From assembly GCA_965287045.1 (NCBI GenBank), contig OZ336876.1, forward strand, positions 38,502,001 to 38,566,000: 64,000 nt of DNA. Direction: 5' to 3'. A program made the position numbers and the translations under genes. The stretch comes from Carcharhinus amblyrhynchos. Its lineage: Eukaryota. The notes beneath the pieces were generated by a model. It was not told the origin of the DNA and did no database searches. It saw only the letters and a program-made list of their open reading frames with translations. Positions 1 through 64,000 of the stretch are shown one piece after another. Positions within the stretch are counted from its first letter, which is position 1. Each line of letters opens with the position of its first letter.

Positions 1-249
1 AATGCAGATTTGTGTTTGATGCCAAGTTCCATAATTATGAAAGCTTTTCAAATCCACAAAAATCATAGTATTAATTTCAATTAACTGTATTTCAAACTGC
101 GTGTGCAACTTCCTTTTCTGAAAGGTAACTATGGCTCAAAATATCAGTTTTACTGATGATTTATTCTTGCATTTTTCTCTCTCCTCTTTTGCAATTGATG
201 ACTCATATTGGAATGCAGTGCCATGGCCTCCAGCAGTGAACTAGACTGT

Positions 250-604
250 TTTGATTCATTCACAGGAAGTGGGCCACATTTATAGTCCATTTCTAATTGC
301 CCTTGAGAAGGTGTTGGTGGCATGCTTGTCCATTTTAGAAGGCTCTTAAGAGTCATGATGGGTCTAGAGTTACATGTAGGCCAGAGTGGATAAGGATGAT
401 CGGGGCAGATGTCTTTGCTAATGGGACATTAGGACATTTTACATTAAACCACTAGTTTTGTTGTCACTATTATTGGTAGTAACGTTTTATTCCAAATGTT
501 ATTTATTTATATTTAAGCTCCCCAGCTTTGGTTGAATTTGAACTTACGTCACCACATTATTAGTCTAAGGCTCTGGATTACTAGTCAAGTAATGTAACAA
601 CTAT
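250..604 (-). mobile_element. Degenerate tRNA-like-headed SINE (same family as 39085-39428)
   Basis: Shares CTAATTGCCCTTGAGAAGG, CATGTAGGCCAGA and CTCTGGATTACTAGT blocks with the copies at 9.1, 39.1 and 50-51 kb. Confidence 0.7.
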
Positions 605-949
605 ATCTGATAATTTAGGTGACTGGAGTTGATTGACCAAAATAAGCAATGAAGATGTAGAGTTTAAATGCTTTCTTCAGTTAGAAGTGATGGTCTAGAA
701 ATCTGATCACATCTGAGAGCAATCATGTGTTGGCCAGACATGCACAATATGTAGCTGTGCATGAGATCCCAGGATGACATGAAATTGGTATTAATTTTTA
801 TTATGATCTATCCATACATCCATGACAATCTCAGGAGAGTAACCTTGAGAGGAGCAATTGTTTTTCTCTCTGAAGATGGCAACATTCCTGTTTTCCTATT
901 ACCCAGTTTGATTTTTGCCTTTATTAGTCCCATACAGCAAGTTGGGCCA

Positions 950-1262
950 GACAGCTGCCTCACAGTGTCAGGTTCAATTCCCGCCTTGAATGGAGTTTAC
1001 ACTTTCTCCCTGTGTCTGCACGTTTTCCTCTGGGTGCTCTGGTTTCCTCCCACTGTTCAAAGATATACAGGTTAGGTGGATTGGCCATGCTGAATTGTCC
1101 TTTAGTGTCCCAAGATATGTAGGTTAGGGGGATTAACCATGCTAAATGTGTGGGGTTATGGGGTGTAGGGCAGAGTAGAGGGCATGGGTAAGATCAGGTG
1201 CAGATTCAGTTCAGACTATGGTCTGAATAGACTCCTTCTGCACTGTATGGATTCTATGATTA
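950..1262 (+). mobile_element. HE1-type V-SINE (CR1-like tail)
   Basis: CTGCCTCACAG...GGTTCAATTCC (B box), core GGTTTCCTCCCAC...GGTTAGGTGGATTGGCCATGCT, tail CTTCTGCACTGTATGGATTCTATGATT. Confidence 0.85.
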
Positions 1263-2366
1263 TATGCTTCAGCAAATGTTGTCATGCTGTAGTCTGCAGC
1301 TTCGCCCTCTAGGCTCAGAGCTGTTCAAAGTCACTTACCATAGACATCAGTAGTGTTCTTATTGGAATCTCAGCAGCTTTCCACCTCTCAGACTGGGGAT
1401 AAAACTTCACAGGAACACTAGGGTAAACAAGCACACAGAACAGGCACTAAAGGCTTGTGATTTAAATTGCCTTCTTTAACTATTGGATTCAGCGGGAACT
1501 GAGTTGTTAACAATTTGTTATTGTTCTCATTTTGACATTGGTGTTTATATTTGCAGCGAAGTGAGCACAAGACCTGAAAAGTTGGCTGGAGGAGGGCAAT
1601 GGGATTGTAGTAGTAAAGTCAGTGGTGAGAAGAGTTTAGGATAGTTGGTTTTTTGGGGATGGGAAGAATAGTACAAGTGGAGCGCTTTTGGGTGAGCTGA
1701 ACTAAGAGCTCTGGGCAGTGAGGATCGGTGGTGATCTATGCTGTTGCTGCTGCTGCTTCTCCACTTCTGCATTTACACCTTCTCCTCATCACCCTACTCT
1801 TGCTTTTTGTCCCTTTTTTCTGCAAGCCTTCCTGCTCAGATGGTAGCAATTATGAGCAGCTATAGTTGGATTTGAATTTCACTATTGCACTATATTCATA
1901 CTATTTATCACACTTTGATCCTGTGCTTACTTATGCTCTTGTATATCTAAATACATTATCAAATGACATTACTAATAGATTGGCTTCAGATGCTGACACA
2001 ATCTATTATTATTTTTAATTCAGCTGTGCCTGAATTTGAATCTCCTGCCATTGACATTAGTCAATTTTAACTCTCACTGCCTGATGAATTCCAAGCAGGG
2101 CAATTGAGCTGGATGGAGAAATTAAAATGGGCTGGGGACCTGCCTCTTCAATTTGACCAGCTGCAATATTTAAATTACAGAGAAAAAGATTGGGCTTCAG
2201 TCACATCATTGGGGTAAAATTTGCCACTTTAACTGGTGACAAAATGGGGAAAGAAGCAATGGCTTTCCCAGCAGGCGAAACCTACAAGGAACAACAGTCA
2301 AAGCTGCCAAAAGCCATTAGCAAGAGAAAATTACAGATTACCTTGTGGGCTGAGAGGAAGAACAGT

Positions 2367-3512
2367 GGGGCTGATTCTCCCATTCTGACCCGCTAATTTT
2401 TTTGGGGGGGTCAGGCCGGGAGGTTTGCACATGCACCAATTTATGGGATTCGCGAGTACGTTCCCGATACATGCCCATCTCCCAGCAATGAAAACCCAGC
2501 ATGATCCAGATCATGCAGGAAACTGGATAAGTTATTTTAATCTATTGTTAGTGTAATTTAAATGTAATTATCGGGCCTGGGACTAAATTCTCCAGGCCCA
2601 GTCTCCCATTCTGCCAGTACAATTTCACTCCAGTAGGGTTTAGAGTAGATCCCCATTAGGAGCAATTGGGGCCCCAGGGCATTAGGTGGCAGGGGTGATG
2701 CCTCCTGGACATGGGTGCGCTGGTGATGCCAGTCTGTACCCGCAGCACTGCCCAAGGGGCAAAGTGCTCATGCCCAGGGACACCTTAGCATTACCAATCA
2801 GGCCTGGGGCAGAGACAAGGGGTGGAGCCTAAAGTTAGGACCAGGTGGTGAGGCATGGGGGGGTGGTGCCAAGGGGCAGGGCAGATGGCAACGGGGCTGA
2901 GAGGACATGGCCTAGGAGGTGGTCAGTGGGGGTGCGGGGGCTCCATATACCTCTCTGCAGACAGGATCGTTTGGGGCTGGATGGAAGCCAGTGATCGACA
3001 TGGGCTGGTGGAGGTTTGCTTCCCATGGAGGGAGGTCTGCCGTGGTGGGGGGAGCAGTGTCTGCCTCCCGGGGAAGGGGTGGTCTGCCTCCCGTGGGGGG
3101 GAATCTGCCAAGGTGGGAGGGAGGATTATCACTGCTGGAGATCAGAGTGCTTGGGGGGGGACAGTGGTGGGATGTTTGTTGGGGCTGGCCCAGGAATGGT
3201 TGTGGGGTTATGATCGGGTTGTGGCGGGGGTTGGAAAGGTAGCAATGCTGGAGTTCCAGGCTGGCCGGCGATTGAGCTAGCCAGCAAAGTGCAATCTGAC
3301 AGCTTGGGGTCACTGTGCATGCACAGAGTTCCAGATCCGTCAGATTCTGGTGTGAATAGGCCTCACCCTGCCCCACAACTTTTATCGGTATTCACAATTG
3401 TGACCTCTATATTGCACAGAGTGTGGGAGATCCTAGTCTGAACTCCCATTGAAGAAACAATCATGATTTCCACAAATTCAGCACTTAGAGCTTTTTTGGG
3501 AGAATTGCCCCC
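2367..3512. mobile_element. Non-autonomous DNA transposon, PIF/Harbinger-like, about 1.15 kb
   Basis: Imperfect TIRs GGGGCTGATTCTCCCA (2367) and TGGGAGAATTGCCCCC (3497-3512), 13/16 match. 3-bp duplication AGT on both sides (2364-2366, 3513-3515). G-rich interior. The right end is homologous to 38530-38880 in the opposite orientation. Confidence 0.7.
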
Positions 3513-5195
3513 AGTATCTGTCTGGGTTGCACAAGGATCTCCTGCCCCATATTTCATCTCCTCCCCGATCAGTATGTCCCTCCAGGAACATTTACCTTGA
3601 GTCTGTGCCTATGGTCCCTAGCAGTGACACTTGATGCCCAATTTCAATAGTTGCGCAGTTTCTTCCCATTGACTTGTCTGCCATTTTTGTCAGGATGTTG
3701 AAAAGTAGTGTATTAATGAGGCTGTGTCATTAAAATTAGCTGAGCCTGACTACTGTCACTCCAGGTTGAGTTCGTTGCTTGCTTTGCCATGTTCCAGCAT
3801 GGGACTTAAAGTTGAGTTGTTAATGCTGGAGGAAAAAATTGCATTCAAACCTGAAATAACAAAGCTATGCCAAAAAAATGGTACATATAGGAACCAATTT
3901 CAAGTGTGCACAAGTGAATGTGTTTTGAGTGAGTTAAAATCTCTCCCACATATTGATCTGGAATTGCAACTACAGTTTGACTGTCTTTTGACACAATAAG
4001 AGTGCCTGAAAAAAAGTAACAAGTAAATAATCTTTACTGTGCAATAAAGATTATTTAGTCAATGCTGTTTTGAGATACTTTCTATATTGTCACGTAGAGG
4101 TTGGAGGAATGTTAAAATACTTTATCTGGTGGTTGGAAGTGCCCTTCATTTGCTCTTGGCAAACAGATAGAGCATCCAGAGATTACCAAATAGATAATGG
4201 CAACATTCCCATGACCTCACAATGAAGTCGTGAGAAAGAACACAGTAAAGTGTGCAGTGTTTACAACAGCAATCTGTGGAAACCTTCAATTCTAAAACAA
4301 GAGAATGTAAAGTATAATCAATAAATAATTCAATAGTGGTTCTTGGAACAACTAAATGTTTGCAAAAGGGGAAACAGCAGTACACCACAAACAACAAAAA
4401 AATGTTTTTATTTAATACAGATTATGTGGGGTGAATGCTGCCCTAAAAATCATTATTATAAACAAATATATATCTATTATATATAATATAAATATATAAT
4501 GTGAAATAGAATCATTTTTTTATGAGCCTCTAGTTGAATGAAAATATATATACAGTATATAAGACTGTAATATGGGTAGTACAAGATATATGATGTCATT
4601 TTTAGCTGTTGGTGACCGGCCAGTGGAGATGATTCCGAAATATTTGCAAAAGATCTGTTTGTGTTCATAACAAAGTCTATGGCCTTTGAATGATGCGAGT
4701 TGGGAAAATAGGAAAAGAGATGCTTTTACCTGTTTCCTGATGGAATGCATGCTGCCATACTAACTCTTGCAGAATGTAAACACTTATTCAATACAAATCT
4801 TACTATACAAAAGTAGATTATCTAAGAAATTGTTCATTCCCTTCGCTGTCATATCTTGTTTCCTATTTTGACCAAAATTGAAACTGATCATAATTGTCGT
4901 GTTAGTTGACCACAAACTATGATTATTTTTGGTCATTTTCTCTGGAAAGGTTAACAAATCTTTCATGCGGCATCATTTAATATATAACTCCTAATTTACC
5001 AGACTTAATTTGCATCAGACTTACAGCACTAGTCATGTTCTAAAAAAGCCCTTGCGTTTATGTGCCATCTTATCGTATTGAAACAACATAAGCTGCTGCT
5101 ATATGCAAAACTTTTCATGTAGAATGCAGCCAATTGTAGTTTTAGAGGAGAATTTGAACATAGCGGCGAACTGGTATATTTTACAACACTATATA

Positions 5196-5319
5196 GGCCA
5201 GGATTTTATGACCTCACTCAAGCAAGGTCGGAAGTTCGCACCCGAGATCAACACACATTTCCGTTGCCCGCTCCTCGCCTGCCTTGATTCCAAGTCGGGT
5301 GAGGTGATAGAACTCCGGC
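5196..5319. mobile_element. Short MITE
   Basis: Imperfect inverted ends GGCCAGGATTTTATGACCTCAC / GTGAGGTGATAGAACTCCGGC. Its reverse complement resembles 61775-61900. Confidence 0.6.
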
Positions 5320-7130
5320 GTATGTCTTCTCTGTTTATCAAATTATTTTATTTTCATTCTGATCAAAGTATTTGACTTTCAATTATTCAGATGTTTTGAT
5401 TTCCAGGGAAAGGATTCTGTCAATACCTGTAGATAACTTAGGTCAACAGTGGTGCAAATTCAGCATTGCTCGGTGCAAATCAACCACAATAAGGTAATAC
5501 CTATTAAGAAATTAAAAATTGATTCTATTTGTCATTAGAGGGAAGGAAGAATAAAAAAGAGATTGAAAACATAGAAAAGTAGAAAATAGATGCAGGAGTA
5601 GGCCATTTGGTTATTTGAGTCTGCATCACCATTCAATATGAAGAAAAGTACCTCACTGGCTCGCAATCCGTTGAAATGCAAAAGAGTTTGGATGCAAGAG
5701 ACGATTTTTTTTTTGGACTCCATGATTTCAATTTAACCCAGGTGAATGAAATAATGCTTTCCTCTCTCTGTTCAATCTGCACCCCATATCTTTCTATACC
5801 TATCAAAACAAGAATTGGGTAATTACTTATGAGTTCTAATAATGATGCAGAATGTGCTAAACAATATAGTATTCATTGGTAAATTTAAAAATTACACATG
5901 TTCCCAGGTTGCATGTCAGCTCACAGTAATTTTGTTTAAAGGTCACAAATAGCATTTTTTCCTGCATATGGTTTTGTCTTTTGTATATCATTAATTGTAT
6001 CTATATTGTGCAATTGTTTTAAAGAATAATGCACATTCGGGGGTTGAATTTTATGATATTGAGCATGTTTCCAGTTGGGGTGGGGGGGGGGCATGTAAAA
6101 TGGGATGGATGCACATCCTAGCACCACTTTACCTCCTACCCTCAAACTTACCTCTGTAATATGGCATAGCTCACCTGCCATGTTAAAATGACTAATTAAA
6201 GGTCAATTAGACTTGTTATCAATTCTATTGAACCTGATAATATGCTGCCTACATCATTGTATTTTTGGCATGAGTAGCAGAGCAGGAGCAGGAAGCCTAA
6301 TTTCTAACGTCAAATGGTTGAAGGACATGAAAAACCTTTGCTGATTACAGGGCATCTCCTCTTGGATTGAACTTCCATTCCTTCCTACTCATTCCATTTC
6401 TTGAATCCAATCTCTACTCCCCACTGTCCCTCTCCCTAACTATTCCAAACTCTTCTTGCACAAGGCCCCACACTTATCTACTCTGGGGATCCGATGCCTT
6501 GGGCTTTTCAGCTGCAGTCTTGGCAGCTGCTACTGACAACCTAGCACTGAAGGGACTCATGGAGCTACCAGCCAATCTTGGAAGCCCCTATCAGCCTTTG
6601 ATAATGAGTCCTGCTGTGCTTCATTGCATGAGGATCCCCAGTGTGGAGTTGGTCAGCTTCACACCAATGTGGATTCTGGTGTGGGGAGGAAAAAGGTGGG
6701 GGGGAGGGGGAGCTGTCCACCCCTTGTATTATTTCTCCAATAACCAATAATGTTGATACAATGAACCAATTGGGATACTCTATACAGTAAATTCTGTCAC
6801 ATACGTCAACAAAGTCTACCTTGTGCCTCTAATGGAAGTGTCAACATAGATAGATTATTTCCTCTGATAGAAAAACTAAACATAGGACACCAGAATCTAT
6901 GATAAGGACCAGATGCAAAAAGGCGAACATTAAAGGAAACTTCTTCACAGAAGAGATATCAGAATGTTGAAACCATTGGTACAATAAATGTGAATGGAAA
7001 ACATTAATATCTCAAAAGTCCCCACAATTGAAGTCTTGGTGCATAGAGAAAGGTTGACTCCAAAACTAACAGGTCAATGTACTGATAAATACACCAGGGG
7101 GACACATAGTAATGAAATGTCCAAGGGCCA

Positions 7131-7454
7131 CGGATGGCACAGTGGCACAATGGTTAGCAATGCTGCCTCACAGTACCAGGGACCTGGGTTCAATTCCAGC
7201 TTCAGGTCACTATCTGCACAGAGTTTGCATGTTCTCTCCTGTCTGCTTGGGTTTTCTCCAGATGCTGCAGTTTCCTCCCACAGTCCAAAAATGTGTGGGT
7301 TAAGTTCATTGGCTATGCTAAATTGACCCTAGTGTCAGGGGGACTAGCAGGATAAATATTTGGGATCATGGGAATAGGGTCTGGGTGAGATTGAGGTTGG
7401 TGCAGACTCGATGGGCTGAATGGCCTCCTTCTGCACTTTGGGAATTCTATTTCT
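7131..7454 (+). mobile_element. HE1-type V-SINE, full length (CR1-like tail)
   Basis: A-box-like TGGCACAATGGTTAGC, B box GGTTCAATTCC, V-SINE core, tail GGGCTGAATGGCCTCCTTCTGCACT. Confidence 0.9.
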
Positions 7455-7774
7455 CCACGCCTCACAGTCTTGTGTTTTCCTCTTCAATTGCTCATACAAG
7501 TCTCCCATTTTCAATTTCAAATTGTCTAATGTCATCATTATTTTTCTCCCCCCTTGATATGCATCCCACTAACCTTCCCTCAATCACCGCCTTCAGCAGG
7601 TTCTCACGTCTTAGATTATGGGCAATCCAACCTTGTTGCCTTTTCAACATGATATCCACTTAATTATTTTTCTTCATCCACCACCCTGAGAACTTCTTCA
7701 TTGCTCTTTTGTTCTCTCAGTTGCTATATCCTTCTCCAGAACCAGGTCTCACAATTTTTTAGCCTCTAGACGTC

Positions 7775-7918
7775 CATAGAGTCTCTACTGTGCAGGAGGA
7801 GGCCCATCAAGTCTGCACCAACTCTCTGAAAGAGCATCTTACCCAGGCCCAACCCTTTGCCCTCTCCCCATAACCCTGCACATTTACCATGGCCAATCAA
7901 CCTAACCTGCTCATCTTT
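7775..7918 (-). mobile_element. HE1-type SINE, 3' half
   Basis: GGCCCATCAAGTCTGCACC...CATGGCCAATCAACCTAACCTG is the reverse complement of the HE1 core and tail. Confidence 0.75.
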
Positions 7919-9139
7919 ATCTGCTTTTCTCAGGAGCCGCATTTCAGCACTGTGTAACAGGATGCTGCAAACTACAGGTAGTGATCTTGTGCAACTGAGG
8001 ACGAGCAAATATTTTGATCTTTGAGTGGAAATTGCCATAAAGGAGAACATTAGGAAGCAGACCATTGTTCACCATGCTTCCCAATGTTTGTTGCAAGTTA
8101 GTGCAAAGCCACAATTCACACACACACAAGATCATTTTCCATAAGTTTATTTGTACACAAGGTCAAAGAAATTGGAAAATCCAATTTGGGCATCTGTTGT
8201 TCAGTTCTTCAATCTATCCTCTATTTGTGAAAAGAGCTGGGGAAATCTGGAATGCAGGATGGGTGAATTTTTCAGAGAAAACTGAATGAGACTGTAATGA
8301 GGAAAAAAAAAGCCCTCCACAGTATCATGAGTGCTATAACAAGTGTCAATGAGAGAAAAAAATAGAAATAAAAATCATCTGGCAATTAATCTGTAACATT
8401 TTCAGAAACTATAAGAAAAATTGCTGTACTAAACCAAAGCAAAGAGCCAAGACTGAGTAGTTCCAGATTGAAGGGTTGATTACAGCAATAGAGAAGACAA
8501 GGTAAGTCAGAAAATAGTTAAGAGCAACACCAAATTTGGGTTTCAAAGGGCTGGAAATTGGAAGGGTTTGAAAATACAAAGTCTTGTTTGGAGTTCTTTA
8601 GATCTGAAGGTCTTGGAAAATTTGATCTAAAGTTGATTTCAGCATTATGCTGGTGCAAGAATACTGACCATAGCAATATCAATAAGCAAGATGATAAATG
8701 TTCCAGCAAAGGAAGAAAGCAAAAGGTGATTTTTCTCACGCCACTCCAGGGTGGAAGAGAGATTTCAATGAAGTCCTTCTACAGAGGAGCAATATTATCA
8801 GACTGGTGTTAGAGTTAAGAATTGATGAGGGAACATTCTGTTTGGCACACAACAGGGAACTATAGAAATGGAAGTGATGTGAAAACTTTGCAAACTGCTT
8901 TGACCTCAAGGGAGCTAAGATCACAGATGGATAAGGAATATGAATTGATGAACAAAAGCAAGAATTGAAAGCTGGATAGCAAGATTTAAATCACAATTTA
9001 AATCACAAAGATATTGGGGGTAAATTTAACCTAGCCAACTTGATTTTACTTTGCATTGACTTTTACTGCAAAATTAATATCGAAGACATATAGAACAGAA
9101 AAATGATCCAATGTAATAATTTACCCTCTTTCTGTGTGT

Positions 9140-9705
9140 TTTTGTTAATTGTTCATGGGATGTGGACATCGCTGGTGCAGCCAGCACTTACTCTCCACCC
9201 TTAATTGCCTTTGAGAAGGTGGTGGTGAACCACCTTCTAGAACTGTTGCAGTCCTTTGGGACACCTGCGATACTGCTTGGGAGGGAGTTCTACCTTACCT
9301 TGGAGACAATGAAGGAACAGTAATATGTTTCCAAATTAGAATGCTTTGTGGCTTGGAGGGGAATTTGTTAGAGGTGGAGTTCCCATGTGAGTGCTCCCCT
9401 TGTCCTTCTTGGTGTTAGAGATCAGAGGGTTAGGAGGTGCTGTTGAAGGAACCTTGTGTAGTTGCTCCAGTGCCTTGGTCAATGCTGGCTGGTTCTTATT
9501 TGATTTTTTTCTGTAGTGTCTTGATAAAACTGAGTGGCATGCTGGAACTTTTCAAGTTGCAGTTAAGTGTCACCCACATTGCTGTGGATCTGTAGTCACA
9601 TGTAGGCCAGACCAGGTGAGGACAGCAGAATTCCTTCCCCGAAGGGCATTAATAAACCAGATGGAATTTTACAGCTTTTTATTCCAAATTTATTCATGAA
9701 TTAAT
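9140..9705 (-). mobile_element. Intermediate-length member of the SINE/LINE family at 39.1 and 50-51 kb
   Basis: CATGGGATGTGG...TAATTGCCTTTGAGAAGGTGGTGGTGA (LINE 3' end) joined to CCACATTGCTGTGGATCTGTAGTCACATGTAGGCCAGACC (5' body). Confidence 0.75.
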
Positions 9706-9799
9706 TTAAGAACATTGAGAAATATGAATGGGTAGGAAGTTGGCTGACTGACAAGAAAAAAGAGCAGCGGTGAACAAATTATCTCCAAATTTGCCTACA

Positions 9800-10448
9800 A
9801 TACAAAGTTGGATGGGAGGGTGAGCTGTGATGAGGATGCAGAGATGCTTCACCTTGATTTGGACAGCCTGAGGGAGTGGAGATATGCATGGTAGATGCAG
9901 TATAGTGTTGATAAATGTGAGGTTATCCACTTTGGTAACAAAAATAGACAGGCAGGTTATTATTTGAATGGGTGTAAATTGAGAAAGGTGGATACTCAGC
10001 GAGACCTTGGTGTCCTCATGCATCAGCTGCTGAAAGTAAGTGTGCAGGAACAACAGGCCATAAAGAATGCAAATAGTATGTTGACCTTCATAGCAAAAGA
10101 GTTTGAGTACAGGAATAGGGCTGTTTTACTGCTATTGTATAGGGCGTTGGTGAGACCACACATGGAGTACTGTGTGCAGTCTTGGTGTCCTTATCTGAGA
10201 AAGGATATTTTTGCTATAGCAAGAATACCAGGCTAATTCCAGAGATGGCAGGCTTGTCATATGAGGAGAGACAAAGTCGGTTAGGCTTATATTCATTGAA
10301 GTTTAGAAGCACGAGAGAAATTAGATATAGCTCTTGGGGCTAAAAGGATCAAGGGATGTTGAATTTGATGATCAGCCATGATCATAATGAATGGTGGAGC
10401 AGGTTTGAAGGGCTGACTGGCCTACTCCTACTTCTATTTTCTATGTAT
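9800..10448 (+). mobile_element. CR1/HER1-like LINE 3' fragment (RT C-terminus, decayed)
   Basis: ORF 9895-10236 reads KCEVIHFG...RDLGV...LYRALVRPHMEYCVQSW.PYLRKDI. CR1 3' tail GGGCTGACTGGCCTACTCCT...TTCTATGT. Confidence 0.92.
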
Positions 10449-10552
10449 GAATGGACTGGAGGTGAGGTTCCCAGGCATGAGGACTACTGCTTGCCTTGAT
10501 CTATATTAGTAACCTATCCTGGGTGTCCAGGGCACAATTTCCAACATTTATT

Positions 10553-10862
10553 GAATCATAGAATCCCTTCAGTGCAGAAGGAGGACATTTGGCATATTGT
10601 GTCTACACTTACTCTTGGACAGAGCATTTTACCTGGGTCCTATCCCTGTAATCCCATGTATTTACCCTACTAATCCCTCTAACCCATACATCCTGGGATG
10701 CTAAGAGGCAATTTAGCTTGGCCAATCCACCTAACCTGCACACTTTGGTCTGTGGGAGGAAACCCACACAGAGAACATGCAAAACTCCACAGTCACCCAA
10801 GGCTGGAGTTGAACCTGGGTCCCTGGTGCTGTGAGGCAACAATGCTAACGACTGTACCACTG
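10553..10862 (-). mobile_element. HE1-type V-SINE
   Basis: ATAGAATCCC...GCAGAAGGAGG tail through CTGTGAGGCAACAATGCTAAC head, in reverse. Confidence 0.88.
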
Positions 10863-11130
10863 AGTGACACAAAACTTGGAAGGATTGTAAACTGTGAGAT
10901 GTCAGCAGGACATAAGACAGGCTGGTGGAATTTTACAAGAAGTGGAACCTTCTAGCAGAATATGTTGTACTCTGACTAGATACACCATTGGTGTTAAAAT
11001 GAAGAGCGGGGAGTGTAATTCAGACCTGGCAAACCCTCCAAGTTAAAGTGAATTAAAATTGAAGATGAGGCATCCAGTGCACAGCAACTGGAGGAAGCCA
11101 GACAACCATTAGCAGGGGGGAGACCATGGC

Positions 11131-11200
11131 ACAAAAACATAAAAAGTCTCAGCAGGGCTGGAGAGAGAATAGAACCAACATTTCGAGCGCCTTCATCAGA
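11131..11200 (-). mobile_element. Penelope-like terminal-repeat fragment with hammerhead-like core
   Basis: Minus strand reads TCTGATGAAGGCGCTCGAAATGTTGG, i.e. CTGATGA...GAAA. The flank resembles the fragments at 27.8 and 34.0 kb. Confidence 0.55.
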
Positions 11201-11879
11201 GGCCATAGTAACTCTCATTTCTTTCTTGAGAATACACAATATGTGAAATAACTCTTATGAACATTTATGCCAGAAAACCTGGGAAGCTTAACGTTAAGTA
11301 TTACATCTCTGATGGTTGCAAACTTAAGATGCAAACATTATCTTTAATAATCTGTGCCTGGGGTGTGGGGGGGTAAGAGATTTATTACATGCACCTGTAA
11401 CTCCTAAATATACCAGGAATTATGCTACATCTGTATGACTTTGGGAGGGAGGGAGAGAGAGAGAGCAGAAAGAATGCAGTTGCCTGTGGCTCTCTTCCTG
11501 CTGCCTACATTCCTGAGTGTGTTGCGCAAGGCTGTCCTCAGCATTCACCTCCTCTATGAATAACTATGAATAAAGAGACGCAGCTGCTCAGGATCAGGTT
11601 GCCGAGCCGGCTCACCCAGTCCCACTCCTTCCGCCGCTTCATTGAATACCAAAGTAGCAAGAAAATAGAGCGCGTGCGGGGGTTGGGGGGGCTTGCATCA
11701 ATCATTATCCTTGCAAGAAAATAAAATCCAAGAGTATCGGGAAAGGGTGGGAGGAATTTATTTTTTTTCAGCATGACTCTGAAGGGAAGGGGGAATCTTA
11801 TGGTAACTGGGTGCAACTGAATGCACTCCAATACTCAGGAGAGGGCTACACACAGAAGGTGCGGAGGGATATCACCTAC

Positions 11880-12120
11880 TTAACCCAGTGAGCGGGCGAG
11901 CGCAGCCTAATTTGATGGGCGGCGGTGACGCACACGCCTGATTGACGGCGGCTTCGTCCAATGGACGACGGCCACACGGCTGATTGGCGGCCACACTGCC
12001 CAATGGGCGGCGGATCCCAGGGCGATTGACGGTCACGCCGCCCAATGGGTGGTGGCCGCCCCCCTCCGGTGATTGACAGGCTGCTGGCGCCGAGGGGGCG
12101 GGCCATTGACTTATCAGGTT
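11880..12120 (+). promoter_or_regulatory. CpG-rich TRIB2 proximal promoter with repeated TGATTG(A/G)C(G/A)G and CCAAT boxes
   Basis: Sharp CpG/GC enrichment against the AT-rich background. TGATTGACGG at 11939, TGATTGGCGG at 11981, CGATTGACGG at 12023, TGATTGACAG at 12070. CCAAT at 11958, 12000 and 12042. GC box GGGGGCGGG near 12094. Confidence 0.8.
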
Positions 12121-13392
12121 AGTGTGCGGCGCAGGGGAGCCGCAGTCAGCGGCTGTGGTGAATGGGAGTCAGTGTGCGTTGGTGCTGCTGACATTATTCA
12201 CATTGCAGCCACGTAACTCCACACATATACACACCAGGCAGTGGAAAGATGATGATGGCTCATGTCGGCTGTTGCTGAAAGGGGATCGGCCCCGTTCTAA
12301 CGGCCATCCCTTCACCTAGGAGCAAAAAGAGAAAAAGGCTGCTGCAGATATTTTTTATTTTCTTTTGTTTTTCAATTTTTTTGTTTTTGTTCTCTCTCTC
12401 TCCCCGCCGGCTTTTTCGTGTTTGCAAAGCTCCAAACAAAAAAAAATTGTGCATCCCAAGGTCGTCATCTCAACAACTGTGCAATTTGCAAAAGGCATCT
12501 CTGGGAGTTTGAAAGTCATCGCTGTGTGTTTGGAACCTAGGCTTGGAGGAATTAAGACTTTGCACGGTGGGAACACGATACGGTTGATCTCTTTTGTCCT
12601 TGACTGTTACTTTTTGTAAAGAAATTTTTATATATATATATATCCACATGCATATATGCTCGCCAAAAAAAATCGGAAAGTGCTCGCCAGCCAAAGACTT
12701 TCTCAATGAGTGCAAAATAAATCTCCTTGTTGAAGTTGCACTTGGACGTTGCAGAGCAGATGACGAGAGGGTGAATGCCAGACTTCTTGTTTGATGATAG
12801 TTTGAGGCTATTTTGTTTCGGCTGCACAGGAGAGAGGGGGAGAGACGGCGGCGACAGAGGGGAGCGGACGCCACCTAGAGTCAAGAGGGTGAGGAAGCGG
12901 AGTGAGTTCCCTTGTCCCTCGCCACCTGGCTGGCTGGCTTGTGTGCAAAGCGCCTCGGCCACTTTGCTCTCGGTACCCGCACGTAACCCGCAAGAACAAA
13001 AAGCATTGTGATCTGGAGTTCTCTTCGACAACATCAGTGGTTGCCTTGGACTCTTCTGTACTCTGGAAGCTGCATTTATTTATACATATATATACACACA
13101 CATATATATGACTTCCTCCCAACAATCTATGCAAAAAACTGTAGCAATAAACAACGTTCTGCATTATCACTCCAAATGGTGCTTATTTTGAATTACTCTT
13201 GCTGGGGGAACAATTAATATAACTGGACCCCACAAGTGTAGACCAAAGTGCAAGAGAAAAGGGAGGGGGAAAGGCTCCAAACTGTTTTCTGGAGTAAACA
13301 GAACTCACTGAATTGTTTAATACAAACGTGAACGCTTTGAAAGTGAAGCCTTTTTTTCTTATTTTATAAAGAGGACTACTATTTACAGCCCC
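12120..13392 (+). other. TRIB2: Probable long 5' UTR of TRIB2 with multiple upstream ORFs
   Basis: Repeat-free stretch between the promoter and the ATG. ATG-initiated uORFs at 12162-12191, 12249-12278, 12262-12300, 12648-12794, 12656-12709, 12775-13011, 13108-13191 and 13176-13217. The TSS is inferred, not observed. Confidence 0.6.
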
Positions 13393-13665
13393 ATGAGCAT
13401 ACAGAGATCCAGTCCAATCAGCATTGTGAGGTATGGACGATCGAGGCACAAGGCTCACCACGAATATGAAGAATTATCTTGTGTGAGGACTAGTGACTGC
13501 AGCCAGAGTTTCAGCCCGAACCTCGGCTCCCCCAGCCCACCTGAAACCCCCAACTCGTGTCATTGCATTTCTCAAATCGGACAGTATCTATTGTTGGAGC
13601 CTTTGGAGGGGGACCACGTTTTCGGGGCTGTGCATCTGCATAGCGGCGAGGAGCTCGTTTGCAAG
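13393..13665 (+). CDS. TRIB2: Tribbles pseudokinase 2, coding exon 1 (aa 1-91)
   Basis: ATG at 13393. Translation [18 protein letters not shown]...[18 protein letters not shown]...[26 protein letters not shown] matches the TRIB2 N-terminus as I recall it. Donor AAG|GTAAC at 13665/13666, phase 0. Confidence 0.97.
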
Positions 13666-14069
13666 GTAACAGAAAATAAGCTTTTCCAGTAGCTTATCCA
13701 GTAAAGCGCCATTTGATTCCGAATTAGGTGGCGTGTGTGCACACAATACACCAGAGGCAAACGAATGAAAGTGCAACCTCTTTTGTTGATCGTGGGGGTG
13801 GGGGGTACGCTTAGCAGTTGGATCCATGAAACTGAGTACATTTTTGTAATTTAATCGTGACTTTTTGGTTTTCTTTTCGTTGGGTAACGCAATTTCAGAA
13901 GGGGTTATCTATTGAAACTTTTTTAAGTTGCACCATAAAGATCTGCAAGATGTGGGCCATTGTGTCTAACTGATGAATATGCTGGACCACCTTACCCGAT
14001 TGCTTCCCGGTGCATTGGTATAGGAAAGAGAGGGTGCCGAAATTCACTTTTTTTGTTTTGCTTCCGCAG

Positions 14070-14362
14070 GTATTCGATGTTGGTCGATATCAAGAAACAT
14101 TAGCAGCCTATTTTTATCTCTCTGCGCATGAAAGCATCAACCAGATAACTGAAATTCTTCTAGGGGAGCAGCGATCGTATGTTTTTTTTGAGAAGAGTCA
14201 TGGGGATATGCATTCATTTGTTCGCACTTGCAAGAGGCTCAAAGAGGATGAAGCAGCGCGATTATTCTATCAGATAACGTCTGCTGTAGCACACTGCCAT
14301 GACAATGGCGTGGTACTGCGAGATCTCAAACTGAGGAAATTTGTATTTAAAGACGAGGAACG
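14070..14362 (+). CDS. TRIB2: Tribbles pseudokinase 2, coding exon 2
   Basis: Polypyrimidine tract plus CCGCAG acceptor (AG at 14068-14069). Encodes VFDVGRYQE...[11 protein letters not shown]...[16 protein letters not shown], including the Tribbles catalytic-loop motif. Donor CG|GTAAG, 293 nt, phase 2. Confidence 0.97.
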
Positions 14363-17300
14363 GTAAGGCTGGCAGTCCGTGGCCGTTTTAATCCAGCGAG
14401 TATAAGGCAAAGCTCTGTGTAAGCCGTGGCCTACAATTGCTGTGAGGCCGCCCCATGCAGCAGTATCAAGGCACCTTCTGCACTCTGTTTAAACTGTTAC
14501 ACTCCAATGATCTCTCTTTCCAAATGACGTTTGTATCAGTTGGTAAATATTTAAAGTAATTCATTATTACGTTGCTGGTTTCTGTTTAGACCAAGATTTT
14601 TGGAGGCTGAAGTCTAATAACAACTTTAGCAACTCCTATTAACCCTTTTGTGGGGAATTTTGTCCCACGTGTGGGTCTCTCCTGCTTTTAAGCCTCCTGC
14701 ATAACTAGTGGCTGCGATACGATTACACTTTTGAGGGTTTGAATAGTAAAGACACACTGACATTGAGCTTGTTTGATCAGCGCTCTGGCACAAAAATCTG
14801 AAATAATGTTTATAGTTTCAGCTCTTAATGCTCACTGGGGTTTAGGCAGAATGATCACGTTGGGGATGTCACAACCACCGATTTTGACGTGGATGGGCTG
14901 TTTGTTACAAGATACTAAGTGTTCTTCCCACGCAGTGCAACCTCACAAAGTTGCAGATTACACTAACGGAGGGAGTCTGCCTTGTAGCTAACACATTTGG
15001 TGCAAAACTTCAAAGAAAACTAACTGCGTCAGCCACGTGCTTACTGCAGTGTGAGTGAATGTGATTCCGAATTTAAACATGCACACTTGATGATCCCCGA
15101 GCCGCCACTAGGTATCTGCTCCCTTTGCTTCACTGAATGCATGTCCCCTGTGCAAAGAAGTTTATTGCAAGTGGGGCGACCTGAAGCAATCTGCAACAGC
15201 GGTCAAGTATTACACAGTCAGACAGCACAGTGAGTCACTTCTGATGTCTCCCCTGTGTGCAGAATAGAAACGTGGACCCAGTCTCCGTGCACAAAGGAAT
15301 GATGCTTGGTTTATTCTTTAGGAAGTGGTCGCTGGTTGCTGAGAATAAGGCTGAAAGCGAACAGCAGAATACTGTTGTAATGCAGGTGTATGCATTGGGA
15401 AGAACAATGCACCGTTTAATGAAGGTCCTGAATTAGGAGTCGGGTGCAGTGTGGCCACAATGTGTTTTAGGCACGTGTAGCCCGGTATCTGTGTCTGCGG
15501 TGCAGTGGGTGACTGGCTCTGAGCTGTAGAACCGCAGTAGCTTGAATGTCGATTTGAATTACGAGTTCCCTCAGCAACCGAAGCATAGATAGTTTGAAAG
15601 GCGACTGTAGAACTGTTTAATTTTGCGATCGGGAGCCTTTTTTTTAAAGTGGACTTTCTCAACTGGCCACGGGGATAGAATGTGGACCTGGCTTTGTCTT
15701 GGGTTTTTAAAAACACTCCTCCGTGGTTACTGGTACCCTGCTCTTGCTCCAGCCGCAGCGTGCAGCTGCTGCTGGGCTGGGTGGGTGTGTGTGAGCTGCT
15801 TCTTGCATTCAGCTCTTGAGCTGTGGTCTTGCTGAGATGAGGCTTACCCGGGTAGCAGGTTCCCCAAGTCTCTATGGCGACACAAGCATATTTCCGGCGG
15901 GCTGCTCTGCGGTCTCATTCACAAACAAATGGGAAGGCGTTGGCAACACGTAGTTTCCCTTCTGCCTACCTAGACAGCTGTTTTTGCAATAAGCTGGAAA
16001 GGTTTATTCTGCGTGGTGTTATTGCCTTCTCCCTATGCCCAATTAAAGCCTGCCTTGGTAGAAGCCATAGGAGTACTTATCAAATCATATATGCTTTTTT
16101 AAAATTTAAATAGTAAAAAGTTGCTCCACTGTCGTTAAACAAAGGTGCACTTTTAAAAGAGGCTACAGCAAATAGAAAACTAAATCATAAATTCAAGGGA
16201 TCTTTAGTATTACCCGTATGCACCAGTCCCTGCAGTGCCTACTGCTCATAGCAGACCTCCAGTGCCACTTGCTGCTTCCCCATGGCCAGCTGAGTATGGA
16301 CAAGAACCAAGGTGGTCAGAGTGACTCAGCCTATATATGTGGAAGGCAGGGGGAGGAGGTCATTCTAGTTATTATGACTGCTACAGTTAATAAGGATTTA
16401 AAGCTTCAATTGAAATCAAATCTGACAGCATTCAAGATAATCATGTTAAACCAGAAAAGGTACAAAAAAATGAGCTTTTAAAATCCAGTCTTGCCAGTGT
16501 AACTTTGCAGCTGCTTTATTTGTGCACATGCTTTTCTTTTTGTTGGTATCTTTTCTGTTTAGTATTAACTTTTCAGTGGTTAATTAAAGAAAGCATTTAG
16601 GTGACAAGTTTAGTATGCAATGAAATACGTAGATTTTAAAAAACCTACTGCAACTACAGTTACCTAACTTGGATTGAGAATATGTTCACTGAAGTGGCCA
16701 GCTGTATATGTTAATATCTGCCGAAGTGTTTAAATATTCACTGATCCTGCAAAGTGTGAGGGAGAGGAAATTGGTGGCCAGAGCTGTTTATGTGCCGGTT
16801 CTTTGTTTAAAGGGATGTGTCTGCATGCCAGTTTCACCTTGAACTGCAAATTTGTTACTGTTGTGAGCTGACAATGCTTATGTTGCAGACAAGAGAATTA
16901 ACTAATCATTTGCTTGCATAACAAATTAGTCTTTATTTCAACTACTGTGTTTTGTTAAGTCACCTGAGACTTTACATAAATAGCTTGTGGCATCTAGTGG
17001 TAGAAATGGAATATTCACAGGTGAACAATTTTCCTACTCGTACAGATAATACCACTTCACATCCAAATATATTATCAGACTCAAATTTCAGAAAAAGTAT
17101 TCAAAATGCCTGATGCTTCAGGCATCAGAAGCTCATTTTCTGTCACATTTGCTTACAATTTTAAAAAAAACAACAGATTTAAGCAAAATGGAGTACCTGG
17201 CAGTGAAATCATGTATCTCAATTCTTTGGCTTTCACAGTAGTTTTAAAAGCTCTCTCCCATATATGTTTCTCGTTCTGGTTAGAATACAGTCCTTATTTA

Positions 17301-17611
17301 CTTTGCCAATTCTGCTAGCTTTGACAGTGATATCTTGGTGGGAGGTGTTATTAATTTGAATGTCTGCCCAATTATATATGTGAATGGTTAAACAAGCTGT
17401 CTAATCAAAAGCTTTCTGTTCTTGGGAAGACCAGCCGCTGAATCTAAATGGTTAAAATGGGAATCTCTAACTGGAGTGTTGAATGAAATCAGGAAAATTT
17501 TTCAATATCCTTTTCCAGAGTTTAGATTATTCACTAAACTTCATACCATGAATCAGATCGCGTGAGCAATTTTCTTTTCTTGCTACTTTTGATTATTTGA
17601 AATATCCTGAA

Positions 17612-17897
17612 TTGGGTAGCACAGTGGCACTGTGGTTAGCACTGCTGCCTTAGTGCCAGGAACCCTGGTTCAATTCCTGGTTTGGGTCACTGAGGAGTTT
17701 GCACATGTCAGCAAGGGTTTTTTTTGGGTGTTCTGGTTTCCTCCCACAGTCCAAAAGACGTGCTGGTTAGGTGCACTGGCCATGTTAAATTCTCACTCAG
17801 TTTAATTGAACAGATGCCATAGTGTGGCGACTAGGAGATTTTCACGTAACTTCGTTGCAGTGTTAATGTAAGCCTACTTGTGACTAATAAAAAGTTT
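17612..17897 (+). mobile_element. HE1-type V-SINE, alternative tail (intron 2)
   Basis: HE1 head and core, but the tail is GACTAGG..ATTTTCAC.TAACTTC.TTGCAGTGTTAATGTAAGCCTACTTGTGACTAATAAA. Confidence 0.88.
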
Positions 17898-20029
17898 AAT
17901 TTTGAATTTTAAATTTGCACTGGTTAACTGAAAGCAACAAATGCAGATGCTGCTGAATTTTTGGTAGGTGGTTGCCCATGTGGTGTAGTGCCAGTCTGTG
18001 ATGATGATGGAGTGACTCCCAATGTCCTCTGCCTTGTTTGGGATAGGTGTGATGTGTCAGCAGCAGAGTTCTGGCATCATTATCCATCCATAAGTGTTTG
18101 TGTTCCATTGTGATGAAGTTGTTCTAGAAATTCCATGTTACTCGAGTTAACACAGTTTGGAATTTACAGGTTTTTAGGCCATTTAACAAATTCCTATAAC
18201 TAATCCTTCTGACTCCGGTGGCAGGTCTGTGTGAAAGCAGTGATGGTTTTTTTTTGTGCCTCTAAACTTCAAAGTGTACGTGCGTATTTTGGACTATGTT
18301 AATTGCACAACTCAGTTTCCTTTGAATTTTTATTGCCAACAAATTACTCCCATTTAGCTGGAGTGATTTAGGTTGCAAAATTTTCCATATCTTCCTTCAG
18401 GGATTTGGTTTAGATATACTGGAGGTGTGATGGATATCTGTGCTGATTCTCAGTCAATCCCCTTTTTAAGCAGCAACGTTGGAGATTAAATTTTCTGTTT
18501 TAAATGCTTGAGCTTTGTTTCACTGACAGTTCAGGCTGCATTTTGCACAGTTTGGTGTCTCCTGAAATGGATATTCCATTTCTTAATTGCTGGGACTTCA
18601 TTGCCGCTCTAAGTTTGTTAACTTACACTTATCTTCAAATACAATGGCCCATTTTGATTAGTTTCTGGTACTTTGTGACTCAACTACTTGAATAAGGTGT
18701 TCTTTATGTATCAGACTCAATAGTGAGGGTTGATGGGCAAAACCATGAGAAATATCACAACTGACCCCACAGATGCATATTTTCCAACAGTGTGCCTCCC
18801 CAATTAATGACCAGGGACCATTTCTTTTTCCCTTGTTTTTTTTAAGTTCAGCCCCAAGGCATTGAGGTGATGTGGATTCCTGAGTTAATTTAGTTGAGAC
18901 CAGAGGTTGGACTTGTGACTGTACATGAAAATTTTCTTGTATGGACCTGTAGCAGTACTCCATGTTTATGACATGAACTTTGAGAGACTGGAGCTGCGAT
19001 GAATAAAATATGTAATTTTGTAAGAAAGCAAAATGTAATGGCTGAAAACTTTTAACCTGAGGCAGAATTCATTAAGGGCCTGACTCCCACTAGTCAGTCC
19101 ATTGATGTGCGAATGCTGAATGTGCATTTACCCAGGGAGCTGAACAAGCTGAGCTTTAATGATTTCCAAATGAAGTGTTGCAACAAGGAGGAGATTGTTC
19201 AGATATCAAAATAAATTGCCAAATTGTCACATTCCTGTTCAAGTTGTGCAGTTGCAGTTTTTATATTTAGTTGCGTGGTGTTTTGAATTATTTGATTGAA
19301 TAATGCTTTGTTTATTTGTAGCATTCTTTGAACTTGCAGAGAGCTGCCTGTCATTGGTGTGGAAGTCTGCCCATTCAGTGTAGATTGCTGCTGTAATTTG
19401 CTCCCATTTTGTTCTTATGCTTTGATTTCAGCAAGCAATTCCATTGTTTGAGAAGTTGTCGCCCATAGTATGAATGCAATATTGTATTGCGTTTAACTCT
19501 TTGTATGATAGGCAATTGCTTTGCTTTCAATTCATGTATTTTTTTTTGGTTTCCATCTTTTGGGCTCCTGAAGGTAACAAGAAAACCTAGGAATTGATGT
19601 AACAAAGAACTCATTCTGAGACAGCTGGTGATTTGAATTTCATGCATAATCTCATGCACAGTATCGCAATGAAAACAAATCAAGATGAAAATCCAAAATG
19701 CATGAAAGATTATTCTGAATATTTGAATACTGTTCTTCAGTGATTTTCAACAAATTTATGCTGGTTCATGGTAGACCATAGCAGTGGTTGTGAAAATTGG
19801 GTTTTTTTTATGTATTGGATGGTATGCATTTGCTTTGTGAAGTGATTTGTCTTGGTAGGAAGAACACAAAAAGGATAGTGAGATCTTGGTTTATACTGTT
19901 CTAGTCAAACAAAAACATGAATAGAGGAAGTAAAGGGAGAACTTCCACGTAGAGTACCCAGCATTGGGGACCTCCCCCACTGCCAGGCAGTAGGGGACCT
20001 TGGTTTATATGTGCACAAATCACTAAAGG

Positions 20030-20455
20030 TGTAGGGCAGATTGGGAGCACAGTTAAAGTGTACAGCATCCTGGGCTTTATCAATAGGAGCATGGAGTACA
20101 AAAACAAGGAACTTGCGTTAATTCTGTATAAAACACTAGTTTGGCCTCAGCTGGTACGTTTGTATCCAGTTCTGGGCACTGTGCTTTAGGAAGAGTGTGA
20201 AGGCCTTTTGAGATGATGCAGGAAAGGTTCACAAGAATGTTTTCAGGGATGAGGAAGTTGTTATGTAGATTGGATGAGACTGCCATGGAAAACAAGGTTG
20301 AGAGGAAATTTGGTAGACCTATTCATATCTAGAGGGGCCTGGAAAGATGGGGAGAAACTGATCCTGTTAGTGGAATCGAAGTGCGGATTTACAGTGATCA
20401 CGAGGAAAATCTCAATTTTCATGCAGCGAGTGGTTAGGATGTGGAATGCACTGTC
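20030..20455 (+). mobile_element. CR1-like LINE 3' fragment (intron 2)
   Basis: CTGTATAAAACACTAGTTTGGCCTCAGCTG...CAGTTCTGGGCAC (LYKTLV.PQL...QFWA), and ATGCAGCGAGTGGTTAGGATGTGGAATGCACTG. Confidence 0.8.
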
Positions 20456-20798
20456 CAGTTCTATAAATTATTGAAGCTATACATCAAGTCTTGCACATTT
20501 AAATGGGTGGTTTGAAGGAAATATTGAATTGGAAACTGAAATGTCACTATTCCATGAGTAATGATTTTATCAAGTCTGGTGCACATTAATTTTATAAGCT
20601 AGGTTTGTATTGAGTTGAAGTTTCCATAGTCCTCGCTGTAAGTGTACTGTTGTCTTCAGGAGTGATTGCCTGCTATATTCAATCAATTTAATACAGAATT
20701 TTGTGTATATCTCCAATGACTTACCGTTTTTAAAATGTTAACTCAAAATCTTAGTAATTTGCTTTTGATCTCTGGAACTGGTTGTGCGGCGAGCTGTA

Positions 20799-20802
<4 letters not shown>

Positions 20803-20838
<36 letters not shown>
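20803..20838. repeat. (CT)18 microsatellite
   Basis: Perfect dinucleotide run. Confidence 0.95.
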
Positions 20839-20841
<3 letters not shown>

Positions 20842-21138
20842 GTTCATAAGCAAGAAATGAGATAGCTGTCTTGCTCCTATACCTGCCAGTATAACTGCAT
20901 TGTGGGTTGTGGCGTGCAAGTAGTGAAAGATGTTTTGATCTACTTTTTTCTGTTCCATTTCTGAGGAACTGCCTCTTTTTGGGAAGAAGAGTAAATTATT
21001 TGCCTTGATATTGGGGGTCTGAGGTGTGAGGATCCAACAGGAACATCAATGTTATTTGACTTCCATTTCATCCCTTTTATGGCTAGAAGTCCTGTTATTG
21101 AAGCCCATAGCTTTATAAACATTAGGAACAGGTTTCTG

Positions 21139-21485
21139 TTAGAATCCCTACACTTCAGAAAGAGGCCATTCAGCCCATCAAGTCTGCACCAACTCTCCAA
21201 CAGAGCATCATATCCAGGCCCTATCTCTGTAACCCTACTTGTTTACCCACTAGTTCCTTAAACCTGTACATCTTTGAACACTAAAGGACAATTTGCCATG
21301 GCCGATCAACCTAACCTGCACATTTTTAGACTGTGGGAGGAAATCTGAGCCCCTGGAAGAAACCCAGACAGACATGGGGAGAATGTGCAAACTCCACATA
21401 GATGCACAGTCATCCACAGTTAGAATTGAACTCGGGTCTCTGGTACTGTGAGGCAGCAGTCTAACCACTGAGCCACCGTGCCACC
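21139..21485 (-). mobile_element. HE1-type V-SINE (intron 2)
   Basis: Reverse-complement head CTGTGAGGCAGCAGTCTAACCACTG and tail AGAATCCCTACA. Confidence 0.9.
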
Positions 21486-21646
21486 TCTAGTTCTAGTTAA
21501 TATTTACAAACAATAGAAGTTCCTTCTAGCACAGAGGAATATTACTTTTAGATGGCTCCTTCACTTAATATATTTACACACAGCTTTTAGTAACCAGCAA
21601 TTAGATAATTGAAGGCAACTGTTGTTATTTCACTTCCTTCCTTATT

Positions 21647-21938
21647 GGGTGGCACAGTGGTTAGCACTGCTTCCTCACAGTGCCAGAGACCTGGGTTTGA
21701 TTCCTGGACTTGGTCACTGTCTATGCAGAGTCTGCATGTTCTCCCTGTGTCTGCATGGGTTTTCTCCAGGCATTCCAGTTCCCTCCCTCAGTCTGAAAGA
21801 CATCTGGTTAGGTGTATTGGCTATGCTAAATTCTCCCTCTGTGCCCAAACAGGTGCTGGAGTGTGATGACTAGGGGATTTTCACATAACTTCATTGCAGT
21901 GTTAATGCAAGCCTACTTGTGAACCAAAATAAACTTTA
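21647..21938 (+). mobile_element. HE1-type V-SINE, alternative tail (intron 2)
   Basis: GGTGGCACAGTGGTTAGCACTGC head; tail TAACTTCATTGCAGTGTTAATGCAAGCCTACTTGTGA. Confidence 0.9.
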
Positions 21939-22199
21939 AAACATTAGGGAGCAAGAGATTAGAAAAATGGACAGCTAGTAGATATATTGTGTGAATGTGA
22001 AATGCAGAAATTTCAAATTTATCATATGTAGGATCTATATTTATACTCATTCATGGAATAAGCAAAATGATCCAGCCTGGATCATTAAAGTCAGTTTCTA
22101 ATTTATGCAGTATTTTGTATATTGGGTAGTTTCTTTGAAACACTGAAGTATATTTGCTTGGTAAGTCATGTGATTTTACTTTTGATTCTCTCGTTGCAG

Positions 22200-22674
22200 G
22201 ACTCGAGTAAAGCTGGAAAGCTTGGAGGATGCTTGCATCTTGAATGGTGAAGTTGATGCTCTCTCAGACAAGCACGGGTGCCCAGCTTACGTGAGCCCCG
22301 AGATCCTTAACACCAATGGCAGCTACTCTGGTAAGGCAGCTGATGTTTGGAGTCTAGGTGTAATGCTGTACACAATGCTTGTTGGACGGTACCCTTTCCA
22401 TGATGTGGAACCAAGTTCACTCTTTAGTAAGATTCGACGTGGCCAGTTTAACATTCCAGAAACTCTTTCCCCACGGGCGAAATGCCTTATCCGTAGCATT
22501 TTGCGTCGAGAGCCTTTGGAAAGGCTGACGTCCCGGGAAATCTTGGACCATCCCTGGTTTGCCTCTGATTTTGCAGCTTCTAGTTCCGGATATGGTGCTA
22601 ATGAAAAAGAAGCAATCGATCAGCTGGTACCTGATGTGAATATGGATGTTGAATTGGACCCATTTTTCAACTGA
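22200..22674 (+). CDS. TRIB2: Tribbles pseudokinase 2, coding exon 3 (to stop)
   Basis: TTGCAG acceptor (AG at 22198-22199), and CG+G restores Arg in frame. Encodes [10 protein letters not shown] (SLE in place of DFG), [17 protein letters not shown] (MEK-binding motif), DQLVPD (COP1-binding motif) and ends LDPFFN-TGA. Total CDS 1041 nt. Confidence 0.97.
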
Positions 22675-25340
22675 GTTTACCCATGGGTTGGATGTGGTCG
22701 AGAAGATATTAAGAGCTGGTATCCACCACATGGCATCCTTCCTGAACTGATGAATGGTACCTTGAATCGACCTAGCTTGGTAGCAAAAGTGGCGAAGATG
22801 TGTAGTGACTTAAATGACTAGCAGAGTGGGACTTCTAAAGGGTTAACATGTAGCACAACTAATCAGGCGGTTCTGCTATTAAGTTAGATTGATTGGGAGG
22901 AAAAGGCAGTGTAAAATGTTGCAGCTTCTCATCTCATGGAGCCACGGAGAGCGCTGAATTCTGCACACATGCATAATTGTGCAGTTCATCACTCATTTTA
23001 TAATGGTTGCAAATCACAAATAGAAACTTAATTAGCCTCGACACAATGTAACACATTGGCATCGCACTGTTAGATTATTTTCCTTCTCTCATTATTCAGG
23101 GAATGTACAATCCTCCTGTAAAGAGTCTCCTAAATTTGTTTCTGATGTTTTTAACATTTTACTCAATGTGATTCATTAAAAAAAATTTAGGTGCACACAA
23201 AACCGACCATAAAATGCGGGTGCTAAAATAAAAGTTCTGCTTGTGTTTATATATGTAGCTATTTTCATTATCTTGTGTATTTTTTTTCTGAGCAAACTAA
23301 ATATTGTCAGAAAATGAACATGTTGATGCTCAGTTCTCCGAGAGGGAAAACTTTTTTTTTGAGTGTACAGTACTTCAATGCAGTTGGGTAGGACCTGTTG
23401 AAATGAAAATGTCAGCTGTAACTTCACTGGTAAGGAAGCCCTTATTGGTAAACATTCAGGGTTTGAAATACATCTACTGGAACCGTTGCATTAGTGAAAA
23501 AAATTGTCCTATCCAATAAAACAATTTTTGCTGGTTTTGTAGTGTTTATCTTAAACTTCAATATTCCACAACAGTGTTAAAAACATACTTTAAATTCCCC
23601 CACTTTTTCACACTGCTTATTCTGTCCTTTCTTCCACCACAGCTAGGCCACAACTGCCTCTGGCTGTGTAAAGGTATGGTAATGAAGCTAAGCTATCATG
23701 TCCGAGACAATCTTTATCTAGCCCTCCTGAGACCAATCAAATTTTATGGTGTTTTCTTTGGAAAAAGTGAGTGCATACTTACTAAAACAGTAACAAGTAT
23801 ATGTGCTGTCACAGTGATATAGATTGTGCAATCATGTCTGCAACATAGCTCCTTGATTTTGGCAGCTAAAAGTAGACTTTTTGAACACATGAGTTGGTGA
23901 ACAAGTAAACTTACTAGTGTCTGTTTATTTAATCAAAGTTTTTGTCTTGCCCTGCTGCAAGCACAGGACCTCCAGTATGCAACAAAGACTTTGGTTAAAC
24001 AAAATTTCTTGCACAAGTGTTGAGTACCTGTAATTGAGTAATACCACAAGACAAATGAGTTTAAGCTATTACACGAGTGAATGACTAACTGGTTAGTGGT
24101 CTAATATTCTGCTCCCTGGCTTGATTCTACATCGTTTAATGAATTCTGAAATTGAATCCTGAAGTTGATGTTCAGTCAATTCTGACAATTCAGAGTTGTT
24201 TCAAAAAAAGATTTTTGAAATAAAGTTAAATGGCTTGAAATGAACAAGAATAAATTGCCATTGTTAATAAAATTGTTCCTGATACTTGAAGGGGTCCAGA
24301 GGCACCCCTCCTTGTGTGTGGAAAAATATACATGGTGCCTGGAACTGACTAATCATGAATATCTTGATTGTGAGGAATCCACTTGTCTAGTGGGCTATCT
24401 TCGCATTGAGCGCAGTGTGAAGCAGTCGCATGCACAAACATAAATTCATTTACGCAACTTTTTAAGCGTAAATGCATAAGTGTGCCTCGATTTTAAATTG
24501 GGCGATTCAGAAAAAGAATTGGAATAATATTTGACAGTTAAGTAATTTACTCTGCTTTATTGCTTATGATTAAAGTATTGTGAAAATAAAGTATAAATGA
24601 CCTTTTTTAACAAAGAATTATATTCAATGCAAGCACATTTTATGGACTTATATTTGTAAATTTGAGCACAGACACATCTGCAGTGTGTATTTCAAACCCT
24701 GGATAGATTGTAGATTTATTTTTTAATTTTAGCTTGTCAAATTACTTTTTCTGCTTCCAATTTGCTATATATTAGAACTTTCTTACCTTGCATACTTTTT
24801 TCCTGTGTTGTCTCCAGTACCTTGGTTGTTTGATTACTGCCTGTACCAGTTCTGTGAAATGGTCATGTTCTTGGGTAGGTATACGTGGACTCTGTAGTAC
24901 GTATCTGTTAACTTGAATTTGTGCTTTTATAGTATGTTGCATGTACGTACAGCTACTTGACCTACTTGGCTTATGGATGCTATTGCCTGCATTTCAGGAG
25001 AGCTTGTATATGCCAATTAAAAACACAGAAGAGAATCGCTAATTAAAGTTCTCATTGGGGATGGGGGGGGTGGGGTGGGGGGAAAGCTGCAGCTGACCTG
25101 CCAAGTGTTAATTTAACATTTTTCAAATTAATCACAAAAAAGGGAGTGAATTTTTATTCACTCTGTGGATGGTGCTATGTTGAGAAGGACTACTTGTCTT
25201 TGTTTCAGTCTAAAGTGGAAGGGGAACAGAGGAGACTGCATGGTGGGTTTTACTGCCTCTGGTGTTTATTGTATTTGGTTTGATGTTTTGTCCTAATCTT
25301 CTCCTTCAGTAAATAAATTGTGAATTGCACAACTAACTGA
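22675..25340 (+). other. TRIB2: Probable TRIB2 3' UTR
   Basis: AU-rich and free of transposons after the stop codon. AATAAA at 23515 and 25312, among others; 25312 is followed by a U-rich downstream element. A DeuSINE fragment follows at about 25.6 kb. Confidence 0.6.
25312..25317 (+). terminator. Candidate distal polyadenylation signal
   Basis: AATAAA with UG/U-rich upstream sequence and a TTTTATTTTTGT tract about 50 nt downstream. Confidence 0.55.
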
Positions 25341-25589
25341 GTGCTCCAATTTCTTCTAAATTAGTAGATTTTATTTTTGTAACCAAAAGGTGGAAATCGT
25401 TCAACCAATGAGTATGGATTCAACCTTACTCTTGGGATGGTTGGAGAGATACAAGGGGATATGTATAGTTACTGGATGGTAAGCATACCCACTGTTCCCG
25501 TGTAGCTAAACACCACACTTGGGAAGATGCACTGCCCGTATTCAATGTCTATCCAATTTGTGATGGTCAAGACTACTGAATAGTTCATG

Positions 25590-25740
25590 TTTTTAATCTG
25601 CTGATTTTTACCATTCATTCACACACTGCAGTTTGTGTGAGCTTGCTGTGTGCAAATTGACTGCCTCGTTTCTTCTTTTGTAACAGTGGCTATATTTGAA
25701 AAGTACTCGTCAGTCACTATGAAAGGAGTTTAATAAATTT
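25590..25740 (+). mobile_element. Old DeuSINE-like (SacSINE1/AmnSINE1-type) fragment
   Basis: GAGCTTGCTGTGTGCAAATTGACTGCC...TAACAGTGGCTATATTTGAAAAGTACT resembles the Deu-domain consensus as I recall it. A related piece lies at about 34826-34890. Confidence 0.55.
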
Positions 25741-27757
25741 TAAAATATTTTGTTGCGTGCGGTTTTTTAAAATTACGCTACCTCTGTCCAATGTTCTCGT
25801 TATTTTCTCTTGCCTTTCTCAACTGCTGCAAATCAGCTGCCCTCCGGTGTGATCCGTTTGTATCTGTTGGTTTCACTGAAGGCACTTTAAGTGCAGATGA
25901 GTGGGTGATTTATATTGCCCAAATACACTCCTTGCATAACAAATTTCCTTGTTGGTCTAAAATGTAAACTCCTGATAAAACCAACGTCAGAAGCTGTTTG
26001 CTGCCTGGAACTGAGTTTCTTGTTAACTCACCCAGTGTTTTGAGTATCTGCAATCCCACTCTACTCAATTTTCGATTAGCTGGGAGCCAGAGTCTGATAC
26101 TTCTTCTAGAGTCAGGTTATTTACATAGATGTTGAGTGCCCATAACAATATTGGCTCATCTCGAGGATTTGGGAAGGCTGAGAAACGTAACTTAATTTTG
26201 GCAGCTTGCCATCTTCTGAAACATTCCAGCAAAACTTCTGCCAGCTCCATACCTGCCATTCCATTGAACTGGACATTCAAAATCTTGATGCTTGGTGGCT
26301 TTGGGGTATAAGAAGTGGGAGCAATGGGAATTCTAGCTGATGCCATTCTATGAAGCCCTATCTCTGTTTGAAAGCTAGGCTTTCAGAAGGGCAGGTGGAA
26401 CTTTGCACCACTCGTGGGACAGTGGGGTGGGGAGGGCGTGTCTCCAAGCTCCTGCTGTCAGCTGAAGAAGCTAGTGTTGCTGTTTCCCTGCACTTGTTAT
26501 TAAATTTCCACCTCAGTCACCAGCTGGAAACTTGATTTGTGCACAGATCCTGAGGAGGTTTGGATGCCCTTGCCTAGTTCATTTAGGAAAATTCTTTCCT
26601 GAGGTCTTGAAAGTTGGAAAGCATTTTGAAAGCGCAATAATGCAGTTCATTTACATAAAGAATTACAACACCTCACCCGTACATAATGGCAGTATTTCAT
26701 GATTTTTTAAGAACTCCTTTTTGTGAGTTTGGCTGAAATAACAATCGCGTTATCCCTGATTGGTTGTCTAACTTGGTAGGTCTTATGTTTAATAAAAAAA
26801 TTTTTTTCAATACACTTATGGCGTGTGAACTTCTGAAGCTTCTTTAGCACTGATCACGTGCTGGGATGGGTAGGTTTTTTGTCCATTGGGGGAGCTTGTG
26901 TTCCATGCTCTGGGATGTATGTATTTTAACAATATTTAAACAGTGGCAGGACCTTTGAAATCAAACTTGACTATCCATTGCAGCTTCTGAAATACGATGC
27001 CAAAAGAACTTTGCTTCAGTGGAAGGTAGAAATTGGGTTTTACAGATGTGCAGCTTCTGAACAATGTTAGTGTAACATGATTGAACTGTGCGCCGTTTAC
27101 ACAGTGAGTGTTACTCTGTAGACTGCCTCACTGCCCTAAACGTGATGTGGAGGATCAGCCAATTTTCTCCCACAAGTGAGAACCGAGTAACCTCAAATGT
27201 AGTAGACTTCCCGGCCTCTGCCAAACATTATGCAGTGTGTAAAACATTAAATGGGTCCTCTGTTACCCCACAAGGGCTCTGTTATGGTTGAAATTGTTGA
27301 TAATACCTGCCCCTCCAAGTAGAATGCTGTCATAGCTAGACCAATTCTTACCCAGTAGCTGGTTCATCGACCTGAGTGCATACACTTGGGTGTTAATCCC
27401 ATACGTCCTTAATCTAGCGTTATTGAAATTGTGTTTTTCTTTCTAAATTAGACTGGGACAACGCGAGCAAAAACCTAATTTGCCATAGATCTGGTATCCA
27501 AATCGTTCTTGGCTGAATGTTGCACTGTCTCACTTGTACAAGTGTCCAATACATCTTTCTGGAGGAGAGCGCTCTGAAAATAACATGTAGTGGTGATACG
27601 TTGGCTTTAGTTTCTGGAAATCTCAAAACTTTCCCACCAGAATTGTAGTCTGAGGCATCAATTATTTTGTGATGACCTGGTTTAATAGTTGAGGTGAGCT
27701 CTGCCCAATGTCACTGTTGCTATAGTTGCATTAATTGAAATTTAATACAAAGTTCTA

Positions 27758-27935
27758 ATGCAAAATAACAATGTTGGACATACTGAGCAGATCAGGTGGC
27801 ATCTGGAGAACATTAAGGTTTCAGGTTGATCTGGTGAAATGTCATCAATCTGAAAGGTTCACTCTTGTTTCTCTTCCACGGATGCTGCCTGATTGACTGA
27901 CTGAGTATTTTGGTAGGCACAATATTTTTGCTTTT
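27758..27935. mobile_element. Penelope-like palindromic remnant
   Basis: Inverted halves TACTGAGCAGATCAGGTGGCATC / GATGCTGCCTGATTGACTGACTGAGTA around a decayed core CTGGTGAAATGTCATCAATCTGAAAG. Confidence 0.6.
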
Positions 27936-28149
27936 GCTTGACCACTGCTTTGGTCAGTTGTTCCATGAATATCACTTACCAATTCTTCCTGTTGCCGTTC
28001 TAACTTTAATCTTTTCTCATTGCAATGTGGGTATTCTGATCCAACTTTCATTTAGCCTAAACTAATGTATTTACTTTACTCATGCCGTCATTTTATGTTT
28101 TGCCCTTTTTGCCTTCATTCTGGATGATAAAATGTACTTTTTTTCAACA

Positions 28150-28955
28150 TTTGAAACAGGAGTAGATCTTATACCCCACCCCCACCAAAAGCCTGCTCCA
28201 CCTTTTCAATAAAATTATAGCTGAACTCCTCCAATTTCCTACCTCTTCCCCAACACCTTTTGATTCCCCTTAGTGTTTGAAGATCTTCTGTGTCAGTCAT
28301 GAAAGTACTCTGTGACCATCCACAGCCCCTCTGCCAGAGAATTTCAACGATTCGCAGCTTTGAGTGAAGAAATTTCTTCACTCAATCCTGAACTGTTGAC
28401 TATAATCTCTAGTCTTAGACTTCTCGGCTAGGGCAAACAGTCTTAGTGTGTGCCTCACCAGTTCCTCAGAATTTCACTTTGAAATAATGAGGTCCTCTCG
28501 CATTCTTTTAAGCTTCAGAAAATATATTCTCATCCATCTCTCCTTCAAAGGACAGTCCTTTTGACCCTGGGAATCGACTACTGAACCTTCATTGCAATCT
28601 TTTTTAAGACAAGCATATCCTTCCTTTTGTATTGGGAACAGAATTCTACATTCTCTAGGTGTGGTCACACCAAATCCCTACACAATTGTAGCAAATCCAT
28701 GTTTTCCTACCCCAACCACCTTGTAGCAAACCTTTATTCATTGACACCAACCAAATTGCAATAAAGGCAAACACACCATTTGCCTTGCTAATTCCTTACT
28801 GTATCCACATGTTAACTCTGATTGGAGCACTGGGGAACCTTACTCTCTGAAGGCCAGAGTTTACACATTTTGCCTTTTCAGCTTTACCATTCTCCCTGCC
28901 AAGTGGATAATTGCATGTTCCCATTTTTATTCCATCTGCCATCATCTTGCCCACT
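28150..28955 (-). mobile_element. CR1-like LINE 3' fragment
   Basis: Reverse complement of the CR1 3' region (GAGTGAAGAAATTTCTT, GGTGTGGTCACACCA, AAGTGGATAA). Confidence 0.75.
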
Positions 28956-31900
28956 CATTTAACTGATCTATATTTGTGTGTGTCCTTGCAGCTTTATCCC
29001 ATGTATTTGCGAGACCACATTTGTTATGTATTTCCTGCTCAGTCACAAATATGTTCTTTTTGCTTTGTAATATTGTGCCAGTGCTTAAAACGGAAAGTAT
29101 TCTGAATGATCTGAGTTAATTTTACAGCCTTCACTCTTTTGTGTATTGTTAGTCTCCATCATTCTCAGTTTCTTTCCTTACCATTCTGTACTAATTTGGT
29201 TCTACTTGGGCCTTATGATTTTTTTTGATGTCTTTACTATACTTTGCTTTTGTCAATGACATTTGTAAAGCATTCTTAAATAATGCTATTCTTTACTATA
29301 TGGGAATTACAGATCATGGGCTTGCCTTATAGTATCTTTCCCTTTTAAATTTATACTTTTGCTGAAGCTGTTGCCAATATCTACTCTTGCAACATTAGGT
29401 TGCACTATTTTACCTGCTATTAATATCAGGCTAAATGGACCTATAAATTGCCTGGAGCAAATGTATTTTTTGATGTGGAACCTTTAAAGTATCCTGTGGA
29501 TCTTCCACAATGAATGTTCCCTGTATTTAATTATTTAGTATCGTAGGTTATAGGCCATCAGGTCAAGGGTTTTTTTAGTTCCTCAAATTTAATAAGTCAT
29601 ATGTCATATTGATTTTAATGTTTTGCCATACTGATTGTATAACAGAAATTAATAGGTAATATACTCTCTTGCGCCCCTAGAAAATTCCAACAATTGTTTT
29701 CCTCCATCAATTTTGAGTTCTTCCCTCAGTGTTGTCAGTTGAGATCTATGTAATGTTTTTAGCATCCTCAACAAAGCTCCTTTGAGTCTTTCTATCATTT
29801 TGGATAGCCCTTAAACCTGTTTCACCATTCAATTAAATCACACCTTATCTGTATTTTAACTCAGTTTACCTACTTTGGTTCCATAACCCTTAATGCAATT
29901 GCTGAGCAAAAATATTTTCAATCTCTTTTGTTTTTATAAATTTTTAAATGACCTAGCCTATGAAGTTTTGAGGTGGGGCAGGGTTCTAGGTTTCCGTCAC
30001 CCTTGTGTGAACGAGTGTCCTCTGATACCATTTCAGAACAGCCTGGCTCTATTCCAGTGTTGTGTCCCCTAATCTGGACTCCCAATTGTACAATGATAGG
30101 CATTTGGTGGGACTAAGAATAACAAATTAACAAAATGAAATAATTTAATAACGCAGCATCAGTGTTCCCTGATCAACCTGATGCCTTGTGGGTTTTAGTG
30201 GAAGGAGTCCATTTATTATTGGGCACTGTAATATTTTTGTAATGGCGTGCTTCGGCAGGTTAAGTTCTGGAATGATACTCTGGTCTACTTCAACGCAAAA
30301 ATCCTCAAAGGTAGTTGGATCCAATAGGGCAACTAATCTTCCTGGTATATGTATCAAAATGAGATACTGAGTCTGGAATGTAATACTGTACTACTAACAT
30401 GCCAAGACTGATGGGTATCGCTGTCAACATGTCAAAACAAGCTGTGTTAGTTATCCAGATATTGTTTTGCATTTTACTACAACTAGTCAAGTTGCTATAT
30501 GGTTAAATGTAAAGATTATGTGATTCTTTTTCCAACAAACCCTTGTGTATATAGAATCCTTTTGAAGGCAAAATAACATTCCAAGTCATTTCACAGAAGC
30601 ATTAAAATAGAATGTGACATAGCCAGAAGGTATTAGATCAGATCTCCAAATGTATGGTCAAGGAGGTAGGTTTTAGAGGGTGTCATAAAAGAGGAACGTG
30701 AGATGGGAGGGTATTGTAGCTGAAAGCACAGTCCCCTGATGGTGTAATTAAAATCTGGGAGGATGCTCAAGGTCAGAATTTAAGTGGAAATATCTCAAAG
30801 TTGAGGATTACAGAGAAAGGGAGGGGCAAGGCCGTTTGAGAATTTACACATGTTTAACCTTCCTTAGCTTGCCATTAGCAGTGAGTGTAAATCTCTCCAG
30901 CCCATCACTTACAATATGCTTATTATACTCATTGAGGAGCAAGTAAACAAGCATCATTTGTGTTTACTATAGGAAGATGTGGTATTTACATGGCTTGCTT
31001 TGGCTACACTAATTGCCAGGAATGGAGTTTTATCTAGTATGCTTATGCTGTTTTTGCTTATGATCAGATTACACTAATTGGATTACAAAATATTGGGTTC
31101 AGTGTGGATAAGGTGGGGTTTGTTTTAATTTTAAATATTTGAATTTCTACTCTGAATAAATAGCAACATAAGTCTCTCTCGTGCACTTAGTTGCATTTAG
31201 CAAAATAAAACGCCAGAAATCGTGTCAGTGCTCTTGCAGCACAGTTTTCTTCGAGTGGAGGCACATTTTCGATACCCTTGAAATTCCTGTAACACACCCA
31301 ATATCACTGCAAAATATATTTGCTCTAAGACTTTGCAGCCATTGTAAATAAACAAATGCTGCCAGTACTCCTATAGCTGGAGAACTGTTTAAGCTCTAGC
31401 TGTTTACAATGTTTTCCTGCATTTCTATTTTTGTATTTCTTGTTTATATAATCAAATGCAACAATTTCCACCTTCCATGGTTTCACTTATGCAGACATCG
31501 AAAATGATACCTTAAAAATGCAAGGGGTGCAACCAAGCTGTCAAAGTGTGACATTTACATGCTTAGTGGTAATGAAAAGTAAAGTGACGCAACATCCACT
31601 GCACTGTAAAATAGCGTATCAAAATACTGAGCAAACTTTGTCTCGTGCAAAACCTTAATAAAATTGCCAAGATTACAATGGAAATTTTCACTGCTGAATG
31701 TGGAATCGTGAATATGTTTGTATCCTGCAATTCTCAATTTTTCATCCAAGGAGATGGAACAGTGGCTAAACTTCACCCCCGCCCACCACCATTTAATTCA
31801 GTTCCAGTTTAGTCTGGGGAAGTCAGCCTGGAACTCCTGATTCATCTTGATTTTGCAGCTGTCTGGCTTGCTCACCTCTGAAGCCAATTGAGGAAATTGC

Positions 31901-32159
31901 AAAACTAAAAGTTTACTTGTAGTTTGTCTATCAACATGTTAACGAGAATTACATTCTTGATTAATATCTGAACTCTGATGCAATAGCCTTGGTTTTGTCT
32001 CGTGGTTTATCTGTACCTCTGTGCAGATTGTCACTTGCCGTATCAGAATTAAAGGAACTGTTGAAATAAAGATACGTATCAATAATAATCACTTTTTGAT
32101 GCAATATCTCTTGAAGAGGTTGCTTTTTGATTTATCTTTCAGTTTGCTGTATACTTTTT

Positions 32160-32610
32160 TTGATGTGGAGATGCCAGTGTTGGACTGGCGTGGGCACAGT
32201 AAGAAGTCTCACAACACCAGGTTAAATTTGGTATCACGAACTTTTGGGGTGCTGCGTGCTCCGAAAGCTTGTGATAACAAATAAACCTGTTGAAATTTAA
32301 CCTGGTGTTGTGAATCGACTTACTGTACTTTTTTTATAATGGCACACTGGGCAGTACTGCTGCCTTATTTGCCCCAAGATAACATTGTACAGTAAGTCGA
32401 TTCACAACACCAGGTTAAATTTCAACAGGTTTATTCGGAGCACTTCATCAGGTGACCTGATGAAGGAGCAGAGCTCCAAAAGTTCACGATACCAAATAAA
32501 CCTGTTGAAATTTAACCTGGTGTTGTGAATCGACTTACGGTACTTTTTTTTTATAATGGCATGGTGGCACACTGGGCAGTACTGCTGCCTTATTTGCCCC
32601 AAGATAACAT
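32160..32610. mobile_element. Penelope-like terminal-repeat palindromes with a local duplication/inversion
   Basis: A 49-bp arm occurs at 32280-32328 (+), 32387-32435 (-, perfect) and 32495-32543 (+, 1 mismatch). Core CCTGATGAAGGAGCAGAGCTCC. Same family as 42935-43065. Confidence 0.8.
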
Positions 32611-34004
32611 AGCAATCTTCTGTGAACAATGTCTCTACAGGATGTGCATGTGATTCTGAATCCTGATAACTTTTTTAGGATTTTGCTGTATGGGTGTTTC
32701 TAAAATGCCTAATTAAAGTCCTGATTTTATAAAATCTGATTTTGGAAGTGTACAAAGTTGGCTGTGTAGGAATGAAGCTGTACAGAGGCTCAAACTTCAG
32801 AATTTTCTTCATTGTTGAATGACAGTTGACATGGCCAAAACTTGTGCAGCGAGCTTGACTGAGGAGCAGGTAAGTTGGGTGTTATGTCAGATCTGGAAAG
32901 TAGGCTAAAAATGGGAATTGATGGTGACCGGCACATTTCTTGCACAGAGCTGGGAACTAACAAACCTTCTGGGTTGTACTGACATTGTCATTTAGTAGAT
33001 CCAGCATAGTATTTTGAAAGTAGAGGTCCTGGCTGAGGAACAGCATACACAGAATGATGTGCTCCTCTGTTCATGGATTTCTTGAAGATTAACGTCTGCT
33101 GATCTTAGTCATGCACCATTCTTCACATAAGCATTTTGAAATGCCACATAGTTATTATTCAGGTCAGAAACTCCAAAGTGTTTCATAAACCCTGCCTGGA
33201 TCATAAGGTTTGCACCTTGAATTTGGCTAGCGTAAGCTTGATATATTTCACTTTGGGTATGATTCAAATAACCCTCTAGGGAGCTTTTATATAGTTAACA
33301 TGTATGGAAAGAAAATTAGCAATAACTTGTCAATTACAAACAAAAGAGCCACGCTAATGGACAACCCTTAACAAATCCATCTAAGATGTTCTGACCGAAT
33401 AAAACTTCCTTTAGACAAAAAAAACCTTTAACACATGTTTATCACAGCAAAGACTAATGCTCGTATGATATTGGAACTGAGCCTCTTGGTTGGAGAATTG
33501 AAACTGTAACTTCTAGTAACCCTTTGGATACCCTCAGAACAGTTTGAAGCCAGAACAGCTTCCCAGAACACCAGCGAGAGACTGATCAAGCCACCAACAG
33601 CAGATTCTCCACTCCAGGAAGGTTAAGAAGCCTGGCTTTCAGCTAACCAGTAGAATTTCCAAAAACAGCAGGGAGAGGAAGGGAGGGAGAGAGAGAGAGA
33701 GACAATGCTTCCAGTCTGATGTTCTTTCTAAAACTGACTGCATCCAAATAGAAATTGAAACCTTAAATTTGCTAGGGAGAGAAAAAAAGACTTTTGTCGT
33801 AACAATGTCATGAGACATCCCAGAGTAAAAATAAATCCCATTTGAACCATTGGAGGAGTAATAAAAGGGCTATAGACAATTTGGAAACACAGCTGCAGAG
33901 AACATAATTTTTTTAAAAAAATTTTAATGATACACTAACGTCACAACAGTGAACACATTCTGTCCACTTGAATAAAGGCCATTGATAAAAGGTATGATAT
34001 AGCT

Positions 34005-34125
34005 TAATACTGCAGATGCTGGAAATATGAAATAAGAACAAAAATAGCAGGAAACGCTCAGTAGGTCCAGCAGCATCTGTAAAGAGAAACACAAATTATA
34101 CTAAGGGTCAATAATCTTTCATAAG
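34005..34125 (-). mobile_element. Penelope-like terminal-repeat fragment
   Basis: AATACTGCAGATGCTGGAAAT...CTCAGTAGGTCCAGCAGCATCTGT matches the left half of the 27.8-kb palindrome family. Confidence 0.6.
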
Positions 34126-34339
34126 ATTTCTGACTCATGGTATGATGGTTCTTTGTTAAGGTGCCAATTAACTGCTGTTGAGTCCAAGCATATTCTGTTC
34201 ATAATGCCATGTGTTTGTTACAAAGAACCTGAATGTCCAAATGGGAACAATGTGCAGTGCTTTGAATTTGGAATCTTGAACTGAAATCTACTTGATCAGT
34301 TGAACACACTTTCTTTCCAAAGGGAGAGTAATGCCTCCT

Positions 34340-34530
34340 GTATGCTAGTGTGGTGGTTATGTTACAGGATTAAAAATCCAGGTAATGTGTACAAATCCAA
34401 CCTTGGTAGTTTGAGAATTGAAATCCATTTAAAAAAAAATCTGGAAATAAAAAGCTGGCATCAGTAAAAGTGATGAGAGATTGTTATTAACACAAAACAC
34501 TGGTTTATTACTGTCCTTAAGGACAAGTTC
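34340..34530 (+). mobile_element. Degenerate tRNA-like-headed SINE 5' part
   Basis: GAATTGAAATCCATTTAAAAAAAAATCTGGAAATAAAAAGCTGG...CTGGTTTATTACTGTCCTTAAGG resembles the reverse complement of 39220-39420. Confidence 0.5.
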
Positions 34531-34892
34531 TTTGCCCTAATCTACTTGTAGGGCTGAGGTAGGTTACAAAGGTGGGGAGGAATGAGGACATGGAGAGATC
34601 TGAAAACTGATTCAAATTTTAACATCAAGGCCTTGCTGAGCTAAGATCTAATGTGTGACTTGCAACATTCCTGCATGATCTCTTCTTTACGCCTCCATTT
34701 ATAAGCCTAAATAACTCTATGCTATTTTTAAGCACCTTCTTGCTGCCTCTTGAGTAGTTTGATATGTTCTCTGTAAATAAAAATAGGCACTTTAGTGATA
34801 TTTTTCCAAACACTTCTTTTTTCAAATCGTTACAGCAGTGACTGCTCTTCAAAATCTCTTCATTGACTGTGAAGCATCTGAGACTTCTGGTG

Positions 34893-35171
34893 GGCAGCAT
34901 GGTGGCACAGTGGTTAGCACTACTGCCTCACTGTGCCACAGACCGTGGTTCGATTCCTGGCTTGGGTCACTGTGCGAAGTCTGCACATGGGTTTTCTCCA
35001 GATACTCCAGTTTTCACCCACAGTCGAAAGATGTGCAGGTTAGGTGAATTGGCCAGACTAAATTCTCCTACAGTGTGCCTGAACAGGTGCCAGAGTGTGG
35101 TGACTAGGGGATTTTCACAGTAACTTCATTGCAGTGTAAATGTAAGCCTACTTGTGGCACAAATAAATAAA
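34893..35171 (+). mobile_element. HE1-type V-SINE, alternative tail
   Basis: GGCAGCATGGTGGCACAGTGGTTAGCAC head, GGTTCGATTCC B box, tail ...GTAAGCCTACTTGTGGCACAAATAAATAAA. Confidence 0.9.
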
Positions 35172-37019
35172 ACAATATTGCTATTGGCAATTAGTTCTCA
35201 AAGATTAGTTCTCTGCAATACTGATTTATACAAAATATCAGACTCCACTACTTAAACTGATGCACACGGAGGGGCATTATCTTTCCATTTGTATGGTGTC
35301 TGTGGTTAATACAAATATATCTCATTTTTACATGAGAAATGTAGTCATTTAATTATTGTTGTGTTCAACGGGTAGGCGTATGATTTTCTTACGATAAAAC
35401 CATTATTAGCAATCAAACTATTGAGCCTCCACAGAATATAGCATTTCCTGATTCAGGAAGTGGGGGAAGAAAAGTTCTCTCCCACTCCTTTTAAAATTAG
35501 AGCTACAGGTTTGAAATTTCTCATTTGCAACTTTGAGATCTGAGGGAGGAGAGAATATTTTGAGTAAGCAAATTACCACTTCCTCTGGAAGATTTAAATT
35601 TTTGTAGCACAATGTGTAACCAAATTTCCGTTGCAGGTATGTTGACTCCATCGTAAAGCTGGATAGGCTTTACCTGAATCGATTCTGAATCCTTTTTATG
35701 ACTGGTTAAATTTTGGAATAACTACAGTAAAGTTCTGAATGCTGTTAAGCAGTATATAACTCGGGAATAATCAAATCAAAAACTTTAAATGATACTCCTG
35801 TTCCACTTGGCCAGATTTCAAGTTACTGAGTATATCTATCACTTTGCAGGCAGTATACACTTCCTTCCATTCTTCATGTGTATGATGTAGCCAACCCCAG
35901 TGTAACACTGCAGCTCTGCATCCACTCAGAGACAACATGGGAACAAGAGTAGGCTGTTTAATCCCTCGAGCTTGCTTCCCCATTTAATGAGATCATGGTT
36001 GATCTGTGATCTCGCTCCGAATATTTGTCTTTGCCCCATGTGCATTGATATATTTCTATTTAAACACGTTATGATATTGTGCCTATCACTGGTGCTGTTT
36101 GGGTCATGTTATGGGGTCCAGTAAGTGCAGCAAATCCCAATCAATGTAACATTACAGTCTTGCTGCACTGAACTCATCATCACTGTCTAGCTACACCAAT
36201 TAACCATCGATCCACATTAATTTTGGGCCATCTCTGAAAGTGAGTACTTGGAAATAATCCTTCCTTTGAATAAAATTTAAAACCCTTCTTGGAAAAGAGG
36301 GAAAAAGTCCCCTGCTTGTTGAAATGAAACTGCATGACTAATCAAGGAAAATGAACCACTTTACTCAATTTTCCTGCTGAAGTTTAATAATGTTGGCTCC
36401 CTCATCCCCATTCCCGTGCCCCTGTTTTCTGCTTCTTTCCCTGACCATTACCTTTTCCTTGCCTTTCCCCCCTTCTCTCCTTGTGCTGTTCACATCATCT
36501 TTCTCTCTGCTGCCTGTCCCCTCTCTCTCAGGCTCAATGTATCTCCTCCACTTGAGACCAATGATCTGCCTATTCTCTGACGCTGCTTAAGCTGAATGCT
36601 GGACTTGTTCACAATTCCCTGTGTGCAACACCACCGTAAACGTAAAAAGTTAATTGATGAACATACATTTGTTATTCTGCACTTGGAGGCTTACCACAAA
36701 GCTATTGTGATGAGATGGAAGGGTAATTTTTGTTTGTTGGTTCATAGGAGGATGATAGATTGAGAAAATTGGGAACCTAAGCCTTGAAAACAGAATACTT
36801 AAAATATAACACATTCCTTTGAAATTAGTTTATTGCATTTTAGGAGAGGTATCGACCTCTTAACTTTTAAATAAAGAAGAAGTTTACAGACAGATGGATT
36901 AAGTATTATATATTAGTGTCCCACACTATAATTTCAGCGCACTTGTATATTTTTAAATGATCTTCATACATAACTATTCCATGTTCTCTTGGCTGCTTTT
37001 CCACCTTCCATGAACATGA

Positions 37020-37290
37020 GCTCATGCAAAAATTCTGCTGGCTGACTTTCATTGGCGCCCAGTCCTGCAACACCTCAGATCTGAAATACCCTTATGTTCA
37101 AATCCTTCCCTGACCTTGCTGCCTATTTTTATCACTGTAGCCTCCTCCAATGTGACAACCTTCTGAAATGCACGCCTCCAATGCTGACCTCTCGTGATCC
37201 CTGATTTTCTTTTTATTATTGGCAGCCTTACCTTCAGCTGCCCGGGGCCAAAGTTCTGGAACTCCCTCCTTAAACTTCTGCATCTCTGTG
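37020..37290 (+). mobile_element. L2-like LINE 3' fragment
   Basis: GGCAGCCTTACCTTCAGCTGCC...TCTGGAACTCCCTCC (F.....P..WNSL motif typical of an L2 ORF2 C-terminus). Confidence 0.55.
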
Positions 37291-38027
37291 CACCCCTCTA
37301 AAAATGGGTGGACAAGCTACATTCCGCAGACCCATGGGGAGTTTTTCATCCAGCCACCAAGTGCATTCCCTTGCACCTTGGGAGTTGCAGTCTGTCATGC
37401 TTACCTCTCCCATTGGAGAGTTGGACATTGTGGACTGTCGGTGTGCCGAGATATGAGGCAGTATTACTGAAAAGAGAAATAAGAAAGTAGAAGGTCCTTG
37501 TTGCTCCAGTATTGCCCCTGATGCTTCCTCCACTAGGTGCTCCAGCTCTGCCTGCACTGCCAGGCCTTACCCAGCAGCAGAGCTGCAAATAACGGTTGGT
37601 ATTTTGATGGGATTTTCATGATGGCAGAATTTCAGATGCTACCCAAGGAGATTGCTTGCTTCAGGGAGAAAATTCATGTATTCTAAGCAGGATGATAAGT
37701 GAGTGTGTTGGATTCGGGTGGGAAATGCCAGTGAGGATGTGAGTGAAAAGTGTGAGCTCTGCTGTTAAACAAAAAGGTCTGTTTTAGATTTCTTTCCTTC
37801 ACATTATTTCTGTGGCAAAGCATTATTATTATCTGATTTAATTTGTATTGAGCAACAGATCTCATACATATCCTTTTTGCAGGAAACTGCTACTAGTCAA
37901 GCCGAGTTGCCAACGTTCTGGATTGCCTGTAGTCACCAGCAATTTCCCAGGCACAGCAAGACTTAGAAAGACGATTTTGGGCAGTTAATAACCAGAATTC
38001 TTTTTAGACATGTTTGTTTATAAGCAT

Positions 38028-38530
38028 CCTAGACTCAACCATCTTCAGCTGCTTCATCAATGACACTACCTCCATCATAAGGTCAGTAGTGGAAATGTCT
38101 GCTGATGATTACACAATGTTCAGCACCATTTGCAATGACTCAGATACTACTTAGCCTGACACCGTAAGAAGCACCGTGGGGTGGTGCAGTGGTTAGCACT
38201 GCTGCCTCACAGCACCAGGGACCCGGATTGTCTGTGTGGAGTTTGCACATTCTCCCTGTGCCTGCGTGGGTTTCCTCCCACAGTCCAAAATGTGCGGGTT
38301 AGGTTGATTGGCCCTGAGTGTCAGAGGGATTAGCAGTATAAATACATGGGATTACCGGAATAGGCCATGGATAGGATTGTTTTCAGTATAGGCTCAATGG
38401 GCTGAATGGCCTCCTTCTGCATTGTAGGGATTCTGTGATAATATCACACAAATACTAGGCAATGATCATCTCCACCAAAATAGAATTTAACCATTGCCCC
38501 TTTGACATTCAATGGCGTTACCATCATTGA
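38028..38530 (+). mobile_element. LINE RT fragment interrupted by an HE1 SINE (about 38170-38440)
   Basis: ACCATCTTCAGCTGCTTCATCAATGAC...GCTGATGAT (TIFSCFIND...ADD) resumes after the SINE as GCAATGATCATCTCC...GACATTCAATGGC. Same LINE family as 49.9-51.2 kb. Confidence 0.8.
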
Positions 38531-38880
38531 GAGTTGAACTCTCCCAAAACAACAAAGTGTTGAATTCGTGAGAAAACTGGAGTCATTCACACTTTTCTTT
38601 TCTGAGGGGGTTCAGACTAGAGTCTCCCACACTCTGTGCAATGCAGAGGTCAGCAGCATGAATATCATCAAATTTCAGGTAGCACGACCTACTCCCACCT
38701 GGGAGGGTGAAACCTGCATGCACAGTAGCCCCACACTGTCAGCCTCCCTTTTTGCTGGCCAGCAAGATTGCAGGCCACCCGGGACCCTCCAGTGCTGTTT
38801 CCCCCCCCCCACCAAATCCCTATGCCTGAGCGTCCCAACCCCCCTCCCCCTCTTCCTGGAAAACAACTCCTTCACAGTTG
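38530..38880. mobile_element. Fragment of the Harbinger-like element at 2367-3512
   Basis: GTTCAGACTAGAGTCTCCCACACTCTGTGCAAT is nearly the reverse complement of 3411-3443. Confidence 0.7.
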
Positions 38881-39084
38881 AGGTCGCAACACTGATCACT
38901 GTGGTACACAACTCGTTATACCTCACCAACCTGAAAGTTCTTAGCTATCTGTCTCTGTTTGAATAGTTGAGTTACATTTTATTTTACCTTCAATCTAATG
39001 GGACATTCCCTGAATCTGAGTTTCAGAAAATTCAAACTAATGCATCAACTATCTCACTAGTCACTTCTTTAAAGACCTGAGGAT

Positions 39085-39428
39085 TTTTTATTTCATTCTT
39101 TCATGGGATGTGACCATTTTTTGCTCATCTCTAATTGTCCATTTCAGAGGGCAGTTAAGAATTAACCACATTGCTGGGGGTCTGAAGTCACATGTAGGCC
39201 AGACTAGGTAAGGATGGCAGATTTCCTTCCCTAAAGAACTTTAATGAAGCAGATGGGTTTTTACGACAATCGGACAATGGTTTCATTGTCATTATTGGAT
39301 TGTTAATTGCAGATTTTTTATTGAATTCAAATTCCACTATCTGCCATAGTGGGAATGAAATCCAGGACCCCAGAGCATTACTCTAGGTCTCTGGATTACT
39401 AGTTCAGCGATAATACTACTGCTTCCCT
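39085..39428 (-). mobile_element. tRNA-like-headed SINE nested in a CR1 fragment
   Basis: Minus strand begins AGTAGTATTATCGCTGAACTAGTAATCCAGAG...GGATTTCATTCCC (decayed tRNA-like head). Body and 3' end are shared with 9.1 and 50-51 kb. Confidence 0.75.
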
Positions 39429-39429
39429 C

Positions 39430-41090
39430 GTCTATCAGATGGAGTCTGTCAGAACTCGAGCACTTCTCAGATTGCAGCTCCAGCAACTTACTTGGCTTCT
39501 ATGGTGACTGTAATTTTCCTGAGTACTTCCCACTCTTCCATTTCCTGATTTATAGCTGTTTCTGGACTGTTACTTGTATCCATACCTGTTTAATTTATCT
39601 GCCATTTCCTTGTTTTCCATTATCAATTCTCCAGATATAGTTTCTATAGGACCAGGGCTCACTTTGTTAACTTGTTTCTCTTTAAAATATTTATAGAAAC
39701 TCTATCGGTTTTTGTATTCCTGGCCATCTTTCTCTCGTACTTTAATTTTTCCCTCCTTCCTTTGCTGTTCTTCATATTCTGTCCAACCTTCTGACCTTTT
39801 ACTGATCTTTTCACAATTATATGCTTTTTCTTTAAGTTTGATACTATCTTTAACATTTCTAGTTAACCACAGATGGTGTGTGTCCGTTGGAATTTTTTCT
39901 TACTCGTTGGAATGCATCTATTCTGTGTAATATGAAATTTCCCCTTAAGTATTTACAACTGCATCTCTGACCTATCCCTTAACTTAATTTGCCAATTTGT
40001 TTAGCCAGCTCTACTTTCTTGTCCTCATAATTGTCCTGATTTAAGTTTTAAGTACATAGTCTCGGACCCACTCCTCACTCCCTCAAACTGAATGAAAAAT
40101 TCAATCAAATTATGATCACTGCAACCTAGCAGCAACTTTAATATAAGATCATTAATTAATTACCATGTGGTTACTATTAGGGGGCCTGTACAGAAGTGAC
40201 TTCTTACCTTTTATCATTTCTCAACTCACCCAAACTGTTTCCGCATCCTGGTTTCCTGAACTTGGGTGAGCCCTCTCTTGTGCTAATAGCAACATTAACT
40301 AACGGAGCCACACCTCCATCTTTTTCTCACTTTGTCTCCTTCCTAACTATCATGTACCCTTCAATATTCAGGTCCCAATCCATGTCCTACTGAAGCCATG
40401 TCTCTGTAATAGCTAACAAGTGATACTTCTGTGTGCACTCTCAGTTGAACTATTTTGTTTTGAATGCTTTATGCATTCTGATATAGAGCCTTTAGTTTTA
40501 TCTTTTTATTCTTATTACAATCTCATCTGTTGATTTACTGTTATATTTGTCTTCTTCCTGTCATGGTCTGTATTTCATTTCCCATAGTAACACCTTTCTC
40601 TTTGCCTTGTCTCTACTCTTTGATTTACTATATCATCCCGGATTTTATCCTGAGCCCCCATTATTTAGTGTTAAACCTTCCCTACTTCCCTAGTTATGTG
40701 GCTCGCAAGAACACTAGTCCCAGCATGACTCAGGTGCAGATGGTACAGGTCCCACTTTTTCCAGTAGTGATGCTAGTGACCCATGAACCAGACTCCATTT
40801 CATGTGCACCACTCTTTGAGCCATGCATTTATCTCCCTAATTTGATTGTCCAATGCCAATCCAGAAATTATGACCTTTGAGGTTTTGTTGCTTAATTTGA
40901 TGCTAAGGTTCTCATACTGCATATGAAAACCCTCTTTCCTTATCCTGCCGATGTCATTGGTACTCACATTAAGCAAACGACTTGGCCCCCTTTCCTCCCA
41001 CTGCAAGTTTCTCTCCAGTTTGCGTTTCCAACTTTCGGTACAGAGAATAGTGTCAATCCTCCTGACTATACTGCCCTCTACTATCACGAC
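39430..41090 (-). mobile_element. Fragmented CR1 LINE (esterase-type ORF1 plus ORF2 pieces)
   Basis: ORF 40800-41087 reads GSIVRRID...VSTNDIGR...KVIISGL...EINAWLKEWC (SGNH-esterase ORF1 of CR1). ORF 39659-39856 reads KLKYERKMARNTKTD (ORF2 linker). Confidence 0.8.
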
Positions 41091-41578
41091 ATTCTTACAA
41101 CACAGGAGGAGGCCATTCAGTCCATTGCATCTGTGCTGGCCGTAAAAGAGCTATCCAGCCGAATCCCACTTACCAATTTTTGACTCATAATATAAGTGCT
41201 ATAATGTATAAGACTAAGGCATTTGTTAAAAGTAATGAGTGTTGCTGTCACTACCATTCTTCCAGGCATGAGTACCAGACTCCCATCATTCTCTGGGTAA
41301 AAATAAATTTCTCTTCCAACTCCTCTCTCGTGCTAACCATCTGTCCCTTAGTTATTGTTCCCTTCACTAAAGAGAATCAGTCCTCCCTATCCAGTCAATC
41401 TGTGCCCTACACAATGATATACACCTCAATGAAATCTCTCCTCGGCTACCTCCACTTCAAAGAAAACAATCCCTAACCTGTTCGATCTATCTTCAGACCA
41501 TGTTGATCTCCTCTGTATCTTCTCTGCTACAATCACAACCTGAAGAGTGGGTAACCTGCACCCTTCACTAGAACCTGA

Positions 41579-41917
41579 AATCATTGAAACCCTACAGTAC
41601 AGAAACAGGCCATTTGGCCCATCAAGTCTGCACCGACCACAATCCCACCCAGGCCCCATCCCTATATCCCTACATATTTACTCACTAATCCCTCTAACTT
41701 ATGCATCCCAGGACACTAAGGGCAATTTTTAGCATGGCCAATCAACCTAACCCACACATCTTTGGACTGTGCAAGGAAACCGGAGCACCCAAGGAAACCC
41801 ATGCAGACACAAGGAGAATGTCTGTGTGGAGTTTGCACAATGACCCAAGCCAGGAATCAAACCCAGGTTCCTGGAGTTGTGAAGCAGCAGTGCTAACCAC
41901 TGTGCTACCCTGCCGCC
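41579..41917 (-). mobile_element. HE1-type V-SINE
   Basis: GCAGCAGTGCTAACCACTGTGCTACC head and GGCCATTTGGCCCATCAAGTCTGCACC tail, in reverse. Confidence 0.9.
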
Positions 41918-42934
41918 TCAATGATCCATCCAGTTCACTAATAAATGAATCCATTAAAAATACTCTTCATTAAGAATCAGAATTCTTCTTTGTGAAGTAC
42001 ATTTGAGTCTCCATAACTTACATTTTAGGCAGTGGCAGCTTCTACAAACGATTGTGTCAAAATAACTTGCTCCTTTTTTAATTGGTTATTATAAATTGTG
42101 GCTTTGCTCTTTCGACCTTGAATCAGGATTTTTGTTTGGCAGACCCAGTGGCATAGGATTGTGACATTGGACCATCAAAATTCAGCATTTATTCAAAAAC
42201 ATTCTCACATCCTTGTATATAAATTAGTTTAGTCTGGCATTCTCCAATCTTGTTTGCCTTGTGACCATTGCCAGTGGGAATGGAGAGTTTGACGCTCAGC
42301 CAAAACACCATTCACCACAGTGGCACCAGAGAATCCCAGCCATGGGTAAGGTCAGGGAATTCTGGCCTACATGTCTGGAAAATCTAGGATATTCAATAAA
42401 TTGCATAACCATCAGAAAGATTGGTAAATAATACAGGTAAGGTTGCCATTCAGATAACAGCAATGGCACTTGTATAATAAACTGGTGTGTTAGCAGTCAC
42501 AGTTTATTTATGTCACCATCCCTGTAAGTTATCAAAATCATTGTACGAGTCTTATCATTTCATGCACTTGAATAATTTGAGTTTGGGAGTCATTTCAATG
42601 CATTGTCTGAAACCAATACAATGTACATCTTATTAAAGTGATTTTAAATTTAAGATCTAAGATAGTACACTGTTATTAAAATATATTTACAGTGCACATC
42701 ACTTGGGCAGAGCTAAAATTTCACTTTGGTTCTAGTGTAGACATTTAATTATAGTCCAGACATGCAGTTCCCACAGCACATTGTTTGATATGCAAGGTGA
42801 AATAAATGTGTTTAAATGTGATCTCGTGAGCACAATCCACTGCAATATTGTTTCATGCAATCTGGTGGTAAAGTGGCCAGGTGTGTATATAGGATGATAT
42901 GGCACAATAACAGGCTATTCTGTCTGGTTAGCCC

Positions 42935-43065
42935 ATGATGTGGAGATGCGGTGTTGGACACAACTCCCACTCACCTGGTGAAGGAGCAGCACTCTGAAAG
43001 CTTGTGGTTTGTGCTACCAAATAAACCTGTTGGGCTTTAACCTGGTGTTGCGAGACTTCTTACTA
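42935..43065 (+). mobile_element. Penelope-like terminal-repeat fragment with a decayed hammerhead core
   Basis: TGATGTGGAGATGC...CCTGGTGAAGGAGCAGCACTCTGAAAGCT...AAATAAACCTGTTGGGCTTTAACCTGGTGTTG. Confidence 0.7.
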
Positions 43066-44267
43066 GCTGGTCCATGCCAGTGTACATACTTCACTCAAGC
43101 CACCTCTCTAGATGATCTCTAGAAATGTTGTTTCCCATAAATAATTGACATATGATGTTCAATGGTGGTAATAGTGGGGAGGCTACTTATTATTTGGGAA
43201 TTACATGTCATTGGTGGGGTGGAGAAACAAATGGATCTCACATTACAAATACAAAAAGTTGTGCCATAGGTTAAAAAGCACTCCCCCACCACCCCCCCAA
43301 GGCAAAATTGCAAACCAAGAAATATTCTCTCTGTACTGACGCAAAACATTGTAAAATTTTGATGATCACTCCTCAGCCCTCTTTTTTCTGTCAGTCGATC
43401 CTCTCCAGAAATGTATGCACAAGCATTTCTGATCTCATTCATGCAAATCTTCTTCAGTGCCTCTATCCTGTTTACAATATGGCAACTAAAACTGGACCAT
43501 AATATTCTTAAGTGTAGTCTAACAAAGGTTTGATCCAGGTTTAACCTAAACTTCCCTACTTTTTATTCTATTCCTCCAGAAATAAAAACTAGAACTTGGT
43601 TTGTAATTTTGTGTTGGGGGGCGGAATCCATGCCTGAGATCATTGAGGGGAAAGGAGGGTCTGCTGGCACTCTGCCTGAGCTCATGGGGGTGGAGGGGGG
43701 AGGGCAGAGGGGGGTCCATGGCCATTCTGCCTGAGATCATTGGGAGGAAGGTCAGGAGAGGCCCTGGATCGTACTGGCTGGCTGGCGGGTGGGTGGGTGG
43801 GGGGATAAGGGGGTCAGTAATGTTGAAGGGGTGGGGGGGGGTCAGTGTCTGTGGGGGCCGGGGGGAGCACTATCTGGCCCAGGAGCGAAGTGATAGGGAA
43901 GTGTTATTCTATCTTTTTTTTCTGCAGTTGGAGGCTATGATTAGAGCTGCAGGGTTTCGGGTGCGTTGAGTCCTGGCCATAGGCTTGTATAGCGCAAAGC
44001 AGAATCGCTGCTATTTTTGCAGGCAGAGTGTGTATGGCGGTGTCAGTGTTTGATTTGTCATATTCAATATTAACCTTGCAAAACATTCAACCTTTCATGA
44101 AACCACTGACGTTTCTGGATAACTTTAGACTAACAATGTAGTAAATTAGTGATTTTTTTTGGCATTATAAATTCATTTTCTGTGTTTAGTAACCATAAAT
44201 AATGTTCCAACATGTTTCTTTTAACAATAATTTTGAATGCACCCTGCCATAGGCATGAGTATTTAGA

Positions 44268-45205
44268 GTATAAGATATAGGAGCAGAATTAAGTCATTTG
44301 GCCTTTCAAGTCTGCTCTGCCATTCAATCATGGCTGATAAGTTTCTCAACCCCATTCTCACATCTTTTCCCTGTAACCTTTGATCCCCTTACCAATCAAG
44401 AGCCTATCTATCTCTGTCTTAAATACACTCAATGATCTGGCTTCCACAGCCTTCTGTGGCAATGAATTCCACAGATTCACAACCCTCTGGCTGAAGAAAT
44501 TGCTCCTCATCTCAGTTCTAAAGAGTCATCCATTTATTCAGAGACTGTGCCCTCGGACTGTAGTCTTGCCTACTAATGGAAACATCTGACCCTCTCTCCA
44601 GGCCTTTCAGTATTTTGTAAGTTTCAATTAGATCACCCCTCATCCTTCTAATCTCCGTCGAGTACAGAGCCAGAGTCCTTGAATGATCCTCGTACATCAG
44701 GCTTTTTATTCCTGGGGTCATTCTCATGAACTTCCTCTGGACCGTCGCCAGTGCCAACAAATCCTCCTTTAGATAGGGGGCCCAAAACAATACTGCAAAT
44801 GTGGTCTGACCAGAACCTTATAAAGCCTCAGCAGTACACCCCTGTTTTTGTATTCTAGTCCTCTTGAAAAGAATGCTGACATTACGTTTGTCTTCCTACT
44901 ACCAACTTGACTTGCAAGTTAACCTTAAGAGAATCCTGAAGCAGGAGTCCCGAGTCCCTTTGCGCTTCCAATTTCTGAATTCTCTCCCCATTTAGAAAAT
45001 GGTCTACACCTCTACTCTTTCTACCAAAGTGCATAACCTCACCCTTTCCCACATTGTATTCCATCTGCCACTTCTTTGCCCACTTTCCTAGTCTGTTCAA
45101 ATCCTCCTGCAGCCAACTGCCTCCTCAATACTACCTGTCCCTCCACCTATCTTTGTATCGTCTGCAAACTTAGCCACAATACCCTTTGTTCCTGCATCTA
45201 GATCA
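44268..45205 (-). mobile_element. CR1/HER1-like LINE 3' fragment
   Basis: Minus-strand ORFs read RLGKWAKKWQMEYNVGKGEVMHFG and FWAPYLKED...VQRKFMRM.PG...RRMRGDLIETYKILKG. FADDTK motif at about 45150-45168. Confidence 0.93.
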
Positions 45206-46335
45206 TTGATGCAATTGTTGATCGTTGTTTGTATCTGTCAAACGGCCCATTTGGATGGACTGAAAAATACAGAGCCATATTAGTGAACACCATGTTGGAT
45301 GGTTTACCTTCTTGTTAACAACACAGCGAAAGGATTTAGATCCTATAGGTAACTGAATAGAATTGGAATGTAAAATTAGCAGCAGGGGTGATAGGGTCAC
45401 AATTCTGAGGTATGGTAAGGCCAGGCTGGTAGCACCCAGCAGTATTTTAGCTAAGTCAGGAGGACCATCCCTCCTTTCAATTCCAAAAAAATAAATAGAC
45501 TAAAATAAGTTATTTTAGTCATCAACAGCTCCACCTATGTGCTTCTTAAAACCAAAACCTCCCAGTTGCATTTTTATCACCAATCGGGGATGTAAATGTA
45601 AGTCATTGGGTTCATGTGAAACCAGAACAGTTCTAACAGCTGAAGCCCTTTGGTAATGGTTCCATCTTTCAGTGTATTGCTTGGAAAGTTGTAAAGTTAA
45701 TGCACTGTATCTGTTTTAAAGGAACAGTGAACGGTAATAAAACTTTTACCCGCAGCACAGACTCTTTTTGTGTGTGAGAAGAGTGAAGTGCTCAGCAAGT
45801 TGGGCACCCCCCGCATTTAGTGCCAAATGCCTGACACAAGCGAAGTTCTGAGTTGCTGGTGAAGCCTTTAAATAAAATTAGCTGTTTACAACATTCAAGC
45901 ATTAAAATTAATCTTTAGCATTGCACTTTGTTTCTTCTCCCTTCAAAGGTCGTTTGATCTTCCAACAACTTTCCCACATCTTGTGAGAAGCTTCTGGCCT
46001 TTGGAACTCCATGGCCTAGGGTGCTACTTCTTGTTTGTTTGACTATTCTATTCTATGTGGTCCTGAGCTGTGTCACTTCATGAAAGTATCATTTTTATGT
46101 TGCACAGCTCAGCTTCACATCAAGGCCTATTGTTAGGGCCTGCAGTTGTGCCATTTGCCATTGAAAGTGTGATGTAGTGTTTTTATTGCTGACTTTTAAA
46201 TACTTGCATAGTACTAACATTTATTTCGGGTCACGTGCTCAATACCTCGATGTACTAAAACCAGGCCACAAAATTATTAGTGAACTAAATGTGAGGCTGC
46301 AGTACCACATAAGCTGCTCGTGCATCTGTCATATT

Positions 46336-46585
46336 TCATAGAATCCTGACAGCGCAGAAGGAGGTCATTTGGCCCATCAAGTCTGCACTGACCACACAGG
46401 CCCTATTCCCATAAGCCCATATATTTACCCACACATCTTTGGACTGTGGGAGGAAACCGGAGCACCCGTAGGACACCCACACAGACACGGATAGAATGTG
46501 CAAACTCTACATAGACAGTGACCCAAGGCCAGAATTGAACCTGAGTCCCTGGTGCTGTGAGGCAGAAGTGCTAACCACTGTGCCC
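46336..46585 (-). mobile_element. HE1-type V-SINE
   Basis: Reverse-complement head, core and tail motifs. Confidence 0.88.
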
Positions 46586-47289
46586 GGAAATCTGTGAAGC
46601 TGTGAGTTTGATTGTCATTACCTTTATGATATTTTCAGGAGAAGGTGCAACCACTTTTAAACATAAAACAAAATGCTTCAATTCTCTGTTTTCAGATCTA
46701 TAGGTTTGCTTTAAGAATTTTCAATATCAATCATTCAATAGTTTTCTTCCCATAGTAATGGGAGATATTGTAGAAATTTCAGTGTTTAGGTTACTTTGCT
46801 TCAGATTCAAACTCATTTAAAATGCTTCCTGTGGCAGTAATTTCAAATGGTATGAGGCCCATTTTGGGGTTCTAGCATAATCTTTGACTCCAGTTGGATT
46901 TACCATTCCAGATCTAAATCATTGCGACAGATGCGCTAAAAATGATCTTTCAATATGATTCTGTTCAGTTAAACAAAAACTTACTCATTTCATCCAATTT
47001 ATAATTACATTCAGAACAATATGTTTTATTTTGAATCAAAAAGAACAAAGATCGTTATTCGAAGCTAAGCATTAATGGACTAGTAATCCTTTGTAAAAGA
47101 CCCTCCCTCACTTTCTCACTGAGTCTCATTCATTCACCAAATTCCTGCTGGATGTGTGCAAGCACTTGTATTTTCTTACATTTTTCATAACTTTAATTTA
47201 TATTAAACCAATTGGTTTACCAATGAGCTGGTAAAACAGATGCAAAGAAGACAGCGGCAAACTTTTACATAAAGCTGAATTTCATTTGG

Positions 47290-47832
47290 AATATTGTGAG
47301 CAATTTTGGGCCCTGTATCTAAGGAAGGATGTGCTGGCTTTGGAAATGGACCAGAGGAGGTTCATGAGAATGATTCCGGGAATGAAAGGCTTGACATTTG
47401 AGGAGTGCTTGAGGACTCTGGCTGTGTACGATGGAGTTTAGAAGGATGAGGGGGAATCTCATTGAAATTTACAAAATACTGGAAGGTTTGGATAGAGTGG
47501 GCGTGAAGAAGCTGTTTCCATTAATAAGAGAGAGTAGGATCTGAGGGCATAGCCTCAGAATAAAGGGACGGCCTTTTAGATCCGAGAGGAGAAGGAATCT
47601 CTTCAGCCAGAGGTTGGTGAATCTATGGAATTCATTGCCACAGAAGGCTGTGGGGGCCACGTCTTTGAGTGTCCGCCATTTAAGATGGAGATAGATAGAT
47701 AGATTCTTGATTGGTAAGGGGATCAAAGGTTACAGAGAATGGGGTTGAGAAACTTATCAGCTATGATTGAATGGCAGAGTAGACTCGATGGACCAAATGG
47801 TCTAATTCTGCTGCTATATCTTATTGTCTTAT
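47290..47832 (+). mobile_element. CR1/HER1-like LINE 3' fragment
   Basis: TATTGTGAGCAATTTTGGGCCC (YCEQFWA)...AGAAGGATGAGGGGGAATCTCATTGAA. Closely similar in reverse to 44270-44790. Confidence 0.92.
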
Positions 47833-48897
47833 AAATGACTTTAAATTTCCAGTTTTCCCTTGACCATCATTTTAAGTTCAGTTTGTATTGGAAATAAAAA
47901 CAATTACAAAACCTTTCCTTGAATAGACAGGATGAGGTAGCCTTGCTCTAAAGGTTTACTACATACATGAGTATCTTTATTTTCAGTAGGTAAATTCCAC
48001 TCGTCTAGAGGAAGCAAGTTACTTCCAATGTGTTGCAGAGGGACTGAAAACTTTCCCCACGTATCCGGAGTGAACTTTTCTCTGGCTGAAATGAAAAGTG
48101 CCAGATGTCTGATTCTCTTTTTTTGAGATTGAGAGACCTGTGTTCAGCCAAGCCAAAAAAAAAGAATAATGTGTTGGATTCAACTTTAAAATTGAAATTA
48201 AACTTTACAAGGGGAAGGGCAAATTTTGTGTTCAGTATAATTACAACAAAAAGGACAAGTGGATACTTAAGTGCAATGGTTTTATTTAAAGTGATAGTGT
48301 CAAAATTATTTGAGGGCTAACCGTTGATATTAACGATACTCTACACCCTCACTCTCTGAAAATCAGTTTGGCACAGTGGGGCCTGACTCTCTGGGCTTTA
48401 CTTACATAAATATTTAGAAAGTAGAAAGGCTTGGCAAATACATTTTTGATAATACAGACAGAAATGGAGGACTAAACAAAGTAATTCTATTCCCAGGTGC
48501 TTCACAATCTCTCATTCTGTTGCAAAATCAGGTACACACCAACTATTAGTATTTCACTGAGGAAAAAAATTACCCCAGACTGGGCCCTTGTCCATCAATT
48601 GCTCTCTCACCCATTGCCATTAATAAATTGAGGAGAACAGAATCCATCCTGTCAATGTTACTGACAGAATTGATTCCAGCTGCTGTTTATTGCAAACAGG
48701 AAGTCTTGTGAAATCAGAGAATGAACCCCCTCTCTTCCCCCAACCCATTATAGCTTAGAGCAGTTGGAACCCTCATGCTTTTGCAGTAAGAGCATGCTGA
48801 CGGAAACAAGATTTCAATCCAAACCGATAGGCATGGAAAGTTAAGTGGGATGGGGAAGGAGGAATGGGACAGCAAGGAAAAGTGGAGGAAAGAGGCT

Positions 48898-49172
48898 GCA
48901 TTGCTGCCTCACAGTGCCAGCGACCTAGGTTCAATTCCAGCTTTGGATGACTGTCTCTGTGAAGTTTACATGTTCTTCCTATGTTCGTGTGAGTTTTCTC
49001 TGGGTCCTCCGATTTCCTCCCACAGTCAAAGATGTGCGGGTTAGGTTGATTGACAATGCTAAATTGCCCCTTAGTGTCAGGGGAACTAGTGGGATAAGAA
49101 CGTGGATTGTTATCAGTGCAGTCTCAATGGGCTGAATGGCTCCTTCTGCACTATAGGGATTCTATGATTCTA
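48898..49172 (+). mobile_element. HE1-type V-SINE
   Basis: CTGCCTCACAGTGCCAG, B box GGTTCAATTCC, tail GGGATTCTATGATTCT. Confidence 0.87.
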
Positions 49173-49934
49173 AGCTGGGAGTGTTGAAAATCCAAATGTC
49201 ATATAGGTTTTGTCTTTTTGGTTTTAAAAGTTGTCAATCATGAAGTATAAAAGCAGTTAACTAAATGCATCATTTAAGATGTGAAAATACATATTTTTGA
49301 AGGGGGCGGCAGAGCATGTTTCCAATTCCCAGAGAAATACATCCCTAATTTTGTGCTTCAGCCTTTTATACTCTGCAGGCTTTCATGTACATGTGTTTAT
49401 TTCCTCCGATAAAAGTGAAGCAATGCTGCGTTTATTTACAGGGTACATTACAAGTCCATCCAACTTGTGCTTTCACTATCAAATGTATGTAATCAGAACA
49501 GTTCTTCAACTTTCAGGTATTTAACAAATGGATCAGGTTTTCTGAAGTACTTCAGCAAAATCTGACAGCTTTCTTGGTAAATATGCATCCTTCATCTCTC
49601 TTATTGTGTTTATGGCTTGAAATATCTTTTCACCAGTGCCATGCACGTTACCACAAACAAAAGTCCATGGCATGTGAACCTTCACAATGTTGAAATATTT
49701 GCCTGGATCAAAATTTTGCCCTTAAATAATTCACTCATCTCACTTTGAGATAACAGAAATTTACTATCTAGAAAGAAAATTACATTGTTATTCTACAATT
49801 AAAGAAAATCATTACTTTAATTGTTTTAATCATCCTAATATCGGATATCCCTTCAGTCTTGTCCTCTTCACCTTTCAGTCACTCTGATCTGTAGAGAGCA
49901 GACTGTGGTTTTCCCTCAACATGACTAGAAACGT

Positions 49935-51212
49935 TGATTATTTTGTGAGATTTGGTGTCACTGGATAGGCCAGCATTTATTGCCCACTGTGATTGCCCTT
50001 GAGAAGGTGATGGTGAGCTGCAGTTCCAGGATTCTGACCCAGTGAGAGTGAAGGACCATTGATATAGTTGCAAGTCAGGATGGTGAGTGAGTTGGGGGAG
50101 ACCATGTAGGTAGTGGTGTTCCCGTACATCTGCTGCCCTTGCCTTCCAGGTGATTAAGGTCATGGGTTTGGAAGGTGTGGTAGCAGTGCCTTGCTAAGTT
50201 GCAGCGCTGCTTCTGATAGGTGGCACAAATTGTTGCAATTGTGCAACAAATTTGTGGGAAGTAAATGTTGAAGGTAGTGAATAGGGCGCCAGTCAGCGGG
50301 CTGCTTGGTCCTGGATGGTATTGAGCTTCTTAAGTGTTGTTGGAACTGCACTCATCCAGGCAAGTGGAGAGTATTCCATCACACTCCTGACTTGCTGGAA
50401 ACAAGTTTACGGGAGTCAGGAGATGAATTACTCACTAAAGAATTCCCAGCCTCTGACCAATACTTGTATCCAAAGTATTATTGTGGTTCGTCCAGTTCAG
50501 TTTCTGGTCAGTGGTAACCCCCAGGATATTGATTGTGGGGGATTCAGTGATGGTAATGCCATTGAATGTTAAGGGGTGATGGTTAGATTCTCTGTTGTTG
50601 GAGATGATTATTTCCTGGCATTTGTGGGCTACGAATGTTACTTGCCATTTGTCAGCCCAAGCCTGGATATTGTCCAGGTCTTATGACTACCTCAGTATTT
50701 GAAGAGACATGGATTGTGCTGAATATTCTGCAGTCATCAGTAAACATCCCATTTGTGACCTTATGATAAAGGGAAGGTTATTGCTGGGGCAGCTGGAGAT
50801 GGTTAGGCCAAGGACACTACCCTGAGGAACTGAGATGATTGACCTCCAATATTTGTGGAGTCATCACCTCAAGTGAGATGTTTAATTGTCCACCACCATT
50901 CATGACTGCAAATCTTGGATCTGATCATTTGGTTGTGGGATTGCTATTTATCATGCAGGTAGACCCCTGCTGTTCCTGTGTGGTTTGACTATTCTGTGGG
51001 ACAGCTCTTCCAATTTTGGCACAAGAACCCAGAAGGCGGTAAGGAGGACTGGTAAAGGTTGCTTGAGTTGGGTGTGTTGTTGTTGTTGCCAAGTGATCCA
51101 TCACACTTCATTCCTTTCTTCTTAGCGGTTTGAAACAACCAAATGGCTTGCTAGGCTGTTTCAGATGGCATTTAAGAGTCAACTACATTGCTGCAGGTCA
51201 CATGTAGGCTAG
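49935..51212 (-). mobile_element. Internally deleted non-LTR retrotransposon (CR1/L2 group)
   Basis: Minus strand gives PQGSVLG, a frameshifted MFTDDC, and DLDNIQAWADKWQVTF.AHKCQ...ILGVT.DQKLNW. A short endonuclease-start-like piece lies at about 50985-51050. Confidence 0.8.
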
Positions 51213-52049
51213 TTGTAATTTAAGCCAGCCCGTCCTCACGCCAGCCTGAATGAATTATCAAATGGAGGAAGGGGGTAGGGGAGGGGGAGGCGGTGATCAT
51301 GGGTAGAAACCTGATAATGGCACTCAAATTTATTACAATGGTGTTCCCGACATTGAACGTTGGGATTCCTGTATTGTCACCGGCAGGAAGCATGGGCAAT
51401 TGTGACAAGACTTCTAGCTGATGTAAAATGCAAGTTGGACCTCCTGTGTGGTTTTCTGCTACTGTCACCAAACCTGATGGAGAAGAGAAATGGAAAGTTC
51501 TCAGCTGAGCAATTGATTAAGTGGATGGGGCAGGCGAATTTCATTTAAAATTACTGTGCATTGAGAAAATAATTTTACCAACCAATACAGCTGAATTTTA
51601 TCAACTCTTTCAGGATGGGCTGGGAGATGGGAAGGTTGCATACCAGTTATCTTCCCACAACCGTGCCATTTGTTAGCAGCAAGAAAGGTGGTAAAAAAGC
51701 CCACTGGCAGCTCCACTTTGTGGGCACACCATCTTATGAAACCTGTTGCTGTGTATTGTGGTTGGAGTGGAGGTGAGGGGCCCTCCTTTTTAATCACTCT
51801 TTGACTCAATGAGGCATTGTCCAGTAGGTCCTCAATTCCCTTTCCCCTGTTCCCTCTCTACCTCACGGCGATGGCTGCTCGTGGGCAACAGGGCCAGCTG
51901 GTCTCAGTAAGCAGCCCCCCACCCTGCTGGCTGGGACCTGACTGACTGGCCCCGGTTAGTCGTAGACCTCACTTGACTGACTGAGAGAGCTAATGGTTTT
52001 GATGCATCCTCATTCTCCAGATGCATCCCCATCAGCGACCACCATTAAC

Positions 52050-52480
52050 ATAAAAGCGCTGGAAATAGGAACTGGAGTGAACCAGCCTGCTCTGACATTC
52101 AGTCAGATCATAGTGTCTTGGGCTTCAATTTCCCTTGACTGCCTGCTCCCTAAATTCCCTAATTTAGGGAGACCTAAAAACTCTCCATCCCAGCCTGAAG
52201 TATATTAAAGGATGGAGCATCCACAACCTAAGTCTTGGATAGAGCCTTTCAAAGATTTGCCATCCTTTGAGTGAAGCAATTTTTCCTCCTCTCAGTCCAA
52301 AATGATCGTCCCTTTTCCTGAGACTGTCACTGTGTTTTGGATTCCCCGACCAGCAGAAACAATCACTGTGTCTACCATATCAAGTCCCTCCAGACCTTGT
52401 TTCAATGAGATCATCTCTCATTCTTCTAAAGAGAAAGTAGAAGTCAGCCTCTCATCATAGGACAAACCCGTTATCCCAGA
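52050..52480 (-). mobile_element. CR1-like LINE 3' fragment
   Basis: GAGTGAAGCAATTTTTCCTCCTCTCAGTCC and GTTTCAATGAGATCATCTCTCATTCTTCTAAA (RRMRDDLIET on the minus strand). Confidence 0.8.
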
Positions 52481-54284
52481 TAATGCTGGAAACTTGAAAA
52501 CAGCAAGGCCTCACAAAGTGTTAGCTAAGTAAGTTCCTGGAATGAGATGCTGAAAATGATCAGCTCCTGCTCTGCAACATCAGCCGCAAACTCTTTGTCT
52601 ATTGTTCTCTCCATCTGTGGCTGATGTTTTGTTTAATGCAAATTGGCTAGGCAACTCCCAATTATGGTTTGGAGTGTATAAATGAACTCTTGGGACTCTC
52701 TTGGTTTTGTTCTTCTTGGGTTTCTCCAGCCTCTCCTAAATCGTGCAAACTATTGGAGGTTTCAAGTTCCAGAGTGATCAATAATGTGATGGGGCTCATT
52801 TGGTATAGCTTAGCAACATGAGTTTTTTCATATCTTGGCCATAACTTCTTTCCCAAAACTATACGGTCAGTTTATTCCAATGGAATCAAAGTCATGGGAT
52901 GTATGATATAATTCCTTCCATGCACTTGAAACAGATCACATCTTAGTTTCTGCACTGATGACTAACAAACCACCCCATTTGCTATTTAGTCCGATTTGCA
53001 TTTCTCTGATGTTTATTTAATTTAACTCTCTCCACAGGCAATCCTGGACTCTGATACAACCTCATTTTTCAGTCCACCCTGTATCCTGAGCTGATTACTG
53101 ATGCTGCAGTACTGTCTTGCCAGGACACCATCAAATGTTTAAATTTTCATCTACTCTAGTAGCTTGCTTAACCTTTGTTATTCCACCCTCAGATGGATAA
53201 ATGTACTGCTATCTGGATAGTTTCGGTCATAGAAATAGAAATAAACACCAGTTGCTGTGGTTTCCTTGTTGTGTCAGTCTTTCTGGTCTGTTGGGTGCGG
53301 TAAATCCAACTGTTCAGCTGCTGGATTAATCAGTGCAGAGACCCTGAAATGAAATGTAAACCCCCCACCCATCCCCACTCCCTGCAACCCACCCTCCCGG
53401 CAAGTTGTAAATTTGAAAAATCTGGGCCATCCGCTAGAAAATTGTGGTGAATGGTGCATGTTTGCTGTCAATACCTAACTGCTTCTCTGCCATCCACTCA
53501 GTTTGATTGACACATGACTAATTCCTTTATGGGTAGCTGATTGTCCTTGGAAATATTGCATATGACCTTTGGGAAGTCCAGACCACAAACGAGGCCTGGA
53601 CCTCTGGTGGGCCTTCCATCAGTCACACTGTTGCTATGTTTCAATTGTCTGAGCTTACAGATGCCACTGTACTTCAGTGGGAAGAGTCTCTTCACTGAAA
53701 CTGACAAGCTAGAAAACTCTTAGTGAAACTGAGGAGCTCCAGTTATGGCTGAGTGAAGAGTGCTGCTCATAGCACTTCTGTTTGGAGGCTGCTGTCATTG
53801 ATAAGTGATTGCCAACTTCTTGAAAAGGTGCTTCACCTGCCTAATATTTCATAAACCTTCAGTTGTACTTCCCATCTACAATCTAATGCAGTAGACCTGG
53901 AAGCTCAGATCAGTGAAACATAACAACAAACAGAGTGAGGCCCACTGGGGACGAGGCCTCTTTTGTGGCCTTGGTCTCCCTAAAATTATATGTGATATTT
54001 CCAAGGGCTATTAAGAAAATGCAATCTATAAAGGAATTGTAGTCACATGCCAATGTGGTATCTGCCACTGTGGGGAATGTTAGGAAAGTCAGAATGTGTT
54101 GTTTGATACCTAATGTGTTTTTGCCACTCACCTGAACCATTTGAGACCCTGGATCCTCTTTGCACGTTGCCTCCAGGCTGGAGGCAATGACACATACCAA
54201 TATATTTTTAATAATATATAGTTTTAATATATTTTTAATCATTGATAACAGTGAATTTCTATTAGTCCAGTATGTAATTTATTG

Positions 54285-56698
54285 TGCTGTTACGGTAAAA
54301 AGTCCAGAAAGTTTAAAGCCATTGCAATCTCTAGAGGACCTGAGAAGGTGGCGTTCTTTCTTGTAACAGGAGATGATTTAAGGATTTTACATTGGCTATG
54401 TGAGCCCTGGCTGATGTTAGAAGGTATATTTGTAAACCGACAAGAACAGTTCCCATCACTGGATTCTAACAGAAGCAATTGGTGGAATCGCCTTGTCCAC
54501 CTTGAAAAATACTAAAAGTGGCTGATGGTCTATGATGATATTTTTTCCATAAATGTATTGATGAAACTTCTTGATGCTAAAGATAACAGCTAGGCCTTCT
54601 TTTTCTATCTGGTAATATCCTCTTTCCACATCTGACCAGGTTTCTGATGCTTATCCGATGGGTCTCTCAGACCTGTCATCCATTGTGTGGGATTACACAG
54701 TCCCAACCCCATATGGCAATGCATTGTATGTAAGTGTTATTTTCTTAGAGGGGTCAAGATGCACTAGTAAGTATGTTGACTGAAGTGCCAACTTTGTTTA
54801 AATTCTTTTTCTGTGGTGTTTTCCAATACCAGCTTTGGTGTTTTAATGGTGCGAGTAATGTTGATAGGTTTGGGAGGAACTGCCCATAATAACTGACCAT
54901 CCCAAGGAAGAATCTGAGTTCTGAGGTGTTCCTAGGGGCTGGTACCTCTTTATTTGCATACATTCTGCCCTCCGTTGGGTATAGCCCCTGAGCATCTACT
55001 CGATAACCAAGGTAAGCCTCCTCAAATGCTTGGAAGGTGCACTTTTCTCTTTTTAATCACACTCCTCCCTTTTGGAATCTATTGAAAACTTAGACCACAT
55101 TTACCAAATGTTCCTCCTCAGTGGACCCTCTTATTAGGATATTATCCAAATAAAGGACAACTCTGCACAAGCCCTATATCAAACTCTCCATAGTTCACTG
55201 AAAGATGACATGAGTTGACAAAACCGTAAAAGGTAGACATGTATATCAATACAACTCTCTATGTGAATTTATGGTGACATGAGCTCTTGATGTGTCGTCC
55301 ACTTCTAACTGTTGGGTAAGCACGTCTCATATCCAATTTAGTACCCTTCATATCCTTCAGGGGGGTATGTGTCAAACCCCTAGCCAATTCCACACACAGA
55401 TTTTCAATATTGGGATGGGATACTTATCCAGTTTTGCCGCCTGGTTCACCATCAGTCTGTAGTCCATGTAGATACAAATGATCTTATCTGGTTTAACTAC
55501 AGGCACAATGGGTGCTGCCCACTCTGCAAATTGAACGGGCTTGATTATGCCCAAGTCTTCTCTTCATTCTAGCTCTGTCTCAACGTTTTCTACTAATGCA
55601 TAAGGCACAGGTCTTGTACACTTCTAAAAAATCTTGATATATCTTCCCAATCTATGTGAATGCCAGCTTGCAATCCTTTAACCTTTCCAAGTTCCTCTTG
55701 AAATATTATTGGTATTTCCTATTGACCTGGTGCAGGCCCTCTTCTTTTATCTTAAAGATCTTCAGCCAGTTCAACTTAAACTCCTGGAGTCAATCATGCC
55801 CCATTAAACTCAATTCTTGGTCCGATACCACCATCAGCGGTAGCTGTGCTGACTGCTGTCTTTGACACATAGGGGTTGTAGTTGTAGCCATGTTTATAGC
55901 TTCTCTGGAATACCGAACTAGTCTTGTTGTAGCGTTCATGAATTTCAGAGGTTGAATTCTTTAAGATACCAGTAGGTTCCTTTGTTCACAACAACAGCTG
56001 ATGCCCCTCCATCTTCACTGACCAGCCATTCACTATCAACACTACTGTGATGGGGATAATTTGCCCACTTCCACATTATTTCACAACATAACATTTTATC
56101 CCCCCACTGGATAATCCTCCATACTATGCACCGGGCTGGATTATTTATTCTCCGTATATTGGACTGGCCCTGCTTGCTTTTACATTTGTGCCTTAAATGA
56201 CATTTTATTCCATACCCAAAGCACTCTGTTCAATAACTGGCTTATGTGATTCTTGAGGATTATTCATCAATCCTCTAGTCTGTGAAGAGTGGGTGTGCGG
56301 AATTTCATAAAAGCGCTGGACCTGGTGATACTTAATTACGTCTTCCGTTTTTTGAAAATCTGGTCCTCTGAATCTACACATTTATGGGGAGTGGTTTCCC
56401 CCACATCAAAATCTACCTTCTCTTTGAACCCCTCACTGCAAACTTCTAATTGATCTTGTTGCCAATGTCGTAATTGCAAGGATTGTGACAATCAGTTGGT
56501 GTAACAATCTATAATAGTTTATGTACAAGTGAATAAATATACAGAGTACTTTCACAATTTAACACTTTCAGCTCTAGGATCTACTCTGGATGCAAAAGCT
56601 CACATTTTGCACCGAGATCCCTGTGCTGACCTACCATTGGACGATTGGGTCAAATGACCCTCTCGATGTATGTCCCTTTAAAGGGGCCGGCTACTACA
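54285..56698 (-). mobile_element. Decayed Ty3/gypsy LTR retrotransposon (5' LTR, PBS, gag remnant, PR-RT-RNase H; 3' part missing)
   Basis: RT GIIKPVQFAEWAAPIVPVVKPD...DYR..VN....DKYPIP and P...SELRFFLGMVSYYGQFLPNLSTLLAPL. RNase H YQIEKEGLAVIF.IKKFHQYIYG. Zinc-knuckle remnant CFGYGIKCHLRHKC. Many stops and frameshifts. Confidence 0.9.
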
Positions 56699-57989
56699 CT
56701 GGCTTTATATATGTCAGACCAGGTTTTGCAGGGACAGCCTTGGTTGTAGTTTTTAAAAATACTCTTTTGGTATCCTTGTTCTGAATCCTAATGACTATTT
56801 TGTTTCTTATTGGGCTTTCATCCAAATGTCATAATTTCATGTTCCTGCTAAGGTGCAGAGACTTCCTATGCACTGTTGTTTTATCAGAATGCTGGTTCCA
56901 ATTATTGAAACGTATAATGCTCATACTTTTTTATTAGTTTTTCCGACGCAAGTTTGTTCCATCGCACTAAAAATAACTTTTTATATAAGTCTTGTCTTCG
57001 GCTGTCTCAAACTGAAGACTGTGACATATTTTCAGTCCTTCTTTACCCATACTGGTAATTAGTGCAGTGGTTCTTACATCTTTTGACTGTTTAATGAGAC
57101 ATGTTGCAATCTTTTTATTGTCCCAAATTCATTTAAAGCTTGTCTGATTACTGACTTGAATACCTGCCATCTGTAATTTTACTGGGAATTGTACATTTTG
57201 AATAATAGCTTTGCAGAACTCTTGAGTGGCTGCATTTTAATTTTACATTTTAAATAGCTTTTCAGCTGATGTAGACACCGTGGAAGTAACATAAAAGAAG
57301 ATGCGTGTGTGATCACTTTACAATACTTTGAAATGTGCCTGGAGCTTTAGGAAGCTATCATTTATATATGTGAATATTCTTTATTTTGTCGACATATATT
57401 TTAAAATACTTTGAGGGTTACTTCTAATTCCAGTGCCATTATTTGCTATTAATTTTAATCAGCAACAAACCAGTAAAGACTTCAGAACTTCATTGTTGGT
57501 TAAAAAGCAAATTCAGTTCACAGCAAAAAAGAATTAAAGAGAGAAACAAGTTACATTGGGATTCTACCTCCCCTCCAATGCCCCAGAATTGGGATAAGTT
57601 CCCAAAGTCATTGTAACAAAGCGAGGGAGGTGGAAGAGTACGTATCTGCTCATTCAGCCAGCCTTACTATGCCTGTACCATCAGTTGTCCAAATAGAGAG
57701 GATCCTGAAAATATGAACTGTAGGCTAGAGGATCGGTGGTATTTTAGGGCAATCCTGAAGAAACAAGAAAATCAAATATGACTTAAACATTTTCGTCCTC
57801 CTCAGGAGGATCTTCCAACCTTGAGCTTATCCAGCTACTGTACTTAGTGCTTCAGGAGGAAAGATGAGGTTAGTGGTGCAATTGCGGGGCAAAGGGACTG
57901 AAGGAGGGTCTCTGGAGGAAGGGGTGCTAGATGGAAGAAATGGAAGTGGGGTGCTGCTGAGGAGAGATTGTAAGCTGCTGAGTGAAATG

Positions 57990-58302
57990 AATCATAGAAT
58001 CATAGAATCCTGACAGCGCAGAAAGAGGCCATTTTGGCCCATTGAGTCTGTAGAAATCATAATCCCAACAAGGCTCTCTTTCCATAACCCCACACATTTA
58101 CTCTGTTAATCCCCCTGACATTTTACATGGCCAATCAATCTAATCCGCACATCTTTGGACTGTGGGAAGAAACCAGAGGAAACCCACGTGGACCTGGGGA
58201 GAACGTGCAAACTCCACACAGACAGTGACCCAAGGCCAGAATTGAACCTGGGTCCCTGGTGCTGTGAGACAACAGTGCTAATCACTGAGCCACTGTACCA
58301 CC
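57990..58302 (-). mobile_element. HE1-type V-SINE
   Basis: (ATCATAGA)2 tail and reverse-complement head CTGTGAGACAACAGTGCTAATCACTG. Confidence 0.88.
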
Positions 58303-61300
58303 CAAATATGGGGCTCTTCCGCCGCAGAATTTCATAAAAGCACTGGAATTGGACATACTTAATTATATCTTCCATTATTTGAAAATCTTGCTTGGTTATG
58401 TAAAGCTCAAGCTCCTATCCCATTATTTAAAAGATCAGTCATTGGCAAAGGGAGCTGGTGAGTAACTTGGTTCCCATATGCTAAGAGTTCTCAGTTTGCT
58501 TGCTCACAAAGAACGCACAGTATTACTGGAGGCCAATAGATAGAGTCAGAAGAGGTATTCCAACTGGCAAAAGTAACTTTCAATTTCCATACCAGTTTCC
58601 TTACACTGGGCCACAGGAGGCAGAGTCTGGCAGCGTGGATCGGATGCCCAGCAGACATACAGGTACTCACCAGCCCCATCCAAATGGGCTGATTTTTCAC
58701 TTCACCCTGCAGACTCCAGTGCCCGTGCTAGTACTGTTGATTTCCATGGATTTCCAGCTCCTCCTCAGTGCTTCCCATTTTTGATAGAACAAAGAGCCGC
58801 CTCTTTGTTCTATCAAAGTATTCTGTCTCGAGATTTTCTATAATTAAATCACACATGACTTTGGTTAGACACAGAGGCTTTAAAAATCCAGTCAGACCCG
58901 AACCATCTGATCAAGATCCTGATTTAACTGCAGTCAGCAACCCACCAGCAAAATAATGCAACTATTGTCCAAACTTGAACCCTAGTTTTTCAAAAACAGT
59001 GCATCACTAAATCAAGTGTAGCTATGCATTTGGAAATGTGTCCACGGTGATAAAGCAACAAAGGAGGCTTTATTAAAGGCCTTGTCATCTTGAATCATTG
59101 CAACATGGCTAGATCTGGGACACAGAATCATGATCTGCAACACCACTTATTTAAAATGAAACCTGAAAGAAAGAGCACCTAGCTGCAAGTGCAAAGTACC
59201 ATCTAATCTGAGAAGAAGGTCTGTTTCTGTGCTGTAATTTTCTTTGCTCTTTTAAGGGGTTATAGTTCAGATGAGCAACATGATCAGTATAGGCTCTTGG
59301 GCCAAAGGGCCTGTTCCTGCACTGTAATTTTCTTTGTTCTTTATTATAACGGCAATGAAACCGATGCAGAAAAATAGTTTCAGGTAATTCCAATGCTCTG
59401 AGATCTCAGAAACAAAAAAACAGATGGATGTGCACCAACAAACAATAGCATAAACGAAATCTTTTCAATTGCTTCCACCTTGTTTTCGATAAATGTACTG
59501 ATGTACTTAAATCCATCAACTTGCAATTACAGGCTACCATTAACGTGACAAAAATCTGCCCAGCTTTCTTACCAATGAGTGAAAGAAAATTAACGTCAAG
59601 TCAGGAAGGGAGAGATTCAGAGGAGTGACCTTAATCAGAAATGGTTTTGTGGGGGTTATTAAGTTGAACCAGTTTCGGAAAGATGCCCAGAGAGTAGGAT
59701 GAAGGCAGTTGAAAGTTCTGTCACCAACAGTTGGGTAAAGGGAGGTGGAAACAATAGAAGGCCAAACTGGGAGGGATAGTTTCCAGCAGGGGTTATGGAG
59801 GTGGAAGAGCTAGAAACAGAATAGAGAGAACTGATGCAGAGATTTAAAGATGAGGATAAAGATTTTACAGTTAATATGTTCAGTGAATGGGAACCAGTGC
59901 ATGGCGACAAAGGCAAGTTTCAGATTTTCACTGAGTGCAGGGCAGAGAAATCTTGTGGCAGTGAGAGTAAGTGGACCCACTGATGGATAGAATATTGGTG
60001 TGTAAAGCGTTATAGGAACACAACTTCAAATAGGTAGGATTTTCCTAAGTGGTCAGGACAATGTTGGAGTCCTGAGCCAAGAATGCAGAATTTTAGATGT
60101 GTTAAAAATGTTTGAGACAGTCTTCCTGATGTTGTACTGGAGAGAGTTCTGACTTATTTAAAATCTGATGATTGGAAAATATACAGGCCATTGAGTGATG
60201 AAGGGAGGTGAGAGAAAGGTAGAACTGGGTATCGTAGCATAAATGCAAAAGCCAAAACTGTGGCCACAGAAGGCACTGTTGAGGGACAGCATGTAGACAA
60301 TAAAGAGACCAGAATAAATATTTGGGGAAATCAATATAACAGGGTCAGGATCCCATGGATTAGATGAGTTTGGAGAGGTTATAAGGAAAGGTGGGGAAGA
60401 GACTGTAGAAAGATGAGTATTCAAAGCTTACATGGGTGGCAAGATTAATTGAATCAAAGGCACATTGACTATAGTAGTAGAAACTATTATAACAAAGATG
60501 CCTTTAAATTACTTGTTGCTAACAATCATTCAACCTACTCACTTTGAATACAAATTTGTTTAAAAGCATTGGCTCCAAATTTACAATCATTGGTGAAAAA
60601 GCGGCACCAACCTGTCATTAAATTTGTCTAGAGAATTTCTGTGGGTTTTTGCAATGAATCTTTCTGCATCTGGAAAGCCATTTTAGCTCAGCATCCGGTG
60701 CTGGGGATCTGAGACTGGTGTGAACAGGTCATGCAACTATAAATCTCATCAAAATTGTTAATGGGCAATGCAGTGTGTGAACCAGGAAGTGTAAGTTAGA
60801 CTATTCAAATCAAATACTGAAAGTGAATTAAAAAGGTTTTTAAAAAACGGGAATAAGGGAAAGATAAGAAAAGAAAAATATATTAAAAAAACATTAAAAC
60901 AACCAAAAACAATTGAAATCTGAATTTGTAAATATTATTTTTGTGCCAAAGAGGCAGTTTGGCAATAATTAAGTTATCACACCATTAGATATTTAGTTAC
61001 ACGGAATGGACAAGCCCTAATTTTTACGGGTGTATTTAATGTGCATATATCAACAGATACCCCATTCTATGAGTTTCAGTGGCGAATCTCTTGAAAGATT
61101 CAGATTTGATGAGCTGGAGTCTGAGTCACAGAAGTTGTGGGGCAGGAGGGGAAAGGAAAGTGACCTAGATAATTAGTTCCAAGAGGCAGTCACATTAGGC
61201 AGAATTTTAGAGTTGGTCAGTGGTCAGGGACAGGAAGTGTGATTGAGAGGCAGATCTGGGGAACTAGCATGTAGTGATGGATGATGCTCAGCCTCTAACT

Positions 61301-61691
61301 TCATCTACCTGATAAAACGTGCTTGCTACCTTTGTGGATGGGGAGAAGGAACACAGGATGGATGAATGAACTGGCCATGGCACCATGGTGCTGGATGCCA
61401 TTCAAGTATAGTAGTGAAAAGTAATGTGGTTGTGATAGACAGTAAGGTCAGGAGATAGATACTATTCTGTGCAGCCACAACCAGGAGCGCTAAAGAATAT
61501 GTTGCCTGCTTCATGCCTGGATTAAGGCTACCTCCTAGAAGCTAGAGATGAAATTGGAGTGAGAGGGGGAGGATCTAATTGTAGTGGTCCACATGGATAC
61601 CAATGGGCATAGGTAAAACCAGGAATAATGTTCAATAAGAGAATTTGAGGAGTTAAGGTCTAAATTAAAATGTAGAACATCAAAAGTAATT

Positions 61692-61900
61692 GGGCGGGAT
61701 TTTATGGCCCCTCTTGTCCCAAAACCATAAAATCTCACTCAAGGTGAAAGAATTTTCTTATGCTCCTATGCCAGATGGTGGAATTATATCGCCTCGCCTG
61801 CCACAGAATCAGAACGAGCAATGGGCGGACAATGGAAATGTCCGTTGACGTCGGGCAGGAATTTCTAGTCTTGCTTAAGCGAGGCCATAATTTCCCACCC
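61692..61900. mobile_element. MITE inserted in CR1 ORF1
   Basis: TIR-like GGGCGGGATTTTATGGCC / GGCCATAATTTCCCACCC. It splits the CR1 motif SKVI|ISDLLP. Confidence 0.7.
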
Positions 61901-62642
61901 ACTATCTCAGATTTGTTACCTGAACCACATGCCAAATGGCATAGGGTAATATAGGTTAGAGAGTTAAATGTGTGGCTCAAAGGGTAGTGTAGGAAGATTG
62001 GGTTTTGTATCATTGGCATTAGTACTTGGGAAGAGGGAGCTATTCTTTTGCGATGGGATCCACTTACACCAGGTGGGAACAAGTGTCCTGGTGAATCTGT
62101 ATAACTAGGGCTGTGAGTAGGGCTTTAAAGTGACATAATGGGGAAGAGTTCAGGTGCAGGAGATTTAGAAATCTGAACAAAAAGATAGGGGTAACAGGGT
62201 AGTTATGTGGGGAAAGGAAAGTAGAATCAGACAGGAAGAGACTGAGATTTTAACATTAATTGTGCATCAACAATGCAAGGAATACTAGTAAAAACACAAA
62301 ATTAAAGATGTTTTATCTGAATCCATGAGGCATCAACAATAAGATAGATGAGCTTTAAATAACGATATGGTTTAGATTTATTCCCATTTCAGAGACATGG
62401 TTGCAAGGAGATCAATATTGAGCAATAAATATTCCAGGCTATACAATTTTTTTGAAAGACAGACAGAATGGCAAAGGTGGAGGGGCACTCTTGATTGTAA
62501 GGATGATGTAAGGACATAAGTGAGAGAGGATTTAGCCTCAGAAAATCATGAAGTAGAATCAATGTGGGTAGAAATTAGGGATAAGAGACAAAAAATGCTA
62601 GTGAGAGTAGTTTATAGGCCCCCTAATAGTACATAGGCTCGA

Positions 62643-62971
62643 ACATAGAATCCTAAACAGTGCAGAAGAAGGCCATTTGGCCCATCGAATCTGTACCAGT
62701 ACCAATAACAATCCCACCCAGGCCCTATCCAAGTAACCCTTACATTTAGCTTACCAAACCCTCTGACACTAAGGGGAAATTTAGCATGGCTAATCAACCT
62801 AACCCGCTCATCTTTGGATTATGTGAGGAAACTGGAGCACTCGGAGGAAACTAATGCAGACACGGGGAGAATGTGTGCAACAGAGTGCAGACAGGGACCT
62901 GAGTCTGGAATTGAACCCAGGTTCCTGGCGCTATGAGGCAGCAGCGTTAACCATTATACCACTGTGCCGCC
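62643..62971 (-). mobile_element. HE1-type V-SINE inserted in the CR1 endonuclease
   Basis: Reverse-complement HE1 motifs lying between VYRPPNS and the continuation of the CR1 frame. Confidence 0.87.
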
Positions 62972-64000
62972 ACAGTATAGCAGTTATGCCATTGTACAGA
63001 ACTTTAAAGAAGAAATTAATCAAGCTTTTAACAAAGGCAATGTAAGAATCATAGGTGATTTTAATCTTTATATGACATAAGAGAACCAAATTTGCAACTG
63101 TGGTCTAGAAGATGAGTTTGTAGAATGTTCTTGTGATAGTTTTCTGGAACAATACATTGTGGAATCAATTAGGGATAAATCTATCTTTGATATAATGCTG
63201 TGAAGTGAGGCAGGGTAAATTAATATTGTCATGGTAAAAATCCATTGGGAAAATAGTGATCATAATATCAGTGAATTCCATGTTAAAGTCTGAGAGTGTC
63301 ATACTCCAATCACAAACAAGAATCTTAAACTTAAACATAAACAATTATATAGGTATCAAGGGAGACCAAACTAAGGTTGATTGGGTAAATAGACTATAAT
63401 ATATGGTGGTAAGTAAACAGTAGGAAACATTTACAGAAATTCAGAATGTTTAACAAAATATGTCCATTAAGAAACAAATTCAGCACAAAAGCTAAGGATA
63501 GAATTAGATTAAAAGATGAAGAGTATAATGTTTGTTTCTAATTTCCAAATGTTCCGGTGGAAAATCCCATAGAAAGACTTGGGTAAGAAGTCTAATGAAT
63601 AGCTGCCCTGAATGAAATCTGGCCCAATGTTTTCAAGAGTGCTACTGTTGAAGACCTTGCAAAGTTCAACTTCCATGGGGAAGTTTCAGTAGAAAGATCA
63701 TGCTGTTTAAACTTTTCTAACATTATTACAAAACATTGTAGATGTTAGATATTGCTTAGCAGGAAACCTACTTTCTGTGCTGCAAACCTCAATTTCCAGG
63801 TAAATGGTCTGTGGACCACATAAATTATGCATGTTCTCAAACTAACTGCAACTACTTAATCGCTTTTAGACAAGAAATTGAAAGAAAATGTTACGCATTG
63901 AATAAGATGAGGCTTTTGACCAGAGATCTGCAGACAAAAGATTATGAAACAACCTGTTAAAATGGGATAAGAACAACGTAATTTAGAGTGGAATGTGTGA

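What the first reader, a model, noticed from the sequence alone, without database searches (positions are those of the whole stretch)
11939..12079. Phased 42-bp TALE-decamer + CCAAT array in the TRIB2 promoter
Seen: (T/C)GATTG(A/G)CGG starts at 11939, 11981 and 12023, and CCAAT starts at 11958, 12000 and 12042. Both have an exact 42-bp period (about 4 helical turns) and a fixed 19-bp offset, while the spacer sequences differ. A perfect TGATTGACAG follows at 12070. Established: TGATTGACAG is the PBX-PREP/MEIS decamer, and decamer+CCAAT composites recruit TALE factors with NF-Y. TRIB2 is described as a MEIS1/PBX-responsive gene in mammalian leukaemia. Inference: conserved spacing with diverged spacers suggests selection on geometry, i.e. 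a multimeric TALE/NF-Y platform rather than a neutral tandem repeat.
Basis: partly seen in the sequence, partly recalled or inferred. Interest (0 to 1): 0.7.

Follow-up and report, generated by a model that had tools for sequence, protein, structure and literature searches.

The report
Close-packed TALE/NF-Y array at TRIB2 promoter
Upstream of this vertebrate's TRIB2 gene lie three copies, 42 bases apart, of a known two-part site for the PBX/PREP and NF-Y proteins; four related organisms keep the sites and their spacing while the DNA between them drifts, and 40-43 bases is the tightest spacing seen between such sites elsewhere in the genome, so this is likely a working, close-packed promoter element of a known kind.

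Summary
In detail: three decamer+CCAAT units at 11939, 11981 and 12023 (3 in the window, 0.08 expected), 1.45 kb before the TRIB2 ATG. Each unit has the geometry of the published DECA-CCAAT element (GAnnGAC-11 bp-CCAAT; PBX/PREP, NF-Y, Sp2); the unit occurs 677 times in this genome against 17 for the reversed control. In four related organisms motifs vary at 4/45 sites, spacers at 19/63 (p=0.009), with no indel. Around 128 independent units genome-wide, CCAAT-to-CCAAT distances are phased at about 10.3 bp; second units never lie closer than 40 bp (0/39; 6 at 40-43), and three other loci carry three-unit chains. So 42 bp is the known four-turn CCAAT spacing, likely the closest that leaves room for a TALE dimer. 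Corrections: spacers keep similarity between units (old duplication); the one perfect decamer (12070) is half a turn out of phase and lacks a CCAAT; unit 2's decamer is degraded here. The mouse Trib2 promoter has an NF-YB peak, missing from the Sp2-knockout list. Binding and phase dependence are untested. The scan earlier noted a 53-bp array of this kind at UBL5 in another genome. New member of a known kind.

The parts
11939..11962 (+). DECA-CCAAT unit 1: TGATTGACGG (11939-11948), 9-bp spacer, CCAAT (11958-11962)
   Evidence: GAnnGAC-11bp-CCAAT met; decamer unchanged in organisms A-D; first C of CCAAT reads T in organism B only (one contig, depth 2)
11981..12004 (+). DECA-CCAAT unit 2: TGATTGGCGG (GAC core broken; also a CCAAT box on the minus strand), CCAAT (12000-12004)
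   Evidence: 11987 is A (consensus) in organisms B, C, D and G here and in A
12023..12046 (+). DECA-CCAAT unit 3: CGATTGACGG, CCAAT (12042-12046)
   Evidence: 12023 is T (consensus) in all four other organisms
11931..12048 (+). Degenerate 42-bp tandem repeat that holds the three units (2.8 copies, 75% matches)
   Evidence: autocorrelation; residual spacer identity
12070..12079 (+). Perfect TALE decamer TGATTGACAG, 47 bp after unit 3, no CCAAT at +19; outside the phased array
   Evidence: 0 of 10 sites vary in the organisms that cover it (A, B, C by X7, D)
12093..12103 (+). GC box (GGGCGG at 12096), likely Sp1/Sp3 site
   Evidence: role inferred from the consensus GGGCGGG given in PMC4368557
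11500..12500 (.). CpG-rich, strongly conserved promoter-like region; start site not mapped
   Evidence: CpG obs/exp 0.72-0.76, GC up to 0.59; flanks 11845-11938 and 12080-12220 vary at 9 of 235 sites
13393..13665 (+). TRIB2 coding exon 1 (ATG at 13393, GT donor at 13666)
14070..14362 (+). TRIB2 coding exon 2
   Evidence: AG/GT borders
22200..22674 (+). TRIB2 coding exon 3

Best explanation
The stretch is three head-to-tail copies of the known DECA-CCAAT composite site upstream of TRIB2, likely born by an old tandem duplication and likely kept by selection, each predicted to bind a PBX/PREP dimer and an NF-Y trimer, probably bridged by Sp2. The 19-bp offset inside a unit is the published 11-bp DECA-CCAAT rule (shown in sequence). 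The 42-bp period puts successive CCAAT boxes four helical turns apart, one of the published in-phase CCAAT spacings (31, 41, 52, 63). Three turns would lay the upstream NF-Y over the next decamer, so four turns is inferred to be the closest in-phase packing of whole units: NF-Y contacts reach about +17 from its first C, leaving some 6 bp before the next decamer at +23. The inferred result is a row of NF-Y bends on one face of the DNA with TALE dimers between them, holding the CpG-island promoter open and making TRIB2 output sensitive to PBX/PREP levels. Shown: motifs, spacing, conservation pattern, genome-wide spacing rule. Inferred: occupancy in this species, Sp2, cooperativity between units, effect on transcription.
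For: Unit geometry equals GAnnGAC-11bp-CCAAT (preprint 10.64898/2026.02.16.706105). Genome-wide 677 matches vs 17 reversed control; offset 19 holds 36 of the first 100 listed of 1230 matches, the other 19 offsets 1-8 each. Motifs vary at 4/45 sites, spacers at 19/63 (Fisher p=0.009); organisms C and D have three consensus units; no indel in 11939-12046 in A, B, C, D. At 128 de-duplicated unit loci elsewhere (148 used): 179 same-strand CCAAT neighbours phased at 10.3 bp (R 0.37, jitter p=0.0005); upstream 0 at 30-34 bp and 18 at 40-43; downstream 17 and 17; six control pentamers give 0-2 at 40-43 against 35. Second units within 130 bp: 0 of 39 under 40 bp, 6 at 40-43, 0 at 44-50 (p=0.0002 for phase). 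Independent search: CCAAT-to-next-decamer distance peaks at 21-24 with mode 23 (43 of 74; 17 of 74 at 23, corrected p=9e-5). Three-unit chains at 40-43 bp at L143, L160, L161. Mouse: NF-YB peak at chr12:15816443-15817401 in wild-type fibroblasts, no row at those coordinates in the Sp2-knockout list; the peak is labelled Gm5432, which starts 126 bp from Trib2's 5' end, head to head.
Against: No binding or expression data for this species; start site not mapped. In this genome unit 2's decamer has lost its GAC core and unit 3's first base departs from consensus, so selection on all three TALE sites is not strict; organism B shows a broken CCAAT in unit 1 (depth 2, may be an error). Zero indels is expected by chance with P 0.06-0.33 (assumed ratios), and the flanks 11764-12058 have none either. 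Only 7 of 35 in-phase CCAAT neighbours carry a decamer, so the phase rule needs no TALE repeat. The one perfect decamer is out of phase. The mouse peak is modest (row 2437) and appears for NF-YB only, not in the NF-YA, NF-YC or Flag-Sp2 lists; absence from the knockout list may be a threshold effect. The mouse sequence was not seen. The four organisms are close (about 94-98% identity here), of unknown relationship, so deep conservation is untested; the two paralogous genes have no unit within about 45 kb upstream.
Confidence: 0.72

Rival explanations
1. One functional DECA-CCAAT unit was duplicated in tandem; the copies add up independently and the 42-bp period is a frozen accident of the duplication, not under selection.
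For: TRF repeat call; residual spacer identity 33/69, p=0.007; lack of indels not significant alone; degraded decamers in this genome.
Against: The same 40-43-bp spacing is preferred at unrelated loci, most of them with low spacer identity between units (0-4 of 9 in 10 of 14 pairs), and none of 39 second units lies under 40 bp. An accidental period would fall in this 4-bp class only some of the time.
Confidence: 0.14
2. It is in effect an NF-Y array (three in-phase CCAAT boxes); the decamer-like sequences are weak or, as in unit 2, have become a reverse CCAAT box, and the real TALE input is the single perfect decamer at 12070.
For: CCAAT phasing without decamers is common (28 of 35 neighbours) and published; unit 2 reads CCAAT on the minus strand; the 12070 decamer is invariant.
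Against: Organisms C and D keep three consensus decamers while their spacers differ at many sites; the decamers sit at the exact 11-bp offset that is 40-fold enriched over control; the ACGG variant is itself enriched at that offset (143 vs 9).
Confidence: 0.09
3. A neutral GC-rich minisatellite or mobile-element remnant whose motif matches are chance.
For: Tandem-repeat structure; dispersed repeat families in this genome do carry the same unit (9-member cluster).
Against: Single copy in the genome (that search skips common words); motif sites vary far less than spacers; flanks are highly conserved; copy number is the same in four other organisms.
Confidence: 0.05

Closest known systems
DECA-CCAAT composite element bound by PBX/PREP, NF-Y and Sp2 (bioRxiv 10.64898/2026.02.16.706105; Ladam 2018 PMC6023610; bioRxiv 10.1101/720102; Ronzio 2020 PMC7793273)
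   Same: Same motifs, order, strand and 11-bp gap in all three units; promoter-like CpG island. Several units in one promoter are known: the mouse Sp2 promoter has five CCAAT boxes, three with a DECA.
   Different: Three units at one exact 42-bp period; decamers end in ACGG/GCGG rather than ACAG; the passages read give no rule for unit-to-unit distance ('tandem' and 'periodic' occur 0 times in the preprint).
In-phase CCAAT direct repeats of human promoters (Haubrock 2016 PMC4982600: 31, 41, 52, 63 bp) and tandem CCAAT boxes 30-50 bp apart at Sp2 sites (Voelkel 2015 PMC4368557)
   Same: 42 bp is the four-turn class; the same 10-11-bp series appears in this genome.
   Different: Those papers treat CCAAT pairs without TALE sites ('PBX' occurs 0 times in PMC4982600) and find 31 bp dominant; upstream of a DECA-CCAAT unit the 31-bp class is empty here and 40-43 is the first peak.
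TRIB2 as a Meis1/Pbx3-dependent gene in mouse leukaemia models (review PMC11702054)
   Same: Same gene; TALE-type sites at its upstream region would fit.
   Different: The review passages name no cis-element and do not mention NF-Y; the composite is described as PREP/Sp2-type; the mammalian sequence was not examined.

Membership tests
DECA-CCAAT composite element | GAnnGAC core of the decamer | tested here: met
   Units 1 and 3 here; all three units in organisms B, C, D. Unit 2 fails here and in organism A.
DECA-CCAAT composite element | CCAAT on the same strand, 11 bp after GAC | tested here: met
   All three units; rule; genome-wide peak at the same offset. The decamer at 12070 does not meet it.
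DECA-CCAAT composite element | Motifs conserved across species with fixed spacing | tested here: met
   4/45 vs 19/63 variable sites, no indel, four close relatives only.
DECA-CCAAT composite element | Location at a promoter or enhancer | tested here: inconclusive
   CpG island 1.45 kb before the ATG; start site not mapped.
DECA-CCAAT composite element | Occupancy by PBX/PREP, NF-Y and Sp2 in cells | not testable with these tools
   Only indirect: NF-YB peak at the mouse Trib2/Gm5432 promoter, none in NF-YA, NF-YC or Flag-Sp2 lists.
DECA-CCAAT composite element | Sp2 with SP-box and NF-YA-binding motif encoded in this genome | not tested
   No search made.
In-phase CCAAT direct repeats | Same-strand CCAAT boxes a whole number of turns apart (31, 41, 52, 63) | tested here: met
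   42 and 42 bp; genome-wide period 10.3 bp; published series.
MEIS/PBX/HOX-responsive element of leukaemia models | MEIS1/PBX3 binding at the orthologous mammalian sequence | not testable with these tools
   No cis-element found in papers searched; mammalian sequence not available.
Dispersed repeat or mobile element | Copies elsewhere in the genome | tested here: not met
   One match, itself; the search skips very common words.

The most novel reading that the evidence does not exclude
DECA-CCAAT units obey a second-order packing rule: NF-Y boxes stay on one helical face, the TALE dimer excludes the usual 31-bp spacing, and 40-43 bp is the close-packed repeat at which alternating TALE/NF-Y/Sp2 complexes polymerise cooperatively. 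The TRIB2 array would be a natural, conserved trimer of that lattice and the direct cis-element through which TALE dosage sets TRIB2 levels across jawed vertebrates.
Probability: 0.25. Interest if true: 0.65.

Novelty: new member of a known kind. Interest (0 to 1): 0.4.

Why it matters
The unit and the CCAAT phasing are each known. What this locus adds is a clean natural test piece for how several TALE/NF-Y/Sp2 complexes pack on DNA, and a genome-wide spacing pattern (no unit closer than 40 bp; 31-bp class empty upstream of a unit) that the searches made here did not find in print and that existing human, mouse and zebrafish ChIP data could test at once. It also offers a candidate cis-element for the reported TALE dependence of TRIB2, a leukaemia-linked pseudokinase, and shows the composite is abundant in this lineage (677 exact matches).

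Tried and rejected
Start-site mapping: no RNA holder was listed; two small runs, X13 (RNA is a guess) and X14 (kind not on record), gave no contig on the promoter or leader, so no start site and no statement on expression. Neutral divergence of the four organisms could not be measured, since contigs did not cover 12400-13450. More distant species (rays, chimaera, teleosts, tetrapods) could not be aligned. A fourth unit upstream (11897) or at 12065/12070 is absent. A 21-bp half period was considered: lags 19, 20 and 23 reach 0.34-0.39, lag 21 only 0.24; rejected as overlap between motif flanks. Gene conversion homogenising the units: spacer identity is similar in all five organisms (41-46 of 81), no support. 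trib2 is not named in the 7 supplementary files of PMC6023610 held as text; those files may not list peaks by gene, so no inference. Searches that found nothing: 'TRIB2 promoter' + 'NF-Y' (0 papers); CCAAT boxes + periodicity + helical turn + spacing (0); Trib2 + Meis1 + ChIP + binding site + Prep1 (1 paper, listing only). Not held, so unread: Garcia-Cuellar 2015, Stanney 2020 (journal version), Voelkel 2018, Reijns 2015. Preprint supplements were closed and could hold spacing analyses. The scan's earlier notes held no look-alike stretch and no TRIB2 note.

Full report
Observation. The pattern YGATTGRCRG-N9-CCAAT, with one mismatch allowed, has these three matches in 64 kb and no others; 0.08 are expected and none of 100 shuffles reaches three (the pattern was drawn from the sites). 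The region is CpG-rich (obs/exp 0.72-0.76) and single copy. The gene is TRIB2: three coding exons at 13393-13665, 14070-14362 and 22200-22674, the last scoring 251.8 bits against TRIB2 and 227.9 against TRIB1. The array lies 1.35-1.45 kb before the ATG; the start site was not mapped. The genome is 2.9 Gb; that it is a shark is my impression, not tested.

Tandem Repeats Finder calls 11931-12048 a 42-bp repeat with 2.8 copies and 75% matches. Spacer identity between units is 41/81, or 33/69 without the four bases after CCAAT (shuffle p=0.0007 and 0.007), so an old duplication is the likely origin. The perfect decamer at 12070 lies 47 bp after unit 3 and has no CCAAT at +19; it is half a turn out of phase. 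Unit 2's decamer lacks the GAC core and reads as a CCAAT box on the minus strand.

The unit is a known element. The preprint 10.64898/2026.02.16.706105 (parts 1, 2, 5 and 6 of 7 read, plus passages) gives the rule GAnnGAC-11bp-CCAAT for PBX/PREP and NF-Y, bridged by Sp2, with gel-shift support, and notes five CCAAT boxes, three with a DECA, in the mouse Sp2 promoter. Passages of PMC6023610 and 10.1101/720102 describe the same composite at zebrafish genome activation; passages of PMC7793273 give the 11-bp bias for PBX/PKNOX1 and say it is hardly evident for MEIS2. All three units here have that gap. In this genome GATTGACRG-N9-CCAAT occurs 677 times against 17 for the reversed pattern, the ACGG variant 143 against 9. 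Among the first 100 listed of 1230 matches with gaps of 1-20, 36 have this offset and the other 19 offsets have 1-8 each.

Conservation. Public runs of four other coded organisms cover the array (A X5, B X6, C X7 and X8, D X12), at about 94-98% identity over the laid pieces. Pooling them, 4 of 45 motif sites vary, 19 of 63 spacer sites (Fisher p=0.009) and 9 of 235 flank sites. Two of the four motif differences (11987, 12023) are places where this genome departs from consensus: C and D have three consensus units. The other two are in B alone, from one contig of depth 2. One spacer site (12040) rests on a single low-depth contig. No indel falls in 11939-12046; with 22 distinct spacer changes that has probability 0.06-0.33 under indel ratios I assumed, so it is weak alone. 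One low-depth contig of C shows a 2-bp deletion at 12059, between the array and the fourth decamer. The organisms' relationships are unknown and sites were counted, not events on a tree.

Is 42 special? First test: CCAATSR-N{4,18}-YGATTGACRG has 216 matches against 41 for the control. Of the first 100 listed, 74 remained after dropping this locus and collapsing a 24-copy family and two local pairs; 43 have the decamer 21-24 bp after the CCAAT, 17 at exactly 23, which is period 42 (corrected p=9e-5). Second test: I took 148 loci around units listed (first 100 of 677 and first 100 of 143, leaving out this locus and most members of two local families) and collapsed them by flank similarity to 128. 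Their 179 same-strand CCAAT neighbours at 25-130 bp are phased with period 10.3 bp (R 0.37; p=0.0005 against jittered distances). Downstream there are 17 at 30-34 bp and 17 at 40-43; upstream 0 and 18. Six control pentamers give 0-2 at 40-43 against 35. Of 39 second units within 130 bp, none is closer than 40, six are at 40-43 and none at 44-50 (phase p=0.0002). Three of the 128 loci carry three-unit chains at 40-43 bp when two decamer mismatches are allowed, none with one. Against a TALE-specific reading: only 7 of the 35 in-phase neighbours have their own decamer, and opposite-strand boxes show weaker phasing too (R 0.24, n=71).

What is already in print on spacing. Passages of PMC4982600 report CCAAT direct repeats in human promoters at 31, 41, 52 and 63 bp and put NF-Y contacts from -7 to +17. 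Passages of PMC4368557 report tandem CCAAT boxes 30-50 bp apart at about 40% of Sp2-specific sites. So helical phasing is known. From those contact limits I infer that a CCAAT 31 bp upstream of a unit's own CCAAT would overlap the decamer, while 42 bp leaves about 6 bp. That matches the empty 30-34 class upstream. Searches did not turn up this packing rule; subscription papers and preprint supplements were not searchable.

Mammalian link. Review passages (PMC11702054) confirm TRIB2 as a Meis1 target that depends on Pbx3/Meis1 dimers, with no cis-element named. In supplementary table S3 of PMC4368557 (searched by term; the file is cut within sheet 14) 'Trib2' never appears, but an NF-YB peak in wild-type fibroblasts lies at chr12:15816443-15817401, labelled Gm5432, with an Sp1 peak at the same place. 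A table in PMC3850781 places Gm5432 head to head with Trib2, 126 bp apart (other assembly). No row at those coordinates appears in the NF-YA, NF-YC, Flag-Sp2 or Sp2-knockout NF-YB lists. This fits an Sp2-helped NF-Y site at mouse Trib2, but it is one modest peak and the mouse sequence was not seen. The two TRIB paralogues of this genome have no unit in 50 kb each, about 45 kb of it upstream of exon 1.

Mechanism. Likely: one DECA-CCAAT unit was duplicated at a spacing that keeps NF-Y boxes on one face and leaves room for PBX/PREP; selection kept motifs and spacing while spacers drifted; the row of NF-Y and TALE complexes, probably with Sp2, keeps the CpG-island promoter open and ties TRIB2 output to TALE levels. 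Shown are the motifs, their conservation and the genome-wide spacing. Occupancy, Sp2, cooperativity between units and effect on transcription are inferred.

Verdict. Real and probably functional, but a further example of a described element with a described spacing. The modest addition is the apparent minimum packing distance of whole units, which is directly testable. Interest 0.4.

Noticed in passing
window 11949-12041 (spacers): Spacer sites vary at 19 of 63 across four organisms while the flanks vary at 9 of 235. Either the whole flanking promoter is under strong constraint or the DNA between bound factors mutates unusually fast; neutral divergence could not be measured.
   Followed up: partly
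window 11981-11990: In this genome and organism A one base change turns the middle decamer into a CCAAT box on the minus strand, too close to its neighbours for simultaneous NF-Y binding by the 24-bp minimum given in PMC4982600; a possible TALE-to-NF-Y site switch.
   Followed up: partly
G000 C9:90.4-96.1 Mb (L126, L127): At least 24 near-identical copies of a CCAAT-22bp-decamer link, many followed by the +19 CCAAT (period 41); L126 holds a C2H2 zinc-finger frame nearby. Probably the shared promoter of a zinc-finger gene cluster.
   Followed up: partly
L006, L010, L018, L019, L026, L027, L090, L093, L102: A dispersed repeat family carries DECA-CCAAT units and extra CCAAT boxes; not classified.
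   Followed up: no
G000 C39:0.56-10.5 Mb (L172-L175): Sixteen listed units with similar spacers on one small contig; the four fetched share flanks. Gene family unknown.
   Followed up: no
L143, L145, L160, L161, L056: Other two- and three-unit arrays at 40-43 bp; L143 and L145 show high identity between units, suggesting younger duplications. Their genes were not identified.
   Followed up: partly
L002-L177 set: Units with the ACGG decamer more often have a second unit within 130 bp (19 of 59) than ACAG units (9 of 69), as if weaker sites are compensated by number; the two sets come from different chromosome ranges.
   Followed up: no
window 12300-13390: About 1.1 kb of AT-rich, repeat-containing sequence between the conserved promoter and the ATG, with several upstream ATGs; likely a long 5' leader.
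   Followed up: no
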